This document shows, one piece after another, positions 1-64,000 of a DNA stretch of 64,000 bases. A program made the translations under genes and the position numbers. The stretch is from Candidatus Latescibacterota bacterium (GTDB lineage: Bacteria > Latescibacterota > UBA2968): the NCBI GenBank assembly GCA_965204745.1, contig OZ242010.1, positions 992,001 to 1,056,000 of the forward strand. The letters run 5' to 3'. Each line of letters begins with the position of its first letter. The first letter of the stretch is position 1. Below the pieces are notes generated by a model. It worked only from the letters and a program-made list of their open reading frames with translations, ran no database searches and was not told the origin of the DNA.

Positions 1-894
1 ATGGGCGGATGGGCCGCGATTCGCGCGCAGATACCGGACGACCAGTTTTATCTGTATCCCCGCGACGCGGGCCTGACCTCATGGGCGGCATACATGCGGG
101 ATTGGTTGGTGATCGGCTTGGGCAATCTCGCCGGGCAAGATCTGTTGCAACGCAGTCTGTCCAGCCGCAATGAGTCCATCGCGCAAAACAGCGCGTATTT
201 GTCGGGGGTGATTTATCTGACCGTGGGCATGTTGCCGGTGTTTCTCGGCATGGCAGCCACGCTCACCTTTCCCAATTTGGAGGATCCCGAGCAGGTGATG
301 ATGAAACTCGCACAGACCTATCTGCCCCCGCTGGGCATCGCGGTGTTTCTCGGCGCGTTGATCTCCGCGCTGATGAGCAGTGCAGACAGTGCGTTGCTCG
401 CGCCCGCCAGCGTGATCGGCAATGATTTGATTCGGTATGTGCGCCCGGATATCGACGCGCAAACCCAACTTCGCCTGTGCCGCCTCTGCGTGCCCATTCT
501 CGGCGTGGTCGCGCTGTATCTCGCGCTTTCGCACAATACGGTGTACACGCTGATGGTCGATTCGTGGTCCGTGTTGCTAGCGACGCTTTTCGTGCCGTTC
601 ACCGCGGGGATCTGGTGGCCCAAGGCCAATCGCTCGGGCGCGCTTTGGGCGATGATCGCCGGGGCGATTGCCTATCTCATTTTGCACAAACTCGCGCCGG
701 ATCAGCCCGCGGATCTCCTCGCGGTTCCAGTCGGAATCCTCGCGCTCATCATCGGCAGCAAAGCCACGATCCAGACCGACCCGCCCCTGCCCATGTGCAA
801 CGCCGAAGGCGCGCCGCTCGCATATCACAATCGCTTGGGCGTCCTCAACCCGTTTCGCAATTCGCCAGGAGATGATTTTCATGACCGCGCTTAA
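1..894 (+). CDS. Sodium:solute symporter (SSS) family protein, 5'-truncated by window edge
   Basis: Multiple TM helices; motifs GQDLLQR and SALMSSADSALLA typical of SSS/choline-proline symporters. Confidence 0.85.
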   Translation: MGGWAAIRAQIPDDQFYLYPRDAGLTSWAAYMRDWLVIGLGNLAGQDLLQRSLSSRNESIAQNSAYLSGVIYLTVGMLPVFLGMAATLTFPNLEDPEQVMMKLAQTYLPPLGIAVFLGALISALMSSADSALLAPASVIGNDLIRYVRPDIDAQTQLRLCRLCVPILGVVALYLALSHNTVYTLMVDSWSVLLATLFVPFTAGIWWPKANRSGALWAMIAGAIAYLILHKLAPDQPADLLAVPVGILALIIGSKATIQTDPPLPMCNAEGAPLAYHNRLGVLNPFRNSPGDDFHDRA

Positions 895-1600
895 AAAAAT
901 CGAACAAACCGATGCGCGATTCGCGCCTGCTTATGGGATTTCAGAAGCGGCTCGCCACCTCGGCATTCCGCGCTCTACCCTCTGGTCTTGGACCTCGGGG
1001 ATTCAGGGTGGCTCTGACCGCGGCAATTTTGAACCGGTTATTCTCGTACCCCCATCAGAGATCGTACAACTGTCCTTTGTCAACTTGGTGGAGGCCCATG
1101 TCTTGGTGGCACTTCGCAGAGTTCACAAGGTGCGGTTGCAGGATATTCGGGTAGCACTTGACACGCTTGAAAAACAGTTTCCCGGGAAAACGAAGCATCC
1201 GTTGGCTTTTCAGTCTTTTGCGACGGATGGCAAATATCTGTTTCTCAAGCATCTCGGGCAACTCATCAACCTTTCCAAACGCGGGCAACTGGAAATAGCA
1301 AAGGTCATCGACATGTATCTCCACCGCATTGAGTATGATGCGGGTGGCCCCGTTGTCTTGTATCCCTTTACGCGAGATCCATTCCTGAAAGATGATCAGC
1401 CGAGAGCTGTTTCGATGAATCCATATATTTCTTTTGGGCGTCCCGTGCTCGCGGGAAGAGGCGTGCCGACTGAAATTGTCTTTGAGCGGTTCAATGCGGG
1501 AGAGTTGATCAAAGCACTGGCGAAGGATTATGGACACAAGAGGTGGGAGATTGAAGAAATTATCCGGTACGAATCGGCCAGAAGCCGAAAGGCCGCTTGA
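881..1600 (+). CDS. DUF433-domain antitoxin (VapB45-like)
   Basis: N-terminal HTH (YGISEAARHLGIPRSTLWSW), LSFVNLVEAHVL, C-terminal DUF433 motif NPYISFGRPVLAGRGVPT...LAKDYG; ATG at 881 with AGGAG upstream. Confidence 0.85.
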   Translation: MTALKKIEQTDARFAPAYGISEAARHLGIPRSTLWSWTSGIQGGSDRGNFEPVILVPPSEIVQLSFVNLVEAHVLVALRRVHKVRLQDIRVALDTLEKQFPGKTKHPLAFQSFATDGKYLFLKHLGQLINLSKRGQLEIAKVIDMYLHRIEYDAGGPVVLYPFTRDPFLKDDQPRAVSMNPYISFGRPVLAGRGVPTEIVFERFNAGELIKALAKDYGHKRWEIEEIIRYESARSRKAA

Positions 1601-2018
1601 CCTTCCGCCCATTTTTGTGGATCGCGCTCTTGACAGTCCGCGTTTTGTCGAGCCATTGAAGGCAACACAGATCAGGATTGGACATCTCGCCGGGTTTCTG
1701 GAGATTTACGCTCACAACGACCTTTTCGCTCCGGATACGCCCGATGAAATATGGATCAGGCATTGTGGACAAAACGGATGGATCGCATTTACAAAAGATC
1801 GGGCGATCAAATATCGGCAACTGGAAAAACAGGCCGTTCAAGCCTATAACGCACGGCTTTTTAACTTGGCAACGCGCAAGAATATGACCGCAGGGGAAAA
1901 TGCCCAGGCGTTTATCAAGGCGATTCCGCGAATTGCACAGTTCGTAAGGCGACACGATCCACCTTTTATTGCCAAGGTCTCTCGGGACAGCAAGGTCGAA
2001 ATGGCTAGCGATCTGTAA
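1530..2018 (+). CDS. PIN-like toxin (VapC45-like); true start uncertain, probably near 1596
   Basis: IFVDRAL...PDEIWI...GWIAFTKDRAIKY pattern of VapC45 PIN-like proteins; overlaps 3' end of DUF433 gene. Confidence 0.8.
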   Translation: MDTRGGRLKKLSGTNRPEAERPLDLPPIFVDRALDSPRFVEPLKATQIRIGHLAGFLEIYAHNDLFAPDTPDEIWIRHCGQNGWIAFTKDRAIKYRQLEKQAVQAYNARLFNLATRKNMTAGENAQAFIKAIPRIAQFVRRHDPPFIAKVSRDSKVEMASDL

Positions 2019-2025
2019 AAGTCAG

Positions 2026-2064
2026 AAGGCGCGATTCCAAGGTAAAGGAACCGCGCCTATTTTT
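2026..2064 (+). terminator. Putative intrinsic terminator after TA operon
   Basis: aggcgcg-attcc...ggaa-ccgcgcct imperfect stem followed by T-tract. Confidence 0.5.
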
Positions 2065-2109
2065 GTGTACGGTCTGCAAACAAAGCATCACCTTGTCCGA
2101 GGCTGGGAT

Positions 2110-2304
2110 TCATTTTTTTCGCCTATAAATCATCCAATAAAATCCACTAAATGCGAAAGCACCTACAATGCTACTCATTATTAAGATGAGATCATTGAGG
2201 TGCATCGGCATAAATAGCACAGTGAGGAAGATTGGACCAAAAAAACCTCCTGTGATGAAATTAAGCAACAATTGCCACCAAAAAGAAGAATGGGATTTTT
2301 TCAT
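2110..2304 (-). CDS. Small two-TM membrane protein (candidate immunity protein)
   Basis: 64 aa, two hydrophobic helices, basic C-terminus YRRKK, low GC, downstream of double-Gly peptide. Confidence 0.5.
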   Translation of the reverse strand: MKKSHSSFWWQLLLNFITGGFFGPIFLTVLFMPMHLNDLILIMSSIVGAFAFSGFYWMIYRRKK

Positions 2305-2425
2305 TTTCCAGCTCTTTAGAAACTGATGTTACGCATTCGGTCCGCAACCACTCCGGCTCATGCACAAGCACAATGAAAAAAGTCGCTGGATTACTGCGTT
2401 GTGCTTGTGCATGGCTACTTTGGTA

Positions 2426-2788
2426 TTATCCACCATACCCTTTACCGGGATACCATCCAGCTTTTACGCCATTCTCGAAATCTGTAATAGCATCTGATGC
2501 TACATCTAAGACACTATCACAGGTATCAATTATTGCGCTACCAATTTGCTCAAATTTTCCAAAAGTGGCATATACAACAGGAGGCATCCCTCTATTGAGA
2601 GCTTGCTGAGCTGCCCTCTGGACCTTTGGAAGATTTTCTAAAACGTATTGAACCAACCGAGGATTACCACCTTGAAGTCCACTTAAATCGCTTGCGGTTA
2701 AATCTTCTTCCCGCAGGGATAAAGATACACAATTCAAAAAAAATTGTTGAGGGACTGTTGTCAGGCGATTTGCCAACATTTGAGTCAT
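2426..2788 (-). CDS. Double-glycine leader peptide precursor (bacteriocin-like)
   Basis: RBS aaggag; leader ends EEDLTASDLSGLQGG (residue 41); core ends DFENGVKAGWYPGKGYGG. Confidence 0.55.
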   Translation of the reverse strand: MTQMLANRLTTVPQQFFLNCVSLSLREEDLTASDLSGLQGGNPRLVQYVLENLPKVQRAAQQALNRGMPPVVYATFGKFEQIGSAIIDTCDSVLDVASDAITDFENGVKAGWYPGKGYGG

Positions 2789-3400
2789 GATTCATTCTCC
2801 TTGAAAAAATTTACTCCGAATAAGTTGCAAAGTCAACTTAAAATGATGGAGTAAAAAGTCTATCCAAAACTGATTCTACCAAATCCCTATAGGTCACGAA
2901 TAGAGTTGATTACCTAGGGACTGATACGATTCGTCTCGTCATCTCTTTCACCTCCTTTCTTCAACATCTCAGCACAAGCAACATCTTTCGGGTGTCAAGT
3001 GTCAATTTAGGGCACCCTGGGCCTGTCGCTGATATGTCGAATTTTGCGAAGCGTTTAGTGGGCAGTGTCGCGTGCCCAACAGGCCGGCTTCAACTTCGTT
3101 TGAATGTCACGTCACATGTAACATATCTCGCAATTGCTGTGCCACTTTTTTAAAAAAACAAAAAAAGTGCCTTAGAATATTCTAAGGCACAATAAAACAA
3201 GGGTATACGTGAAGTGTCTGCAAATGCCTGCTGAGAGGCGACGAGAGCAGATGGATCACAATTTACAGGACAGAATGGGTCACAGGCGTGCGACCATGTG
3301 GCTTTTATCTATCAAAGCGCGTAAAATCAATAGGTTGCGAATATGTACATTTTGTTTTATCGCAATTTGAAAAATTAAAAAATAATGACTAAAAAATAAA

Positions 3401-4162
3401 TCATCGCCCCGTGCGGAGGCGGTTGATTTTGCTCGCTGCGACACCCGCGCCAAAGCCGTTGTCGATGTTGACCACGGTCACACCGGCCGCGCAACTGTTC
3501 AGCATGCCCAACAGCGCGGCCAACCCGTTGAAACTCGCCCCATAGCCCACGCTGGTCGGCACGGCGATGATCGGCACGGCGACCAGGCCCCCCACCACGC
3601 TGGGCAACGCCCCTTCCATACCAGCCACCACCACGATGACACTGGCATCCAAGAGACGGTCTCGGCAGGCCAGCAAGCGGTGGATCCCGGCGACGCCCAC
3701 GTCGTATAGGGTTTCGACCGCATTGCCCATGATCCGTGCGGTTTCCACGGCTTCTTCTGCGACTGGCAAATCGGAGGTGCCCGCGGCCACGATGAGGATT
3801 TCGCCGATGGTTTCTGCGTTGGGTATTGCGCCGGGAACGACGACTGTGCGCGCGAGGGCGTTGACGTGTGCGGCGGGATGGTGGGCAACTAGGGCCTCGC
3901 GCATGTCGGCAGTGGTGCGCGTTGCGAGCAGTGCGGTGCCGGATGAGAGGATGCGCTCGGCGATGGCGACGACCTGATCGACGGTCTTGCCTTCGCAAAA
4001 GATCACTTCGGGAAACCCCTGCCGCAGGGTGCGGTGGTGGTCGATGCGCGCAAACCCGAGTTCTTCAAACGGCAAGTGCGCGAGTTGGGCGCATGCAGCG
4101 TCTGTGTCGATTTGGCCCTGGGCCACAGCCTCTAAGAGGGCGCGGATGCGTTCGGGTGTCAC
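3401..4162 (-). CDS. larB: Nickel-pincer cofactor biosynthesis protein LarB (PurE-like)
   Basis: [64 protein letters not shown]. Confidence 0.93.
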
Positions 4163-5022
4163 GCCGTCTCCTCCTCCGGATAATTTTCTCGCGCTTCAAG
4201 TAGAACTTTGGACAGTTGGGCCGCGAATTTGACCTGGCTGTTGTCTTCGGGTTCGTAGCCGATTTTTTTGCGCGCATTGGAGATGGTCCAAAAGTTGTGC
4301 GCGTTGCCGCTGATGCCGTAAAAGATCTGAAAGGGGATGCCGTAGTCGTTTTCGATGGTTTCGGCTTCGATGCTTTTGACGATCAGTTGCACTTGGTCCC
4401 GAATGCTCAAGTACGCGCCTAGGCCGCGGTGCATGCGTTTTAGGTCGCTGGCTTTGGCGCGGTCCATGTCGGTTTCGCGCGGGCCGCCGATGCGAATTTG
4501 CACGTTTTCCAATTTTTGCCCCGCGTTCATCAAGCCGGCGGCAAAGGTGAAGCCCAACAACTCGTATTGCGCTTTTGCCCAGCCGTAAAAGTTGTCGGAG
4601 AGCGGGTACATTTCCGGGGTGACAAATTCCTGCCTGCCCGCCCAGATCGAGTTTTCGTAGTAATCCGCCGCGTGGTTGGAACTGATGATCACGGCGCGGC
4701 GGACTCCTTCCTCCACGCAAGTCTGATACACGTTGTGGGCCATGTCGATGTTCTGCATCTCTGTCCAGAACCGGTCTTCCGAGTTTTGGGCGCGGACGAA
4801 CCCGCAATGGATGATCGCGTCTTGCCCCCTGAAATGCGCTCGGTACGCTTCCCTGTCTCGGTTGGTCAAATCCGCGATGACCACGTCGGGCACTTCCTCG
4901 CCTTCTCGGTTGGTCGTTTTCACGTCTAAGATGGTCAGGTTATACCGCTCGCGAAGGGCGGGCAACATTCGCCCGGCCACGTAGCCCGAGCCGCCGGTGA
5001 TTAAGACGTTTCGTTTTGCCAT
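4159..5022 (-). CDS. NAD-dependent epimerase/dehydratase (uronate dehydrogenase-like extended SDR)
   Basis: ITGGSGYVA Rossmann motif, SSNHA, YGWAK. Confidence 0.85.
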
Positions 5023-5051
5023 GGTTGCTCCTCGTAGAATTGATCACGCGG

Positions 5052-6164
5052 TTATTGTGCTGTCTTGTCGGTATCATGATGGGGCTTGAGGTGCTTTTCC
5101 AAAAATTGTGCGGACATTTCAAAGAGCGAGGCCGCGCTGTCTCGCGTGGCGTTGCGAAAGCTGTGATCGGCATTGACGACTTTGTAAAGCGTGACATCTA
5201 GCCCCGCTTTTTTCATTGCTGCATAGAGGAGTTCGCTTTGGTTATAGGGCACGGACAGGTCTTTCTCCCCGTGCATGATGAGCATGGGCGGGTCGTTTTT
5301 GCTGACGTACGCGATGGGATTGGCCGCGGCGACTTTCTCTTTGTGTTCCTGAATGGGGCCACCGATCAAGCGGGATTCAGGGGAATCGGCTGAGTCGTGG
5401 TCGATGCGGCCCTCAAAGTCATTCATACGCAAAAAATCCGTAGGCCCAAACCAGTTGCAGACCGCCTGCACGCGGCTCGAATACTGGCTGTGGTCGGGGG
5501 TTTCAAACGCCATTTCGTCGTGCGTCAACCCCATCAGGGCGACGAGATGACCGCCGGCAGATGACCCCCACGCGCCGATGCGGTCCGGATCGAGGTTGTA
5601 TTTTTTTGCATTTGCCCTGACCCAGCGCACGGCTGTTTTGCAATCTTCAATTTGTGCGGGAAACAGGGCTTCGCCGCTGAGGCGGTATTCCACGGCGACG
5701 ACTGCAAATCCGCGCGTGGTCATGTTGCGTGCGCGACCACCATTGCCCTTAGACCCGCCGCGCCAACCGCCGCCGTGAACCCAGATAACCACGGGCACAG
5801 GGGATGAGGTATCGGGCGGCAGGTAGAGGTCGAGGGGCAATTCTCTGTCCCCGACCTGCCCGTAGATCAGGTCTCGATAGACAGTGACGCCTTCTGGGAT
5901 GTTCACGGTGTTCCTCCGTCTGTTGTTGCGAAAATGCACGTCTTCTTCAAGTGTGACAAAGCCATCTTTGTCCGCGTCGATCTGATCGAACAGACGGCGT
6001 TGTCGTTCGGGAAATTCCTCCCGCGACAATTTGCCGTCTTTATTTTTGTCATTGCGCAAAAAAAAACGCTCAGCCGCGCGTTGGGTGCGGTTTTCCGATT
6101 GCGTTTGAGCGATAGTCGGGCTGGTGATCAGCAGGGCGAGAGCGAGGATTGTGCAAGGTCTCAT
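5052..6164 (-). CDS. Secreted alpha/beta hydrolase (HSL/BD-FAE-type esterase) with N-terminal EF-hand pair
   Basis: Signal peptide; [12 protein letters not shown] and [14 protein letters not shown]-hands; HGGGW, GSSAG nucleophile, HGEKD, ADH. Confidence 0.88.
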
Positions 6165-6246
6165 GGTAGGGTCTCCTGGGCGAAGTTGCGGAACGGGGTA
6201 CAAGGAACTGACTAGGTTCTGTTGACATTTCATTTTTTTGACATTA

Positions 6247-6580
6247 CGCACAGATTAGCAAATGTGTTGCTTGCTCATTTAATGCGTTTGGTCCTACAGC
6301 TTCGTTGGTTGCCTCCGATGCCTTCGGCGACCTACTTTTTTTTTACAGCAAAAAAAAGTAGGCAAAAAATGCCGCTCTCAAACGCCGAGAGGCTTGCACA
6401 GCGCAAATCGCTTTTGTAACAGAACGATATGCGTCAGCCTGCAAAGTGGGTTGCATAATGGATGTTGGTTGCGAGACGGACTTGCGCGCTGTGCGTGATG
6501 GCTTTAGCTGATGGTTTTTTGCAAGGGCACTTGTTTGATGCCTTCTTTGAACTGCGGAACGTCAAGGCTTGATTTTCTCG
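6247..6580. repeat. ~334-bp dispersed non-coding repeat, copy 1
   Basis: Aligns by eye along its length with the reverse complement of 29582-29915; internal cctacttttt...aaaaagtagg hairpin. Confidence 0.85.
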
Positions 6581-6795
6581 ATAAACCGCTCAAGCCGGTG
6601 CATGGCTCGTAAATGTCAACACGACCTACTGACTTGCCAATATACGCAAGCGAAGCGTTTGTCGAAAGCGATTTGACGAGCGATTGTTTTTTATCGCATG
6701 TCGCGTTGCATCTTGATATATTGGGCTTTGATGGCGCGTCACATTTACCCTTTTGTGCTTTTTGTGGCGCATGCAAAAAATGAAAGGAGACGGTT

Positions 6796-7827
6796 ATGTT
6801 GAGAATTGCGATTGTCACGCCACCGCAGGCCGGGCAGCGGTGGACCCTGATGCGGCAATGCGGTGTCGAATGCGCGGTGGGCGGCATCAATTTGCGACCC
6901 AAGCCTGGTGCCGAGCCAGAGGAACAGCCGTGGGCCTATACGTCATTGGCAAAGGCAAAGGCCGAATACGAGGCGGGGGGCATTCCCCTCGAGGTCATTG
7001 AATCGCGCCCGCCGATGGAGAAGATCAAGATGGGCTTGCCGGGCAGGGACGAGGAAATTGAGGTCGTCTGCGAGTTGTTGCGGAACATGGGCAAGTTGGG
7101 GATTCCGGTTTGGTGCTATGCGTGGATGCCGATTTTGGGGGTGATTCGCACGTCGCGGTCCATCTCGTCGCGCGGCGGGGCGCATGTCAGCGGGTTTGAT
7201 CTCGACGCCCTGGATGCACAAGGGGATCCGACCGCACGTCCGATCCACAATATCGACGGGGTGCCGCTCGATGAGCAAGAGATAGACATGGGGTGCGTCA
7301 CAGAAGAACAGCAGTGGGACAATCTGAAGTATTTTTTGGAGCGCGTGGTGCCGGTGGCCGAAGAGGCCAATGTCAAGCTGGCCCTGCATCCGGATGACCC
7401 GCCGCTTTCGCCCATCCGCGGGATTGCGCGCATTATGAGCAACGTTGAAAATTACCAGAAACTCGTCGATCTCGTGCCGAGTCCGATGAATGGCATTGGG
7501 CTTTGTCAGGGCAATTTCACGCTGATGACCGATGATTTGCCCGGGGTGATTCGACATTTTGGCGAACAAAAGAAGATCCATTTTTTGCACATCCGAGACG
7601 TTGTGGGCAATCCCGAGAAATTTGAAGAGACATTCCACGACGACGGCAAGACCGACTTGGTCGAATGTTTGCGCGCCTATCGGGACATCGGGTTCGACGG
7701 CGTGTGCCGCCCGGACCACTACCCGAAGATGGGCGATGATCGCTATGGCGATGAACACGGCATCGCACGGCTCTTTGCCGTGGGATACTTGAAAGGCCTG
7801 CGAGAAGCGGTCTATGCCGAAGTTTGA
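6796..7827 (+). CDS. uxuA: Mannonate dehydratase family
   Basis: NMGKLGIPVWCYAWMP, LALHPDDPP, HFLHIRDV, RPDHYP; RBS aaggag. Confidence 0.85.
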   Translation: MLRIAIVTPPQAGQRWTLMRQCGVECAVGGINLRPKPGAEPEEQPWAYTSLAKAKAEYEAGGIPLEVIESRPPMEKIKMGLPGRDEEIEVVCELLRNMGKLGIPVWCYAWMPILGVIRTSRSISSRGGAHVSGFDLDALDAQGDPTARPIHNIDGVPLDEQEIDMGCVTEEQQWDNLKYFLERVVPVAEEANVKLALHPDDPPLSPIRGIARIMSNVENYQKLVDLVPSPMNGIGLCQGNFTLMTDDLPGVIRHFGEQKKIHFLHIRDVVGNPEKFEETFHDDGKTDLVECLRAYRDIGFDGVCRPDHYPKMGDDRYGDEHGIARLFAVGYLKGLREAVYAEV

Positions 7828-7926
7828 CAGCTCGGTGAATCACTCGCTTCGAGCAACAGTTCTATGTGTACCGGCTATATTATGGTAACGGTGCATCTAG
7901 GCGATAGATGGATGCTACGAAAACCA

Positions 7927-7957
7927 AAAAAGAGCGGGCGTGAATGCTCGCTCTTTT
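7927..7957. terminator. Bidirectional intrinsic terminator between uxuA and metK
   Basis: aaaaagagcgggc-gtgaat-gctcgctctttt. Confidence 0.7.
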
Positions 7958-8064
7958 GCGTTTCTATAGGCCAGTTCATCTGCGAAGGTGCGTCGGTTGA
8001 TAGACGGGGACTGACCACTTGGTGGCCGGGTCGGGCGGTAAGCTACGCCTGTGCGTCCATTCAT

Positions 8065-9228
8065 CTATTCGTCCCAGAGGCCAGCGGCCCTTTTTAGGGC
8101 GTTGGCCTTGTCGGTTTGTTCCCATGTAAATTCGGCGCGTCCGAAGTGACCGTACGCGGCGGTGGAACGGTAGATGGGGTTGGTCAAGTTGAGGGCCGCG
8201 ATAATGCCAGAGGGCGTCAGGTCGAAATGATCGTCGATGAGGGTAGCGATTTTTGATTCTGCGACTTTGCCCGTGCCAATCGTGTCGATGGCGACCGAGA
8301 CGGGTTTTGCCACCCCAATCGCGTACGCCAGTTGCACTTCGCACCGAGACGCGAGGCCCGCTTGGACGACATTTTTGGCGACCCAACGCGCGGCGTAGTG
8401 CGCGCTGCGATCCACTTTGCTCGGGTCTTTGCCGGAAAACGCGCCCCCGCCATGACGCCCCATGCCCCCGTACGTATCCACGATGATTTTGCGCCCGGTC
8501 AACCCGCAATCGCCGTGCGGCCCGCCCACCACAAATTTGCCGGTCGGGTTGACGTGATAGATCGTCTCCTCGTCCAAGAGATGCGCGGGCACCACCTCGC
8601 GGATCACTTTGCTTTTGATGTCGCGCACAATCTGATCGTGGGCGATGTTTTCATCGTGTTGCGTGGAGACGACGACTGTGTGGACGCGGCGCGGTTCGTC
8701 TCCGTCGTATGCCACGGTCACTTGTGCTTTGGCGTCTGGGCGCAAGTACGACAGGCCGTTGTCCTTGCGGATTTGCGCGAGTTCGCGCACCAAGTTGTGC
8801 GACAGGGCAATGGGCAGCGGCATCAGTTCTGGGGTTTCCCGGCACGCATAGCCAAACATCATCCCCTGATCGCCCGCGCCTTGCTCCGCGTGCAAGCCCT
8901 CGCCCGCGGTCACGCCTTGGGAAATATCGGGCGATTGCTGGTCCAATCGCACCATCACCTCGCAGCTTTTGTAATCGAAGCCATAGCTCGCATCTGTATA
9001 TCCAATGTCTTTGATCACGCCGCGCACCAGCGATTCAAAATCCACGACCGCGGCGCTGGTCACTTCGCCCGCGACCACCACGAGCCCGGTCGTCACCAGC
9101 GTTTCGCAGGCCACTCTGGAGTTGGGGTCTTGCGACAACATGGCGTCGAGCACGGCATCCGAAATTTGATCGGCCACCTTGTCCGGATGCCCTTCAGAAA
9201 CCGATTCAGACGTGAACAAACGGCTCAT
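8065..9228 (-). CDS. metK: S-adenosylmethionine synthetase
   Basis: [49 protein letters not shown]. Confidence 0.98.
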
Positions 9229-9359
9229 AAAAACGACTCCTGTCAAAAAATCAGCGCGATGGGGTACAACTGCGATAGTTGTTCATCTATACATCGTCGA
9301 TCTTTGGGCGGGCACGATACTGGCTTCGATACGTTGTAGGTTACGCCTGTGTTGCGTTC

Positions 9360-11117
9360 TTATGCACTAACTTCTTCCCCATCTTCCTTGGAAAATGCGT
9401 GGGTGATGCGTGCGCGAATTTCTGCGATTACATGCATGGTGAGCACGTCTTCGGCGAGAGATTGGAGTTGGTCAAAGGACGCGGCGCGGATGGCGCGTTT
9501 GACCTCGGGCAAGGCCGAGGGCGTCATGGAGAGTTTATCTATTCCCATGCCCATCAGCAACAGGCCGGAATGCGGGTTGCCCGCCATCTCGCCGCACACG
9601 GTCACGGGGATTTGTTGCGCGTGCGCCGCGTCGATCACGCGCTTGATCAAGCGCAAGACCGCAGGGTGAAATGGCTCGAACAAATAGGCCACGAGATCAT
9701 TGCCGCGATCAACCGCGAGCGTGTACTGGATCAGGTCATTGGTGCCAATGCTAAAAAAATCGACCTCTCGCGCCAATTCATCGGCCACTAGCGCGGCGGA
9801 AGGGACTTCGATCATGACGCCGATGGGACAGCGGTCGTCGAAGGGCACGCCATCTCGCGTCAATTCATCGCGCACCTCGGCGAGCACGGACAGGGCCTCG
9901 CGCAATTCATCGACCCCAGAGATGAGCGGGAGCATGATCTTCACATTGCCGACGACACTCGCTTTGAGGATGGCGCGCAACTGGGTTTTGAACAGATCGC
10001 GGTGCCCCAAGGTCAAGCGGATGGATCGGAGGCCCAAAAAGGGATTCATTTCCGGTTGCGTGTTGAGCACATGCGACATTTTATCGCCGCCCAGATCCAG
10101 GGTGCGAATCACGAGCGGTTGCGGCGCGATGCGCTCGGCCATTTGCGAATACGCGGCGGTTTGTGCCGCTTCATCCGGCAAGCTGTTTTGCGCGAGATAG
10201 AGGTATTCCGTGCGGTACAAGCCCACGCCCTCTGCGCCGTAGGTCAATGCGGAAGACACTTCATTGGACAATTCCACGTTGGCCTGCAATGCGATGCGAA
10301 CCCCATCCGTCGTCTCGGCGGGCAGGTCCCGGGAATCCGCGAGGCCGGCCTTGCGCGCCCTGAGTGCTTCGGACAAGCGGCGATACTGGGCGAGGGTTTT
10401 TTTGTCGGGATTGAGAATAAAACGCCCGCGCCGACCATCTACGATAGCCAGATCGCCCATGCGCGCTTCTGCCAACGCATCGACCACGCTGACCACCGCG
10501 GGGATTTCCAGGCCACGCGCCAAAATGATCGCGTGCGACGTGGGGCCGCCGACTTCTGTGACCAGGCCCGAGACCGTATCGGGTTGCAGATGTGCCATAT
10601 CGTCGGGCATCAAATCGCGTGCCACCACGATTGCCTTGTGGGGCAGGCGGTCTAACCCGGCTTTTTCCCAGTTGCACAATTTCGCCAAAACCCGCTTTTC
10701 AATGCCCAACAAATCCGCGCCGCGCTCGCGCAAATAATCGTCTTGAATCGCTTCAAATTGGCGGCGCAAATTTTGGAAGGTCGTCCAAAAGGCGTATTCG
10801 GCATTGTACGCCTCGTCCCGAATGCGCGCAATGGTGGGGTCGAGGAGGGCCGCGTCTTGCAAAATGAGCAGGTGCGCGTCGAAAATCTGCGCGTGTTCCT
10901 TGCCGAGCATGTCCTCGACATGCGCCCGCGTGGCCGCAAAATCCTCGGCAACCGCCGCTATCGCGTCTCGCAATCTGGCTTCTTCTGCGGGAATATCGGG
11001 GGGATGCACCCGGCGTTGATCCACGAGAAATTCCTCGGGATCGTAGCGGTACACCGGCCCAATCGCAATGCCGGGAGAAGCCTGGATGCCCGTAAAATGT
11101 TTCATTCGTTCAGTCAA
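9360..11117 (-). CDS. ptsI: PEP-protein phosphotransferase (PTS enzyme I)
   Basis: GGPTSHAIILAR phospho-His, GVGLYRTE, NPFLGLR, DFFSIGTNDL, CGEMAG. Confidence 0.97.
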   Translation of the reverse strand: MTERMKHFTGIQASPGIAIGPVYRYDPEEFLVDQRRVHPPDIPAEEARLRDAIAAVAEDFAATRAHVEDMLGKEHAQIFDAHLLILQDAALLDPTIARIRDEAYNAEYAFWTTFQNLRRQFEAIQDDYLRERGADLLGIEKRVLAKLCNWEKAGLDRLPHKAIVVARDLMPDDMAHLQPDTVSGLVTEVGGPTSHAIILARGLEIPAVVSVVDALAEARMGDLAIVDGRRGRFILNPDKKTLAQYRRLSEALRARKAGLADSRDLPAETTDGVRIALQANVELSNEVSSALTYGAEGVGLYRTEYLYLAQNSLPDEAAQTAAYSQMAERIAPQPLVIRTLDLGGDKMSHVLNTQPEMNPFLGLRSIRLTLGHRDLFKTQLRAILKASVVGNVKIMLPLISGVDELREALSVLAEVRDELTRDGVPFDDRCPIGVMIEVPSAALVADELAREVDFFSIGTNDLIQYTLAVDRGNDLVAYLFEPFHPAVLRLIKRVIDAAHAQQIPVTVCGEMAGNPHSGLLLMGMGIDKLSMTPSALPEVKRAIRAASFDQLQSLAEDVLTMHVIAEIRARITHAFSKEDGEEVSA

Positions 11118-11382
11118 ATTCCGACTCGATCATTTTGGCGAGGTGATCCACGGCGGCGGGGGCGTCTTCGCCTTCGGCTCGCACGGTGATCACAGAACCC
11201 GCTTCTGCTGCCAACATCATCACGCCCATGATGCTCTTGCCGTTGATTGCGAGGCCATCTTTTTCCAAGGTGATTTCGGCAGTGAATTTGGCCGCCGCCT
11301 GCACCAGCAATGCCGCAGGTCGGGCGTGAATGCCCAGTTCGTTTTTAACGCTTGCCCGTTGTTCTGGCATGAAATACGTCAC
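11110..11382 (-). CDS. ptsH: Phosphocarrier protein HPr
   Basis: GIHARPA (His15) and NGKSIMGVMML (Ser46). Confidence 0.96.
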   Translation of the reverse strand: MTYFMPEQRASVKNELGIHARPAALLVQAAAKFTAEITLEKDGLAINGKSIMGVMMLAAEAGSVITVRAEGEDAPAAVDHLAKMIESEFD

Positions 11383-11409
11383 CTTCCGCTCATTGGGGTC
11401 AGTTTGTTT

Positions 11410-12300
11410 TTACTCATCGGCGATTAGGTTCAAGACCTGCTCTTCGCCTTGGATATGGCCTGCGCCGCCGATTTTGGTACACGTTAGGGCCGCGCTCGCG
11501 CTGGCGAATTGCACGCTGCGCGTGAGGGTCCAGCCCTGCAAATACCCGTAGATGAGGCCCGCGCGAAACGCATCGCCCGCGCCGGTGGTCTCGCGTGCAG
11601 AGACTTGGTACGCCCGTTGTTCAAAGCTGTTGCCGTTTTCCTGAAAAACCTGACTGCCCAATTTTCCCCTGGTGATCACCACGGTTTCCACGCCTGCTTT
11701 CAACAGCCCGACCGCCACATCTGCGGGCGTGCCCATCCTGTGGCGGCGCATGTACCCGGCCGAATTGATCACCACGTCGCAGAATTTTGCGAGTTGGTGA
11801 TCGGGCGCCAGCTCGATGGCAAATACCGTCACATTGCATGCCCGCGCGGTCCGTGCGGCGCGGATCGCATTTTCGCCCAAAAAGGGATCGACCGATAGCA
11901 GGGCGACGCCTTCGAGATCTGCTTCGGTCAATGGGCGGCTACGCACGTCCAAAGCATGCCCGCAAATCGTCCGACCGCCATTGACGTCTGACAGGATGAC
12001 GGTGTGCCCGGTGCGAACGCTTGGCTCGATATCCAACTTGCGGATATCCACATTGGATTGACGCATGGCGCGCAGGAAAAACGCGCCCCTGCGGTCCTCG
12101 CCAATCGCGCACCCCATCAACCGCACGTCAACGCCCAATCCGCCCAGGGTCACCGCTGTGTTGGTCGCTTCGCCGCCGACGAACTCCTCGTCTCGCAACG
12201 CACGCGTGTGCCCATTGCGCTCGGGAAACCACGACACTTGAACAATTTGATCGATACCCAAAATACCGTAACACAAAACTGCGCCAGATGAAATCGCCAT
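11410..12300 (-). CDS. PfkB/ribokinase-family carbohydrate kinase
   Basis: GGEATNTA and ETTGAGDAFRAG signatures. Confidence 0.88.
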   Translation of the reverse strand: MAISSGAVLCYGILGIDQIVQVSWFPERNGHTRALRDEEFVGGEATNTAVTLGGLGVDVRLMGCAIGEDRRGAFFLRAMRQSNVDIRKLDIEPSVRTGHTVILSDVNGGRTICGHALDVRSRPLTEADLEGVALLSVDPFLGENAIRAARTARACNVTVFAIELAPDHQLAKFCDVVINSAGYMRRHRMGTPADVAVGLLKAGVETVVITRGKLGSQVFQENGNSFEQRAYQVSARETTGAGDAFRAGLIYGYLQGWTLTRSVQFASASAALTCTKIGGAGHIQGEEQVLNLIADE

Positions 12301-12374
12301 AACAGTACTCTCGCATAAAAAAACCGTCGGCAAAGACGGTGAGACCATACCCTAATGAAAAAATAAAAATGAAC

Positions 12375-13124
12375 TCAGCCGAAATGGTGAATGGCAGAGG
12401 CAAACGCGCCGATGAGCGCGGCGTCCCAACCGGTTTCTTCAAACGCGCTGCCGACCACCACAAAAGACGCGCCGCGTGCGACCCGGTTGGCAGCGGCTTT
12501 GGGATCGCGGATGCCGCCGCCGACGATGATGGGGATGGTGATGTAGTCGCACACCGCGCGCACCATCGCTTCGGGCACCATCCGCTTTGGCCCACTGCCG
12601 GCATCTAAGTACACGCATTGCATGCCCAAATACTCGGCTGCCAGGGCGTGCGCCATCGCGATATCGGGCTTGTCGCGGGGCAAGGGCCGGGTGTTGCTCA
12701 CGTACTCGGTCGTGGTCTGTTGCCCGGTGTCTATGAGCGCGTAGCCGGTGGCGATGGCTTCGATGCCGTGCGCTTTTAACCTGGGCGCGGCCTTGACGTG
12801 TTGCCCGATCAGCAACTCGGGGTTGCGCCCGCTGATGAGCGACAAAAACAAGATCGCGTCGGCAGCTGCCGAGATTTGGCTGGTATCCCCGGGGAAAATG
12901 ATCACCGGCACCGCCACGGCCCGGGCGACCTCGCGCACCATGCGGTCGAAATTGGCGGAAAACAAGAAACTCCCGCCGATCAAAATGGCGTCTGCGCCCT
13001 GTGCTTCGCAAATAGCAGCCGTGCGCGCCAAATCCTTCTTGTCGAGGCGGTCCGGATCCAGATAGGGCAAAAACCCCGCGCCTCGGCGGTTGCGAACACC
13101 CATCAGTTGTTCAAATACCGACAT
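12375..13124 (-). CDS. Geranylgeranylglyceryl/heptaprenylglyceryl phosphate synthase (group II-like)
   Basis: LDPDR, ILIGGS, SLISGRNPELLIGQH, YLDAGSG, IVGGGIR. Confidence 0.9.
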   Translation of the reverse strand: MSVFEQLMGVRNRRGAGFLPYLDPDRLDKKDLARTAAICEAQGADAILIGGSFLFSANFDRMVREVARAVAVPVIIFPGDTSQISAAADAILFLSLISGRNPELLIGQHVKAAPRLKAHGIEAIATGYALIDTGQQTTTEYVSNTRPLPRDKPDIAMAHALAAEYLGMQCVYLDAGSGPKRMVPEAMVRAVCDYITIPIIVGGGIRDPKAAANRVARGASFVVVGSAFEETGWDAALIGAFASAIHHFG

Positions 13125-13129
13125 GGGGG

Positions 13130-15741
<2,612 letters not shown>

Positions 15742-15745
<4 letters not shown>

Positions 15746-16251
15746 TTTTCCTCAACCTCTTCACTTTCGATAGTCGTCCACACTTTTTCGGCCACCTCTC
15801 GCGCGATGGACGCGTCGAACCCCCTGCGGCCCAAAAACCCGTATATCCGCCCCATGGCGCGTTCGCGGGACAAGCCCCGGTAGCGATTCGCCCTGGGCAT
15901 CATCAAACCGAGTGCCATATCTTCGACATCGACATCGGAGAGAGCGTCGTCCAAAACGCAGTCAATTATTTTGGAGGGAACGCCCCTGCGCTTGAGATCG
16001 AACGCAAGCCCCCTTCGGCCCGCGGGGCGCGACCGCAATCGCCGTGCGACGAATTGACGCGCGAACACCGCATCGTCGATCAAATCGAGCCGCTCGAGTG
16101 TGGCGAGGGTTTGGTCGATGGCGCGGCGTGCATGCCCGCGGGCCGCGAGTTTGTCGCGGATCTCCTTTTGGGTATATGCGCGGTTGCCGAGCAGGCGCAG
16201 GGCATACGCCTTGGCCTTTTCGACTGACTCGTCGGTCTCAAACAATTTCAC
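15742..16251 (-). CDS. recX: Regulatory protein RecX
   Basis: ALRLLGNRAYTQKEIRDKL, IDDAVFA, LKRRGV, LGRRGF; directly downstream of recA; start codon uncertain (GTG). Confidence 0.88.
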
Positions 16252-16346
16252 GGCGACCCCCGCATAAAAAAGAACAACAGAGCGGGTATAAAATAGGCAA
16301 ACCCACTCTGTTGTCAAAGCCTAAAATGCGATTTTTTGGACGGGAC

Positions 16347-17408
16347 TCAAGCGGATTCGGGTTCGAGTTGGAATGCCGGATCGACGGGCAGGCCCACGAT
16401 CTCGCGCACTTGGCGTTCGATTTTTCCGGCCAGGTTCGCGTTTTCTCTGAGGCGCCGCTTGACATTTTCGCGCCCCTGCCCGAGCCGCTCGTCGCCATAA
16501 GAGAACCACGTCCCGCTCTTTTTGACGATGCCGTGCAATTCGGCCATGTCGATGAGGCTGCCTTCTTTGGAAATGCCCTCGCCGAACATCAGATCGACTT
16601 CGCAATCTTTGAAGGGCGGCGCCATCTTGTTTTTGACCACGCGAATCCGCACGCGATTGCCGATGACTTCTTGCCCGTCTTTGATGGAGCCGATGCGCCG
16701 AATGTCTAGGCGCACCGACGCGTAAAACGGAAGGGCCCGCCCGCCCGTGGTCGTTTCCGGGTTGCCGAACATCACGCCGATCTTCATGCGGATCTGATTG
16801 GCAAAAATCAGACAGGTTTTTGATCGACTGATGGGGCCGGTCATTTTGCGGAGGGCTTGCGACATCAGGCGAGCGTGGAGGCCCATGTGCGAATCGCCCA
16901 TTTCGCCTTCGAGTTCGGCGCGCGGCACGAGCGCGGCCACAGAGTCTAGGGCCACGACCTCAAACGCGCCGCTTCGCACGAGGGTATCGGCAATTTCCAG
17001 GGCTTCTTCGCCGGAATCGGGCTGGGCGATCAGCAAATTTTCGAGATCGACACCCAGGCGTTCGGCCAATTCCACATTCAAGGCGTGTTCGGCATCGACA
17101 AATGCGGCCACGCCCCCGCGCTTTTGCGCTTCGGCGATGATGTGCAAAATCAGGGTGGTCTTGCCCGATCCTTCGGGGCCAAATATCTCGACCACGCGGC
17201 CGTAGGGAACGCCACCTGCGCCCAAGGCCACGTCGAGGCTCAAAGACCCTGTGGGGATGACATCGGTCGTGAAGGGTTCGGCCTCTTCGCCGGCCAAGCG
17301 CATGATCGAGCCTTGCCCAAACTGCTTTTCGATTTGGGCAATGGCATTGTCAATGGCTTGTTGCTTGCCCTCGACTTGTTGCGGTTTCTTCGTCCGTCGT
17401 TTCGCCAT
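16347..17408 (-). CDS. recA: Recombinase RecA
   Basis: [38 protein letters not shown]. Confidence 0.99.
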
Positions 17409-17469
17409 CGGCGTCTCTCCTTACAAAAGGGGGGATTGCGGCGTAGCTCACCTCGTTTTCGCCGCAGAC

Positions 17470-17498
17470 AATATAGTGAACATTTGTGTAGAAGTCAA
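17470..17498 (-). promoter_or_regulatory. sigma70-type recA promoter with palindromic operator (putative SOS box) in spacer
   Basis: Minus strand TTGACT-N17-TATATT; spacer contains TACACAAATGTTCA (imperfect palindrome). Confidence 0.6.
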
Positions 17499-17971
17499 GG
17501 AATATTTACCACCATCGACAACCCGCGCAAAATCAGGTGCCCGTAAATGCCCGCGATGACGTCGTCTGCCACGATGCCCCATCCTCCGGGCAATGCCTCG
17601 GCCTGTCGGGCCGGCGGTGGCTTGACGATATCTAAAATGCGAAACGCGACAAACCCCACAATCCCCATGAACGCGGATTGCGGCAACAAGCTCACCGTGA
17701 CGAAAAACCCGAGAAACTCGTCGATCACCACGTATTTGGGGTCTTTGCCCCAGGCTTTCTCACCGGCGCGAGACGCATAAATGCCCACCAAAAACAACCC
17801 GACCAAGAGCGCGCACCACATCCACGCGGTCAGCGGCGGTAGCGAGCAGTAAATCGCCAGTGCCACCAATGACCCCGCTGTGCCGGGGGCGAAAACCGAG
17901 TACCCCGAAAAAAAACCGGTTGCGATCAACCGCACAAAAAATCGCGGTTTGTAAGGTCGGAAATCGGTCAT
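17495..17971 (-). CDS. pgpA: Phosphatidylglycerophosphatase A
   Basis: APGTAGS, KDPKYVVIDEFLG, FRILDIVKP, GIVADDVIAG. Confidence 0.95.
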   Translation of the reverse strand: MTDFRPYKPRFFVRLIATGFFSGYSVFAPGTAGSLVALAIYCSLPPLTAWMWCALLVGLFLVGIYASRAGEKAWGKDPKYVVIDEFLGFFVTVSLLPQSAFMGIVGFVAFRILDIVKPPPARQAEALPGGWGIVADDVIAGIYGHLILRGLSMVVNIP

Positions 17972-18008
17972 GGAAATCTTCGGATTAACAAGCGGCTTAC
18001 GGCTGGCG

Positions 18009-18377
18009 TTATGCCCCAGGGATTGATGCGGCTTCTTTGTTTTGCGTTCCGGGATTTCCGCCAGTATCGCGGCTTGCCATTTTTTTCGTTTCCCGTCTAA
18101 ACGCCAACCAATCGCGTGCTATTGGGGAAAGCGCGAGCGTAATAACGGCTCCCAAAAACCAATAAAAAAAGTTATCAATGCGGTTGTCAATGCTTTCGAG
18201 TTGTCTTTCAATGCGGTCGAGCCTCTTGTCCATTTGCTCAACCGTGCCTATCAACTTGCCGAGTTCTGTTTGGCTTTGCGCTTGATTTTGGCTGACGAGT
18301 TGTTTGGCCTCAAGTGACACCGATGAAACCATCACCGACAAAATACAATACAAGATCAATGTCCGTTTCCCACCCAT
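18009..18377 (-). CDS. Small signal peptide/coiled-coil/TM protein
   Basis: N-terminal hydrophobic segment, heptad stretch MDKRLDRIERQLESIDNRID, then TM; lower GC than neighbours. Confidence 0.7.
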   Translation of the reverse strand: MGGKRTLILYCILSVMVSSVSLEAKQLVSQNQAQSQTELGKLIGTVEQMDKRLDRIERQLESIDNRIDNFFYWFLGAVITLALSPIARDWLAFRRETKKMASRDTGGNPGTQNKEAASIPGA

Positions 18378-18396
18378 ATCATGTCCTTTCTGTGCG

Positions 18397-19038
18397 TCAA
18401 AACGTCTTGCGGTTTTCGATCAAATACCGAACGCCCGAAACCACGGCGACGAGGGTGACGAGAGCCACCAGTGCATTCAAAACCCAATAGGAAATATCGC
18501 CCACGAGCACGATGGGTTGGGCCGCCAATTTGGCCTCGACCACGCGCACGTTGATAAAGACCAGAATGCCGAACACGAGCACGAGTTGTAGCATGGTTTT
18601 CCACTTGGCGAGTTGCGAGGTCACCACGGGCTTGCCGCGCCGAATCGCAAAAATTCGCAACCCGGTGATCACGACGTCGCGCAGGAGCATCGCGCCGATG
18701 AGCCAAGCCTCGATCATGCCCAAGCGCACAAATGCGATCAGGGCCGAAGACACGAGCAATTTATCGGCGAGGGGGTCCATAAAGCGGCCGAAATTGGTCA
18801 CTGTGCCGTCTCGCCGCGCAATGCGCCCGTCGTAAAAATCGGTCAACGAGGCCACGGTAAAGACCAACAGCGCGAGGATTTTGAAATACCAGTTGGCGGC
18901 AAAGATCAGCAGCCAGAACACGGGCGTGAGCAACAAGCGCGACACGGTCAACACATTGGGCACGGTCCACAACCGGTCCGCGGGATGCGGCTTGGGCACT
19001 GTCATGCGGTTCGGCTCTATGGTATTTACTTGGGGCAT
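18397..19038 (-). CDS. pgsA: CDP-diacylglycerol--glycerol-3-phosphate 3-phosphatidyltransferase
   Basis: PNVLTVSR, TDFYDGRIARR...FGRFMDPLADK. Confidence 0.95.
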   Translation of the reverse strand: MPQVNTIEPNRMTVPKPHPADRLWTVPNVLTVSRLLLTPVFWLLIFAANWYFKILALLVFTVASLTDFYDGRIARRDGTVTNFGRFMDPLADKLLVSSALIAFVRLGMIEAWLIGAMLLRDVVITGLRIFAIRRGKPVVTSQLAKWKTMLQLVLVFGILVFINVRVVEAKLAAQPIVLVGDISYWVLNALVALVTLVAVVSGVRYLIENRKTF

Positions 19039-19632
19039 TTAGTACTCCCGACGTCCTTCTAGCGCGCGCGACAAGGTCACTTGATCGGCCAGGGCGAGAT
19101 CGCTACCCACGGGCAACCCGCGCGCAATTTGCGTGACAGACACCTCGTAAGGCGTCAAACACTGAGACAGGTATTGAGCGGTGGCATCGCCTTCAACCGT
19201 TGGGCCATTGGCTAAAATCACTTCGCGGATTTCCCCGTCTCGCAAGCGGTTCAGCAGTTGGGAAATATTTAAATCCTCTGGGCCGACGCCATCCAAGGGC
19301 GAAATCCGTCCGTCCAACACATGGTAAAGCCCGCGATAAAGGCCCGTGCGCTCAAACGCCAGCAGGTCGCCGATAAAATCGATCACCATCACCCTAGCCC
19401 GGTCTCTACGCTCATCGCTACACACGGAACACGGCTCGACCTCGGTCAGATTAAAACAGACTGAACAACGGCGCACACGGGTCTTGACGTCGACCATCAA
19501 ATCGGCGAGGGCACGCACCGCGTCCGTGTCCCACGTCAACATATCCAGCGCGATGCGCCGTGCGGATTTCGCGCCGATCCCGGGCAATCGATTCAAACCG
19601 GCAATCAGTTTTTCAATGGCTTCCGATGCCAT
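19039..19632 (-). CDS. recR: Recombination mediator RecR
   Basis: LPGIGAKSARR HhH, CSVC...CSVC zinc finger, Toprim, ARGLPVG. Confidence 0.97.
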   Translation of the reverse strand: MASEAIEKLIAGLNRLPGIGAKSARRIALDMLTWDTDAVRALADLMVDVKTRVRRCSVCFNLTEVEPCSVCSDERRDRARVMVIDFIGDLLAFERTGLYRGLYHVLDGRISPLDGVGPEDLNISQLLNRLRDGEIREVILANGPTVEGDATAQYLSQCLTPYEVSVTQIARGLPVGSDLALADQVTLSRALEGRREY

Positions 19633-19951
19633 TTGAAACTCCAAATGTCGAAGGATACAAAGCGGTCATGCTCATTTGAATGGGCTTATTGCTATCTCGT
19701 CTCCGTCGCGCCATTGAAGATCGCATCGCGCTTTGCCATCGCGTCTTTGTCGCCTGCAAACGCTCGGTCATACTTTTGACGCAATTCTCGTTCGCGTTCT
19801 TGACGCCCTTGTTCAACTGCTTGTTTAATTTTAATACGCCGCGCCTCAGTCAACCACTCATAGACGAACATGGCAAGGTCTCCTAAAGTTAAATCTGATG
19901 CCATTTGAAACGCCAAACTTTGTGTAAAATAAAAAGCGGTCATGCTCATTT
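19625..19951. repeat. Imperfect ~55-bp direct repeat (19625-19677 and 19897-19951) duplicating the recR 5' region
   Basis: Both copies share gatgccatttgaaac and aaagcggtcatgctcattt. Confidence 0.8.
19692..19904 (-). CDS. Small hypothetical protein
   Basis: Starts MASDL within the duplicated recR start region; charged helical tail EQGRQERERE; alternative start at 19949. Confidence 0.5.
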   Translation of the reverse strand: MASDLTLGDLAMFVYEWLTEARRIKIKQAVEQGRQERERELRQKYDRAFAGDKDAMAKRDAIFNGATETR

Positions 19952-20218
19952 TAGATAGTTCAACAGGCCGATCATCAAAATGCCAATCGCCACGATGAGG
20001 CTGGCGAACCAGGTGAAAAAGGTTTTGACCGCGCTAATATCTGCGCGAATAAACGCCAACTGCTCTAATATTCGTTTATCCGTTTCCTCCACCCGGGTTT
20101 GGCGTTCCCGAAGGTCGGCATGTCCTTGTGCAAGGGTTCGCCGTTCGGTTTCCAAAGTTTTTTGTTGAACTTCTAAAACCGCTTGCTGTTTATCCAGTTG
20201 TTCAATTGTTGCAACCAT
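19946..20218 (-). CDS. Small coiled-coil protein with C-terminal TM (XhlA/DUF1640-like architecture)
   Basis: RBS ggag; heptad repeats then hydrophobic C-terminus FTWFASLIVAIGILMIGLL. Confidence 0.7.
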   Translation of the reverse strand: MVATIEQLDKQQAVLEVQQKTLETERRTLAQGHADLRERQTRVEETDKRILEQLAFIRADISAVKTFFTWFASLIVAIGILMIGLLNYLK

Positions 20219-20282
20219 TGCTACTCCATGGTGAAATGTTGATCGCGCTCATATCGGCGCGGATAAATGCCAATTCAACAAA

Positions 20283-20687
20283 TCACGCGGTAGGGCTTAC
20301 TTCCGGGCTGTTCGCGGTTGCTTCCATTGCCACAGTTTTATCTTTCTTGGGCGTTCTCCAAAGCCCTAACGCATACGTTACAAAAGCCACGACACAGGCC
20401 ACCATAGCACCGAATAAAGCGATGAGCCAGTTGTTCAATGTATCGATTCGATTATTCGTAACTTCGATCAACTTAAGCGTGGCCTGGTGATTCGCCTCCA
20501 TCTGCTTGAGTGTGGCCTGGTGATTCGCCTCAATCTGTTTGCTCAAGGCTTCATATTGAAGTTTCATGGTCGTTTCAAGTATCGCCAATCTTTCTTCAAC
20601 ACTTGGATTGGTTGAAGCAGGAGAGGGATCCCCAAAAGCAACGCCTGAAAACGACATCACAAATACGACCAAAAGTCTCGCTGACAT
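20283..20687 (-). CDS. Signal peptide/coiled-coil/TM protein, tandem copy with 2 x 11-aa repeats
   Basis: RBS gaaaggag; 134 aa; paralog of next two ORFs. Confidence 0.85.
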   Translation of the reverse strand: MSARLLVVFVMSFSGVAFGDPSPASTNPSVEERLAILETTMKLQYEALSKQIEANHQATLKQMEANHQATLKLIEVTNNRIDTLNNWLIALFGAMVACVVAFVTYALGLWRTPKKDKTVAMEATANSPEVSPTA

Positions 20688-20728
20688 GACATACTCCTTT
20701 CTCCACAGATAAATGCCAATTCAACAAA

Positions 20729-21166
20729 TCACGCGGTAGGGCTTACTTCTGGGCTGTTCGCGGTTGCTTTCATTGCCACAGTTTTATCTCTCTTGGGCGT
20801 TCTCCAAAGCCCTAACGCATACGTTACAAAAGCCACGACATAGGCCACCATAGCGCCGAATAAAGCGATGAGCCAGTTGTTCAATGTATCGATTCGATTA
20901 TTCGTAACTTCGATCAACTTAAGCGTGGACTGGTGATTCGCCTCAATCTGTTTGAGTGTAGATTGCTGGACCGTCTCAATCTGTTTGAGTGTGGCCTGGT
21001 GATTCGCCTCAATCTGTTTGCTCAAGGCTTCATATTGAAGTTTCATGGTCGTTTCAAGTATCGCCAATCTTTCTTCAACACTTGGATTGGTTGAAGCAGG
21101 AGATGGATCCCCAAAAGCAACGCCTGAAAACGACATCACAAATACGACCAAAAGTCTCGCTGACAT
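20729..21166 (-). CDS. Signal peptide/coiled-coil/TM protein, tandem copy with 3 x 11-aa repeats
   Basis: RBS gaaaggag; 145 aa. Confidence 0.85.
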   Translation of the reverse strand: MSARLLVVFVMSFSGVAFGDPSPASTNPSVEERLAILETTMKLQYEALSKQIEANHQATLKQIETVQQSTLKQIEANHQSTLKLIEVTNNRIDTLNNWLIALFGAMVAYVVAFVTYALGLWRTPKRDKTVAMKATANSPEVSPTA

Positions 21167-21207
21167 GACATACTCCTTTCTCCACAGATAAATGCCAATT
21201 CAACAAA

Positions 21208-21711
21208 TCACGCGATAGGGCTTACTTCTGGGCTGTTCGCGGTTGCTTCCATTGCCACAGTTTTATCTCTCTTGGGCGTTCTCCAAAGCCCTAACACATA
21301 CGTTACAAAAGCCACGACATAGGCCACCATAGCGCCGAATAAAGCGATGAGCCAGTTGTTCAATGTATCGATTCGATTATTCGTAACTTCGATCAACTTA
21401 AGCGTGGACTGGTGATTCGCTTCAATCTGATTGAGTGTAGATTGCTGGACCGTCTCAATCTGCTTGAATGTAGACTGCTGGACCGTCTCAATCTGCTTGA
21501 GTGTGGACTGCTGAACCGTCTCAATCTGTTTGAGTGTGGCCTGGTGATTCGCCTCCATCTGTTTGCTCAAGGCTTCATATTGAAGTTTCATGGTCGTTTC
21601 AAGTGTCGCCAATCTTTCTTCAACACTTGGATTGGTTGAAGCAGGAGATGGATCCCCAAAAGCAACGCCTGAAAACGACATCACAAATACGACCAAAAGT
21701 CTCGCTGACAT
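21208..21711 (-). CDS. Signal peptide/coiled-coil/TM protein, tandem copy with 5 x 11-aa repeats
   Basis: RBS gaaaggag; 167 aa. Confidence 0.85.
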   Translation of the reverse strand: MSARLLVVFVMSFSGVAFGDPSPASTNPSVEERLATLETTMKLQYEALSKQMEANHQATLKQIETVQQSTLKQIETVQQSTFKQIETVQQSTLNQIEANHQSTLKLIEVTNNRIDTLNNWLIALFGAMVAYVVAFVTYVLGLWRTPKRDKTVAMEATANSPEVSPIA

Positions 21712-21729
21712 GACATACTCCTTTCTCCT

Positions 21730-22059
21730 TTACAGCAACCCCGGCATATTCATGCCCGGGGGAATCAGGCCCGCTGTGGCTTTTTGCATTTCCGCTTCGG
21801 CCATGGCCGCTGATTTTTCACGCGCCTGCTGAATCGCGGCGAGGACGAGGTCTTCCAGCATGTCCACATCTTCGGGATCGACGACTTCGGGATCGATTTT
21901 CACGGACAAAATCTCCTGATGTCCATTTGCCCGCACCGTCACCATGCCCCCGCCCGAGGTGCCTTCGACCTCTTTTGACCCCAGGTCTTGTTGCACCTTG
22001 GCCAGTTTGGCTTGCAATTTTTGTGCCTGCTTCATCATGGCGTTCATGCTTTTTGCCAT
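21730..22059 (-). CDS. ybaB: YbaB/EbfC nucleoid-associated protein
   Basis: MMKQAQKLQ, SGGGMVTV, DPEDVDMLEDLVLAA; follows dnaX. Confidence 0.95.
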   Translation of the reverse strand: MAKSMNAMMKQAQKLQAKLAKVQQDLGSKEVEGTSGGGMVTVRANGHQEILSVKIDPEVVDPEDVDMLEDLVLAAIQQAREKSAAMAEAEMQKATAGLIPPGMNMPGLL

Positions 22060-22101
22060 TTTCTAACTCCTTGAAAGTGTGTTCTCAATGCTCGCGCGTT
22101 C

Positions 22102-23826
22102 TCATCCGATTACTTCTCCGCCGAATACCTGCATCACCATTTGCACGCGCTCGTCGGTTTCCGGGGCTTTCTCCTCTGCGACTTGCGCGTTGTCGTCGTC
22201 GTACACGACCTCGCACGAAATGGTGACTGTGCCGCCAAAAACCCCACCTGCTACTTCTTCGACCAGTGCGCGGTTGCGCCGCACTTGATTGGCGTGAAAC
22301 TCGCGGTTTTTTTGGAACGCCACCACCAAACGCCGTCCGTCCATGGATTGCGGCTGGCCTTCGTCCAAAAATGTGCCCACGGAAATTTTCTTGGTCTTCA
22401 CCGCTTGCACGAGTTGTTCCCATCGGCCTTCTACAATTGAAAGATCTGGCGGCTTGCCATTCGACGCGATTGGCGGTGTTTGTTCTTTGACCACGGAAGG
22501 TTCTGGCGCGCGACGGCCATTGCCCTGCGGTTGTGGTGCGGGGCGCGACGATGTGGACCGATGGGATGCTGGTCTGGCGTTGCTCGGCGCGTTTCGCCCA
22601 TGCGATGGTGCGTTTGGTGTGGGGCTAGACGCGGGTTGTTTCCGCACGGCGGCAGGGGCGCGAGGAGATGGTGCGCCTCGGCGTTTTAAGTCGCCCTCGA
22701 GTTGTTCCAAGCGGCTAATCAACGCTTGCAAGTCGACGCTCGCGGTCATCTGCGCCAGTTTCACGACCGTCAATTCGAGCCAGAACCGAGGCTCGGTCAC
22801 GCGACCTATCTGCGTTTCCAACTCGGTCACGGCATTGAGCATCCGCACGAGGTCCGGCTCTTCAAATTGCGCGGCGACCTCTGTGTATTGCTCGCGGTCC
22901 GCTTCTGGCAAGTTTTCATCCGTCAATTCGCCCACCGCGCGGGCGACCAAGAGGTGGCGAAAGTGCGCCATCAGCCCGGCCACAAATTCGCTGAGGTCAC
23001 TGCCCTCGCGCATCAGGCGATCAACGACGCCCAGTGCCCGGGGGCTATCTCGATCCACAATCGCTTGGGTCAGGTCGAAATACACGTCTCGGGGAATCAA
23101 CCCCAGCAAGTTTTGCACCGCGTCTTCGACGATGCCCGAATCTGAAAAGGCGATGACCTGATCGAGCAAGCTCAACGCGTCGCGCATGCCGCCATCGGCT
23201 TTTCGGGCGATCAAAAACAGCGCGGCTTCCTCGGCTTTGACGCCCTCTTCGGCCACGGCCAGTTTGAGTTCTTCCACAATTGCCGCGGGCGGAATGCGCC
23301 GAAAATTGTATCGCTGGCAACGCGACAAAATGGTTTCGGGCACTTTGTGGGCTTCGGTCGTGGCAAACACAAACACGACGTGCGCGGGGGGTTCTTCGAG
23401 GGTTTTGAGCAGGGCATTGAACGCCTCGGTGGTCAGCATGTGTACTTCGTCGATGATATAGACCCTGCGCTTGCCCTGCGAGGCCGCGTATCCCACCTCT
23501 TCGCGCAACTGCCTGATCTCGTCGATTCCGCGGTTTGAGGCCCCGTCGATCTCCAGCACATCCATGCTGTTGCCCTGGCGAATGGCGCCGCACGCCGCAC
23601 ACTGTCCACACGGTTCGGGGGTTGGCCCCTGCTCGCAGTTGAGGGCCATAGCGAGCAAGCGCGCCGTGGTGGTCTTGCCCGTGCCCCTTGGCCCGGAGAA
23701 CAAGTACGATTGCGCCACGCGCTCCAGCCGAATGGCGTTTTGCAACGTGGTGGTCACATGACCTTGTGCAACCACGGTTTCAAATGCCTGTGGTCGCCGC
23801 TTTCGCGCCATGACCGTGTAGGACAT
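22102..23826 (-). CDS. dnaX: DNA polymerase III subunit gamma/tau
   Basis: GPRGTGKTT, C4 zinc motif, IIDEVHML, SRC. Confidence 0.97.
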   Translation of the reverse strand: MSYTVMARKRRPQAFETVVAQGHVTTTLQNAIRLERVAQSYLFSGPRGTGKTTTARLLAMALNCEQGPTPEPCGQCAACGAIRQGNSMDVLEIDGASNRGIDEIRQLREEVGYAASQGKRRVYIIDEVHMLTTEAFNALLKTLEEPPAHVVFVFATTEAHKVPETILSRCQRYNFRRIPPAAIVEELKLAVAEEGVKAEEAALFLIARKADGGMRDALSLLDQVIAFSDSGIVEDAVQNLLGLIPRDVYFDLTQAIVDRDSPRALGVVDRLMREGSDLSEFVAGLMAHFRHLLVARAVGELTDENLPEADREQYTEVAAQFEEPDLVRMLNAVTELETQIGRVTEPRFWLELTVVKLAQMTASVDLQALISRLEQLEGDLKRRGAPSPRAPAAVRKQPASSPTPNAPSHGRNAPSNARPASHRSTSSRPAPQPQGNGRRAPEPSVVKEQTPPIASNGKPPDLSIVEGRWEQLVQAVKTKKISVGTFLDEGQPQSMDGRRLVVAFQKNREFHANQVRRNRALVEEVAGGVFGGTVTISCEVVYDDDNAQVAEEKAPETDERVQMVMQVFGGEVIG

Positions 23827-23860
23827 ACAGCACTCCAAAAGGACTATAAAAAAATAAAAA

Positions 23861-24135
23861 AGGCCGTGCACCGCGCTTCGAACCGCTATCCCAGGGCGTT
23901 CAACGAGCGCTTGCTCCTGCCAGGTGCCCCTGCGGCACACGCGCCGATCTGCTTACCGCTGCTACCTTCCGGTCCTGACGGGGTTCGGCATAGGCACGTT
24001 GCGCAGGACCTGACGATCGACACTGCTCACTCATCGACCGCGATCCAAAATACCAGTTCTCAGACGTGGAATTCGACCCCGCTATAGCGGATTGCGGGCT
24101 ACAGGGCACCGCTATCTCCCCGTCTAGCACGACCT
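23861..24135 (-). ncRNA. ffs: Signal recognition particle RNA, large bacterial type with Alu domain
   Basis: Minus strand begins GGTCGTGCTAGACGGGGAGATAGCGGTGCCC (Alu 5' part) and contains helix-8 CCGTCAGGACCGGAAGGTAGCAGCGG; ends pair with GCACGGCC; upstream of dnaX. Confidence 0.9.
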
Positions 24136-24207
24136 GAAAATCTAAAGTGGATTCAGAACTCGGCTGCGCCCAACGGAGCGGCACACCGAATTCTGATGAT
24201 CATCGTT

Positions 24208-24284
<77 letters not shown>

Positions 24285-24285
24285 C

Positions 24286-24657
24286 CTAAATGGCTTCGAC
24301 CGAGATATTATGCACGCCCGACACGGACTTGAGCACCGTGGCATCGTCTAAAACCCGGCCGATGATATTGACGGGACTGGCCGGGCGAATTTCATCGCCG
24401 CGACTGGCCGGGGTGTGTCCGTAAAAAATGCAGAACGCATGCCCCGGCGGCCAGTACCCGAGTTCGTTTAGCGACACGGTTTCGCGTGGATCTTCGGGGC
24501 CCATGTCGAGGGGAATGGCAAAATAAATCTCGTCGCCCCAAGTATTAAACGAGCACCTGAGTGGCAAAAGCGCGTAAATTTTGCGCGCTGTTTCCGAGTC
24601 GTTCAACTGCGCGGCGAGTTGAATATCGCCAACTGTGATGCGAATGGGATGTGGCAT
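24286..24657 (-). CDS. Cyclophilin-like fold protein (DUF369-like)
   Basis: NTWGDEIYF, LGYWPPGHAFCIFYG.TP, PASPVNIIG. Confidence 0.85.
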   Translation of the reverse strand: MPHPIRITVGDIQLAAQLNDSETARKIYALLPLRCSFNTWGDEIYFAIPLDMGPEDPRETVSLNELGYWPPGHAFCIFYGHTPASRGDEIRPASPVNIIGRVLDDATVLKSVSGVHNISVEAI

Positions 24658-24717
24658 AACGACCTCGTGCGCTAGCTGGCTGTGATCGGCGTTTCCATCG
24701 CGCCGATCTCGTGTTTT

Positions 24718-24807
<90 letters not shown>

Positions 24808-24859
24808 ACAATAGTTTTCGACTTTTCGCACGCCCTTTGTTGGGCATGTCGGTTTTGTT

Positions 24860-24948
<89 letters not shown>

Positions 24949-24956
24949 GCCGTATT

Positions 24957-25415
24957 TTATTTTTTTCGCAAAGTTTGAAAAAACGCCCGCAATATCCGGC
25001 TGCATTCCCCTTCCAAAACCCCTCGGCGCACGGCCAAGCGGTGATTCAAGCGTTTGTCTTCGACGATATTTCTCAAGGATCCGCAAGCCCCGGTTTTGGG
25101 ATCGCACGCGCCAAAGACCAATCGGGACAATCGGGCGAGCACCATCGCACCTGCACACATCGCACAGGGTTCGAGCGTGGCGTAAAGCGTGCAATCGGTC
25201 AGCCACCGAACCCCCAATTTTTTCGTGGCCCGTTGAAGAACGAGCATTTCGGCGTGCGCGGTGGGATCCTCTCGTTGAACGATGCGATTGTGGTCTCGTG
25301 CGATGACCTCGCCCTTGCACATCACAACCGCGCCAACGGGCACTTCGCGTTCACCTGCTGCTGCCCGGGCTTCTTCAAGGGCGAGTTTCATGCCTGTCAG
25401 ATCATCGTCCTGCAC
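24957..25415 (-). CDS. tadA: tRNA adenosine(34) deaminase
   Basis: EVPVGAV, DPTAHAE, TLEPCAMC, DPKTGACGS, LNH. Confidence 0.95.
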   Translation of the reverse strand: MQDDDLTGMKLALEEARAAAGEREVPVGAVVMCKGEVIARDHNRIVQREDPTAHAEMLVLQRATKKLGVRWLTDCTLYATLEPCAMCAGAMVLARLSRLVFGACDPKTGACGSLRNIVEDKRLNHRLAVRRGVLEGECSRILRAFFQTLRKK

Positions 25416-25461
25416 GCAGACTCCAAAAGTGTGGAAAACAATTCCCGATCACAAGGACAAA

Positions 25462-25490
25462 AATATACGGGTTTCGCCACATGGAGTCAA
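25462..25490 (-). promoter_or_regulatory. sigma70-type promoter of tadA/tRNA/SRP/dnaX unit
   Basis: Minus strand TTGACT-N17-TATATT. Confidence 0.55.
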
Positions 25491-25661
25491 CCATCAACAT
25501 GAGGGCATCGAGATATTCCACTTGGCGTGCTTTTCCCAAATGCGACACGCGCCACGAGCACACATCCACCGGAGGACAAAACATTGTCCTCATTTTTTTA
25601 TACACGGATCTTAGGGACAGGCCCCCGTGCCTATCCGAAGCAGGGGCGGGTTGAAAGACAT

Positions 25662-26387
25662 TCAGAATCGATCCCGAGTCTCATCTTCCACAGCACCAAT
25701 TTCTCGAACACGCACGGCGTATTGACCGCCTTCAAACGGGGTGCTCAGCCACGTCGCGACGATCTCCTTTGCTATGGTATTGCCCACCACGCCGACGCCG
25801 AGACACAAAATATTGGCATCGACATGGGCGCGGGCAAATTTGGCCGATGTCACATCGTGACACGATACAGCGCGAATCGCCTTTGTTTTGTTGGCGACGA
25901 TGGCAGCACCCGTGCCGCTTTCAGTTGCGACAATGCCCGTCATCAGATTATTCGCTGTCACCGCATCCGCCACCTCTTGGGCTATGCCGACATAAGAGGT
26001 TTCTCGCGGCGCGTGCGTCCCACAATCGATGATCTCCCGCCCGGCATCTCGCAACATTTGCACGATCTGTTTCTTCAGTTCAAATCCTTTGTGGTCTGCA
26101 CCAATCGCCACGACGCTCGATTTCTGGGGGTCTTGAATCGCCGCCTCATCATCAGACGCGACCAGACGCACTTTCTGTTGCCGTATCAAATCGCGTGCCA
26201 GTGGCGTCACAATCGCATTGGGCATCGCATAAACCGCATCGCCACCGCGGTTGATCGCGGATTTGACCAACTCTTCCGTCACCAAACTCGCCGGCGGGTC
26301 AAGCGGTTCAGGTACCGCGTTCCCCTCTAATGCCTTCAACCGTCGCACCACTTCGGCAACGATCCGCTGTATCGATTTTTCGTTCAT
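25662..26387 (-). CDS. RpiB/LacAB-family sugar-phosphate isomerase-like protein with N-terminal extension
   Basis: IGADHKG, ANK..AIRAV, AR.H.DANILCLG, WLSTPFEGG; ~90-aa N-terminal extension. Confidence 0.85.
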   Translation of the reverse strand: MNEKSIQRIVAEVVRRLKALEGNAVPEPLDPPASLVTEELVKSAINRGGDAVYAMPNAIVTPLARDLIRQQKVRLVASDDEAAIQDPQKSSVVAIGADHKGFELKKQIVQMLRDAGREIIDCGTHAPRETSYVGIAQEVADAVTANNLMTGIVATESGTGAAIVANKTKAIRAVSCHDVTSAKFARAHVDANILCLGVGVVGNTIAKEIVATWLSTPFEGGQYAVRVREIGAVEDETRDRF

Positions 26388-26410
26388 TGGTGGTTGTGTC
26401 TCCCGCGTCA

Positions 26411-26439
26411 ATAATAGACGCTCCGCGGGGGTTTGTCAA
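26411..26439 (-). promoter_or_regulatory. sigma70-type promoter of rpiB-like gene
   Basis: Minus strand TTGACA-N17-TATTAT. Confidence 0.65.
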
Positions 26440-26500
26440 GGGGAACGCCCGCGATTTTGCGATGCCGAGACCGCAAAAATTGACGGGTGAAAAATTGCGC

Positions 26501-26529
26501 TTGACACAGCTATTTACTTCCCGTAAATT
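26501..26529 (+). promoter_or_regulatory. sigma70-type promoter of tRNA-Asn
   Basis: TTGACA-N17-TAAATT. Confidence 0.55.
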
Positions 26530-26551
26530 TGATCGCCATTGGATATAATGT

Positions 26552-26627
26552 TCCGGCGTAGCTCAGTCGGCAGAGCGAGTGGCTGTTAACCACTAAGTCG
26601 TAGGTTCGAGTCCTACCGCCGGAGCCA
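26552..26627 (+). tRNA. tRNA-Asn(GTT)
   Basis: TCCGGCG acceptor, AGTGG-CTGTTAA-CCACT anticodon arm, GGTTCGAGTCC, CCA. Confidence 0.96.
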
Positions 26628-26633
26628 AAAATG

Positions 26634-26664
26634 AAAAGGCTACGAGATCATTCGTAGCCTTTTT
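26634..26664 (+). terminator. Intrinsic terminator after tRNA-Asn
   Basis: aaaaggctacga-gatcat-tcgtagccttttt. Confidence 0.8.
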
Positions 26665-26708
26665 CTCTTTTGCCCTGCAATTTATCCATGTTCACAGGAG
26701 GAACGCCG

Positions 26709-27461
26709 ATGTCAGCAACCGCAAAACCCGATTTTGACGCGATTATGACCGATCTGGATGACCAGGGCTACTGCCTGATTCCCTCGGTCATTTCAGAGCG
26801 CGAGGCCGATGAGGCGCGCGTCATTTTGGAACGGGTGCTCAAAGCAGAGGCCACCGAGCAAGCCGCCAAAACGCAACGGGTGGGGCGCATCGCGGTCAAG
26901 CATCCGATCTTTCTCGAACTGATGGCGCATCCGACTATCGTGACCCTGTGGCGCGAATACCTCGGCGAGGACATGGTCTGTTCCACTTGGTCGGGCAATA
27001 GCATTTATCCGGGTGGGGACGCGATCAACTGGCATTCGGATTATCCGTATTGGTCCATCCGACCGCCCTATCCCCCCGGGCGTTTGGCCGGGCAAACGAT
27101 CTGGTTTCTCAACGATCTGACCGAGGAAAATGGCGCGACCACCATGTTGCCCCAAAGCCATCTGAAGGGCGAACCCCCGCCGCCCGAACTCAAGACGCAG
27201 TGGATTGAGGCTGGAAAAATTCTCACGGGCAAACGCGGCAGTGTCGCGGTCATGCACGGCGCGTGCTGGCACACGGCCCGCCCCAACAAGACCGATCAAA
27301 TCCGCTCTGTTCTGCTGGGGATGTACATGCGCCCGTGGTTTATTCCGCAAGAAGATATGCGCGGGCAACTGGCCGAATTGGAAAATCCGTCCGCATTGGT
27401 GCGCCAACTCATGTGCGCCAACCAACGCGAACCGCGCAGTGTCGGGGAAAATTCGGGTTGA
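26709..27461 (+). CDS. Phytanoyl-CoA dioxygenase (PhyH) family Fe/2OG oxygenase
   Basis: DQGYCLIP, WHSD, ENGAT.LPQSH, CWHTARPN...R. Confidence 0.9.
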   Translation: MSATAKPDFDAIMTDLDDQGYCLIPSVISEREADEARVILERVLKAEATEQAAKTQRVGRIAVKHPIFLELMAHPTIVTLWREYLGEDMVCSTWSGNSIYPGGDAINWHSDYPYWSIRPPYPPGRLAGQTIWFLNDLTEENGATTMLPQSHLKGEPPPPELKTQWIEAGKILTGKRGSVAVMHGACWHTARPNKTDQIRSVLLGMYMRPWFIPQEDMRGQLAELENPSALVRQLMCANQREPRSVGENSG

Positions 27462-27497
27462 GCCTGACCCGCTACCACTCCGGCGTAAAAAAACAAC

Positions 27498-27537
27498 AAG
27501 CCCGAATTCATTGCGAACTCGGGCTTATTTTTTTTTG
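27498..27537. terminator. Bidirectional terminator
   Basis: aagcccgaattc-attgc-gaactcgggctt followed by T-tract, between convergent genes. Confidence 0.7.
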
Positions 27538-27576
27538 AGCGGCCGGGAATCCGCGTAACTCCGCGGTTCAGACAAA

Positions 27577-29409
27577 TTACCGCACGGGTTGCAGGCTACT
27601 TTGCGGATGGGCTTCGAGGATGGCTTCGATCTCGCGTTGAAAGCGGTCGAGGGGTTCGGCGATTTGGTGGCGAAATTCTTCGCGGATGAGTTCGCAGTAT
27701 TCCTGCGCGGCTTTCAACATCACCTCGGCATTGTGTTGCAAGGTGCGATAATCGTCTTGGAAATGGTCAAAACGCCCGTGCAAGGCGTGCATCAATTTGC
27801 TCGCGTAATCCCCGACGTGTCTTTCTCGATAGCCTTCGCTGAATCGCTTCAGGTGATCGAGTGCCTCATCGAGGAAGGTCTTGACCTCATCGACTTGCAG
27901 GGCTTCGCGCGTGGTGAGAATGAGGTGATTGCCCTGAATGGCGAGGCGCAGGCCATCGCCAAAATCCCGGGGGTGATGCGCGAGCATATAGACCAGAAAT
28001 TTCCAGAAGGACCAGCGATACGTGCCGAGGATGCCCTGTCGCCAGATCGAGCGGAAGCACGCTTTAATTTCTGTCCAACCAACGGGCATAGACGAGACGG
28101 GCCTGCGCGTGCGATGGGCGTAATGCGTGCGGCAACGTTCAAAAAATATCTCGGGGCTGTTCAGGGTTTCCACGACCTGGCGATGGCGCGCCAGCAATTC
28201 GTCGGGATCGATGATGGGCACATAGCTCAACTGCCGGCTGAAGATCCCCGAATCGCCGGTGTATTTCACGCCTTCTATCAGGCGGCCCAACCGCTGGTAG
28301 CGTTTGTAATCGGGTGTGTCGCGCAGCACGCCCAAAATGCCGACCATTGCCACGGGGATGCCCGCTTCTCGGATGAATGCGATCATGCGGTCCGCAATGT
28401 CGTCCGGGTCCGTATCCAAGCCCATGATGAACCCGGCCTGAACCTCCATGCCATAGGCTTGCAACACCTTCACCTTGTCCAACAAAGGGGTATCGCCCTG
28501 TAAGTTTTTTTGCGCGCCCATAAACTTCAGGCTTTCGCGCACCGGGGATTCGATTCCCGCGAAAATTTTGTCAAAGCCAGCGAGGTGCATCGCCTCTAAG
28601 AGCGCGGGGTCGTCGCTGACGCGGATGCTGGCTTGGGTGTTGAATTGGAAGGGATACCCGCGTTCTCGTTGCCACGGGATCACCTCTTCCTCCAGGGTTT
28701 GCCGAATCTCCTCGCAGTTGCCGACGAAATTGTCATCGACCGCCATGATCGCGCCGCGCCAGCCCCGGTCGTAGAGCGCGTCGAGTTCTCGAATCACGCG
28801 GCTACTGTTTTTTAAGCGCGTGATTTTGCCGTAGAGCGATGGGATGTTGCAAAACGTGCAGCTTTCCGGACAGCCGCGGGTGATTTGAATGACCATCACC
28901 GTGTAGTCGTCAAAGTCGATCAGATCCCAGCGCGGCAACGGGGTTTTGACGAGGCTTTGAAATTCGCCGCGCCGGTCGATGTATTCGCGCCCCACTTGTT
29001 GCGGTTCGGTCACTAGGCGATCTACCACGTCCATAAAGCCGTTTTCAGCTTCGCCTAAATAAAAGACCGCATCCCCTTCGATTTCCTCGCAATACTGCGT
29101 GGGCAATGGGCCGCCGTTGAGCACGGGCACGCCCACGGCATTGCACTGGGCGATGATTTCTTCAAGGGAGTGCCAGTGGATGATCATGGACGAGGTAATC
29201 GCGATGTCCGCCCAATGCAGGTCGTCATCTGTCAGGGGTTGCACATTGACATCCACGACCCGCAAGTCGTAGTGATCGGGCATCAGGCCGGCGATAGTCA
29301 ACAGCCCCAATGGCGGGAATGCGGACTTTTTCCCGACCAATTTCAGGGCTTCGTCAAAACTCCAAAACGTCACGGGATTTTTCGGATACACGAGAAGCGC
29401 GTTGGGCAT
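27577..29409 (-). CDS. Cobalamin-binding radical SAM protein (DUF4070-type C-terminus)
   Basis: PPLGLLTIA B12 domain, RGCPESCTFC CxxxCxxC, DDNF, GIES, GFIMGLDTD. Confidence 0.9.
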   Translation of the reverse strand: MPNALLVYPKNPVTFWSFDEALKLVGKKSAFPPLGLLTIAGLMPDHYDLRVVDVNVQPLTDDDLHWADIAITSSMIIHWHSLEEIIAQCNAVGVPVLNGGPLPTQYCEEIEGDAVFYLGEAENGFMDVVDRLVTEPQQVGREYIDRRGEFQSLVKTPLPRWDLIDFDDYTVMVIQITRGCPESCTFCNIPSLYGKITRLKNSSRVIRELDALYDRGWRGAIMAVDDNFVGNCEEIRQTLEEEVIPWQRERGYPFQFNTQASIRVSDDPALLEAMHLAGFDKIFAGIESPVRESLKFMGAQKNLQGDTPLLDKVKVLQAYGMEVQAGFIMGLDTDPDDIADRMIAFIREAGIPVAMVGILGVLRDTPDYKRYQRLGRLIEGVKYTGDSGIFSRQLSYVPIIDPDELLARHRQVVETLNSPEIFFERCRTHYAHRTRRPVSSMPVGWTEIKACFRSIWRQGILGTYRWSFWKFLVYMLAHHPRDFGDGLRLAIQGNHLILTTREALQVDEVKTFLDEALDHLKRFSEGYRERHVGDYASKLMHALHGRFDHFQDDYRTLQHNAEVMLKAAQEYCELIREEFRHQIAEPLDRFQREIEAILEAHPQSSLQPVR

Positions 29410-29581
29410 GGGGTCATCCTTTCGCAAAAGGCGCGGACAAATAAGGGCGTAGCAAACGATACGTCTTCCCCAATATACGATATTTTTTGGTTGCTACACC
29501 AAAAAAAATCCCTAACTTAACGGCGCGGAGAAAAGGCGGATCGCGGATGAAACGGATTACGCGGATTACGCGGATAAAAGG

Positions 29582-29915
29582 CGAGAAAATCAAGCCCTGA
29601 CGTTCCGCAGTTCAAAGAAGGCATCACAACAAGTGCCCTCGCAAAACACTTTCCGATCAAGCTATCACGCACAGCGCGCAAGTCCATTGGCAACCCACAT
29701 CCATCTTGCAACCCACTTTGCAGGCTGTCTCATGTCGTGCGATTACAAAAACGATTTGCGCTGTGCAAGCCCCTCGGCGTTTGAGAGCGGCATTTTTTGC
29801 CTACTTTTTTTTGCTGTTGAAAAAAAGTAGGTCGCCGAAGGCATCGGAGGCAACCAACAATGCTGTAGGACCAAACGCCTTAAATCAGCAAGCAACACAT
29901 TTGCTAATCTGTGCG
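29582..29915. repeat. ~334-bp dispersed non-coding repeat, copy 2 (inverted vs 6247-6580)
   Basis: cgagaaaatcaagcc...acatttgctaatctgtgcg is the reverse complement of copy 1. Confidence 0.85.
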
Positions 29916-29967
29916 GGCGGAGCGAGTAACGAGGGCCAGGTGGGCAGGTCCCGAAAGCGAGGGTGTC

Positions 29968-30717
29968 ATGATCGCGGAAGAAGATATTTGGTATTTCAAG
30001 ACCACGGGGTTTTACAGGGTGCGCGAGACATTGCCCGATGATCTGATCGACCGGTTGAATGCCGTGACCGAGAGGCAGATTGCGGACATGTGCGAACCCA
30101 TTGTTTGGGAGGACAAAGGGCCGCAGTGCCCGGCGACTGTGCGGCGGTTGTCGAAAATTTTTTCCCGCGATGCGGTCTATCTCCAAGCCGCGACGCATCC
30201 GATCATCCTCGACGCGCTCGAGGGCATTCTCGGGCCGAACATCGAGGTGTTGACCAACAAACACAATCACGTCATGGTGCGCCCGGCCGGATCGTATCCG
30301 GTGCCGTGGCACGCGGGGGAAGAACCCTACGACCACACGCTGATCACCGGGTTGATTTACCTCGAGGAATCCACAGTCGAAAACGGTTGCGTCCGCATCG
30401 TGCCCGGTAGCCACAATCGCCCGTTTTTGAACCCGCGCCGACCGCAGGCGCAACGGGATGATTTTTACGACAGCGACCACTATTACCGCGCCTTGCCCGT
30501 CCCGATGCCGCGAGGCGGTGTTTTGTTATTTAACGATTGTTGCTATCACGGATCGGATACGAACCGATCCGCGCATTCCCGGCGCAGCATGACCGTGGCC
30601 TATCGCGCCCACGACGCCCACGATGTCGTCAAAGACGATCCGGAGAAACTTCTCGTTCGCGGTGAAAAGGTCTATACCGGTCACCCGCATCCCTATCCCA
30701 TCCCGGTTCAGAAATAG
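29968..30717 (+). CDS. PhyH-family Fe/2OG enzyme with HxG motif (candidate halogenase)
   Basis: ENGCVRIVPGSH, YHGSDTNRS..RR; first iron motif is WHAG rather than WHxD. Confidence 0.85.
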   Translation: MIAEEDIWYFKTTGFYRVRETLPDDLIDRLNAVTERQIADMCEPIVWEDKGPQCPATVRRLSKIFSRDAVYLQAATHPIILDALEGILGPNIEVLTNKHNHVMVRPAGSYPVPWHAGEEPYDHTLITGLIYLEESTVENGCVRIVPGSHNRPFLNPRRPQAQRDDFYDSDHYYRALPVPMPRGGVLLFNDCCYHGSDTNRSAHSRRSMTVAYRAHDAHDVVKDDPEKLLVRGEKVYTGHPHPYPIPVQK

Positions 30718-30721
30718 TCCC

Positions 30722-31480
30722 ATGCTCACGATGCGACAAGTCCAACTCTTTCGGAACAACGGATTTTTGCGCCTGCCGAACCGGTTGCCCTCGGACTTGG
30801 TCAAAGACCTGAAGGCCGCGATTATGGCCGATCTCAACGGCGAGGTCAAACCCCTTGTCCGCAACGAGGATGGGCGGGCCGTGCGTATTTCCGCGCTGAT
30901 GGACCGCGCGCCGATTTTCCGAGAAGCCGCCACGCATCTGTTCGCGCTCGACCCGCTCGAATCGCTTTTGGGGCCGAATATCGAAATCCTCACCAACCGC
31001 CACAATCACGCGACCTTGCGAACCTCTGGGGAAAACAAGCGCGACGCCCTGCACCGCGATGTCAAGCAATGGACGCGCAATATTTTCACGATCATTTTTT
31101 ACCTCGAAGAAACCACGGTTGAAAATGGTTGCACCCGCATCGTGCCCGGCTCGCACCACTTCCCCGGCGTCAGCATGTCCATTCACAACGCGGCCTGGGC
31201 GTGCGACGTACTCGCACAAGCCCTGCCCGTGCCCATGCCCGCAGGCGGGATGCTCGTGATCGATAGCATGGTCATTCACGGGCCGGGGGAAAACCACACA
31301 GCCGACACGCGCATGAGCATGACCATCGGCTATCACAGCGTCGACGAACTGATGGACATCCCCAACCCCAAACGCCTGCTCGTGCGCGGCGAGGGGGTGT
31401 ACCATGGAAACGAGGAGTCCGCGAATGTCCGAAATGCGACAAAGACAAAAATTGCTCTTTCTGTATCTCGGCAATTCTAG
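30722..31480 (+). CDS. PhyH-family Fe/2OG oxygenase
   Basis: LHRD, ENGCTRIVPGSH, IHGPGEN...R; close paralog of preceding gene. Confidence 0.88.
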   Translation: MLTMRQVQLFRNNGFLRLPNRLPSDLVKDLKAAIMADLNGEVKPLVRNEDGRAVRISALMDRAPIFREAATHLFALDPLESLLGPNIEILTNRHNHATLRTSGENKRDALHRDVKQWTRNIFTIIFYLEETTVENGCTRIVPGSHHFPGVSMSIHNAAWACDVLAQALPVPMPAGGMLVIDSMVIHGPGENHTADTRMSMTIGYHSVDELMDIPNPKRLLVRGEGVYHGNEESANVRNATKTKIALSVSRQF

Positions 31481-31715
31481 CCCAGAGAGCGAAGTCGTTG
31501 CGTGGTCGCTTTACGACGGCACGACTGACGAAACATTTGAAGCGGCAGGCGAACATGCCGAGCCGCCTTACGCATCGGTGCTCGATGCCATGCGCGATGG
31601 CTGGCGCGTCATTCAAGTGCCCGCGCTCAAAACCCCGCAGGTGGGTCGAGAATACGAAAACGATTATCTCGACTTCGAATTTGTGTTGGAGAAAATGGAG
31701 GCGGTAAATGGATAA
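31425..31715 (+). CDS. Small hypothetical protein in PhyH operon
   Basis: RBS gaggag; PPYASVLDAMRDGWRVIQ; overlaps both neighbouring PhyH genes. Confidence 0.7.
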   Translation: MSEMRQRQKLLFLYLGNSSPESEVVAWSLYDGTTDETFEAAGEHAEPPYASVLDAMRDGWRVIQVPALKTPQVGREYENDYLDFEFVLEKMEAVNG

Positions 31716-32538
31716 GAATCTCTTGCTCTCGTCTGTTGAGATGGCCCAGTTTGTAAGCACGGGTTTTCTGCGGTTCGACAACCTGGTTCCGCGAGAACTC
31801 TGCAAAGCGACGCACGAGGAGATGAGCACGGGCAAGCTCAGACGCCGTGCGCCGATGGGCGCGCCCTTTGGCGAGGTTTGGCCCGACGAAGCCATTGGCA
31901 GGGTTTTTCGCCTGCCCAAAGTGGCGGCGATTATCCACAGTTTGGTGGGCCCCAATCCGCGATACGACCATCACGCGGCGCACCTCACGCCGGCAAATAC
32001 CCGCAAGGGTGCGAATTTGCACCAAGATGCCGAATACGATATTCGCGATCTGCATTTCGACATCCAAATTTCGTTCTTCCCAGAAGACACGCCGCTCGAA
32101 AGCGGGGGTACGCTGTTTGTGCCCGGCACGCAATTTCGCAGGGTTCACGAAGCCGAGATCAAACGCTATCAAAATGTCGTCGGGCAGGTGCAGGCGGTCT
32201 GCGAAGCCGGGACGATGTTTTTCTGGCACACCAATATTTGGCATTCGGCCCGCAGCAATTTTACCGAGAGGGACCGCTACATGTTTAAGCTGCGCCTCAA
32301 TCCCACGGTTCGCCAACAACGCCTGTGGAATACCGATGACTTGGACAGCCCCGAAGTCGCCCAAGCCCTCAATCAGAAAATCCCGTGGCACGGACAACGC
32401 CACCGCATCGAACTCATGAATCGCATCAAATTCTGGCGGTTCCTCACCGGGGATCCCACATTTGATATGGCACTTTGGTGGGGCCGCGTTGAAAATACGC
32501 CGGATATCATTCACCCCGACCAGCGAGTCGGCGCCTAA
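31708..32538 (+). CDS. PhyH-family Fe/2OG oxygenase
   Basis: LHQD, GGTLFVPGT, IWHSARSN...R. Confidence 0.88.
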   Translation: MDKNLLLSSVEMAQFVSTGFLRFDNLVPRELCKATHEEMSTGKLRRRAPMGAPFGEVWPDEAIGRVFRLPKVAAIIHSLVGPNPRYDHHAAHLTPANTRKGANLHQDAEYDIRDLHFDIQISFFPEDTPLESGGTLFVPGTQFRRVHEAEIKRYQNVVGQVQAVCEAGTMFFWHTNIWHSARSNFTERDRYMFKLRLNPTVRQQRLWNTDDLDSPEVAQALNQKIPWHGQRHRIELMNRIKFWRFLTGDPTFDMALWWGRVENTPDIIHPDQRVGA

Positions 32539-32559
32539 ACCGAGGCAGAGAGGTCAGTC

Positions 32560-33447
32560 ATGCACTTGTCTATGCACAACTGGATGCGCTCGGAACCCCT
32601 TGAGGTCACGCTTGAGCGATTGGCAAAATTTGGGTATGAGAGCATCGAACTCAGCGGCGAACCCGAGCGTTGCGATACCGCAGAAGTCCGTGCGTTGTTG
32701 AACAAATACGAGATCCGCTGCTGGGGGGCGGTCACGCTGATGATGGGCGACCGCAACATGCTCGCCAAAGACGAGGCGGTTCGCGCCCAATCCGTGCAGT
32801 ACGTCAAAGACTGCGTCACGATGGTCAAAGAGCTCGAAGGGTGCGAACTGACGGTGGTGCCGGCCACAGTGGGCAAGATCGAACCGGAGTCCACGCCGGA
32901 GAATGAATGGGAATGGGCGGTCGCCGGCATGCGGGAGGTTTATGAGCATTCAGAGCGAGAAGGCGTGCGCCTCGCCATTGAACCCATCAATCGCTTCGAG
33001 ACGTATTTTATCACGCGAGGCGCCCAAGCCCTCGCGCTCGCCGAAGCGACAGGGCCCCATTGCGGCGTGTGTTTAGACGCTTTTCACATCAATATCGAGG
33101 AGGCCGATCCCCATCGCGCCATTCGAGATGCGGGTGACCGGTTGGTGGATTTTCACGTGGCCGACAACAATCGCATGGCGTGTGGCTTGGGCAACTGGGA
33201 TTGGGCGAACTTGGTCGCAACCCTGAAAGAGGTGGGGTATGATGGCGCGCTCACGGTTGAATTTGTCGCGCCCATTGATCGAACGCCTGCCAATGAATAT
33301 CCCAATGCGGTCGAGACCGATCCGGTGGATATCACGCCCGAGGAGCTCAAGTTTATTCAGGATCACGGCAGCAGTCTTTTGAGCGAGGAATTTTACACGT
33401 TTCTCGTCAAAAAGACCGCCGAGACGTTGTTGCCGCTGATCGCGTAG
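32560..33447 (+). CDS. Sugar phosphate isomerase/epimerase (D-psicose/D-tagatose 3-epimerase-like TIM barrel)
   Basis: IEPINRFETY, LDAFHINIEE, HVADNNR, TVEF. Confidence 0.88.
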   Translation: MHLSMHNWMRSEPLEVTLERLAKFGYESIELSGEPERCDTAEVRALLNKYEIRCWGAVTLMMGDRNMLAKDEAVRAQSVQYVKDCVTMVKELEGCELTVVPATVGKIEPESTPENEWEWAVAGMREVYEHSEREGVRLAIEPINRFETYFITRGAQALALAEATGPHCGVCLDAFHINIEEADPHRAIRDAGDRLVDFHVADNNRMACGLGNWDWANLVATLKEVGYDGALTVEFVAPIDRTPANEYPNAVETDPVDITPEELKFIQDHGSSLLSEEFYTFLVKKTAETLLPLIA

Positions 33448-33461
33448 ATGGAGGGCAAACC

Positions 33462-34454
33462 ATGGCACGAAAAATTCTCGTTATGAACAATCTCCAAAAT
33501 CCCGAGTTTGAATCCGAGGCGCGGGCAAAGGCGCTCGATAGGTTGCGCGAATACGCCGAGGTCGCGTTTTATTCCACATCCGAACTGGCAACCGAACACG
33601 CGGCGGGCGTGGTGGGCGTTTTGGCGGATTCCGTCGTTTTCACGCCGCAATTCTACGCCGCCGCACGCGATTTGCGGATCGTCGCTCGCTGGGGCGTTGG
33701 GTTTGAAAAAGTGGATGTGCCGCGTGCGACCGATTGCGGTGTCCTCGTCACGGTTGCACCGGTTCACATGGTCACGGTTGCCGAATACGCCATTGCCCAA
33801 TGGATGGCAACGCTCAAACGCGCTTATACGCTGAACCGAAACAGCCATGCGGGCGATTTTCGGATTATCAAGACGTATGAGGCGCAAGGCTCGACTTTGG
33901 GGATTTGGGGCCTCGGGCGAATCGGGCGGGCAATGGCCGAACGTGCGCGTCCGCTTCTCGGGGCTTCGGGCCGGTTGCTCGTTTGCGATATCCGTCCCGA
34001 TATTCACGACATTGCGGCGCAATATCATGCCGAGGTGGTGGATGATCCCCGCGACCTGTTTGAAGCGTGCGATGCCATTTCGCTCCATCTTTCCGGAGAT
34101 GAGACGGTCGTCACCTACGATTTGCTCTGCGCGATGCAACCCCATGCGTCGCTCATCAATCCCTCGCGCGGCAATTTGGTGGATGACGAAGCCGTGAACC
34201 GCGCGATCAGAGAAGAACGCCTGTATTATTACGTGGTGGATGATCCGGTCGATCAGACCCGTGCGATTCACAAAGACCACCCCCGCATTATCTGCACCAA
34301 TCACAACGCGGGGATTTCCGTCGAATCGGCCATTCGCCTCGACGAGTGTTGCGCGGAACAAATCATCGCCGCACTTGAAGGGCGCACGCCGGATCATGTG
34401 CTCAATCCCGAGGTGCTCGCTCACCCGCGCGTTCGGAGATTTCTCAATGCGTAA
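33462..34454 (+). CDS. D-isomer-specific 2-hydroxyacid dehydrogenase family
   Basis: ARWGVGFEKVD, GIWGLGRIG, INPSRG, NHNAG. Confidence 0.88.
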   Translation: MARKILVMNNLQNPEFESEARAKALDRLREYAEVAFYSTSELATEHAAGVVGVLADSVVFTPQFYAAARDLRIVARWGVGFEKVDVPRATDCGVLVTVAPVHMVTVAEYAIAQWMATLKRAYTLNRNSHAGDFRIIKTYEAQGSTLGIWGLGRIGRAMAERARPLLGASGRLLVCDIRPDIHDIAAQYHAEVVDDPRDLFEACDAISLHLSGDETVVTYDLLCAMQPHASLINPSRGNLVDDEAVNRAIREERLYYYVVDDPVDQTRAIHKDHPRIICTNHNAGISVESAIRLDECCAEQIIAALEGRTPDHVLNPEVLAHPRVRRFLNA

Positions 34455-34481
34455 GGCACTTCTGACAGGTGAGTAAAAAAA

Positions 34482-34508
34482 TAAAACGCGCTTTTCAGCG
34501 CGTTTTTT
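34482..34508. terminator. Bidirectional terminator
   Basis: aaaacgcgct-tttc-agcgcgtttttt. Confidence 0.7.
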
Positions 34509-34649
34509 GTTGTTCGAGACTTACTGCTCTGTAAATTTATTTTAGTTTTTAGAGTATTTATTTTTTATCACTTGATCTGCGTTTTCATTTGGTTGGTATG
34601 CTGTTTCCAATTCCTTAATCATGAGATCCATCTGCTCGGGCTTTTTTTT

Positions 34650-35594
34650 CTATTTGCTGAATGCGTCGATCGCTTTTGTTGCGATCTCTACCGACCTCTT
34701 TTCCTTGTCAATTCCGATATATCGCCTGCCTTCGCGCAAGGCTGCCAAAGCCGTCGTGCCGCTTCCCACAAAACAATCGAGTACAATGTCATCGGGTTCG
34801 GTAAATAGTTTAATGACGCGCCGAGGAAGCTCAATGGGAAACTTGGACTCGTGATCCGAATTGCTTCGCACAGAGGGGATTTCCCACACGCCTCGGGAAC
34901 CCCAGTTGCCCCATTCTCGCTTTGTAAGCCGCGATCTATCTACTTTTGTGATCCCCGGCTTCCAAAAAGCGTAGAGATATTCCGATTCATCGACAGAACG
35001 GTAGGATATGGTATGCCATCTCGAATTTTCCCATGCGGCGTCTTTTACCCAGATACGCCGGTCGTACAAGTAAAAACCCGCGTCTTTAGCGGCGCGTTCG
35101 ATTAACCCACCGACGAGATAAACTCGCGTTTGGGGTTGGTATTTTCCACCTCTGATATTGTTGCCGTTGAGCCGCCGATCAATGGTTTGCTCACTGCATC
35201 CAAAGTGTTCTGCGAGTTTGTACCTGTTCCAATTCGGATGCTGTTTTACAACCTTTAGGATGTCTTCTTTTTTCAGATCGATTTTTCTGCGTGAGATGTT
35301 TTCCGCCATGATTTTTGGCATCTTCTCATCCTTAAAACACAGTATATCCGCGATATTGATCACCAGAAACCCACCGGGTTTTAGGATGGGGAAATGTCGC
35401 TTAATCACCTCGCGCAAAAGATTTTTCCAATCTTCAAAAGACAAATTTTTCTCGTATTCCTTGCCGACATAATAGGGCGGCGACCATACGCTCAGGGCAA
35501 TGGATTCCCGTTCGATCCGCCTTAAAAGTTGCCGTGAATCCCCGTGATATATTTCGTTCGGCACAAGTGGGTTAGGTACAGTTACGGTTGCCAT
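34650..35594 (-). CDS. Beta-class N4-cytosine DNA methyltransferase with internal HTH-like segment
   Basis: WSPPY (motif IV) precedes DCFVGSGTT (motif I); low GC; overlaps REase gene. Confidence 0.92.
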   Translation of the reverse strand: MATVTVPNPLVPNEIYHGDSRQLLRRIERESIALSVWSPPYYVGKEYEKNLSFEDWKNLLREVIKRHFPILKPGGFLVINIADILCFKDEKMPKIMAENISRRKIDLKKEDILKVVKQHPNWNRYKLAEHFGCSEQTIDRRLNGNNIRGGKYQPQTRVYLVGGLIERAAKDAGFYLYDRRIWVKDAAWENSRWHTISYRSVDESEYLYAFWKPGITKVDRSRLTKREWGNWGSRGVWEIPSVRSNSDHESKFPIELPRRVIKLFTEPDDIVLDCFVGSGTTALAALREGRRYIGIDKEKRSVEIATKAIDAFSK

Positions 35595-36301
35595 GACCCT
35601 CTACACTCCTGTTTTGTTCGATCATAAGTAAGCGTTTGTATCCGCCACGTAGCCTTGGATTTCAACCTTCTAAAGCCAACCCTTACCCTGAAATCTTCGT
35701 CCAATGTTGGGGCATTTCTACCAGCTAGCCAAATGCCATCGCCAGCCCTTGGATTGTACCTTCTTTGCAATTTTCCATTCGGAATTGCTACAACATTCAC
35801 TTCCCTCAGATGATGGGTACCCCTGCTATCATCGCAGTACATAAAATGCACAAGGCAAGTCGTTGTCAGATAATTTTTGTCGCCATATTCGGATATTTCT
35901 GGCAAAAACCCTTTTTCATTTACCTGGCGACCTGACCGCATTTGTCTTACCCACATGGAAGTTTGCGACATCTGAATGGTTGCAGAACGATTTTCCTTTT
36001 CGGCCTTTGAGTCAATAAACAATGCCTGTCTCACGGTTTGATCGGGAAGGATCACATATCTTGCTTTCTTGTAATCCACCGTTCCATAGACTCTTTGCTG
36101 GACATTAAATCCCGAAAGCCGATCAAGCAATTCTCTCGTGATGTCCTCGGCAATATCTTTAACGCTATCAGGCGAGTTGAGGAATATCTCATGTGCTTCC
36201 ATTCCAAAATCATAAACCGCTTGAAATATCCAGCGCAAAGTGAGTTTTTCAATTTCCTCAATTTCATTTAAGGACAGTGTGTTTGGGTCTTTCTCTGTCA
36301 T
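35582..36301 (-). CDS. SfiI-family type II restriction endonuclease
   Basis: IEKLTLR, AEDIT, G.VDYK, FIDSKAE, MSQ, P..KLQRRYNP, RVRV.F.RLK...WR follow the SfiI sequence pattern as recalled. Confidence 0.85.
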   Translation of the reverse strand: MTEKDPNTLSLNEIEEIEKLTLRWIFQAVYDFGMEAHEIFLNSPDSVKDIAEDITRELLDRLSGFNVQQRVYGTVDYKKARYVILPDQTVRQALFIDSKAEKENRSATIQMSQTSMWVRQMRSGRQVNEKGFLPEISEYGDKNYLTTTCLVHFMYCDDSRGTHHLREVNVVAIPNGKLQRRYNPRAGDGIWLAGRNAPTLDEDFRVRVGFRRLKSKATWRIQTLTYDRTKQECRGSWQP

Positions 36302-36604
36302 GTCTTTACATCCTTTGAACGGTATGCCAATGGACGTAACCGTTCCTATCAATCGAAAACGGAGCCGTCTTTTTTCTTATGCACGTCATCGTGCGTTTCC
36401 CTCGTTCAAGATACACCGATCCACTTGTGCGTCAAGTTGTAGTTCCACTCTCCAAAATGGCGATGGAAAGTCGTTTTACAAAAAACGCCCCGGCAATACC
36501 CGTGCGTCTCCATTTCGCAACCATTGCGTTTGCGCGCCAAATCGCCTATTATGTTCACCCCTTGTCAACTCGAATGCGTCCAATTCACCACTCGGAGAAC
36601 CGCC

Positions 36605-37750
36605 ATGAAAATCGCCAAAATCGAACAGTTCTATCCCCGCCGGAGAATGCGCTTGATCAAAATAACCACCGATACCGGCATTGACGGATGGGGCGAGACC
36701 ACCCTTGAGGGCAAGCCCAAAAGCACCTGGGCCGCAGTGGAAGAACTCGCGGACTACCTCATCGGCAAAGACCCCCTGTGTGTCGAACACCACTGGCAAC
36801 ACATCTACCGATCCGCTTTTTACCGCGGCGGCAACGTGCTCATGACCGCCCTATCGGGCATCGACCAAGCCCTGTGGGACATCGCGGGCAAACACTACGG
36901 CGTGCCCACCTATCGACTGCTCGGCGGCCCGGTGCGCGACCGCATTCGCGTCTATGCCCACTGGGGAATCGGCAACACCTCGGAGGCAGGCTTGGCATCT
37001 GCGCGCGAGCGGCTCGACATGTTACAAACAAAGGGCGGATACACCGCGTTCAAAACCGGGCCGGGCGGCAAGTGGCGCGCCCACGAACCCCCTGCGGTGA
37101 TCGACGACTTTGTCAAACGCGCGTACACCATGCGCGAATGGGTCGGCGACGACTGCGAACTCTGCTTTGACTTTCACGGCAAAATGACGCCCGCGCTCGC
37201 CATTGAAATCTGCCATGAAATCAAGGGCATGCGCCCCATGTTTGTCGAAGAACCCGTGCCCCAAGAAAATGTTGACGCGCTCAAACTCGTCTCTGACCAT
37301 GTGCCCTTTCCCATAGCCACGGGCGAACGCCTGCTCTCGCGCTGGGAATTTCGCACTGTGTTCGAGAAAAACGCGGTCGCGTACATCCAACCCGACGCCT
37401 CCCATGCAGGCGGGATTTCCGAACTCAAGCGCATCGCCAACATGGCCGAAGTGTATTACATGCACATCATGCCCCACTGCGCCATCGGCCCGGTCGCGTT
37501 CTCCGCGTGTATGCAAGTCGATGCCGCCGTGCCCAATTTTCTCATTCAAGAACAAGTCGACGCGGGCTTGGGCGAGGGTCTCCTGAAAGATCCGTGGGTG
37601 GTCAAAAACGGCCACATCGAATCGCCCGCCAAACCCGGCCTGGGCTTTGACCTCATCCCCGAAGAAGCCGAACAAAACCTCGGCCTCTACGAAGAAGAAC
37701 TCGGCGGGGAATACTGTTATGAAACCGATGGTAGCGTCGCGGATTGGTGA
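36605..37750 (+). CDS. dgoD: Galactonate dehydratase-like enolase superfamily enzyme
   Basis: GWGE, FYRGG, SGIDQALWDI, DFHG, EEP, GERL, PHC. Confidence 0.8.
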   Translation: MKIAKIEQFYPRRRMRLIKITTDTGIDGWGETTLEGKPKSTWAAVEELADYLIGKDPLCVEHHWQHIYRSAFYRGGNVLMTALSGIDQALWDIAGKHYGVPTYRLLGGPVRDRIRVYAHWGIGNTSEAGLASARERLDMLQTKGGYTAFKTGPGGKWRAHEPPAVIDDFVKRAYTMREWVGDDCELCFDFHGKMTPALAIEICHEIKGMRPMFVEEPVPQENVDALKLVSDHVPFPIATGERLLSRWEFRTVFEKNAVAYIQPDASHAGGISELKRIANMAEVYYMHIMPHCAIGPVAFSACMQVDAAVPNFLIQEQVDAGLGEGLLKDPWVVKNGHIESPAKPGLGFDLIPEEAEQNLGLYEEELGGEYCYETDGSVADW

Positions 37751-37754
37751 AAGG

Positions 37755-38050
37755 TGAGACGTAAGACGGGAGAGATAAGAGGCAAGATGAAAGGCGCAAG
37801 ACGGGAGAGGCAAGCGGTAAGAGGCAAGAGGCAAGAGGCGAGAAACAGGCTCCAAGCGGTCAGTGATCAGTAGTCAGTAGTCAGTGGTCAGTGGTCAGTG
37901 GTCAGTCCCCGCACACACCCCTGTCTGAATCGCGGATTAAACGGATTAGGGGATTGCGCGGATTAAAACCCGTCCACCCATCTGCGTCGTTCCCAATCGG
38001 TCAGAGATCCGCAATCGCGTAGGGACAGGGCCCTGTGGCCGTCCGAATAA
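37755..38050. repeat. Composite intergenic repeat cluster (GAGGCAA, CAGTGGT heptamers; CGCGGATTA nonamers; GTAG-type REP)
   Basis: Direct reading of tandem units, then gtagggacagggccctgtggccgtcc. Confidence 0.75.
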
Positions 38051-38149
38051 GACGCGAATCCCGGCCCTCGTCATGCTGACGAAAATCGGCACGCGCAAGC
38101 ACAACGTAAGTAGTCCAGTGACTTTTGTTTTTTTTACAAGGAGTTTTTC

Positions 38150-39487
38150 ATGAACCGACCAAACATCGTTTTCGTCTTCGCCGATGACTGGGGTTGGGGC
38201 GATTTGAGTTGTTATGGGCATCCCCATGCCAGAACGCCAAATCTGGATCGCCTCGCCGCGCAGGGCACGCTGTTTTCCCAATTCTACGTCTGCTCGGGCG
38301 TGTGTTCCCCAAGCCGCGCCGCGGTGATGACCGGGCGTTTTCCCGCGCACTGGGGCATCCACGGGCATTTTGCCCAACACGAACAGAACGCGGCCCGCGG
38401 CATGCCCAACTTTCTCGATCCAGACGCGGTCACCGTCACCCGCTTGTTGCAACAAAGCGGGTACGCCGTGGGTCACTTTGGCAAATGGCATCTCGGCAGC
38501 GGCACGGGCGCGCCAGGGCCTTGTGATTACGGCATTGACGAGTGCAAAATCAATGTGGGCAACGGCCCGTTGCTCAACTTTACCGACGTGCAAACGGGCG
38601 AAGCACGCAGCCGCTCCACAGAAGTCATCATCGACGAAACCATTGGCTTTATTCAGCGCAACAAAAACGAATCCTTTTTCGTTCAGGCGTGGCTCAACGA
38701 CACCCATGCGATTCTCGATCCCACCGAGGAACAGATGGCGCCGTATCGGCAATTCACGTCCAATGGGCTAGAGGACAAACACAAGGGCGCGCTACGGATT
38801 TACTACTCGGTCGTCACCAATGCGGACCACCACATCGGCCGGCTGATGGACAAACTCGACGAACTGAATTTGACCGAGAACACCATCGTCATCTTCTCTG
38901 CGGACAATGGCCCGGAGGACATCCACATTCGCAATGCCTCGCACAGCGGCGTAGGCTCGGCCGGCCCTTTTCGCGGTCGCAAGCGTAGCCTGTACGAAGG
39001 CGGTGTGCGAACGCCCTTTATCATTCGCTGGCCCAATGGCGCGGCCTCCGCACGGATTGACAACCACACGCCGCTTTGCGCCGTGGACCTCCTGCCCACG
39101 TTCTGTTCCCTCGCGGGCATCGACATCGACGACCTGCACTTGAATGGCGAAGACATGACCGATGCCCTGCGCGGTCACAGTGTCGCGCGAAAAAAACCGC
39201 TCATGTGGGAATGGCGGTTCAATATCCACGGGCACTGTTTGCACAAAAGCCCCATGCTCTCCATCCGCGAAGGCGATTGGAAATTGCTCTTAAATCCGGA
39301 CCGTAGCCGCGTCGAACTCTTCGACATCCCGCAAGACCCCATGGAACTCAACAACCGCGCCGACCACCTGCCCGACCGCGTGGCCCAAATGGCGGACCGC
39401 GTGCTCGCCTGGCAAGACACATTGCCCGATGGCCCTGTGGATGACAACGCGGGATCGAATGCGTATCCGTGGCCGGGAACGTTTTAA
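38150..39487 (+). CDS. Formylglycine-dependent sulfatase (S1)
   Basis: RPNIVFVFADD, CSPSR, GKWHLG, SADNG, LYEGGVR. Confidence 0.96.
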   Translation: MNRPNIVFVFADDWGWGDLSCYGHPHARTPNLDRLAAQGTLFSQFYVCSGVCSPSRAAVMTGRFPAHWGIHGHFAQHEQNAARGMPNFLDPDAVTVTRLLQQSGYAVGHFGKWHLGSGTGAPGPCDYGIDECKINVGNGPLLNFTDVQTGEARSRSTEVIIDETIGFIQRNKNESFFVQAWLNDTHAILDPTEEQMAPYRQFTSNGLEDKHKGALRIYYSVVTNADHHIGRLMDKLDELNLTENTIVIFSADNGPEDIHIRNASHSGVGSAGPFRGRKRSLYEGGVRTPFIIRWPNGAASARIDNHTPLCAVDLLPTFCSLAGIDIDDLHLNGEDMTDALRGHSVARKKPLMWEWRFNIHGHCLHKSPMLSIREGDWKLLLNPDRSRVELFDIPQDPMELNNRADHLPDRVAQMADRVLAWQDTLPDGPVDDNAGSNAYPWPGTF

Positions 39488-39489
39488 GA

Positions 39490-39630
39490 CAGTTGTCAGT
39501 TGTCAGTTGTCAGTTGTCAGTCCATCTTTTTGTGCCTTTTGTGCCTTTTGTGGCATCTTGCCTTCGTTGTCAGTTGTCAGTTGTCAGTTGTCAGTCCATC
39601 CTATCCCCGCCCCCTAATGGGGGGAGGGGA
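39490..39630. repeat. (TTGTCAG)n and (TTTTGTGCC)n microsatellite cluster
   Basis: Two runs of gttgtca units flanking three ttttgtgcc-like units. Confidence 0.8.
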
Positions 39631-39649
39631 GTATAGATCGGAGAACTCC

Positions 39650-40873
39650 ATGGAACAACTCGCCATCAACGGCGGGCCAAAGGCCAAATCCGTGCCTTAC
39701 AACCAGCCCAACAAATACACCGGCGACGAACGCGCCTTGTTACTCGAAGTCCTCGACTCGGGCAAACTCATGGGGCCGGGGGGCAAAGTCGCGGCCTTTG
39801 AGGCTGACGTGTGCCGCGCATTTCAGGTCAACCACGCCATCATGGTCACCTCTGGCACCGCGGCCTTGCAAACGGCCTTGGTCGCGCTCGGGGTTGTCGA
39901 AGGCGATGAGGTCATCACCACGCCCATGACCGACTTTGGCACGACCTCGGCCATCCTCGCCCTGCACGCCATCCCGGTCTTTGCGGACATCGACCTGGCG
40001 ACCCGCCTGCTCGATCCGCAAAAAGTCCGGAAAAAAATCACGCCCAAAACCCGCGCCATCATCACCGTACACATGGCCGGTATGCCCTGCGACATGGCGG
40101 TATTCCAGCGCATTGCCGAGGAAACCGGGGTCAAACTCCTCGAGGATTGCGCGCAAGCCCACGGCGCGACCTATCGCGGACACTTCGTCGGTTCGCTAGG
40201 CCACGCGGCCGGATTTTCCATGAACGAATCCAAACAACTCTCCACGGGCGACGGCGGCTATGTCACCACCAACGACGACACCACCGCTGACATCGCCCGC
40301 CTCTTTCGGGACAAAACCTATTTGCGCGACGAAAAACGCGAACGCGGCGCACAACCCATTCCCTTTTTCGGCGCGAACCTGCGCCCCACCAATTTGCAAG
40401 CCGCCATTGCCATAGCCCAACTCCGCAAACTCGAGGGCCTCATGGCCCGCCGCGACCAAATCGCGCGCCGCTACATCGCCGAACTCGGGCACTTGCCCCA
40501 CCTCGACTTTCCCAAAATCGCGGCCAACGCCCAACCCTCGTGGTGGCCCCTCGCCATTCGCTACACCGGCACTGCACCGACCCGAGACGAACTCGTCGCC
40601 GTCCTCCGCGCCGAAGGCATTCCCATCAACACCAGCATGTCCGCGGTGAAAAACATCCTGCGCGCCGAGGTCATTCAAAAACGCAAGTACTACCCACTCA
40701 CAGACGCCATCCCGAGCTTCTGGCAAAACACCGCGTACAACCCCGACGACTGCCCCAACGTAGATGCCCTACAAGCCACCTGCCTCCGCCTGCCCATCGA
40801 TGAACGCCACGCGGACCGAGACATCGCCCAAACCATCGCAGGCGTGAAAAAAGTCTGGGCGCACTATTTTTGA
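39650..40873 (+). CDS. DegT/DnrJ/EryC1/StrS PLP-dependent aminotransferase
   Basis: LAINGG, TSGTAAL, EDCAQAHG, FSMNESKQLSTGDGG. Confidence 0.93.
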   Translation: MEQLAINGGPKAKSVPYNQPNKYTGDERALLLEVLDSGKLMGPGGKVAAFEADVCRAFQVNHAIMVTSGTAALQTALVALGVVEGDEVITTPMTDFGTTSAILALHAIPVFADIDLATRLLDPQKVRKKITPKTRAIITVHMAGMPCDMAVFQRIAEETGVKLLEDCAQAHGATYRGHFVGSLGHAAGFSMNESKQLSTGDGGYVTTNDDTTADIARLFRDKTYLRDEKRERGAQPIPFFGANLRPTNLQAAIAIAQLRKLEGLMARRDQIARRYIAELGHLPHLDFPKIAANAQPSWWPLAIRYTGTAPTRDELVAVLRAEGIPINTSMSAVKNILRAEVIQKRKYYPLTDAIPSFWQNTAYNPDDCPNVDALQATCLRLPIDERHADRDIAQTIAGVKKVWAHYF

Positions 40874-40896
40874 TCGCGGCTTCTGGAAAATTAACC

Positions 40897-42165
40897 ATGT
40901 TCAAATACCTCGCCATCCTTTGTCTGATTGCCGCGCCTGCGTGGGGGCAAATTGGGCATGAGATCGAAAATATCGAAGTGCGTGGGAATGAGAAAACTCG
41001 CGTTGAAATCATCCGGCAGGTCTTGCCCATCAAAATTGGGGACGACCTGCGCGAGGGAGATCTGGACCGCTGCCGCGTGGTGCTGGAGCGGTTGTCGCTG
41101 TTTCGCACGGTCTTTGTCAACGTGAAGCCCGGCACGCGACGAGGCCATGCCATTCTCGTGATCTACGTGCGGGAAAAACGCTTTGGCACGCTGGACGGCA
41201 GTCTCGAATATTCCGAGCTCGACGGCTTTGGCTTGGTCACCGATGCTCATTACGCCAATCTGCGCGGGGAGGGCAAGGTGATCGGCGCGGCGTATGGGTG
41301 GCGCGAGCGCCTGAAATACTGGGGGTTTCGGTACGCGGACCCGCTCTTTCTCCAAACCGACCATGCGTTTCATGTCCAAGTTACGGGGTCTTCTGCGGAC
41401 CGGGACATCTTTCGGCACTCAAACTCGGACATCCGCGGGCGATACGACCTCGAGCGCATTGGCTTTGCCGTAGGCGTCGGGCAACCCTCGCCGCTGCGCG
41501 CGTACCACTTCGTCTTGAACTACGCTTTTGAAGCCATCCAAATCGGCGCGTTTCAACGCCCTAGCATCGTCACAGGAGACGGGGTTTTCGCCGATGAAAT
41601 CGCAGACGCCGAGGGCAGGGAACAACTCTCCACGCTCTCATTGCACTTGTTCAAACAACCCACGGGCGCGACATGGGGGCACGGCACGGATTTCAACACC
41701 CGCCTCAGTTTGTCGTCCAAAGTGCTCGGCTCGGTTGCCAATTTTGCCAAACTCCGCGTGGAACTCCATCGGCAACAACACTTGGTTGCCGGGCACAGCT
41801 TCTCGGTGGGGGTCAAAGCAGGGGGCATTTTGGGGCATCCGCCGTTTTACGAACGCTTTTACATGGATGGGGACAACCAACTCCGGGGGGTTGAACGCCG
41901 CGTGATTGGGCCTGAAGGCGGCACCCTGTTTTTTGCTACCGAAGCCCTGTACGCCGTGGCTATCAAACCCCTAGGGCGGGTGTATGCCTTTGCCGAAAGC
42001 GGCGGGGTATTGCGCTTTGTGAACGCCAACAGTCGGCGCGATGCGGGCACGGCGTTTGGCGTGGGCTTGTTGCTCTTCAACCGCGTGGACATCAGCTTTG
42101 GGATCAACACGGGCACCCTGATCGTCAAATCGCATCGCTTTATCAAGGGCGGCATTGGTCTGTGA
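40897..42165 (+). CDS. Omp85/BamA-TamA-type outer membrane protein with single POTRA domain
   Basis: Signal peptide; IEVRGNEKTR POTRA; NLRGEG; RFYMDGDNQLRG loop-6 motif. Confidence 0.8.
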   Translation: MFKYLAILCLIAAPAWGQIGHEIENIEVRGNEKTRVEIIRQVLPIKIGDDLREGDLDRCRVVLERLSLFRTVFVNVKPGTRRGHAILVIYVREKRFGTLDGSLEYSELDGFGLVTDAHYANLRGEGKVIGAAYGWRERLKYWGFRYADPLFLQTDHAFHVQVTGSSADRDIFRHSNSDIRGRYDLERIGFAVGVGQPSPLRAYHFVLNYAFEAIQIGAFQRPSIVTGDGVFADEIADAEGREQLSTLSLHLFKQPTGATWGHGTDFNTRLSLSSKVLGSVANFAKLRVELHRQQHLVAGHSFSVGVKAGGILGHPPFYERFYMDGDNQLRGVERRVIGPEGGTLFFATEALYAVAIKPLGRVYAFAESGGVLRFVNANSRRDAGTAFGVGLLLFNRVDISFGINTGTLIVKSHRFIKGGIGL

Positions 42166-42172
42166 GGCAAAG

Positions 42173-42781
42173 ATGGCGCGGTTCAATATTCCAATGCTCA
42201 TCGCATGTCTGCTCGCGACCTGTCAGCCCGCATTTGCACAGCACATCCCGCAAGACAGCCTGCATGTGTATGTGCAATCCGATACCTTGCGCGTGGATGC
42301 GACGATCGCGGCCCTGTTTTCCAAACGGGCCATCGACGCGATAGAATCGGGCATGACCACGTCGATCTCCGTGCAATTTCGCCTGCGAACCGGGCGCGGG
42401 GAACAAGTGGGGCAACGCGGCCTGATCTCGCGCTTGGAACACGATATTTGGGAAGGGGAATACCGCCTCATCCGACAAGCCGCGCGGGCAGACACGCTGA
42501 GAACCTCTGATTTTGAGGACATTCGCCGCGCATGCTCTGAACTTCAGGGGATAGACTTGGGCGCGTTCCCCCTGCCCAAGGTGCCCCTTACCCTGCAAGT
42601 GCGGCTAGACGTGAATCCGATTTCGCCAGAACAGCAAGCGCGCACGCGGCGGTGGCTCAAAATTTTGGAAAAGGGCAGTTATCTCGAATTTTTTTATTCG
42701 CTGGACAGAACCCCATCTGCGGACTGGATTGACGTGATACAATTCCGCCCGAGCGCGCTTCCGCATCTTTTAGAAAAATAA
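42173..42781 (+). CDS. DUF4390-like exported protein
   Basis: Signal peptide, AIESGM, LEHDIWEGEY; directly upstream of NtrY/NtrX-like pair. Confidence 0.65.
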   Translation: MARFNIPMLIACLLATCQPAFAQHIPQDSLHVYVQSDTLRVDATIAALFSKRAIDAIESGMTTSISVQFRLRTGRGEQVGQRGLISRLEHDIWEGEYRLIRQAARADTLRTSDFEDIRRACSELQGIDLGAFPLPKVPLTLQVRLDVNPISPEQQARTRRWLKILEKGSYLEFFYSLDRTPSADWIDVIQFRPSALPHLLEK

Positions 42782-42962
42782 AAGTGACGAGGGAATGAGG
42801 ACAGGCATGAGGGCCTGGCCCTACGGGTGATGGTAGTCAGTGGTCAGCCCCCGCCTGACCCTACCAGTAGTCAGTCCCCGCCTGACCCTACCGCCCAAGT
42901 AGTCAGTAGTCAGCCCCCGCCCGCGCCCCACCGCTATGTTCGTTAGAATTAGTCAACTGCCA

Positions 42963-43293
42963 ATGCGAATTAAGAGTAGAAAGCGAGTAGGAAGCAAGCC
43001 GAGACCAATCGCCCAAAGACATGGACGAGTCATCCGGCGCCTCTCCGCAACGAGAGATGTTCTTCCCCTTCCTCGTAGGACCTATCCCCCCGGCCCCCTT
43101 TCCTACAAGGAAAGGGGGAGCGCATGGCTTTTTGAAGGTTTGTCTCCCTGGCTGTTCTGATGGCTTTGAGCGAATAGATCACGCCCTGGAAACCCAAACC
43201 CCTCGCACAACCTCTCGCCATTCCCCCCTTCCTCACAGGAAGGGGGGCCAGGGGGGTAGGTCCCAATAAATGGATTCAACGCTTTATTCGCAT
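42963..43293. mobile_element. IS982-derived miniature element (both IS ends, transposase replaced by palindromic repeat)
   Basis: atgcgaattaagagtagaaagcgag matches 62550 end; tggattcaacgctttattcgcat matches 63511-63533 end. Confidence 0.8.
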
Positions 43294-43348
43294 TGACAAC
43301 TGACAACTGACAACTGACCCTCTCACGCCTTACTCATGGAGACACACC

Positions 43349-44785
43349 ATGAAAGCTCTCCCTTTGCGGTGGCGCATCATCGCCGCGCTGATCGGTCTGG
43401 CCTTGGGCACGACGCTCGCGCTTACCCTGCTCGCACGCTACTTCTTGGCATTGAGTCTTCAGACGAGCGTCAATGTCGAGATGGGCAGTGCGTTGACCAG
43501 CGCGCTCGCGTTGGCAAAAGAGAATTACGACTCGAAAAAGCGGCAACTTCAGGACGTTGGGCATCTCTTGTCCACGCCGCCTCATCGGGACCGAGACGCG
43601 CTGCATGCCGCATTTGCAAATGCCGGGTTGGAGGATCTGACCCTGCGGATCGTGCCCGTGGAACAGGTCGAAACCGATCTCACGCATGGCCCGGTGGTCT
43701 CCAAAGTGGCGGACGATCAACTCCGACTCGTCCTGGTGCTGCCGGACTCACAGCGGGCCTTGATCGCGCTGCATTCGCTCGCCGCGCTCACCGAGGTCAA
43801 AAATGCCGTGCATACTTACAAGCACATCGAAATGGCAGAGGGCGAGTTGCGGACGGCCTTTTTGCTCGCGTTTCTCGTCGCCGCGGCCGGCGTTGTGATT
43901 CTCGCATGCGTGATCGGCATTCGCATTGGCTTTGGGATCACGCGGCCCTTGCACGCCTTGTTGAAAGGCACGCGGGAAATGGCGCGCGACAACTTGCAAT
44001 ACCGCATCCCCAACAACCGGGATGACGAGATCGGGGTGCTGATCGAATCGTTTAACCAGATGGCGCAAGACCTCGTGGAAAACAGGCGCAAGCGCGTGGA
44101 AGCCGAGCAAATCGCAGCGTGGCGGGAAATCGCGCGGCGGTTGGCGCACGAAATCAAAAATCCCCTGACGCCCATTCAACTCGCGGTGCAACAGATGCGC
44201 GACAAGTACGCGGGCGACGACCCGGAGTATCAGCGCTTTGTGACCGACTGCACGGAAATCGTCACAGAAGAAGTCACGACGCTGCGCTCTTTGGTCGAGG
44301 AATTTGCCAATTTCGCGCGCATGCCGTCTCTGTCGCTCGCGCCGAGCGATCTCAACAAGAGCGTGCGCCGCGTTGTTCGCCTGTACCCGGATGCGCGCAT
44401 TCACCTCGACTTGGCGGACGACCAACCCCTGCTCGAACTCGACTCGGAGCAGATGCGCCGCGTGTTGATCAATTTGATAGAAAACGGCATTGACGCCTCG
44501 GGCAAAAACGGGCAGATCACCATTCGCACGCACGGGGATGGGGAGACATCGATCCTCTCGGTCATCGACAGCGGGCCGGGCGTGCCCATCGCGGATCGCG
44601 CGCGCATTTTTCAACCCTACATTTCCACCAAGGAAAGCGGGATGGGCTTGGGCCTTGCGGTCGTACGCAACATTGTGGAAGACCACGGCGGGCACATCTC
44701 GGTGACGGACGCGCCCACGGGTGGAGCGCAGTTCGACCTTCAACTTCCCATTCCGGACATCGCGCAAACAGAGGAACGACCATGA
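43349..44785 (+). CDS. NtrY-like HAMP sensor histidine kinase
   Basis: Two TMs, HAMP, AWREIARRLAHEIKNPLTPI H-box, N/G1/G2 boxes. Confidence 0.92.
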   Translation: MKALPLRWRIIAALIGLALGTTLALTLLARYFLALSLQTSVNVEMGSALTSALALAKENYDSKKRQLQDVGHLLSTPPHRDRDALHAAFANAGLEDLTLRIVPVEQVETDLTHGPVVSKVADDQLRLVLVLPDSQRALIALHSLAALTEVKNAVHTYKHIEMAEGELRTAFLLAFLVAAAGVVILACVIGIRIGFGITRPLHALLKGTREMARDNLQYRIPNNRDDEIGVLIESFNQMAQDLVENRRKRVEAEQIAAWREIARRLAHEIKNPLTPIQLAVQQMRDKYAGDDPEYQRFVTDCTEIVTEEVTTLRSLVEEFANFARMPSLSLAPSDLNKSVRRVVRLYPDARIHLDLADDQPLLELDSEQMRRVLINLIENGIDASGKNGQITIRTHGDGETSILSVIDSGPGVPIADRARIFQPYISTKESGMGLGLAVVRNIVEDHGGHISVTDAPTGGAQFDLQLPIPDIAQTEERP

Positions 44786-46146
44786 GCCAGAATATCCTCA
44801 TCATCGACGACGAGAGAAATATCCGCCGCACCTTGGACATGATCTTATCCGGCGAGGGGTACCGGGTCTTTGCCTGCGCGTCCGGGCACGAAGGCTTGGG
44901 CGTGTTGCAAAAAGAACCCATCCACATGGTCTTGCTCGATATCGTGATGCCGGAAATCAACGGCCTCGACCTGTTGCCCAAACTCCTCGCGGCGCGCCCG
45001 GACCTGGCGGTTGTGGTGATTTCCGGCCACGGCAATGTGCAAAACGCAGTGCGCGCCATCAAATTGGGCGCGTACGATTTTTTGGAAAAACCCCTCTCGC
45101 GGGATAGGGTGCTCGTGGCGGTCTCGCGGGCCTTGCAAACGCAGGAACTCGCGGCGGAAAACCGCGACCTCAAACAACAAATCGAAAGCCGCTACGAGAT
45201 GGTGGGCAACAGCCGCGCGCTGACGGACATTCGCAGCCAGATTGCGCGCGTCGCGCCGACCAATGGGCGCGTGCTGATTTTGGGCGAGAGCGGCACGGGC
45301 AAGGAACTCATCGCACGCGCGGTTCACAAGATGAGCCGCAGGGCGGACGAGCCATTTATCAAAGTGAACTGCGCGGCCATTCCGGAAGACCTCATCGAAA
45401 GCGAGTTGTTTGGGAGCGACCGCGGCGCGTTTACCGGGGCCGTAAAAACGCGAGATGGGAAGTTTTTGCAAGCCGATGGGGGCACGTTATTCCTGGATGA
45501 GATCGGGGATATGAGCCTGTCCGTGCAGGCCAAGGTGTTGCGCGCGCTCGAGCAAGGGGAATTTGAGCGGGTGGGTGGAGAGAAAACGTTTCGCGTGGAT
45601 GTGCGCGTGATCGCGGCGACAAACAAGGAGTTGCACGCCGAAGTGGCGCGGGGCACGTTTCGGGAAGACCTGTATTTTCGCCTCAATGTGGTGCCTTTGA
45701 CCGCGCCGCCATTGCGAAAACGCCGCGAGGACATCCCGGAGTTGGCCGACCATTTCTTGACCACTTATGCAGAGGAAAACGGATTTTTGCCCAAGAAATT
45801 GGCAACAGATGCGCGGGAGATGCTGTTGCACTACGACTGGCCCGGCAACATCCGCGAATTGAAAAACCTGGTCGAACGCCTCTCGATCATGGTTTCAGGC
45901 GACGCGATCTACGCCCGGGATTTGCCCGCGCTAGAGGGGATGAACGCGCCGCGTCCGGACGACGCCATCCCCGGACTCGGCCCGGGGAAATCGCTCCGTC
46001 AGGTGCGCGAAGCCGTCGAGCGGCACTACATCGCCGCCGCACTCGATCAACACGACTGGAACATCACGCACGCAGCCCATGCCCTGGGCATTGAACGCAC
46101 CAACTTGCACAAGAAAATCAACTATTACGCGCTGGAGAGGCGATAG
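44782..46146 (+). CDS. NtrX-like sigma54-dependent response regulator
   Basis: REC domain, GESGTGKE, GAFTGA, FLDEIGD, Fis-type HTH. Confidence 0.95.
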   Translation: MSQNILIIDDERNIRRTLDMILSGEGYRVFACASGHEGLGVLQKEPIHMVLLDIVMPEINGLDLLPKLLAARPDLAVVVISGHGNVQNAVRAIKLGAYDFLEKPLSRDRVLVAVSRALQTQELAAENRDLKQQIESRYEMVGNSRALTDIRSQIARVAPTNGRVLILGESGTGKELIARAVHKMSRRADEPFIKVNCAAIPEDLIESELFGSDRGAFTGAVKTRDGKFLQADGGTLFLDEIGDMSLSVQAKVLRALEQGEFERVGGEKTFRVDVRVIAATNKELHAEVARGTFREDLYFRLNVVPLTAPPLRKRREDIPELADHFLTTYAEENGFLPKKLATDAREMLLHYDWPGNIRELKNLVERLSIMVSGDAIYARDLPALEGMNAPRPDDAIPGLGPGKSLRQVREAVERHYIAAALDQHDWNITHAAHALGIERTNLHKKINYYALERR

Positions 46147-46350
46147 CCACAAGAGGCAAGAGGCAAGAGGTAAGAGGCAAGAGGCAAGAGGCAAGAGGCA
46201 AGACGTAAGAGGCAAGACGTAAGATGGGATTTTAGCCACGAGTGGGGTACAACTGGCGATAGCTAGTTCAAAGGCACGAGCGGGGATAGCCACAAAAGGC
46301 ACAAAAGGCACAAAAGGGGTACAACTGGCGATAGCTAGTTCAAGGGGGGC
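46147..46350. repeat. Composite intergenic repeat cluster (GAGGCAA)n, (CACAAAAGG)n and two copies of gggtacaactggcgatagctagttcaa
   Basis: Direct reading. Confidence 0.8.
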
Positions 46351-46533
46351 AATCGCACGACCTTTTCTGTACCCTTATTTGAAGGGGAAAAACTTCTGAC
46401 CTCGTAATCGCTAAATTTGGATCGTTCTTAAAAAGACGCGAAGGGGAGATGATCCAACGCCGGATGAAATTCAGTGCGCGATGAAGGAGTGACAGTTAGC
46501 GCGAGGCGGTTCATCGATGAGATGGAGGATGAG

Positions 46534-47508
46534 ATGGAGTATGTCAATTTTGGTTCTGCGGGTGTGAAGGTGAGTCGGTTGGCATTGGGCTTGGGGTTTC
46601 GCGGGCAGGCGGATGAGGCAGACGGTCAAGCGGTGATCGAGCGGGCGATTGATCTGGGCGTCAACCTGATCGATTGCGCCAATACGTATGGGCCCGGGGA
46701 TGACCGCACGCATGTCGGGCGTTCCGAAGTCGTGTTGGGCAAGGCTTTGAAGGGCAAGCGGGACGATGTGGTGGTCACGTCAAAAGTGTGCAGCCGGATC
46801 GGCGCGGGGCCAAATGACCATGGCCTGTCCCGGTATCACATCATGCGGGAAGTGGAGCGGTCTTTGCGCCGCTTGGACACCGATCATATCGACGTGTACC
46901 TCGTACATCATATCGACGACTCGACACCGATAGAAGAAACCGCACGGGCCTTGGACGATCTCGTACATCAAGGCAAGGTGCGATACATCGGGTGTTGCAA
47001 CCACGCGGCGTGGCAAGCGTGCAAGGCGTTGTGGGTTCAGCACGCCTTGAAGCTGACGCCGTATATGTGCATGCAAAACCCGTACAATTTGCTATACCGC
47101 GCACTGGAGCGAGAGGTTTTTCCATTTGTGCGGAGCGAGGGGTTGGGCATCATGGTCTATAGCCCGTTGGCCGTGGGAATGTTGAGCGGATTTTACAAAC
47201 CGGACGCGCGCCCACCCGAAGGCTCGCTGTGGGCAAAGCGCTGGAGGGGGCGATACGAAACCATGATGGCGGGCGCAGAGGGCAGGGCCATCGCCACCTT
47301 GTTCGAGGTGGCGGATGAACTGGGCAAAACACCCGCGCAGGTGGCCTTGGCCTGGGTCTTGTCGCATCCCGAAGTGACGGTGGCGATTACCGGGGGCGAT
47401 ACGGTTGCCCATTTGGAAGACAATATCGGGGGCGTGGGCTGGCGATTGGACGATGCGTTGCGCGCACGGTTGGATGCGGTTTCCGAAAACTTAGAGTCCG
47501 GGCGATAG
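46534..47508 (+). CDS. Aldo/keto reductase
   Basis: IDCANTYG, SLRRLDTDHID, GKVRYIG, YSPLAVG. Confidence 0.93.
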   Translation: MEYVNFGSAGVKVSRLALGLGFRGQADEADGQAVIERAIDLGVNLIDCANTYGPGDDRTHVGRSEVVLGKALKGKRDDVVVTSKVCSRIGAGPNDHGLSRYHIMREVERSLRRLDTDHIDVYLVHHIDDSTPIEETARALDDLVHQGKVRYIGCCNHAAWQACKALWVQHALKLTPYMCMQNPYNLLYRALEREVFPFVRSEGLGIMVYSPLAVGMLSGFYKPDARPPEGSLWAKRWRGRYETMMAGAEGRAIATLFEVADELGKTPAQVALAWVLSHPEVTVAITGGDTVAHLEDNIGGVGWRLDDALRARLDAVSENLESGR

Positions 47509-47620
47509 GATTTAAGAATCGGGTAAGACGTAAGAGGCAAGATGTGCGTGTTGACCGAGCGAACACGGGCGATCAAAAAATTGGGCTTTCGGCTATGCCA
47601 GGTTAATTTTTCTGATCGGT

Positions 47621-48412
47621 ATGAGGATTGCTATGTGCCAGGATTTTTCGGGTATTTTGGAAGAAATGACGATTGACGACGTGCGTTCCCTCGCGCCCAA
47701 TGTCGCGGTGATCCCCATCGGCTCTACCGAACCCCACGGGCCTGCATTGCCCTACGGCACGGACAATTTTCAGGTGGAATACGTGGCGCACCGGGGCACG
47801 CGAAAAGCCAATGAATGGGGTGGGCGCGTTTTGTGTTTGCCCACGCAACGGGTGAGTTTGAACAACAATTTTCGCGCTTTTCCGTTTGCGTGCCGAATGC
47901 AGGTTCAGACGTTTATGAATTTGCTGACCGACCTAGTCTCGATGTGCCGCGCAGAAAATGTCCACCGCATCGCGTTCATCAATGGTCACGGCGGCAACCC
48001 CGACGTCATTCGCGCAGTGCAACGCGACTTGGCCGCCCGGGATGGCTTGTTCACCTGTATGATTGGCACGGGGTCTTGTGCGTCCGCAGAAGCGCGGGGA
48101 GTTTGGGAAAATCGCAGCGATCACGCGGGCGAAGAAGAAACTTCGCAGGTGATGTTCTTGCGCCCCGAACTCGTGCGCGAAGATCGGATCGCCGACAACC
48201 CGCCTCAGCATCCCAAGTTGAAGACCTTGCGGGAATTTCCCGTGGATTTCGTGCGCCCCTGGCACCTGTACTTGCCCACCTCTGCTGGCGGCGACGCACG
48301 AAAAGCCTCGGCCCAAAAAGGTGAAACGGTCCTCAATTCAGCGGTACAAGGCACGGCGCGGTTGTTGCTCGACCTGTCACAGGCGGAAGATTCAGAGACA
48401 TTTCCGTATTAG
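47621..48412 (+). CDS. Creatininase/creatinine amidohydrolase family
   Basis: PIGSTEPHGPALPYGTD, NGHGGN, DHAGEEETS. Confidence 0.9.
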   Translation: MRIAMCQDFSGILEEMTIDDVRSLAPNVAVIPIGSTEPHGPALPYGTDNFQVEYVAHRGTRKANEWGGRVLCLPTQRVSLNNNFRAFPFACRMQVQTFMNLLTDLVSMCRAENVHRIAFINGHGGNPDVIRAVQRDLAARDGLFTCMIGTGSCASAEARGVWENRSDHAGEEETSQVMFLRPELVREDRIADNPPQHPKLKTLREFPVDFVRPWHLYLPTSAGGDARKASAQKGETVLNSAVQGTARLLLDLSQAEDSETFPY

Positions 48413-48537
48413 CAGACAGCAGTCAGTGCGCTCAACTCCCCTTCGGTGAGACGTGAGACGGACGAGGTGAGGCACCCCCGCCACCGCCCAAGTTGTCAGT
48501 AGCCAAAGGAAGCATAGTATCAAGAGGTGTTCATCCC

Positions 48538-51492
48538 ATGCCAAACCTCGATCCCATCGCATTGAATGAACGGCAGCGCGAGGCCGTCACCGCGCCCATC
48601 GGGGCCGTGCTCATCCTCGCCGGGCCGGGCACGGGCAAGACGCGCGTGTTGACCGAGCGCGTTGCGTATTTGATCGCGCAGCGCGGTGTCGCGCCCGAGC
48701 GCATCTCGGCGCTCACCTTTACCAACAAAGCCGCCGCGGAAATGCAGAGTCGCTTGGCGCGCACCTTGGGCGAAGCCGTTGCCGAGTCCGTCACCGCGGG
48801 GACATTCCACCGGTTTTGCATCGACATGCTGCGCCAACACCGCGAAGCCGCGGGCCTGCCGCGGCATTTTGGCATTGCGGATGAAGACCTCCAGCGCACG
48901 CTCATCTACCGCGCATTCCCGCGCCTGAATCCCAACGAACGCAATTTGAACAATGTGATGCAAACCGTGAACCGCCTGAAATGGCAACGGCGGTACAAAC
49001 CGCACATCCCCATGAAAAAGGGAGACGCGGAGCTGCTCGACAAGTACGAGGCCGAACTGTCAAAAAACCGCTTGATCGACTTTGACGACCTCATCTTTCG
49101 CGCCCACGACTTGCTCGCTGCACACCGCGAGATCCTATCGGCGTACCGCGCGCGATTTCAACACATCCTCGTCGATGAATTTCAAGACACGGACCCGGTG
49201 CAATACGCGCTGGTCAGCCTCTTGGCCGCGGGGCATCGCAGCGTCTTTGTGGTGGCAGACGACGAGCAATCCATCTATGGCTGGCGGCACGCCACGCCCG
49301 AACACATCGCGCAATTTCAACGCGAGTTTCTCAAGGGCAACCCGCCGATTGTCTTGGAGGAAAACTACCGATCCTCTGCGGAAATTCTGCGCTTGGCGCG
49401 CCTGTTCATCGCCCACAACGACACCTTGTTTGACCGCGCCATCAGAACGCAAAAATCCGGCCGCCGAGTGCGCGGCATGGCATTTGACACCTTTTTGGAA
49501 GAGGGCGAATTTATTGCGGGCGACATCTGGGACCGCATCCGCGAAACCCCGGACCTGATGCACCGCGACATCGCCGTGCTCTATCCGCAACACGCCATCG
49601 GCAGCGAACTCGAGCGCATCTTCATGCGCGCCAACGTCCCCTGTCAGATGGCCCACCGCAGGGGCTTGTTCGACCAACCCGTCATCCGCCGCGCCCTGTC
49701 CGTGTTGCGCTACGCATTGGACGGGGCGAATGACGCGAGTCTCGAATTATTCCTGCGCCGCGAACTCGAAGCGGTCGATCCCAAACTCTATCCGGCCGTG
49801 CGGGGATTTCAAAAGCGCAACGCCATCGGCAGTTTCAAACAAGCGGCCTTCTCGTATCCGCGCACGGTCGAACCGGCAGAAGGCATCGAAGTGGAACGCG
49901 CCCTTGGGCTGGCCGGCGTGGTCCACAATGCCGTGCAAAAAGGCGCGGTCGCGTCCTTGCCCCATCTCGTGGATGACATCCTCGACCAACTGAACACCTC
50001 GGAATTGCCCTCGCTGAAAAACCACCTCTCCCACATCGCGGATCCCCTCGCATTGCCGGGCATCAAAGCCGCGCTCGACCGCGTACTGCCCCGCTGGCGC
50101 GCGGGGGGCACCTTGTATGTCGCGTGCAAAGACGAGGTGACGCGCCACTTGCTCACCACGCTGATCCGAGACGCACTCGCGCGCCCGGGCCTCATCATCC
50201 GCGAAGCCGCGCCCGGCAGCCGCTTGGAACTGTTGCCGGACACGCTCATCTTGTCGTTTGACGAAGACCCACCCAAAACCCCCGCCCATTTCTTGCACTT
50301 GGGCACATCGCACAACGCCATGCTTATCGGGCTCAAGTTGTGCCAAGCGATCCACTGCGCGGACCTGCCGCCCTATATGCCGGACTACACCGCCTGCGCG
50401 TTGGAAACCACGAGCGAGGATCCGGACCGCGCGCAAATCGCGGCGCTAGGCGCGGTGCGCGTACGCGATGGCCGGGTCGCGGAAACGTTTTATTCGCCCG
50501 TGCGATTGCGAGAACGCGAAGGCGATAGCCCCACATTTCAGGAAATTTACCTCGCGTTTCAATCCTTTGTCGGCATCGACATCCTGATCGCCCACAACGG
50601 CTATGCGTTTGCCTTTCAGGTCTTGCACCGCGAGGCCCGGCGCAATGCCCGCTCGCGCATGCCCAACCCCACGATTGACACGTTGCCCATGGCGCGAACT
50701 TATGGCGCGACCTCGGCCCGCGATCTGCGCGCCCTTTGCGATCAGTACGGCATCTCGCCCGACGCAAAGGCCCCGCCGGCCCTGGCGCGGGCCCTCGCGT
50801 TGCACCGCGCGTTTGAAGCGATGAAACGAGAACGCGCATCTCGCTATCGGCGCATGACAAATGAACACCTGTTGGATCGAGTCGCGTTGGGCATGCTCTT
50901 TTGCCAACGCCGCGCACGGGGTCAAAAATTCTCCCATGAAGAACACCTGCATTTTAATTTGGGGGCACAGCGTTTGATGGGGCCGGCCAATTTGTGCATT
51001 CGCGACCTCGTGCAACAATTTCCCCGGTTGGACGCGGACCGGCTGCGCGGTCAGGCGCGGATGTTGCTCGGCGAAGACCCGCGTCCCGAAGTCCTCGCCC
51101 TGCACGCGCCGGATCAGATCCAACGCTTTCGAGACCTGTGCGAACGCCACGGCACTGCCGCGCCCTCTCTGCAAGAAGGCATCCGCAACCTGCTCGATTT
51201 TGCGGACTTGTACAAAGTCGAACTCGAAGCACTCGACCGCAATGCCGTGCATTTGATCACCTTGCACGCGGCGAAGGGACTCGAATTTCGCGAGGTCTAT
51301 ATCTGCGGCTTGGAAGACCGCATCTTGCCCAATGCGCGTGCCCTCAACAGCGCGGACATGGCCGAGCAACGCAGGCTCTTGTACGTGGGCATCACCCGCG
51401 CAATGGACCGCCTCACCCTCTCTTGCGTGCGCCAACGCCCGGGCAGAAACATGACGCCATCCCGATTCTGGGACGAACTCGCCTTGGACTAG
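48538..51492 (+). CDS. UvrD/PcrA-family SF1 helicase with inserted degenerate DEDDh (DnaQ-like) domain
   Basis: AGPGTGKT, TFTNKAA, VDEFQD, ENYRS, TLHAAKGLEF, RRLLYVGITRA; insert LETT...AHNGY.F...IDTLPMAR. Confidence 0.9.
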   Translation: MPNLDPIALNERQREAVTAPIGAVLILAGPGTGKTRVLTERVAYLIAQRGVAPERISALTFTNKAAAEMQSRLARTLGEAVAESVTAGTFHRFCIDMLRQHREAAGLPRHFGIADEDLQRTLIYRAFPRLNPNERNLNNVMQTVNRLKWQRRYKPHIPMKKGDAELLDKYEAELSKNRLIDFDDLIFRAHDLLAAHREILSAYRARFQHILVDEFQDTDPVQYALVSLLAAGHRSVFVVADDEQSIYGWRHATPEHIAQFQREFLKGNPPIVLEENYRSSAEILRLARLFIAHNDTLFDRAIRTQKSGRRVRGMAFDTFLEEGEFIAGDIWDRIRETPDLMHRDIAVLYPQHAIGSELERIFMRANVPCQMAHRRGLFDQPVIRRALSVLRYALDGANDASLELFLRRELEAVDPKLYPAVRGFQKRNAIGSFKQAAFSYPRTVEPAEGIEVERALGLAGVVHNAVQKGAVASLPHLVDDILDQLNTSELPSLKNHLSHIADPLALPGIKAALDRVLPRWRAGGTLYVACKDEVTRHLLTTLIRDALARPGLIIREAAPGSRLELLPDTLILSFDEDPPKTPAHFLHLGTSHNAMLIGLKLCQAIHCADLPPYMPDYTACALETTSEDPDRAQIAALGAVRVRDGRVAETFYSPVRLREREGDSPTFQEIYLAFQSFVGIDILIAHNGYAFAFQVLHREARRNARSRMPNPTIDTLPMARTYGATSARDLRALCDQYGISPDAKAPPALARALALHRAFEAMKRERASRYRRMTNEHLLDRVALGMLFCQRRARGQKFSHEEHLHFNLGAQRLMGPANLCIRDLVQQFPRLDADRLRGQARMLLGEDPRPEVLALHAPDQIQRFRDLCERHGTAAPSLQEGIRNLLDFADLYKVELEALDRNAVHLITLHAAKGLEFREVYICGLEDRILPNARALNSADMAEQRRLLYVGITRAMDRLTLSCVRQRPGRNMTPSRFWDELALD

Positions 51493-51520
51493 GACTCCTC
51501 CCCGAGAGATGTCGTCCCCT

Positions 51521-51597
51521 CTTGTATCTTTGGGCGAACACGGGGCATCGCCCTACACGCATCGCTCCCCTTTGAACTATCTGTCGCCAGTTGTACC
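51521..51597. repeat. ~77-bp REP-containing repeat (inverted copy of 62360-62437)
   Basis: Reverse complement ggtacaactggcg...gttcaaagg...gtaggg...tcgcccaaagatacaag matches 62360 onward. Confidence 0.75.
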
Positions 51598-51630
51598 TCG
51601 CTCGTGCTTTTCGTGCCTAATCATAGCGAC

Positions 51631-52389
51631 ATGTCGAAAAACAAAATCTACTTCATCTCGGACGCGCACATAGGCGCGACCAAATTCAACCGCCCATCGC
51701 GCGTTCGGGAAGACGCGCTCATCAACTTTTTGCGCGCCATCCGCAAAGACGCCGAGAGCCTGTACATCGTGGGCGACCTCTTTGATTTCTGGTTTGAATA
51801 TCGATCCGTCATTCCCGCGCATGGCGCGCGCGTAATTTTTGAACTCTACAACCTCGTCCAAAGCGGCACGCGCGTGGTCTATCTGCCCGGCAACCACGAC
51901 ATCTGGCTCGGCCCGTACTTGACCGATCAAGTCGGCGCGGAACTTCCCGGCCTCGCTTGCGACATCGTACACCAAAATCAGCGCATCCACGTCACGCACG
52001 GCGACGCGTTTGAGCGAGATTGGAAAATAACGCTCATCCGCCGCATCTTGCACAATCCCCTGTGCATCGCGCTGTTTGGCTGGCTGCATCCGGACATCGG
52101 CGCGTACCTAGTACGTCTCGCGTCTCGGTTTTCCGTATCGAAACTGAAAAACTGCAAAAAAACAACCGCGTCCTCATCTACGGGCGCGGCAACAAAAATG
52201 GCCGAGGGATTCGATCTGGTCATCTGCGGGCACTACCACACGCCCAGGGTACAACCCATTGCCGGAGGCACGCTCATCATCTTGGGCGACTGGATGCGCT
52301 ACGATACTTATGCCGTGCTCGAAAATGGCGCCATCGCGCTGAAGCAGTGGCATACGGCGGTACGAGCGGTTCGCAGTCAATGCGAATAA
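51631..52389 (+). CDS. lpxH: UDP-2,3-diacylglucosamine diphosphatase
   Basis: FISDAHIG, GDLFDFWFE, GNHD, THGD, GHYH, LGDW. Confidence 0.88.
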   Translation: MSKNKIYFISDAHIGATKFNRPSRVREDALINFLRAIRKDAESLYIVGDLFDFWFEYRSVIPAHGARVIFELYNLVQSGTRVVYLPGNHDIWLGPYLTDQVGAELPGLACDIVHQNQRIHVTHGDAFERDWKITLIRRILHNPLCIALFGWLHPDIGAYLVRLASRFSVSKLKNCKKTTASSSTGAATKMAEGFDLVICGHYHTPRVQPIAGGTLIILGDWMRYDTYAVLENGAIALKQWHTAVRAVRSQCE

Positions 52390-52535
52390 AGAGTTGAATC
52401 CATCGCGTGCTTGTTCTTTCGCTACTCGGTGGATTCAATCCCTCTCGGTCACGTCTCAAGGGTCAACCAAGAGAGACTCGTTTTATTGGGACCTACCCCC
52501 CTAGCTCCCCTTCCTTCCAAGATACAAGGGGGGCG
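52380..52535. mobile_element. IS982 end remnant plus palindromic repeat
   Basis: atgcgaataaagagttgaatccatcgcgt matches reverse complement of 63505-63533; followed by tttattgggacctacccccc. Confidence 0.7.
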
Positions 52536-52577
52536 GCCCTCTCCCGTCTCCCGTCTTACCTCTCCCGTCTTACCTCC

Positions 52578-55502
52578 CTATATCCCCATCCAGCGATTTA
52601 AGTTGTCTAACAGCGGTGCGAAATCGCCATTGTCGGCCATTGTCTCGTGGGCTTTGGCGAGGGCTTTGGCGTCCATTCGCTCGTTGGCGCAGACGCGATT
52701 GTAGGCGCAATAATCGCATTCTTTGTCTTTTTGGATGTGAAAAAAGCCGCCATTGCTCACCAATTCGAGCAGGGGACGCAGCGCGTGGGCCAGGTCTTCG
52801 GGGGCGGGTGGCGCGGCTGAAAGCCGCCGTCCGTGTTCCCTGTCGCCGGGAAAAACATAGCCCGACATTTGCACATGGCCCGGTTCGTTTTGTCGTTTTA
52901 GGATCTCGTTCAGAGCATAAGCATACAAGGCCCATTGCAGATGTGTGCCGCGTTTGAGCAAGTCCCGTTCGTCGTATTGCGTTGCGGATCCGGTTTTGTA
53001 ATCCCAAATCGCAAAGCCATTTTCCACGCGATCCACGCGGTCAATGTACCCTCGGATGCGAAATTTCACGTCTTCGGACAATTCGAGCATGACGGGTTTT
53101 TCGCTGTTCAGACCGCCGGATTTGCCAAAGCCAAAACCGACTTCAAATCCGATGGGGTCGGCATTTTTTTGGTCGGATTCGACGGCCAAGAATACCTGCG
53201 CGGCTCGCGACAGGCGTTTCACGTCGGCGCGATACGCGGCTTGGTGTTCGACCGGGTGGATTTTTTCGTAGGTCTCGATTTCCTCTTCGAGGAGGGTTTG
53301 AATCAATGCGCCGTGCTGGTCGCGGTCGGGCCGTTCGCCGCGTGCTTTCAGGGTTTGCATAAATTTGTGAAATAAGCGGTGCAACAGCGCGCCATAAGAC
53401 AGGGGATCGAGCCAGCGCGTGGGATCGGCTTCGGGTTCTTCGAGGGGCCGAATGCCGAGGACGTAAGTCAAGAAGTACCGGTAGGGGCACCGCGCCAGGG
53501 TTTCCAATCTCGAGGCTGAAAAAACGCCCTGTTGTGCTGTGATCGCCAGTTCGGGCATGGGTTTGCCGAGCCAGCCATCGTGCGTTGTCAAGCCGGGCCA
53601 TTCGCGTGCCCGTCGCGCCTTTTGTCCGGAAACGAGGTGCGGATATGCGCGGTTGACAATGCCTGTGTATTCGGCAAAGGGGTAGTGCGACAGCAAGAGG
53701 TCCGTGTCGTCCAATGCCTGTGCGGCATCTTCGGGAAAAGCCCGAGCAAGGGGGATGGGGTCAATCGCCATCTGTTCGGCGGCGTGCTGAAAAAGCGCGG
53801 CCGGATAACGCTCTCGACTATCGGACAAACTGCGCTGACACGACAACAAGGTCACTTTGCCAGGGGCCATGCCCAACACGCGGCGCAGATGATACACTTG
53901 CTCGGCCGGGCGCGTGCGGCGCAATTCCAATTCAGTTGATACGCCGGAACGCTCGCTGTCTAACAGGATCGGGTCTTCTGTCGCGCCACCGGGGAAGGTG
54001 CCCTCGTCCATGCCCACCACGTAAATGTGCGGGCGATGGGTATAGCCGGCTCGGTGGAGTGGCGCGATAGCGAGGTGCCCGGGTTTGGCTGCTTCGGCTC
54101 TGAAAGACAGGTTGGCGGTGCATTCGGCCAAGCGATTCGCCAATCGGCGCGCGGGTGCTTTGCGGCGCACGGATTGGGCCACATGGCGCAGGCGATCCGA
54201 AAGCGCGGCGAGAACATCATCATCTTCGGCTTTTGCAAAATGTGCGAGAAATTGCAGTCCCGCATCCACCAACGCGCCGAGGGATACGTTTGACCCGCGC
54301 CGGGGGAGCAGGTCGAATAAGCGTGTCAATTCGTCGATAACGGCTTCGATTTCGTCGACTTGTGTCGAGGAGTCCGCATCTTTTCGCGCTTGGAGATCGG
54401 CCCTCATTTTGTTTAGGGCGCGGAGGTAATTCGGATACTCTCCGCTCAGGTGTGCTCGGTGAATGACGGCTGCCATTGGATTTTCAGACGCGATGAGGCC
54501 CGCGCGGTACAGTGCGATCAGGTCATCCGCAGGACATCCCGCGCCTAGCCAGCGATAAAAACTCACCAATGCCCGACCCGTTTGGGTTGTCGCAACCGGG
54601 ATGCCCTCGGCGAATGTGGCGCGCAGTCCGAATTGCTGAACCGCATCGCACAACAGGCTCAAGTACGGGGTTTCCGAGGTATAGACGATTTCGACAGCGT
54701 CCAGCGGTATGGCCTTTGACCGTATCTCGCGCAACGCGGTGCGAATTTCCGTTTCTGTGCCCACGGTCTCGCACAATCGAGTCTGATCGGCGTCTTCGGG
54801 GCGCAATTCCGCACCAATATCGCCTTTGACATTGGGGAGGGGCACGGCGGCAAAACGCACGGCGGCACTGTGCGGCGGAGCATCTGTTTGCTTTCGTCCG
54901 ATGCGCCAGATACGGCCCTGTGATCGCTCGCGCACGTACAAAAACGCCAACTTCGGCAAGGGGGTTTCGTCCATGATCGCGTGGTGGGTACGGTGGGTAT
55001 CAGGGGTCAAATGAGCCAAGGCGCGTTGATACAACACCGCGTTGTCGTAGATGTGATCGCGCTCAAAAGCCGCGCAATACGTTCGATACAGGTGTTGCAA
55101 CAAGTGATGCCGCCCGCCTTTGCCAGAGACCGAATCGGGTTCTAATCCCGCGGCGCGCAAGACGTGCAGGGTTCGCAAAAACGGCCGCGTGAGCGCGGCG
55201 GCCTGTTGGGCAAAATAGTCATCATCGACTTCGCGCACGACGCGGGGAATCATTTGGTCCAGCCAGAACAAATCCGCATCTTGGGCGAGGCGCGCTCGTC
55301 CCTCTGCGACGAGCAACGCGCCCGCGTCCTTTTCGGCCAGACTGCGCGGCGTCTCGATTTGCAAGTTCATCCATGAGTACCCCGTCGCCGCAAGCCCCAT
55401 CCCCAGGTTGTGCCCGATGCTCATCGCGGGGACGATCAAGACTTTCGACTCAATCGGATGCGCGTCGCAAAATGCCTTCAGTTGTGCGAGGTGATAGTGC
55501 AT
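52578..55502 (-). CDS. AddB/RexB-like protein: inactive helicase scaffold plus PD-(D/E)XK nuclease with Fe-S cysteines
   Basis: SASRLE..ARCPYRYF, RGYIDRVD, WDYKTG, QWALY, CDYCAYNRVC. Confidence 0.85.
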   Translation of the reverse strand: MHYHLAQLKAFCDAHPIESKVLIVPAMSIGHNLGMGLAATGYSWMNLQIETPRSLAEKDAGALLVAEGRARLAQDADLFWLDQMIPRVVREVDDDYFAQQAAALTRPFLRTLHVLRAAGLEPDSVSGKGGRHHLLQHLYRTYCAAFERDHIYDNAVLYQRALAHLTPDTHRTHHAIMDETPLPKLAFLYVRERSQGRIWRIGRKQTDAPPHSAAVRFAAVPLPNVKGDIGAELRPEDADQTRLCETVGTETEIRTALREIRSKAIPLDAVEIVYTSETPYLSLLCDAVQQFGLRATFAEGIPVATTQTGRALVSFYRWLGAGCPADDLIALYRAGLIASENPMAAVIHRAHLSGEYPNYLRALNKMRADLQARKDADSSTQVDEIEAVIDELTRLFDLLPRRGSNVSLGALVDAGLQFLAHFAKAEDDDVLAALSDRLRHVAQSVRRKAPARRLANRLAECTANLSFRAEAAKPGHLAIAPLHRAGYTHRPHIYVVGMDEGTFPGGATEDPILLDSERSGVSTELELRRTRPAEQVYHLRRVLGMAPGKVTLLSCQRSLSDSRERYPAALFQHAAEQMAIDPIPLARAFPEDAAQALDDTDLLLSHYPFAEYTGIVNRAYPHLVSGQKARRAREWPGLTTHDGWLGKPMPELAITAQQGVFSASRLETLARCPYRYFLTYVLGIRPLEEPEADPTRWLDPLSYGALLHRLFHKFMQTLKARGERPDRDQHGALIQTLLEEEIETYEKIHPVEHQAAYRADVKRLSRAAQVFLAVESDQKNADPIGFEVGFGFGKSGGLNSEKPVMLELSEDVKFRIRGYIDRVDRVENGFAIWDYKTGSATQYDERDLLKRGTHLQWALYAYALNEILKRQNEPGHVQMSGYVFPGDREHGRRLSAAPPAPEDLAHALRPLLELVSNGGFFHIQKDKECDYCAYNRVCANERMDAKALAKAHETMADNGDFAPLLDNLNRWMGI

Positions 55503-55527
55503 GAAAGTTCCTCAATTCACAGGAATA

Positions 55528-55945
55528 GCCCGTGAAGCCCCGTCCGTTCACGGCGGGGAGGTAAGGGCTTTGAAGTTGGTGTTGCTTCAGCACATAAATC
55601 GTTTGACCTGTTCCTCTTTTGTGACTATGCTATTCACAAGGAGGGTGTGCTATGAAAATGGTACTTCAGATACGGCTGTTGCCTGACGCGGTTAGCGCGG
55701 ACAAAATGCGCGAGACGATGCAACGCTTCAATGCGGCTTGCAACTATGTCTCTCCGCTTGCTTTTGAACGCCGATTGACCGACAATTTTGCACTTCAGAA
55801 GTTGTATTACTACGACATTCGCAAACGCTTTGGCTTGTCGGCACAACATGCGGTCAAGGTGTTTGGTCTCGTCGTTGTTGCGGTGAAATCTGTGCTTAAG
55901 AAGAAGCACAAAACCGCGCCGACGTTCCGTCCGTTTTCGCGGTAA
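55528..55945 (+). mobile_element. tnpB: IS200/IS605-family remnant: left-end hairpin plus truncated tnpB (55652-55945)
   Basis: gaagccccgtccgttcacggcggggag end motif; TMQRFNAACN...LQKLYYYDIRKRFGLSAQH..K N-terminus; stops before RuvC/Zn finger. Confidence 0.8.
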
Positions 55946-56099
55946 AAAGCCACGTCGCTTTCTGCGATGCGTGCGGTGGCTTCTTTGAGAACGCTTGCCA
56001 TTGCAGACTCCTGAAATCATGAAGTGGGTAACAAGGTTGCACAATAATCGCTCAGGCAGGCGTTGGGGTCAAGGGAAATAGCATATCGCATCACATGAG

Positions 56100-56302
56100 A
56101 TGCGAATTAAAAGTAGAAAGCGAGTGGGAAGCAAGCCGCGGCCTATCGCCCAAAGCCATGAACGACTCATCCATTATCGGCGCCCCTTAGAATTTGTCTA
56201 AAAACAAACGATGGATGCTCCTCCGGCTCCTCTCCGCAACGGAGAGATGTTCTTCCCCCCTTCCTGTGAGGAAGGGGGGCCAGGGGGGTAGGTCCCAATA
56301 AA
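56100..56302. mobile_element. IS982 end remnant plus palindromic repeat
   Basis: atgcgaattaaaagtagaaagcgagtgggaagcaagccgcgg matches 62550 end; downstream part matches 43035-43270. Confidence 0.75.
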
Positions 56303-56326
56303 TCGCTCATTTTCACAGAGGTTCGC

Positions 56327-58171
56327 ATGTGTGGCATTATCGGTTATGTGGGGCGCGAGGTGGCCTCGGATGTGCTCATCCGCGGGCTTCGGCGTTTGGA
56401 ATATCGGGGCTATGATTCGGCGGGGGTGGCGGTGATCGATAATGCACCCGATCAAAATCGCATTGACGTGTGCAAGACCTTGGGGCGCGTCGCGGATTTG
56501 ACGGGCAAATTGGCGGAGGATGCCGTGGCTGGGGCAGTGGGCATAGCCCATACCCGATGGGCAACGCACGGCAAACCGAGCGACGAGAATGCACACCCGC
56601 ATTTGGACGCGACCGGGCGCGTTGCCCTCGTACACAATGGCATTGTGGAAAATCACGCGGCCATTCGCAGATTTTTGGAAAACCAGGGAATCGCATTTCA
56701 AAGCGAGACCGATACGGAAGCCCTCGTGCAACTGATCGGTTTTTTTTATGCCGAGACAGGTGATTTGCTCGCCTCGGTGCGGCACGCCTTGCGCGACGTG
56801 CAGGGCACTTATGGCATCGCATTGCTCTGCTCAGACGCGCCCCATACCCTGATTGCAGCGCGGCGCGGCAGCCCGCTTTTGGTGGGCGTGGGAGATGGCG
56901 AGTTGCTCGTCGCATCGGATGGCAGCGCGATAGTGGCGCATACGCAACGGGTGATCTATCTCGACGACAACGAAATGGTCACCCTGGGGCCCGATGGCGT
57001 GCAGGCGAGCACGATTGACGCCGAACCCCTAAGAAAAGAAGTGGATATCCTCGATATTTCACTGGAAGAAATCGAGCTAGACGGCTTTGATCACCACATG
57101 CTCAAAGAGATTTACGAGCAACCCGAGAGTTTGCAAAACGCGATGCGCGGGCGCATCAATTTGCAGACTGGCGAAGTCACGCTGGGCGGGTTGGCAAATA
57201 TCAGCCGCGAGTTGGCGCGCTTCCAAAAAGTGCTCTTGACCGCGTGTGGCACGGCTTGGCATGCGGGGCTGGTCGCCGAATACTTGTTCGAGGAATTGGC
57301 GCGCGTGCCCACCGATGTGGAATACGCCAGCGAGTTGCGGTATCGCAATCCCATTGTGGAAGATGGCACCATGGCCATCGTGATCAGCCAGTCGGGCGAA
57401 ACCGCGGATACGCTGGCCGCGCTTCGAGAGGTCAAGATGAAGGGGGCAACCGCCTTTGGGGTGGTCAATACGGTCGGCTCGACGATTGCGCGCGAGACCG
57501 ATGCGGGCGTTTATTTGCACGCGGGGCCAGAGATTGGCGTGGCGAGTACCAAAGCATTTACGTCGCAAGTGGCGGTTTTGGCGATGATCGCCACCGATAT
57601 GGGGCGGCGCAGACACCTATCGCCCGAGCGCACGTTTGAAGTCCTCGAAGGGCTTGCGGCAATCCCAGATCAAGTGGCGGAAGTCCTCGCGCTGGACGAT
57701 CAGATCAAAGCGGTGACACTGAAGTACGCGGATCGCGACAACTGGTTGTATCTGGGGCGCGGCGTGAATTATCCGGTGGCGCTAGAAGGCGCCTTAAAAT
57801 TGAAAGAGATCAGCTACATCCACGCCGAGGGCATGCCCGCCGCCGAGATCAAACACGGCCCCATCGCGCTGATCGACGCGGGGATGCCCGTGGTGGTGGT
57901 CGCGCCGTGCGATCACGTGTACGACAAGGTGCTGGCCAATATCGCAGAGGTGAAAGGGCGCGGCGGCCGGGTGATCGCCATCGCCAATCGGGCAGATGGC
58001 GAATTGCGCGAATTGGCCGACGCCGTGCTGCAAGTGCCCGAAACCCCGGCCATTTTGTCGCCCCTCGTCACGGCGATTCCCCTCCAGTTGATCGCCTATC
58101 ACGCGGCGGTTGTGCGTGGGTGCGATGTCGATAAACCGAGGAATTTGGCAAAGAGTGTCACGGTTGAATAA
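56327..58171 (+). CDS. glmS: Glutamine--fructose-6-phosphate aminotransferase
   Basis: MCGIIG, EYRGYDSAG, HTRWATHG, SQSGETADT, DKPRNLAKSVTVE. Confidence 0.99.
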   Translation: MCGIIGYVGREVASDVLIRGLRRLEYRGYDSAGVAVIDNAPDQNRIDVCKTLGRVADLTGKLAEDAVAGAVGIAHTRWATHGKPSDENAHPHLDATGRVALVHNGIVENHAAIRRFLENQGIAFQSETDTEALVQLIGFFYAETGDLLASVRHALRDVQGTYGIALLCSDAPHTLIAARRGSPLLVGVGDGELLVASDGSAIVAHTQRVIYLDDNEMVTLGPDGVQASTIDAEPLRKEVDILDISLEEIELDGFDHHMLKEIYEQPESLQNAMRGRINLQTGEVTLGGLANISRELARFQKVLLTACGTAWHAGLVAEYLFEELARVPTDVEYASELRYRNPIVEDGTMAIVISQSGETADTLAALREVKMKGATAFGVVNTVGSTIARETDAGVYLHAGPEIGVASTKAFTSQVAVLAMIATDMGRRRHLSPERTFEVLEGLAAIPDQVAEVLALDDQIKAVTLKYADRDNWLYLGRGVNYPVALEGALKLKEISYIHAEGMPAAEIKHGPIALIDAGMPVVVVAPCDHVYDKVLANIAEVKGRGGRVIAIANRADGELRELADAVLQVPETPAILSPLVTAIPLQLIAYHAAVVRGCDVDKPRNLAKSVTVE

Positions 58172-59438
58172 TGTCGTTTTATACGAAGACCCCGGCTGGC
58201 AACGCCTGCTGCCGTTGGTTTATTTGCGCGCCGCGTTTCAACTGCGCTGTGGGATGCGCGATTTGTTGGGCCGAGTGCGGGATTTGGCCGGGGCATCGCC
58301 GATGCTCTGGTGCAGAAGCGAATTGGCGCGGGTTGTGGCCGAGCAAACCGGGTTGCCCACCAATGGCGCGATAGCCGCGAATACCCTGTTGCTCAATGGC
58401 CGCGGGATATGGCGTTCCCTACCGCGGGCAACCCCGGGCGACGGGGCATGGGTGGGCGTGGTCAAGGGGCAAATCGCGTGCGTGTTTGCCGATGCCGCGC
58501 TGGTCGCAAAACTGAGTCCCGACGTCTTGCGAGACGAAGCGCGAACGCACGCTGTGCTCGCGGGTGTGCCGCAGCGTGAGGTGGGCGCCAGGGTGCAACT
58601 CATCTCCTATCCGTGGGAACTCGTGCAGGCCAACGAAGCGGCGCTGCGAGACGATTGGAACCGGGTCGCGCAGTCGGGCGTCTTTGGACGGGTTGACCGC
58701 GGCAGCTATTTGTTGAATGCGTCGGCGATTTTTGTCGGCGAAGGCTCGCGCATCAAGCCCTGTGTGGTCATCGACGCCGAAGAGGGGCCCGTGTGGATTG
58801 GCGAACAGGTGCAAATTATGCCGCATGTGTCCATCCAGGGGCCGGCCTGTATTGGCGATGGCAGTTTGATACAAGCCGGCGCGGTTGTACACGAGGGCAC
58901 GACGATTGGGCCGGTGTGCAAGGTGGGCGGCGAGATTGAGGCGAGCATTCTCCACGGGTATTCCAACAAGCAACACGATGGCTTTTTGGGCCATAGCTAC
59001 GTGGGGCAATGGGTCAATATTGCGGCGGATTGCATCAACAGCGATTTGAAAAACACGTATGGCAACGTGCGCGTGCCGATCAATGGGTACGAGGTGGATA
59101 CGGGCGAACAATTTGTGGGCATGTTTGTGGGCGATCACAGCAAAGCCGGGATCAATGTGAGTTTTCCCACGGGCGCCGTGGTGGGCTTTTGCAGCAGCGT
59201 ATTCGCGCCTGTGAGTCCCAAATTTGTACCGAGTTTTACTTGGATCGACGGCCACCGCGTTGAACGCTACGACGAACAGCGGGGCATTGCCATCGGCAAA
59301 AAAGTGATGGCGCGGCGCAATCGGACGATGGGCACGGCAGAAGAACGCGCCTTCTTGTCAGCCGTGCGCCAAGCCCTCGCGATTGAATGCCAGCCATTGG
59401 ATTCGGAGTTGCTGGCGCAGGGTGAACGCCGCGGATAA
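58164..59438 (+). CDS. GlmU-related sugar nucleotidyl/acetyltransferase with hexapeptide repeats
   Basis: LLPL...R..FQLRCG, left-handed beta-helix, SNKQHDGFLGHSYVG, SDLKNTY; TTG start overlapping glmS stop. Confidence 0.85.
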   Translation: MNNVVLYEDPGWQRLLPLVYLRAAFQLRCGMRDLLGRVRDLAGASPMLWCRSELARVVAEQTGLPTNGAIAANTLLLNGRGIWRSLPRATPGDGAWVGVVKGQIACVFADAALVAKLSPDVLRDEARTHAVLAGVPQREVGARVQLISYPWELVQANEAALRDDWNRVAQSGVFGRVDRGSYLLNASAIFVGEGSRIKPCVVIDAEEGPVWIGEQVQIMPHVSIQGPACIGDGSLIQAGAVVHEGTTIGPVCKVGGEIEASILHGYSNKQHDGFLGHSYVGQWVNIAADCINSDLKNTYGNVRVPINGYEVDTGEQFVGMFVGDHSKAGINVSFPTGAVVGFCSSVFAPVSPKFVPSFTWIDGHRVERYDEQRGIAIGKKVMARRNRTMGTAEERAFLSAVRQALAIECQPLDSELLAQGERRG

Positions 59439-59468
59439 ACGCAGATCAACGAGAAGAGAGGAAGTCAA

Positions 59469-61295
59469 ATGCGCCGATCAACCCCTCAACCCCTCCGTGA
59501 CCTGTATCTCCTCGCGTTGCTCCTCCTTGCCCCCCCGGCAATGGCGCAACTCTCGCCTGTGCAGATCGACGAGGAACTCAATCGCGCAATGGTGCTCGAA
59601 GCCAAAAAGGACTGGGCCGGCGCCATCGGCATTTACCAACGCCTGTGCGATCAACTGCCCCATCGCGGCGATTTGGTTTCGCGCCTCGAATCCGCGCTGT
59701 CTCGGGCCGGGAGATATGCCGAGGCTGCGGCCTTGATGCGCCAACGCTTGGCGGTCGATCCAAACGATGTGGATGCACGCTTGCGCCTTGGGCAGGCCCT
59801 GCTCGCATTGGGCGAAGTGGATTCCGCGGGCGCGCATTGGGATCGCTTGCTTCAACGTGCGACCACCCTGACCCCGTTTGCCATCGTTGCGGATCACTAC
59901 CGCAGGCGCAACCTGGACGCCCGCGCCGAACAGGCGTACCGGCGTGCGCGAGTCGTTTTCAAAAACCCCGCGCTTTTTGCCCGCGAACTCGCCGAACTCG
60001 CCGAACGCCAAGTGCGCTATCCGGATGCAGTGCGCGAGTACCTGATCTACGCTGCGGACAATCCCCAATACCTCCCGCTGGTCGAGGACCGGTTGCGCGA
60101 TTTTGCCCGCAATGGCGATCAACACGCCGAGGTTTTCGCGTTGTTGGCAACACCTGTCGCGCTTGCAGATCAATACCAACGCCGCCTGCTCATCGAATAC
60201 GCCCTGCCCGCCGGATTTGCCGCGCAAACGCTCGCCCTGTTGCAATCGTCCGACATGCAGGACGGGACGCACTTGTTCCGCATTGCGCGTTATAGCCTCG
60301 ATCACGACGACCCCGCAACCGCCATTGCCGCGTATCAAACCGTTCTCGACCACACGGACATCGCGGACCTCCGCGCCCGAGCACAACTGGGCCTGGGCAA
60401 GGCGTACGAACGCGCCAATCGCGCCGAGGATGCACGCGCCCAATACGCGGCCCTCATCGCGCAATACCCCGACCACGCAGACGCAGACGAAGCCCGATTC
60501 CGCCTGGGCATCATTTTGCGCGACTATCGCAATGACGCGCCCGGCGCCCAACAGGCATTTCAAACCGCGATAGCCACCAACCGCCGCAACACCTGGCGAT
60601 ACAAAGCCCTGTTCGCGCTCGCCGAAGGCCATCTTCAAGCCGACAACGCGGATGCGGCCCGGCGCGTCTATCATCAAATCATCGCGGAAAGAACAAACGC
60701 CCCGGAAGAAACCGAAGCGCGTTTTCACTTGGCCGAATTGCACTTTTTGTACTCGGAGATCAGCGACGCACAAACCGCGCTCGACCATGTGCTCAAAGCC
60801 GAGGCCAACCGCGACATCATCAACGACGCCATCGCCCTGTCCGCCCTGCTGCAAGAAGGCATGCGCGCCGATTCGACCCTCATCCGCACGTACTCCCGCA
60901 CTTGTCTCAAATCGCGCCAAAAGGATCACGCAGGTGCATTGCGCGATTTTGAAGCCCTGTACCGCGCCCATCCGCAGTCCTTTCTCGCGGATCGCTTGCT
61001 CGATCATCAGGCCAAAATACTCGCGGATCAAAAACGCTATTCGCAGGCCCTTCAGACCTATCGCCAACTCGTCGCAACGCACCCCCACAGCCCGCTCTGC
61101 CCTGCGGCCCACATCGCCCAAGGCGCGATTTACGACCGCCACTTGGGACAATATTACGACGCGCAACAGGTGTACGAAACCCTGCTCATCACCTATCCCC
61201 TCAGCCTCGAAGCCGACCTCGCCCGCGAACACCTGCGGATGCTGGAGCGGAAAATCCAGAACATCAAAAAAACAACCACAGATGAACGCGGATGA
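59469..61295 (+). CDS. Exported tetratricopeptide-repeat protein
   Basis: Signal peptide; repeated A...LG/A...Y...YP TPR pattern. Confidence 0.85.
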   Translation: MRRSTPQPLRDLYLLALLLLAPPAMAQLSPVQIDEELNRAMVLEAKKDWAGAIGIYQRLCDQLPHRGDLVSRLESALSRAGRYAEAAALMRQRLAVDPNDVDARLRLGQALLALGEVDSAGAHWDRLLQRATTLTPFAIVADHYRRRNLDARAEQAYRRARVVFKNPALFARELAELAERQVRYPDAVREYLIYAADNPQYLPLVEDRLRDFARNGDQHAEVFALLATPVALADQYQRRLLIEYALPAGFAAQTLALLQSSDMQDGTHLFRIARYSLDHDDPATAIAAYQTVLDHTDIADLRARAQLGLGKAYERANRAEDARAQYAALIAQYPDHADADEARFRLGIILRDYRNDAPGAQQAFQTAIATNRRNTWRYKALFALAEGHLQADNADAARRVYHQIIAERTNAPEETEARFHLAELHFLYSEISDAQTALDHVLKAEANRDIINDAIALSALLQEGMRADSTLIRTYSRTCLKSRQKDHAGALRDFEALYRAHPQSFLADRLLDHQAKILADQKRYSQALQTYRQLVATHPHSPLCPAAHIAQGAIYDRHLGQYYDAQQVYETLLITYPLSLEADLAREHLRMLERKIQNIKKTTTDERG

Positions 61296-61511
61296 AACGG
61301 ATGACGCGGATGAACGCGGATTGGGTTGGCAGATAGGGCGCGGGGAGCAGGTGACACAGACGCCGTAAGTGGGGTAAAGGACGCGGATTGGGGAGCGCAG
61401 GTGGTGCGGAGGGTATGGGTAATTGTCTGGGATCGCGGATGACGCGGATGGCGCGGATTAGGTTGGCAGGTAGAGCGCGGGGAGTAGGTGACACAGACGC
61501 CGTAAGTGGGG
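61275..61511. repeat. CGCGGAT-nonamer runs plus 37-bp direct repeat (61339-61375, 61475-61511)
   Basis: gcgcggggag(c/t)aggtgacacagacgccgtaagtgggg twice, each preceded by acgcggatg runs. Confidence 0.8.
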
Positions 61512-61598
61512 CAAAGAACTTGGTATTAGATTTGCCTTGTCGCGTAAGTTGTTCAAGAAATCGTCATTTTGGGTTAAACACTTTTGAGGGGAAATGGT

Positions 61599-62330
61599 GT
61601 GAAAAAAAAGAGGGTGTTGATTACGGGTGCTGCTGGACGCATTGGCAAAGTGCTCACAGATGGTTTGCACGAGCGGTATCGGTTGCGGGTGTTGTATCAC
61701 CGCACGGTTTTGGAGCAGAAGTACGCCGAGGAAGTGATGGTCGCAAACATCGCGGATTTGGACAAAATGGAAGCGGCTGTGGCTGGGATGGATGCCGTGG
61801 TCCACATGGCGGGCAATCCGTCTGGTGGCGCGACATTTGAAGAAACCGTCACGGCAAATATCATCGGCACGCACAATATCTACGAGGCGTGCAAGCGCGA
61901 GGGGGTGAAGCGGGTGATTTTTGCCAGCACCAACCACGTCACCGGCATGTACGAAAAGAAAGGGCCCATTTACACAACTTGGGACATGCCCGTGCGCCCG
62001 GACAGTTACTACGGCGCGAGCAAGGCTTATGGCGAAGCACTCGGGCGATATTACGTGGATGAATACGGCCTGTCCGTGATCTGCCACCGCATTGGGTCCT
62101 TTCAACCGGTGTCCTCGGTCATCAACCGAAAAGGGGATCGCATTTTATCGACCTGGCTGAGTTACAAAGACACCGTGCAACTGACGTGGCGCAGCATTGA
62201 CGCGCCCGAGCACATTGATTTTGCGATCTACTACGGCATCTCGGGCAACACGCGCGCGTATTTTGATATTCAAAACGCCCGCGACGAGATAGGGTATGAG
62301 CCGGTGGATAATGCGGAGGATTATGTGTAG
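61599..62330 (+). CDS. NAD-dependent epimerase/dehydratase (uronate dehydrogenase-like)
   Basis: ITGAAGRIG, ASTNH, YYGASK, RIGS. Confidence 0.88.
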   Translation: MKKKRVLITGAAGRIGKVLTDGLHERYRLRVLYHRTVLEQKYAEEVMVANIADLDKMEAAVAGMDAVVHMAGNPSGGATFEETVTANIIGTHNIYEACKREGVKRVIFASTNHVTGMYEKKGPIYTTWDMPVRPDSYYGASKAYGEALGRYYVDEYGLSVICHRIGSFQPVSSVINRKGDRILSTWLSYKDTVQLTWRSIDAPEHIDFAIYYGISGNTRAYFDIQNARDEIGYEPVDNAEDYV

Positions 62331-62549
62331 AGTGGAAGGGCCACAAAAAACACGTACAGGGTACAACTGGCGATAGCCCGTTCAAAGGCGAGCAACGTGT
62401 ATAGGGGCTATGCCCCGCGCTCGCCCAAAGATACAAGAAGTAGTCAGTGGTCAGTCCCCACCCGACCCTACCGCCCAAGTAGTCAGTGGTCAGTCCCCGC
62501 CCAACCCCCACCGCTATATTCGTTAGAATTAGACAACTGACAACTGACA

Positions 62550-63533
62550 ATGCGAATCAAGAGTAGAAAGCGAGTAAGAAGCAAGCCGCGGTCAATCGCC
62601 CAAAGACATGAACGAGTAAGCCCTCATAGGATCGTACCCGAGACGCCATCGAGATGTTTGTCTTTCGTTCAATCCAACTAAACAAGGCCTCAATCGGCTG
62701 TCGTATGCTCGAAACCGCCCGAGAAAAGTCTTTTTCGGCCTCGGTCAGGCTTTCTTGCCCCTTCTTGCGCTTCACCGGCGTCTCGAAGATCAGGTTCTGT
62801 TGCTTGCTAAGCGTATCTTTTAAGGGCTGATCGGCGTAGATTTTATCGCCGTAGAGGTGTCCATCCCGCAAAACGGGTAAGACTTGTCGCAAAGCGGTCA
62901 GGTCATGCTCTGCTGCGCCTGTCAAGCCGAAGTACTCTGCTTTGGGCAGGCCATTCTCGCGGTCTTGTGCGACAATGTGAAGTTTGGTGCCGTAATACCA
63001 CATCTTTTTGGAAGCGCAACGGCCTTTGTTGGCTAGTTGTTCTTCGGCCACACATGCCTTTCCGCTACGTGCCGATTGTGCCATGACAATCGGCATGGAA
63101 TCCACCAAGTAGGTGTGTTCAGAGACATCGGTTGCGGGACTATCCTTTTGGATTTGTTCAATCAATGGGGCGAAGACCACACACAAACGGTTCAACCGCT
63201 GGATATAGCCTGCATAAGTGGGCAGATGGGGAAACCAGTCGGAAAGATGATCCTTGGTATAGGTATAAATCGCCTTGATCTGCGTGTGTTGTTGCATGAT
63301 CCCAAACAGATAGATCGTCAGCACTTCTTCATCTGTGAAGGTCGGCGTGTCGTTATTGCTCATGCGTTCCGTATAAAACCACAGATGCTTTTGGTCATAC
63401 TGCTGACAAATATAGACATACAAGTGAATGAGTTTATCTTGCCAATCCATCGCGTGCTCCTTCCTTTGAGGGTGAAATGATTGAGCCCGCAAGAAAAGAC
63501 AAGTACGCGATGGATTCAACTCTTAATTCGCAT
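62550..63533 (-). mobile_element. IS982-family insertion sequence (~984 bp), apparently complete
   Basis: Terminal IRs atgcgaatcaagagtagaa / ttcaactcttaattcgcat; flanked by (caactga)n with a possible TGACA duplication. Confidence 0.88.
62557..63450 (-). CDS. IS982-family DDE transposase
   Basis: FTDEEVLTI, VDSMPI, YYGTKLH, GDKIY, RQPIEALF. Confidence 0.92.
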   Translation of the reverse strand: MDWQDKLIHLYVYICQQYDQKHLWFYTERMSNNDTPTFTDEEVLTIYLFGIMQQHTQIKAIYTYTKDHLSDWFPHLPTYAGYIQRLNRLCVVFAPLIEQIQKDSPATDVSEHTYLVDSMPIVMAQSARSGKACVAEEQLANKGRCASKKMWYYGTKLHIVAQDRENGLPKAEYFGLTGAAEHDLTALRQVLPVLRDGHLYGDKIYADQPLKDTLSKQQNLIFETPVKRKKGQESLTEAEKDFSRAVSSIRQPIEALFSWIERKTNISMASRVRSYEGLLVHVFGRLTAACFLLAFYS

Positions 63534-63554
63534 TGACAACTGACAACTGACAAC

Positions 63555-63984
63555 GGCGTTGTTGCATAAATGTTGTCGTGGCGAAGTTCGTCCCTTTCCC
63601 GCTTGACGCAGGGGCAAGGCATAGACCAAGCGCAACATCAACGCCGTTTGAATAGCCAAATCAAAAAAGGTGTATGGCCTCTCCCGTTGCGTTGGCCCTT
63701 GATGGTACCACCCCCGAAGGGCTTGCGGTGTAATCCAAAACGTCAGACTGCCCCGCTGCTTGAGACCGGCCTCGTAGGCCGCCCAGTTCCGAACCCGATA
63801 GACAGGCGCACAGCGAGGGCGACGCGGGGACTTGACGGCGGTCTTGGAAGCGGTTATCTTGGGCATGACAGGTTCCTGGTGAGAAAGGGTGAGTGGTTTC
63901 GGTGATCTATATGCCCAATCTACGAAGGAGCCTGTCTTTTTGCAATCCCAACTCGCAGGCAATAGCGATTTATGCAACAACGCC
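63555..63984 (-). mobile_element. Internally deleted IS5-family (IS903-like) element, ~430 bp
   Basis: 17-bp IRs ggcgttgttgcataaat / atttatgcaacaacgcc; fragment YRVRNWAAYEAGLKQRGSLTFW...LPLRQ lacking the DDE core. Confidence 0.85.
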
Positions 63985-64000
63985 GTTGTCAGTTGTCAAT

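What the first reader, a model, noticed from the sequence alone, without database searches (positions are those of the whole stretch)
29968..31480. Candidate Fe(II)/2-oxoglutarate halogenase (HxG) paired with its HxD hydroxylase-type paralog
Seen: the gene at 29968 encodes ...PW-H-A-G-EE... (CAC GCG GGG, 30310-30318) where the other three PhyH proteins here have canonical HxD (WHSD, LHRD, LHQD). Its distal His and 2OG-binding Arg (YHGSDTNRSAHSRR) are intact. The next gene is a close paralog (LEGILGPNIEVLTNKHNH vs LESLLGPNIEILTNRHNH; ENGCVRIVPGSH vs ENGCTRIVPGSH) that keeps HRD. Established: replacing the facial-triad carboxylate with Gly/Ala opens a halide site and defines radical halogenases (SyrB2/CytC3 HxA; WelO5, BesD HxG). 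Inference: a carrier-independent aliphatic halogenase that arose by tandem duplication from a hydroxylase. It sits in an operon with no NRPS or carrier protein, so the substrate would be a free small molecule, and the pair is a natural model for halogenation vs hydroxylation.
Basis: partly seen in the sequence, partly recalled or inferred. Interest (0 to 1): 0.8.

Follow-up and report, generated by a model that had tools for sequence, protein, structure and literature searches.

The report
Oxygenase with relocated iron-binding carboxylate
The gene really lacks the usual iron-binding aspartate, but it carries a replacement aspartate four residues before its second iron-binding histidine, as in the known oxygenase HygX, so it is probably an ordinary oxygenase and not a chlorinating enzyme.

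Summary
The gene at 29968-30717 encodes a 249-aa PhyH-family Fe(II)/2-oxoglutarate protein with H115-A-G117 (CAC GCG GGG, 30310-30318), distal H194 and R205. The next gene (30722-31480) is a 38%-identical paralog with HRD.

HxG is not a private mutation. W-H-x-G-E was read in 115 of 120 listed relatives and in 79 of 80 genome loci, with all four Gly codons in use. The HxG clade is monophyletic and sister to the clade of the HRD paralog.

The halogenase reading is probably wrong. Gly117 is perfectly coupled with Asp190, four residues before the distal His:
- 78 of 78 readable loci carry this Asp.
- 0 of 112 HxD relatives carry an acidic residue there.
- The one natural revertant (HRD) has Gly there.
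- The true halogenases SyrB2 and CytC3 have Ser there.

This gives the motif H-x-G...D-x3-H. It matches the motif H-X-G...E-X3-H of HygX, a solved oxidative cyclase in which the acidic ligand is relocated. HygX-like paralogs also occur in this genome.

The gene context is catabolic and no carrier protein, NRPS or PKS was seen nearby.

Best reading (0.7): an oxygenase with an independently relocated carboxylate. Halogenase: about 0.08. I could not measure the Asp190-iron distance.

The parts
29968..30717 (+). Gene 1: PhyH-family Fe(II)/2OG protein, 249 aa, motif H115-x-G117 ... D190-x3-H194 ... R205
   Evidence: AF2 model pLDDT 89, pTM 0.87
30310..30321 (+). Codons H115 (CAC), A116 (GCG), G117 (GGG), E118 (GAA): the proximal HxG motif followed by the invariant Glu
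   Evidence: conservation
30535..30549 (+). Codons D190 (GAT), C191, C192, Y193, H194 (CAC): proposed relocated carboxylate, then the distal His (D-x3-H)
   Evidence: coupling with G117; HygX precedent
30580..30582 (+). Codon R205 (CGG): presumed binder of the 2OG C5-carboxylate, invariant
   Evidence: role inferred from the PhyH family
30722..31480 (+). Gene 2: PhyH paralog, 252 aa, canonical H111-R-D113 (31052-31060), Ser182 (AGC 31265-31267) at -4 of distal H186 (31277-31279), R197
27577..29427 (-). Divergently transcribed B12-binding radical SAM protein with DUF4070, 616 aa. A conserved neighbour of gene 1 and gene 2 in 36 of 80 related loci.
31404..31715 (+). Small ORF (103 aa, no Pfam or NCBIfam match) that overlaps the end of gene 2 and the start of the next gene. 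It is part of the same-strand gene run in this window only.
   Evidence: weak relatives in L047 and L075
31708..32538 (+). Third PhyH gene of the run (LHQD, canonical)
32560..33447 (+). Xylose-isomerase-like TIM-barrel protein (best NCBIfam match 5-keto-L-gluconate epimerase IolO, below its cut-off)
33462..34454 (+). D-2-hydroxyacid dehydrogenase family protein; last gene of the run
34483..34506 (.). Bidirectional terminator-like hairpin that closes the gene run
   Evidence: a consensus match only
26709..27461 (+). Fourth PhyH gene of the neighbourhood (WHSD, canonical)

Best explanation
Gene 1 is a catalytically competent Fe(II)/2-oxoglutarate oxygenase of the PhyH superfamily. The carboxylate of its 2-His-1-carboxylate iron site has moved. 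It has left the usual place two residues after the first His, which is now Gly117. It now sits four residues before the second His, as Asp190.

This gives the motif H115-x-G117 ... D190-x3-H194, with R205 holding 2-oxoglutarate. It is the arrangement known from the solved oxidative cyclase HygX (H-X-G...E-X3-H), but it arose independently and uses Asp instead of Glu.

With three protein ligands the iron has no free site for a halide. The expected chemistry is therefore ordinary ferryl chemistry (hydroxylation or a related oxidation) on a free small molecule.

From the acidic loop E118-E119, the closest solved relatives and the neighbouring genes, the substrate is perhaps a cationic or sugar-derived catabolic substrate. 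Gene 1 probably works in the same pathway as its HRD paralog and the divergently transcribed B12-radical SAM enzyme.

Shown: the motifs, their conservation and the coupling of the two positions. Inferred: that Asp190 binds iron, the reaction type and the substrate class.
For: (1) Coupling of the two positions.
- In 122 representative relatives aligned, the 112 HxD proteins have Ser 57, Gly 27, Cys 9, Ala 9 or another non-acidic residue at -4 of the distal His. None has Asp or Glu.
- All 6 full-length HxG proteins have Asp there.
- Among the query plus its 120 close relatives (121 sequences), 111 were read as Gly+Asp. A further 3 show NDCCFH or NDACFH where my regex failed. Six are truncated or frameshifted.
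- In genome loci, 78 of 78 with both motifs intact have Asp. Both Asp codons are used (GAC 61, GAT 14 of the 75 counted).

(2) Natural swap. P0119 is nested in the HxG clade as sister of P0116 (support 100/99). It has HRD and Gly at -4. The carboxylate is therefore at one place or the other, never at both or neither.

(3) True halogenases of the same superfamily do not have it. SyrB2 reads ...FWSTLMH and CytC3 reads ...FWSNTMH, so both have Ser at -4 (alignments).

(4) Precedent.
- HygX (4xc9, 4xca, 4xcb, 4zpi) reads YLHGG ... NEALMHGT in the alignment.
- D190 aligns with that Glu through L087.

(5) The same pattern recurs. A HygX-like subfamily in this genome (for example C1:57105-57872) has HGG in 115 of 120 relatives and Glu at -4 in 118 of 120. 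In the genome's own 66 PhyH ORFs with both motifs aligned, an acidic -4 occurs in 6 of 8 that lack the +2 carboxylate and in 3 of 58 with HxD.

(6) Independent origin. Gene 1 is 25% identical to L087. Its nearest relatives are HxD proteins.

(7) Distribution. Gene 1 behaves like a vertically kept housekeeping or catabolic gene. It occurs in 73 of 168 genomes of the phylum, in families f1 27/30, f2 19/22 and f4 26/76, mostly as a single copy.
Against: - No coordinates of the model were available to me, so the distance from Asp190 to the metal site was not measured. Whether Asp, one methylene shorter than HygX's Glu, can reach iron is not shown.
- The coupling rests on only two independent evolutionary events: one gain and one reversal.
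- BesD, a true free-substrate halogenase, has a conserved second-sphere Glu near the halide site (bioRxiv 10.1101/2023.05.25.542349, passages). A nearby carboxylate is therefore not by itself incompatible with halogenation.
- The field uses HXG/A as the halogenase rule, and it has found real halogenases (PMC11186838 and PMC12871659, passages).
- No substrate or product is known for any member of the clade.
Confidence: 0.7

Rival explanations
1. Carrier-independent radical halogenase. Gly117 opens a halide site on iron. Asp190 and Glu118 are second-sphere residues that bind a cationic substrate and gate anion binding, as Glu119 does in BesD.
For: - HxG is strictly conserved under purifying selection.
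- H194 and R205 are intact.
- HXG/A is the accepted mining rule.
- BesD has a conserved Glu near the halide site that salt-bridges the substrate amine.
- Many relatives come from marine or sponge-associated genomes, by their record titles.
Against: - Asp at -4 is absent from SyrB2 and CytC3, which have Ser, and from all 112 HxD relatives.
- It swaps with the +2 Asp in the revertant P0119, which looks like conservation of one ligand.
- The same motif in HygX belongs to an oxygenase.
- Gene 1 scores 24.3 bits against TIGR01762 'chlorinating enzyme' (cut-off 226.3). That is the same as its HRD paralog (23.4) and below several HxD paralogs of the genome, the best of which scores 71.6.
- No NRPS, PKS or carrier protein is present. 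The neighbours are sulfatases, GH2, Gfo/Idh/MocA, an M19 peptidase and enolase-superfamily genes.
Confidence: 0.08
2. True two-histidine oxygenase of the AspH kind. Iron is held by H115 and H194 only and water fills the third place. Asp190 is second-sphere (hydrogen bond and charge balance). The enzyme hydroxylates without a halide.
For: - AspH is a natural HXG...H hydroxylase with two protein ligands (PMC10947486, passages).
- FIH Asp-to-Gly keeps some activity (same passage).
- Asp is shorter than HygX's Glu and may not reach the metal.
Against: The strict either/or pattern of the two Asp positions and the HygX structure favour direct ligation. AspH belongs to a different subfamily.
Confidence: 0.12
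3. Register shift: Glu118, directly after Gly117, is the carboxylate ligand (H-x-x-E).
For: Glu118 is invariant in the main clade. Gly117 would give the backbone freedom.
Against: - The sub-clade P0123/P0125 keeps Gly, Asp190, both His and the Arg but has Ala in place of Glu118, together with K98W.
- The revertant P0119 keeps Glu beside its restored Asp (HRDE).
- DhiD (8zyb) reads HRDE. SyrB2 reads HQAD although its described ligands are His116, His235 and chloride.
- An acidic +3 residue therefore coexists with other ligand sets.
Confidence: 0.05
4. Gene 1 is a non-catalytic or auxiliary subunit of a heterodimer with the HRD paralog.
For: - The two genes are adjacent, 4 bp apart here.
- A gene-2-type partner is present in 38 of 80 loci, one of them split.
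- Another PhyH gene follows directly in 6 more loci.
Against: - About 20 of 80 loci have no PhyH gene within 6 kb, among them the 93%-identical L001.
- H115, H194, R205 and D190 are all under strict conservation, which a passive subunit would not need.
Confidence: 0.05

Closest known systems
HygX (hygromycin B orthoester-forming Fe/2OG oxygenase; PDB 4xc9, 4xca, 4xcb, 4zpi)
   Same: - PhyH-type double-stranded beta-helix.
- First His followed by x-Gly instead of x-Asp.
- Acidic residue exactly four residues before the distal His.
- An oxygenase, not a halogenase.
- The profile of the gene 1 family finds it at E 5.4e-7.
   Different: - Asp instead of Glu.
- Only about 25% identity to the HygX-like paralog L087.
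- The nearest relatives of gene 1 are HxD proteins, so the relocation is an independent event.
- HygX sits in an antibiotic gene cluster, whereas gene 1 does not.
- HygX's Lys137, said to fill the gap, has no identified counterpart here.
SyrB2 and CytC3 (carrier-protein-dependent Fe/2OG halogenases, PhyH superfamily)
   Same: - Same fold. Foldseek TMq 0.64-0.65 to SyrB2; profile E 7.8e-7 to SyrB2 and 1.7e-3 to CytC3.
- No carboxylate at +2 of the first His.
- SyrB2 also has an acidic residue at +3 (HQAD).
   Different: - Ser, not Asp, at -4 of the distal His.
- They use HxA, not HxG.
- They act on carrier-bound amino acids in NRPS clusters.
- Gene 1 is far below the TIGR01762 cut-off.
BesD and HalB family (free-amino-acid halogenases, HxG)
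   Same: - HxG.
- Free-standing substrate.
- Halogenase and hydroxylase relatives occur in one family.
- A conserved acidic residue lies near the vacant site.
   Different: A different subfamily, with no match in my PDB searches. Its Glu119 lies before the HxG in sequence and is second-sphere.
AspH (human aspartyl/asparaginyl beta-hydroxylase)
   Same: A natural HXG...H protein that hydroxylates and does not halogenate.
   Different: A different subfamily and a protein substrate. No relocated carboxylate is described in the passages I read.
EvdO1, AviO1, human PhyH, EctD (canonical HxD members)
   Same: Best sequence and fold matches of gene 1: EvdO1 E 4.9e-7 and Foldseek rank 1; PhyH 2e-18 and EctD 1.5e-17 with the profile.
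   Different: All of them have HxD.

Membership tests
PhyH superfamily of Fe(II)/2OG oxygenases (PF05721) | Match to the Pfam model above its gathering score | tested here: met
   87.7 bits against a cut-off of 22, E 1.8e-24, profile positions 2-213 of 213
PhyH superfamily of Fe(II)/2OG oxygenases (PF05721) | Double-stranded beta-helix fold | tested here: met
   AF2 model pLDDT 89. Foldseek TMq 0.64-0.71 to EvdO1, proline hydroxylase H11, PhyH, SnoN/SnoK, GriE and SyrB2.
PhyH superfamily of Fe(II)/2OG oxygenases (PF05721) | Two iron-binding His and the 2OG-binding Arg | tested here: met
   H115, H194 and R205 are invariant in A1
PhyH superfamily of Fe(II)/2OG oxygenases (PF05721) | Canonical HxD/E carboxylate | tested here: not met
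   Gly117
HygX-type relocated facial triad (H-X-G...E-X3-H) | Gly at +2 of the first His | tested here: met
HygX-type relocated facial triad (H-X-G...E-X3-H) | Acidic residue at -4 of the distal His | tested here: met
   Asp190, present in 78 of 78 readable loci. It is Asp and not Glu, and it aligns with HygX's Glu through L087.
HygX-type relocated facial triad (H-X-G...E-X3-H) | That acidic residue ligates the iron | not testable with these tools
The claim is inferred from the coupling of positions 117 and 190 and from the HygX description.
HygX-type relocated facial triad (H-X-G...E-X3-H) | Common descent with HygX | tested here: not met
   25% identity to the HygX-like paralog. Gene 1 is sister to HxD proteins in the tree. 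It works like HygX at the metal site but is not a member of its subfamily.
Fe(II)/2OG radical halogenases | Ala or Gly in place of the triad carboxylate (HxA/G) | tested here: met
Fe(II)/2OG radical halogenases | No protein carboxylate able to take the vacated site, leaving an open halide pocket | tested here: inconclusive
   Asp190 is present where SyrB2 and CytC3 have Ser, and it co-varies with position 117. The geometry was not measured.
Fe(II)/2OG radical halogenases | Membership of a known halogenase family model (TIGR01762 'chlorinating enzyme') | tested here: not met
   24.3 bits against a cut-off of 226.3. The HRD paralog scores 23.4. No ORF of the genome is over the cut-off.
Fe(II)/2OG radical halogenases | Halide-dependent turnover and a halogenated product | not testable with these tools
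   Needs biochemistry
Fe(II)/2OG radical halogenases | Setting in a natural-product gene cluster, or with a carrier protein | tested here: not met
   No NRPS, PKS or PP-binding domain among the 9 window proteins, 52 locus proteins and 31 locus proteins scanned. This feature is not obligatory for free-substrate halogenases.

The most novel reading that the evidence does not exclude
Gene 1 is after all a carrier-independent halogenase of a new clade, spread through Latescibacterota, Gemmatimonadota and sponge symbionts. Asp190 and Glu118 would then not bind iron. They would form an electrostatic lock that admits halide only together with a cationic substrate, as in BesD. The natural Gly/Asp swap in P0119 would then mark a halogenase-to-hydroxylase switch.
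Probability: 0.08. Interest if true: 0.8.

Novelty: new variant of a known kind. Interest (0 to 1): 0.4.

Why it matters
Three reasons.

1. It is a concrete false-positive class for the widely used rule 'HxG/A = halogenase'. The gene 1 clade has 132 clusters at E<=1e-10. The much larger HygX-like subfamily has 1321 clusters at E<=1e-10. Both carry HxG, yet both have an acidic residue at -4 of the distal His. Adding the test 'no Asp/Glu at -4 of the distal His' would clean up mining pipelines.

2. If Asp190 binds iron, the facial-triad carboxylate has moved to the same alternative place twice independently, once as Glu and once as Asp. In one lineage it has moved back. That is a natural experiment on the plasticity of the 2-His-1-carboxylate site, which engineered rearrangements in prolyl hydroxylase did not tolerate.

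3. The pair gene 1 / gene 2 remains a useful matched pair. It would serve to compare a canonical with a relocated triad, not halogenation with hydroxylation.

Tried and rejected
Geometry. The AF2 model comes without coordinates and /data holds none. I could not measure the distance from Asp190 or Glu118 to the metal site.

Fold search. Foldseek against the PDB does not separate halogenases from hydroxylases: all matches have TMq 0.63-0.71.

Complex of gene 1 with gene 2: weak support.
- Score (ipSAE) 0.39 (runs 0.46, 0.21, 0.39); best of 3 controls 0.00.
- The mark was reached by 116 of 157 solved complexes and 2 of 215 mismatched pairs. At 0.60 or under it was reached by only 18 of those 157 and by both mismatches that passed.
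- The runs agree in at least 0% of contacts. The partner's pLDDT is at least 79. My own alignments were used.
- A heterodimer of two PhyH-like oxygenases (TlxI/TlxJ, 7vbq, listed) is solved, so any pass may be from likeness. That 7vbq is a heterodimer is recalled, not read.
- I draw no conclusion from this job.

Searches that added nothing.
- NCBIfam: the best match of gene 1 is methylphosphonate hydroxylase at 35.6 bits against a cut-off of 500. No assignment follows.
- ESM Atlas: only generic PhyH clusters.
- Rfam over the window: nothing near the genes.
- Promoter scan: no more sites than in shuffles.
- Earlier findings: nothing.

Considered and dropped.
- A RiPP cluster (B12-rSAM plus oxygenases): no precursor-like ORF or other RiPP gene was seen.
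- An anaerobic sulfatase-maturating enzyme for the rSAM: its domains are B12-binding plus DUF4070, which is not the domain make-up I recall for those enzymes (a SPASM domain; recalled, not tested).

Literature.
- I looked for a statement that SyrB2 Ser231 lines the chloride pocket, which I recall from Blasiak et al. 2006 (not seen). Searches found nothing. PMC2663892 is not held. PMC8407142 has nothing on it. That point remains recalled only.
- No paper on this clade appeared in the listings. I judged this from titles and abstracts only.
Full report
**What is there**

The ORF list and the raw sequence show an ATG at 29968 and a stop at 30715-30717. It also carries CCY-H194-GS and S-R205-R-SMT.

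Four bases after its stop, a second gene (30722-31480, P0004, 252 aa) reads L-H111-R-D113. The two are 38% identical (91 of 241, E 5e-53).

All four PhyH genes of the neighbourhood match PF05721 well above the cut-off. The other two carry WHSD and LHQD.

**Is HxG a private change?**

No. A search of 5.8 billion clustered proteins gave 132 relatives at E<=1e-10.
- Of the 120 listed, 115 show W-H-x-G-E (x = A, S, T or R).
- One shows WHRGAS (P0123) and one WHRDEP (P0119).
- The rest are fragments.

In one genome per species of GTDB, 186 stretches encode a relative. Of the 80 loci kept, 79 show W-H-x-G-E, and L080 is cut off before the motif.

All four Gly codons are in use (GGC 36, GGT 22, GGA 11, GGG 10). 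The residue is therefore held by selection, although one base change in GGC or GGT would give Asp.

The hosts, by record title, are mostly Latescibacterota. Gemmatimonadota, Poribacteria, Planctomycetota and Acidobacteriota also occur. Within the window's phylum the gene is found in 73 of 168 genomes, concentrated in three families and mostly single-copy.

**Phylogeny**

A profile search of 1.84 billion representatives (11170 hits at E<=1e-3, 81 at E<=1e-30) supplied more distant relatives. I then built a maximum-likelihood tree of 46 rows.
- The HxG proteins form one clade of 27 rows (support 100/99).
- That clade is sister (93/76) to the clade that holds gene 2 and other HRD proteins.
- Inside the HxG clade there is one HxD protein, P0119. 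It is sister of P0116 (WHRGEP) with support 100/99, so it is a reversal.
- A sub-clade, P0123/P0125, has lost the Glu after the Gly (WHRGA).

**The decisive point: a second change coupled to Gly117**

I compared positions conserved within, but different between, 104 gene 1 orthologs and 23 gene 2 orthologs. The result was 14 positions, among them G117/D and D190/S. Position 190 lies four residues before the distal His.

Across 122 aligned representatives:
- The 112 HxD proteins have Ser 57, Gly 27, Cys 9, Ala 9 and a few other non-acidic residues there. None has Asp or Glu.
- The 6 full-length HxG proteins all have Asp.
- The remaining 4 rows, all Gly at position 117, are three fragments with a gap at position 190 and the degenerate P0141 (Ser).
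- The revertant P0119 has HRD together with Gly at position 190.

Among the query plus its 120 close relatives (121 sequences):
- 111 were read as Gly+Asp.
- 3 more show N-D-C/A-C-F-H where my regex failed.
- 6 are truncated or frameshifted.
- 1 is P0119.

In the genome loci, 75 were read by regex and 3 more by eye, all with Asp. Two loci are broken.

The carboxylate is therefore present at exactly one of the two places in every intact protein I examined.

**How true halogenases and a known oxygenase look at that place**

A paralog of this genome pulled SyrB2 and CytC3 to the top of a PDB search, and their alignments could then be read.
- SyrB2: WHQAD ... FWSTLMH.
- CytC3: WHQAA ... FWSNTMH.
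- Both therefore have Ser at -4.

A second group of paralogs in this genome reads LHGG ... TEALxHGT.
- Its relatives number 1321 at E<=1e-10.
- Of the 120 listed, 115 contain HGG and 118 have Glu at -4. A further one was missed by my regex.
- The solved relative of this group is HygX (4xc9, 4xca, 4xcb, 4zpi; E 1.3e-10). In the alignment it reads YLHGG ... NEALMHGT.

A 2026 review, of which I read the passages that mention HygX (PMC13374393), makes three points. [quoted passage not shown] HygX converts hygromycin C to hygromycin B in vitro by oxidative cyclisation. Lys137 fills the gap.

Gene 1's N-D190-C-C-Y-H194 aligns residue for residue with T-E-A-L-I-H of the HygX-like paralog. Gene 1 therefore has the HygX arrangement with Asp in place of Glu.

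It shares only 25% identity with that paralog, and its nearest relatives are HxD proteins. The arrangement therefore arose a second time.

**What about the Glu after the Gly?**

I rate it low, for these reasons.
- P0123 and P0125 keep Gly117, Asp190, both His and the Arg, but have Ala for Glu118, together with K98W.
- P0119 keeps the Glu beside its restored Asp.
- DhiD reads HRDE.
- SyrB2 reads HQAD although its ligands are described as His116, His235 and chloride (PMC2767507, passages).

The joint change of K98 and E118 hints at a salt bridge or a shared role in the substrate pocket, but it is a single event.

From memory of the ectoine hydroxylase structures (not checked here), the loop after HxD lines the substrate pocket. 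The acidic pair E118-E119 would then suit a cationic substrate.

**Context**

In the window, gene 1 heads a same-strand run: gene 2, a 103-aa ORF, a third PhyH gene, a xylose-isomerase-like TIM-barrel gene and a 2-hydroxyacid dehydrogenase. The run is closed by a hairpin at 34483-34506. A B12-binding radical SAM gene with DUF4070 lies upstream on the other strand.

Only part of this is conserved.
- The rSAM gene is found next to gene 1 in 36 of 80 loci.
- A gene-2-type paralog is found in 38 of 80 loci, one of them split and three several kb away.
- The downstream genes of the window are not conserved.
- Around the trio lie SGSH-like sulfatases (L003, L017, L027, L068) and Gfo/Idh/MocA oxidoreductases (7 of the 10 trio loci I scanned).
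- Where the trio is absent, gene 1 sits beside GH2 glycosidases, M19 peptidases, enolase-superfamily genes with another PhyH gene, U32 peptidases, or a LacI regulator with a TonB receptor.

Nothing among the 92 neighbour proteins scanned is an NRPS, a PKS or a carrier protein. The setting is catabolic, and the genome itself holds at least 66 PhyH-like ORFs. This fits a substrate-specific oxygenase better than a natural-product halogenase. It is only circumstantial evidence.

**Structure**

The AF2 model is confident (pLDDT 89, pTM 0.87).
- H115 ends a strand (112-115).
- Residues 116-125 form a loop.
- Residues 185-189 form a strand.
- Residues 190-193 form a turn.
- H194 starts the next strand.

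The loop after the first His and the turn before the second lie at the same end of the barrel by the usual topology. This makes contact between positions 117 and 190 plausible. I had no coordinates, so this is inference.

Foldseek finds the whole PhyH superfamily at similar scores, with EvdO1 first and SyrB2 at rank 34.

**Literature on the rule**
- HXG/A is used as the signature of iron halogenases (PMC12871659 and PMC11186838, passages).
- AspH is a natural HXG...H hydroxylase (PMC10947486, passages).
- Asp-to-Ala or Asp-to-Gly in prolyl hydroxylase gives neither activity, and swapping the ligand positions kills the enzyme (PMC2767507, passages).
- BesD has a second-sphere Glu that gates chloride and lysine binding (bioRxiv 10.1101/2023.05.25.542349, outline and passages). 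This last point keeps a small door open for the halogenase reading.

**Verdict**

The inference to halogenation skips a compensating Asp. That Asp reproduces a known, structurally documented variant of the iron site in an oxygenase.

I put:
- 0.7 on an oxygenase with a relocated carboxylate;
- 0.12 on a two-His oxygenase with Asp190 in the second sphere;
- 0.08 on a halogenase;
- 0.05 on Glu118 as the ligand;
- 0.05 on an auxiliary subunit.

The reaction and the substrate remain unknown.

Noticed in passing
window 27577-29427 (-), and L003-L080: A 616-aa B12-binding radical SAM protein with DUF4070 is divergently paired with gene 1 and gene 2 in 36 of 80 related loci. Its best NCBIfam matches (PhpK family 58 bits, ApyD 55 bits) are far below their cut-offs. 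An oxygen-sensitive rSAM enzyme next to two oxygen-dependent oxygenases could mean anaerobic and aerobic routes for one substrate, or successive steps.
   Followed up: partly
G000:C1:57105-57872, 1171290-1172084, 2071145-2072056, 2084455-2085348, 2934585-2935346 (outside the window): HygX-like PhyH paralogs with L-H-G-G (or HGS, HRG) and T-E-A-L-x-H-G-T. The subfamily has 1321 clusters at E<=1e-10. Of the 120 listed, 115 have HGG and 118 have Glu at -4 of the distal His. A plain HxG rule would call all of them halogenases.
   Followed up: partly
G000:C1:2082566-2086454 (outside the window): Four tandem PhyH paralogs read H-G-[AGN]-G-E-P, and some have a second H-R-D/E six residues later. The profile alignment of their iron ligands is ambiguous.
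   Followed up: no
G000:C1:2983961-2984926 (outside the window): A PhyH paralog with W-H-Q-H at the HxD place, a possible three-His site.
   Followed up: no
whole genome G000: Very large PhyH expansion: 107 domain hits to my PhyH profile, and 66 ORFs with both iron motifs alignable, in a 5.48-Mb genome. Related genomes gave 50-200 first-look candidates each.
   Followed up: partly
P0119 (metagenome protein, 273 aa): A natural revertant inside the HxG clade: HRD together with Gly at -4 of the distal His. It is sister to P0116, which has HRG and Asp at -4. This is a ready-made pair for testing the swap.
   Followed up: partly
P0123 and P0125: A sub-clade with WHRGA, so the Glu after the Gly is lost, together with K98W in the N-K-H-N-H motif. 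This suggests that Lys98 and Glu118 interact.
   Followed up: no
window 31404-31715 (+): A 103-aa ORF with no family match overlaps the 3' end of gene 2 by 77 nt and the start of the next PhyH gene by 8 nt. Weak relatives (36-38% identity) occur in L047 and L075, about 4 kb from their gene 1.
   Followed up: no
window 34650-36352 (-): A restriction-modification pair, an N4/N6 DNA methylase and an SfiI-family type II endonuclease, sits directly after the gene run.
   Followed up: no
window 23864-24132 (-), 24211-24948 (-), 26552-26624 (+): Bacterial large SRP RNA and four tRNA genes. A tadA-like deaminase (24957-25415) and an RpiB/LacAB-family isomerase with an N-terminal extension (25662-26411) lie between them.
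   Followed up: no
L001 (OZ251458.1) and G108, G042: The closest relative locus (93% identical gene 1) has neither the HRD paralog nor the rSAM gene within 6 kb. Two orthologs carry an in-frame stop (G108 TAA, G042 TGA) and may be pseudogenes.
   Followed up: no
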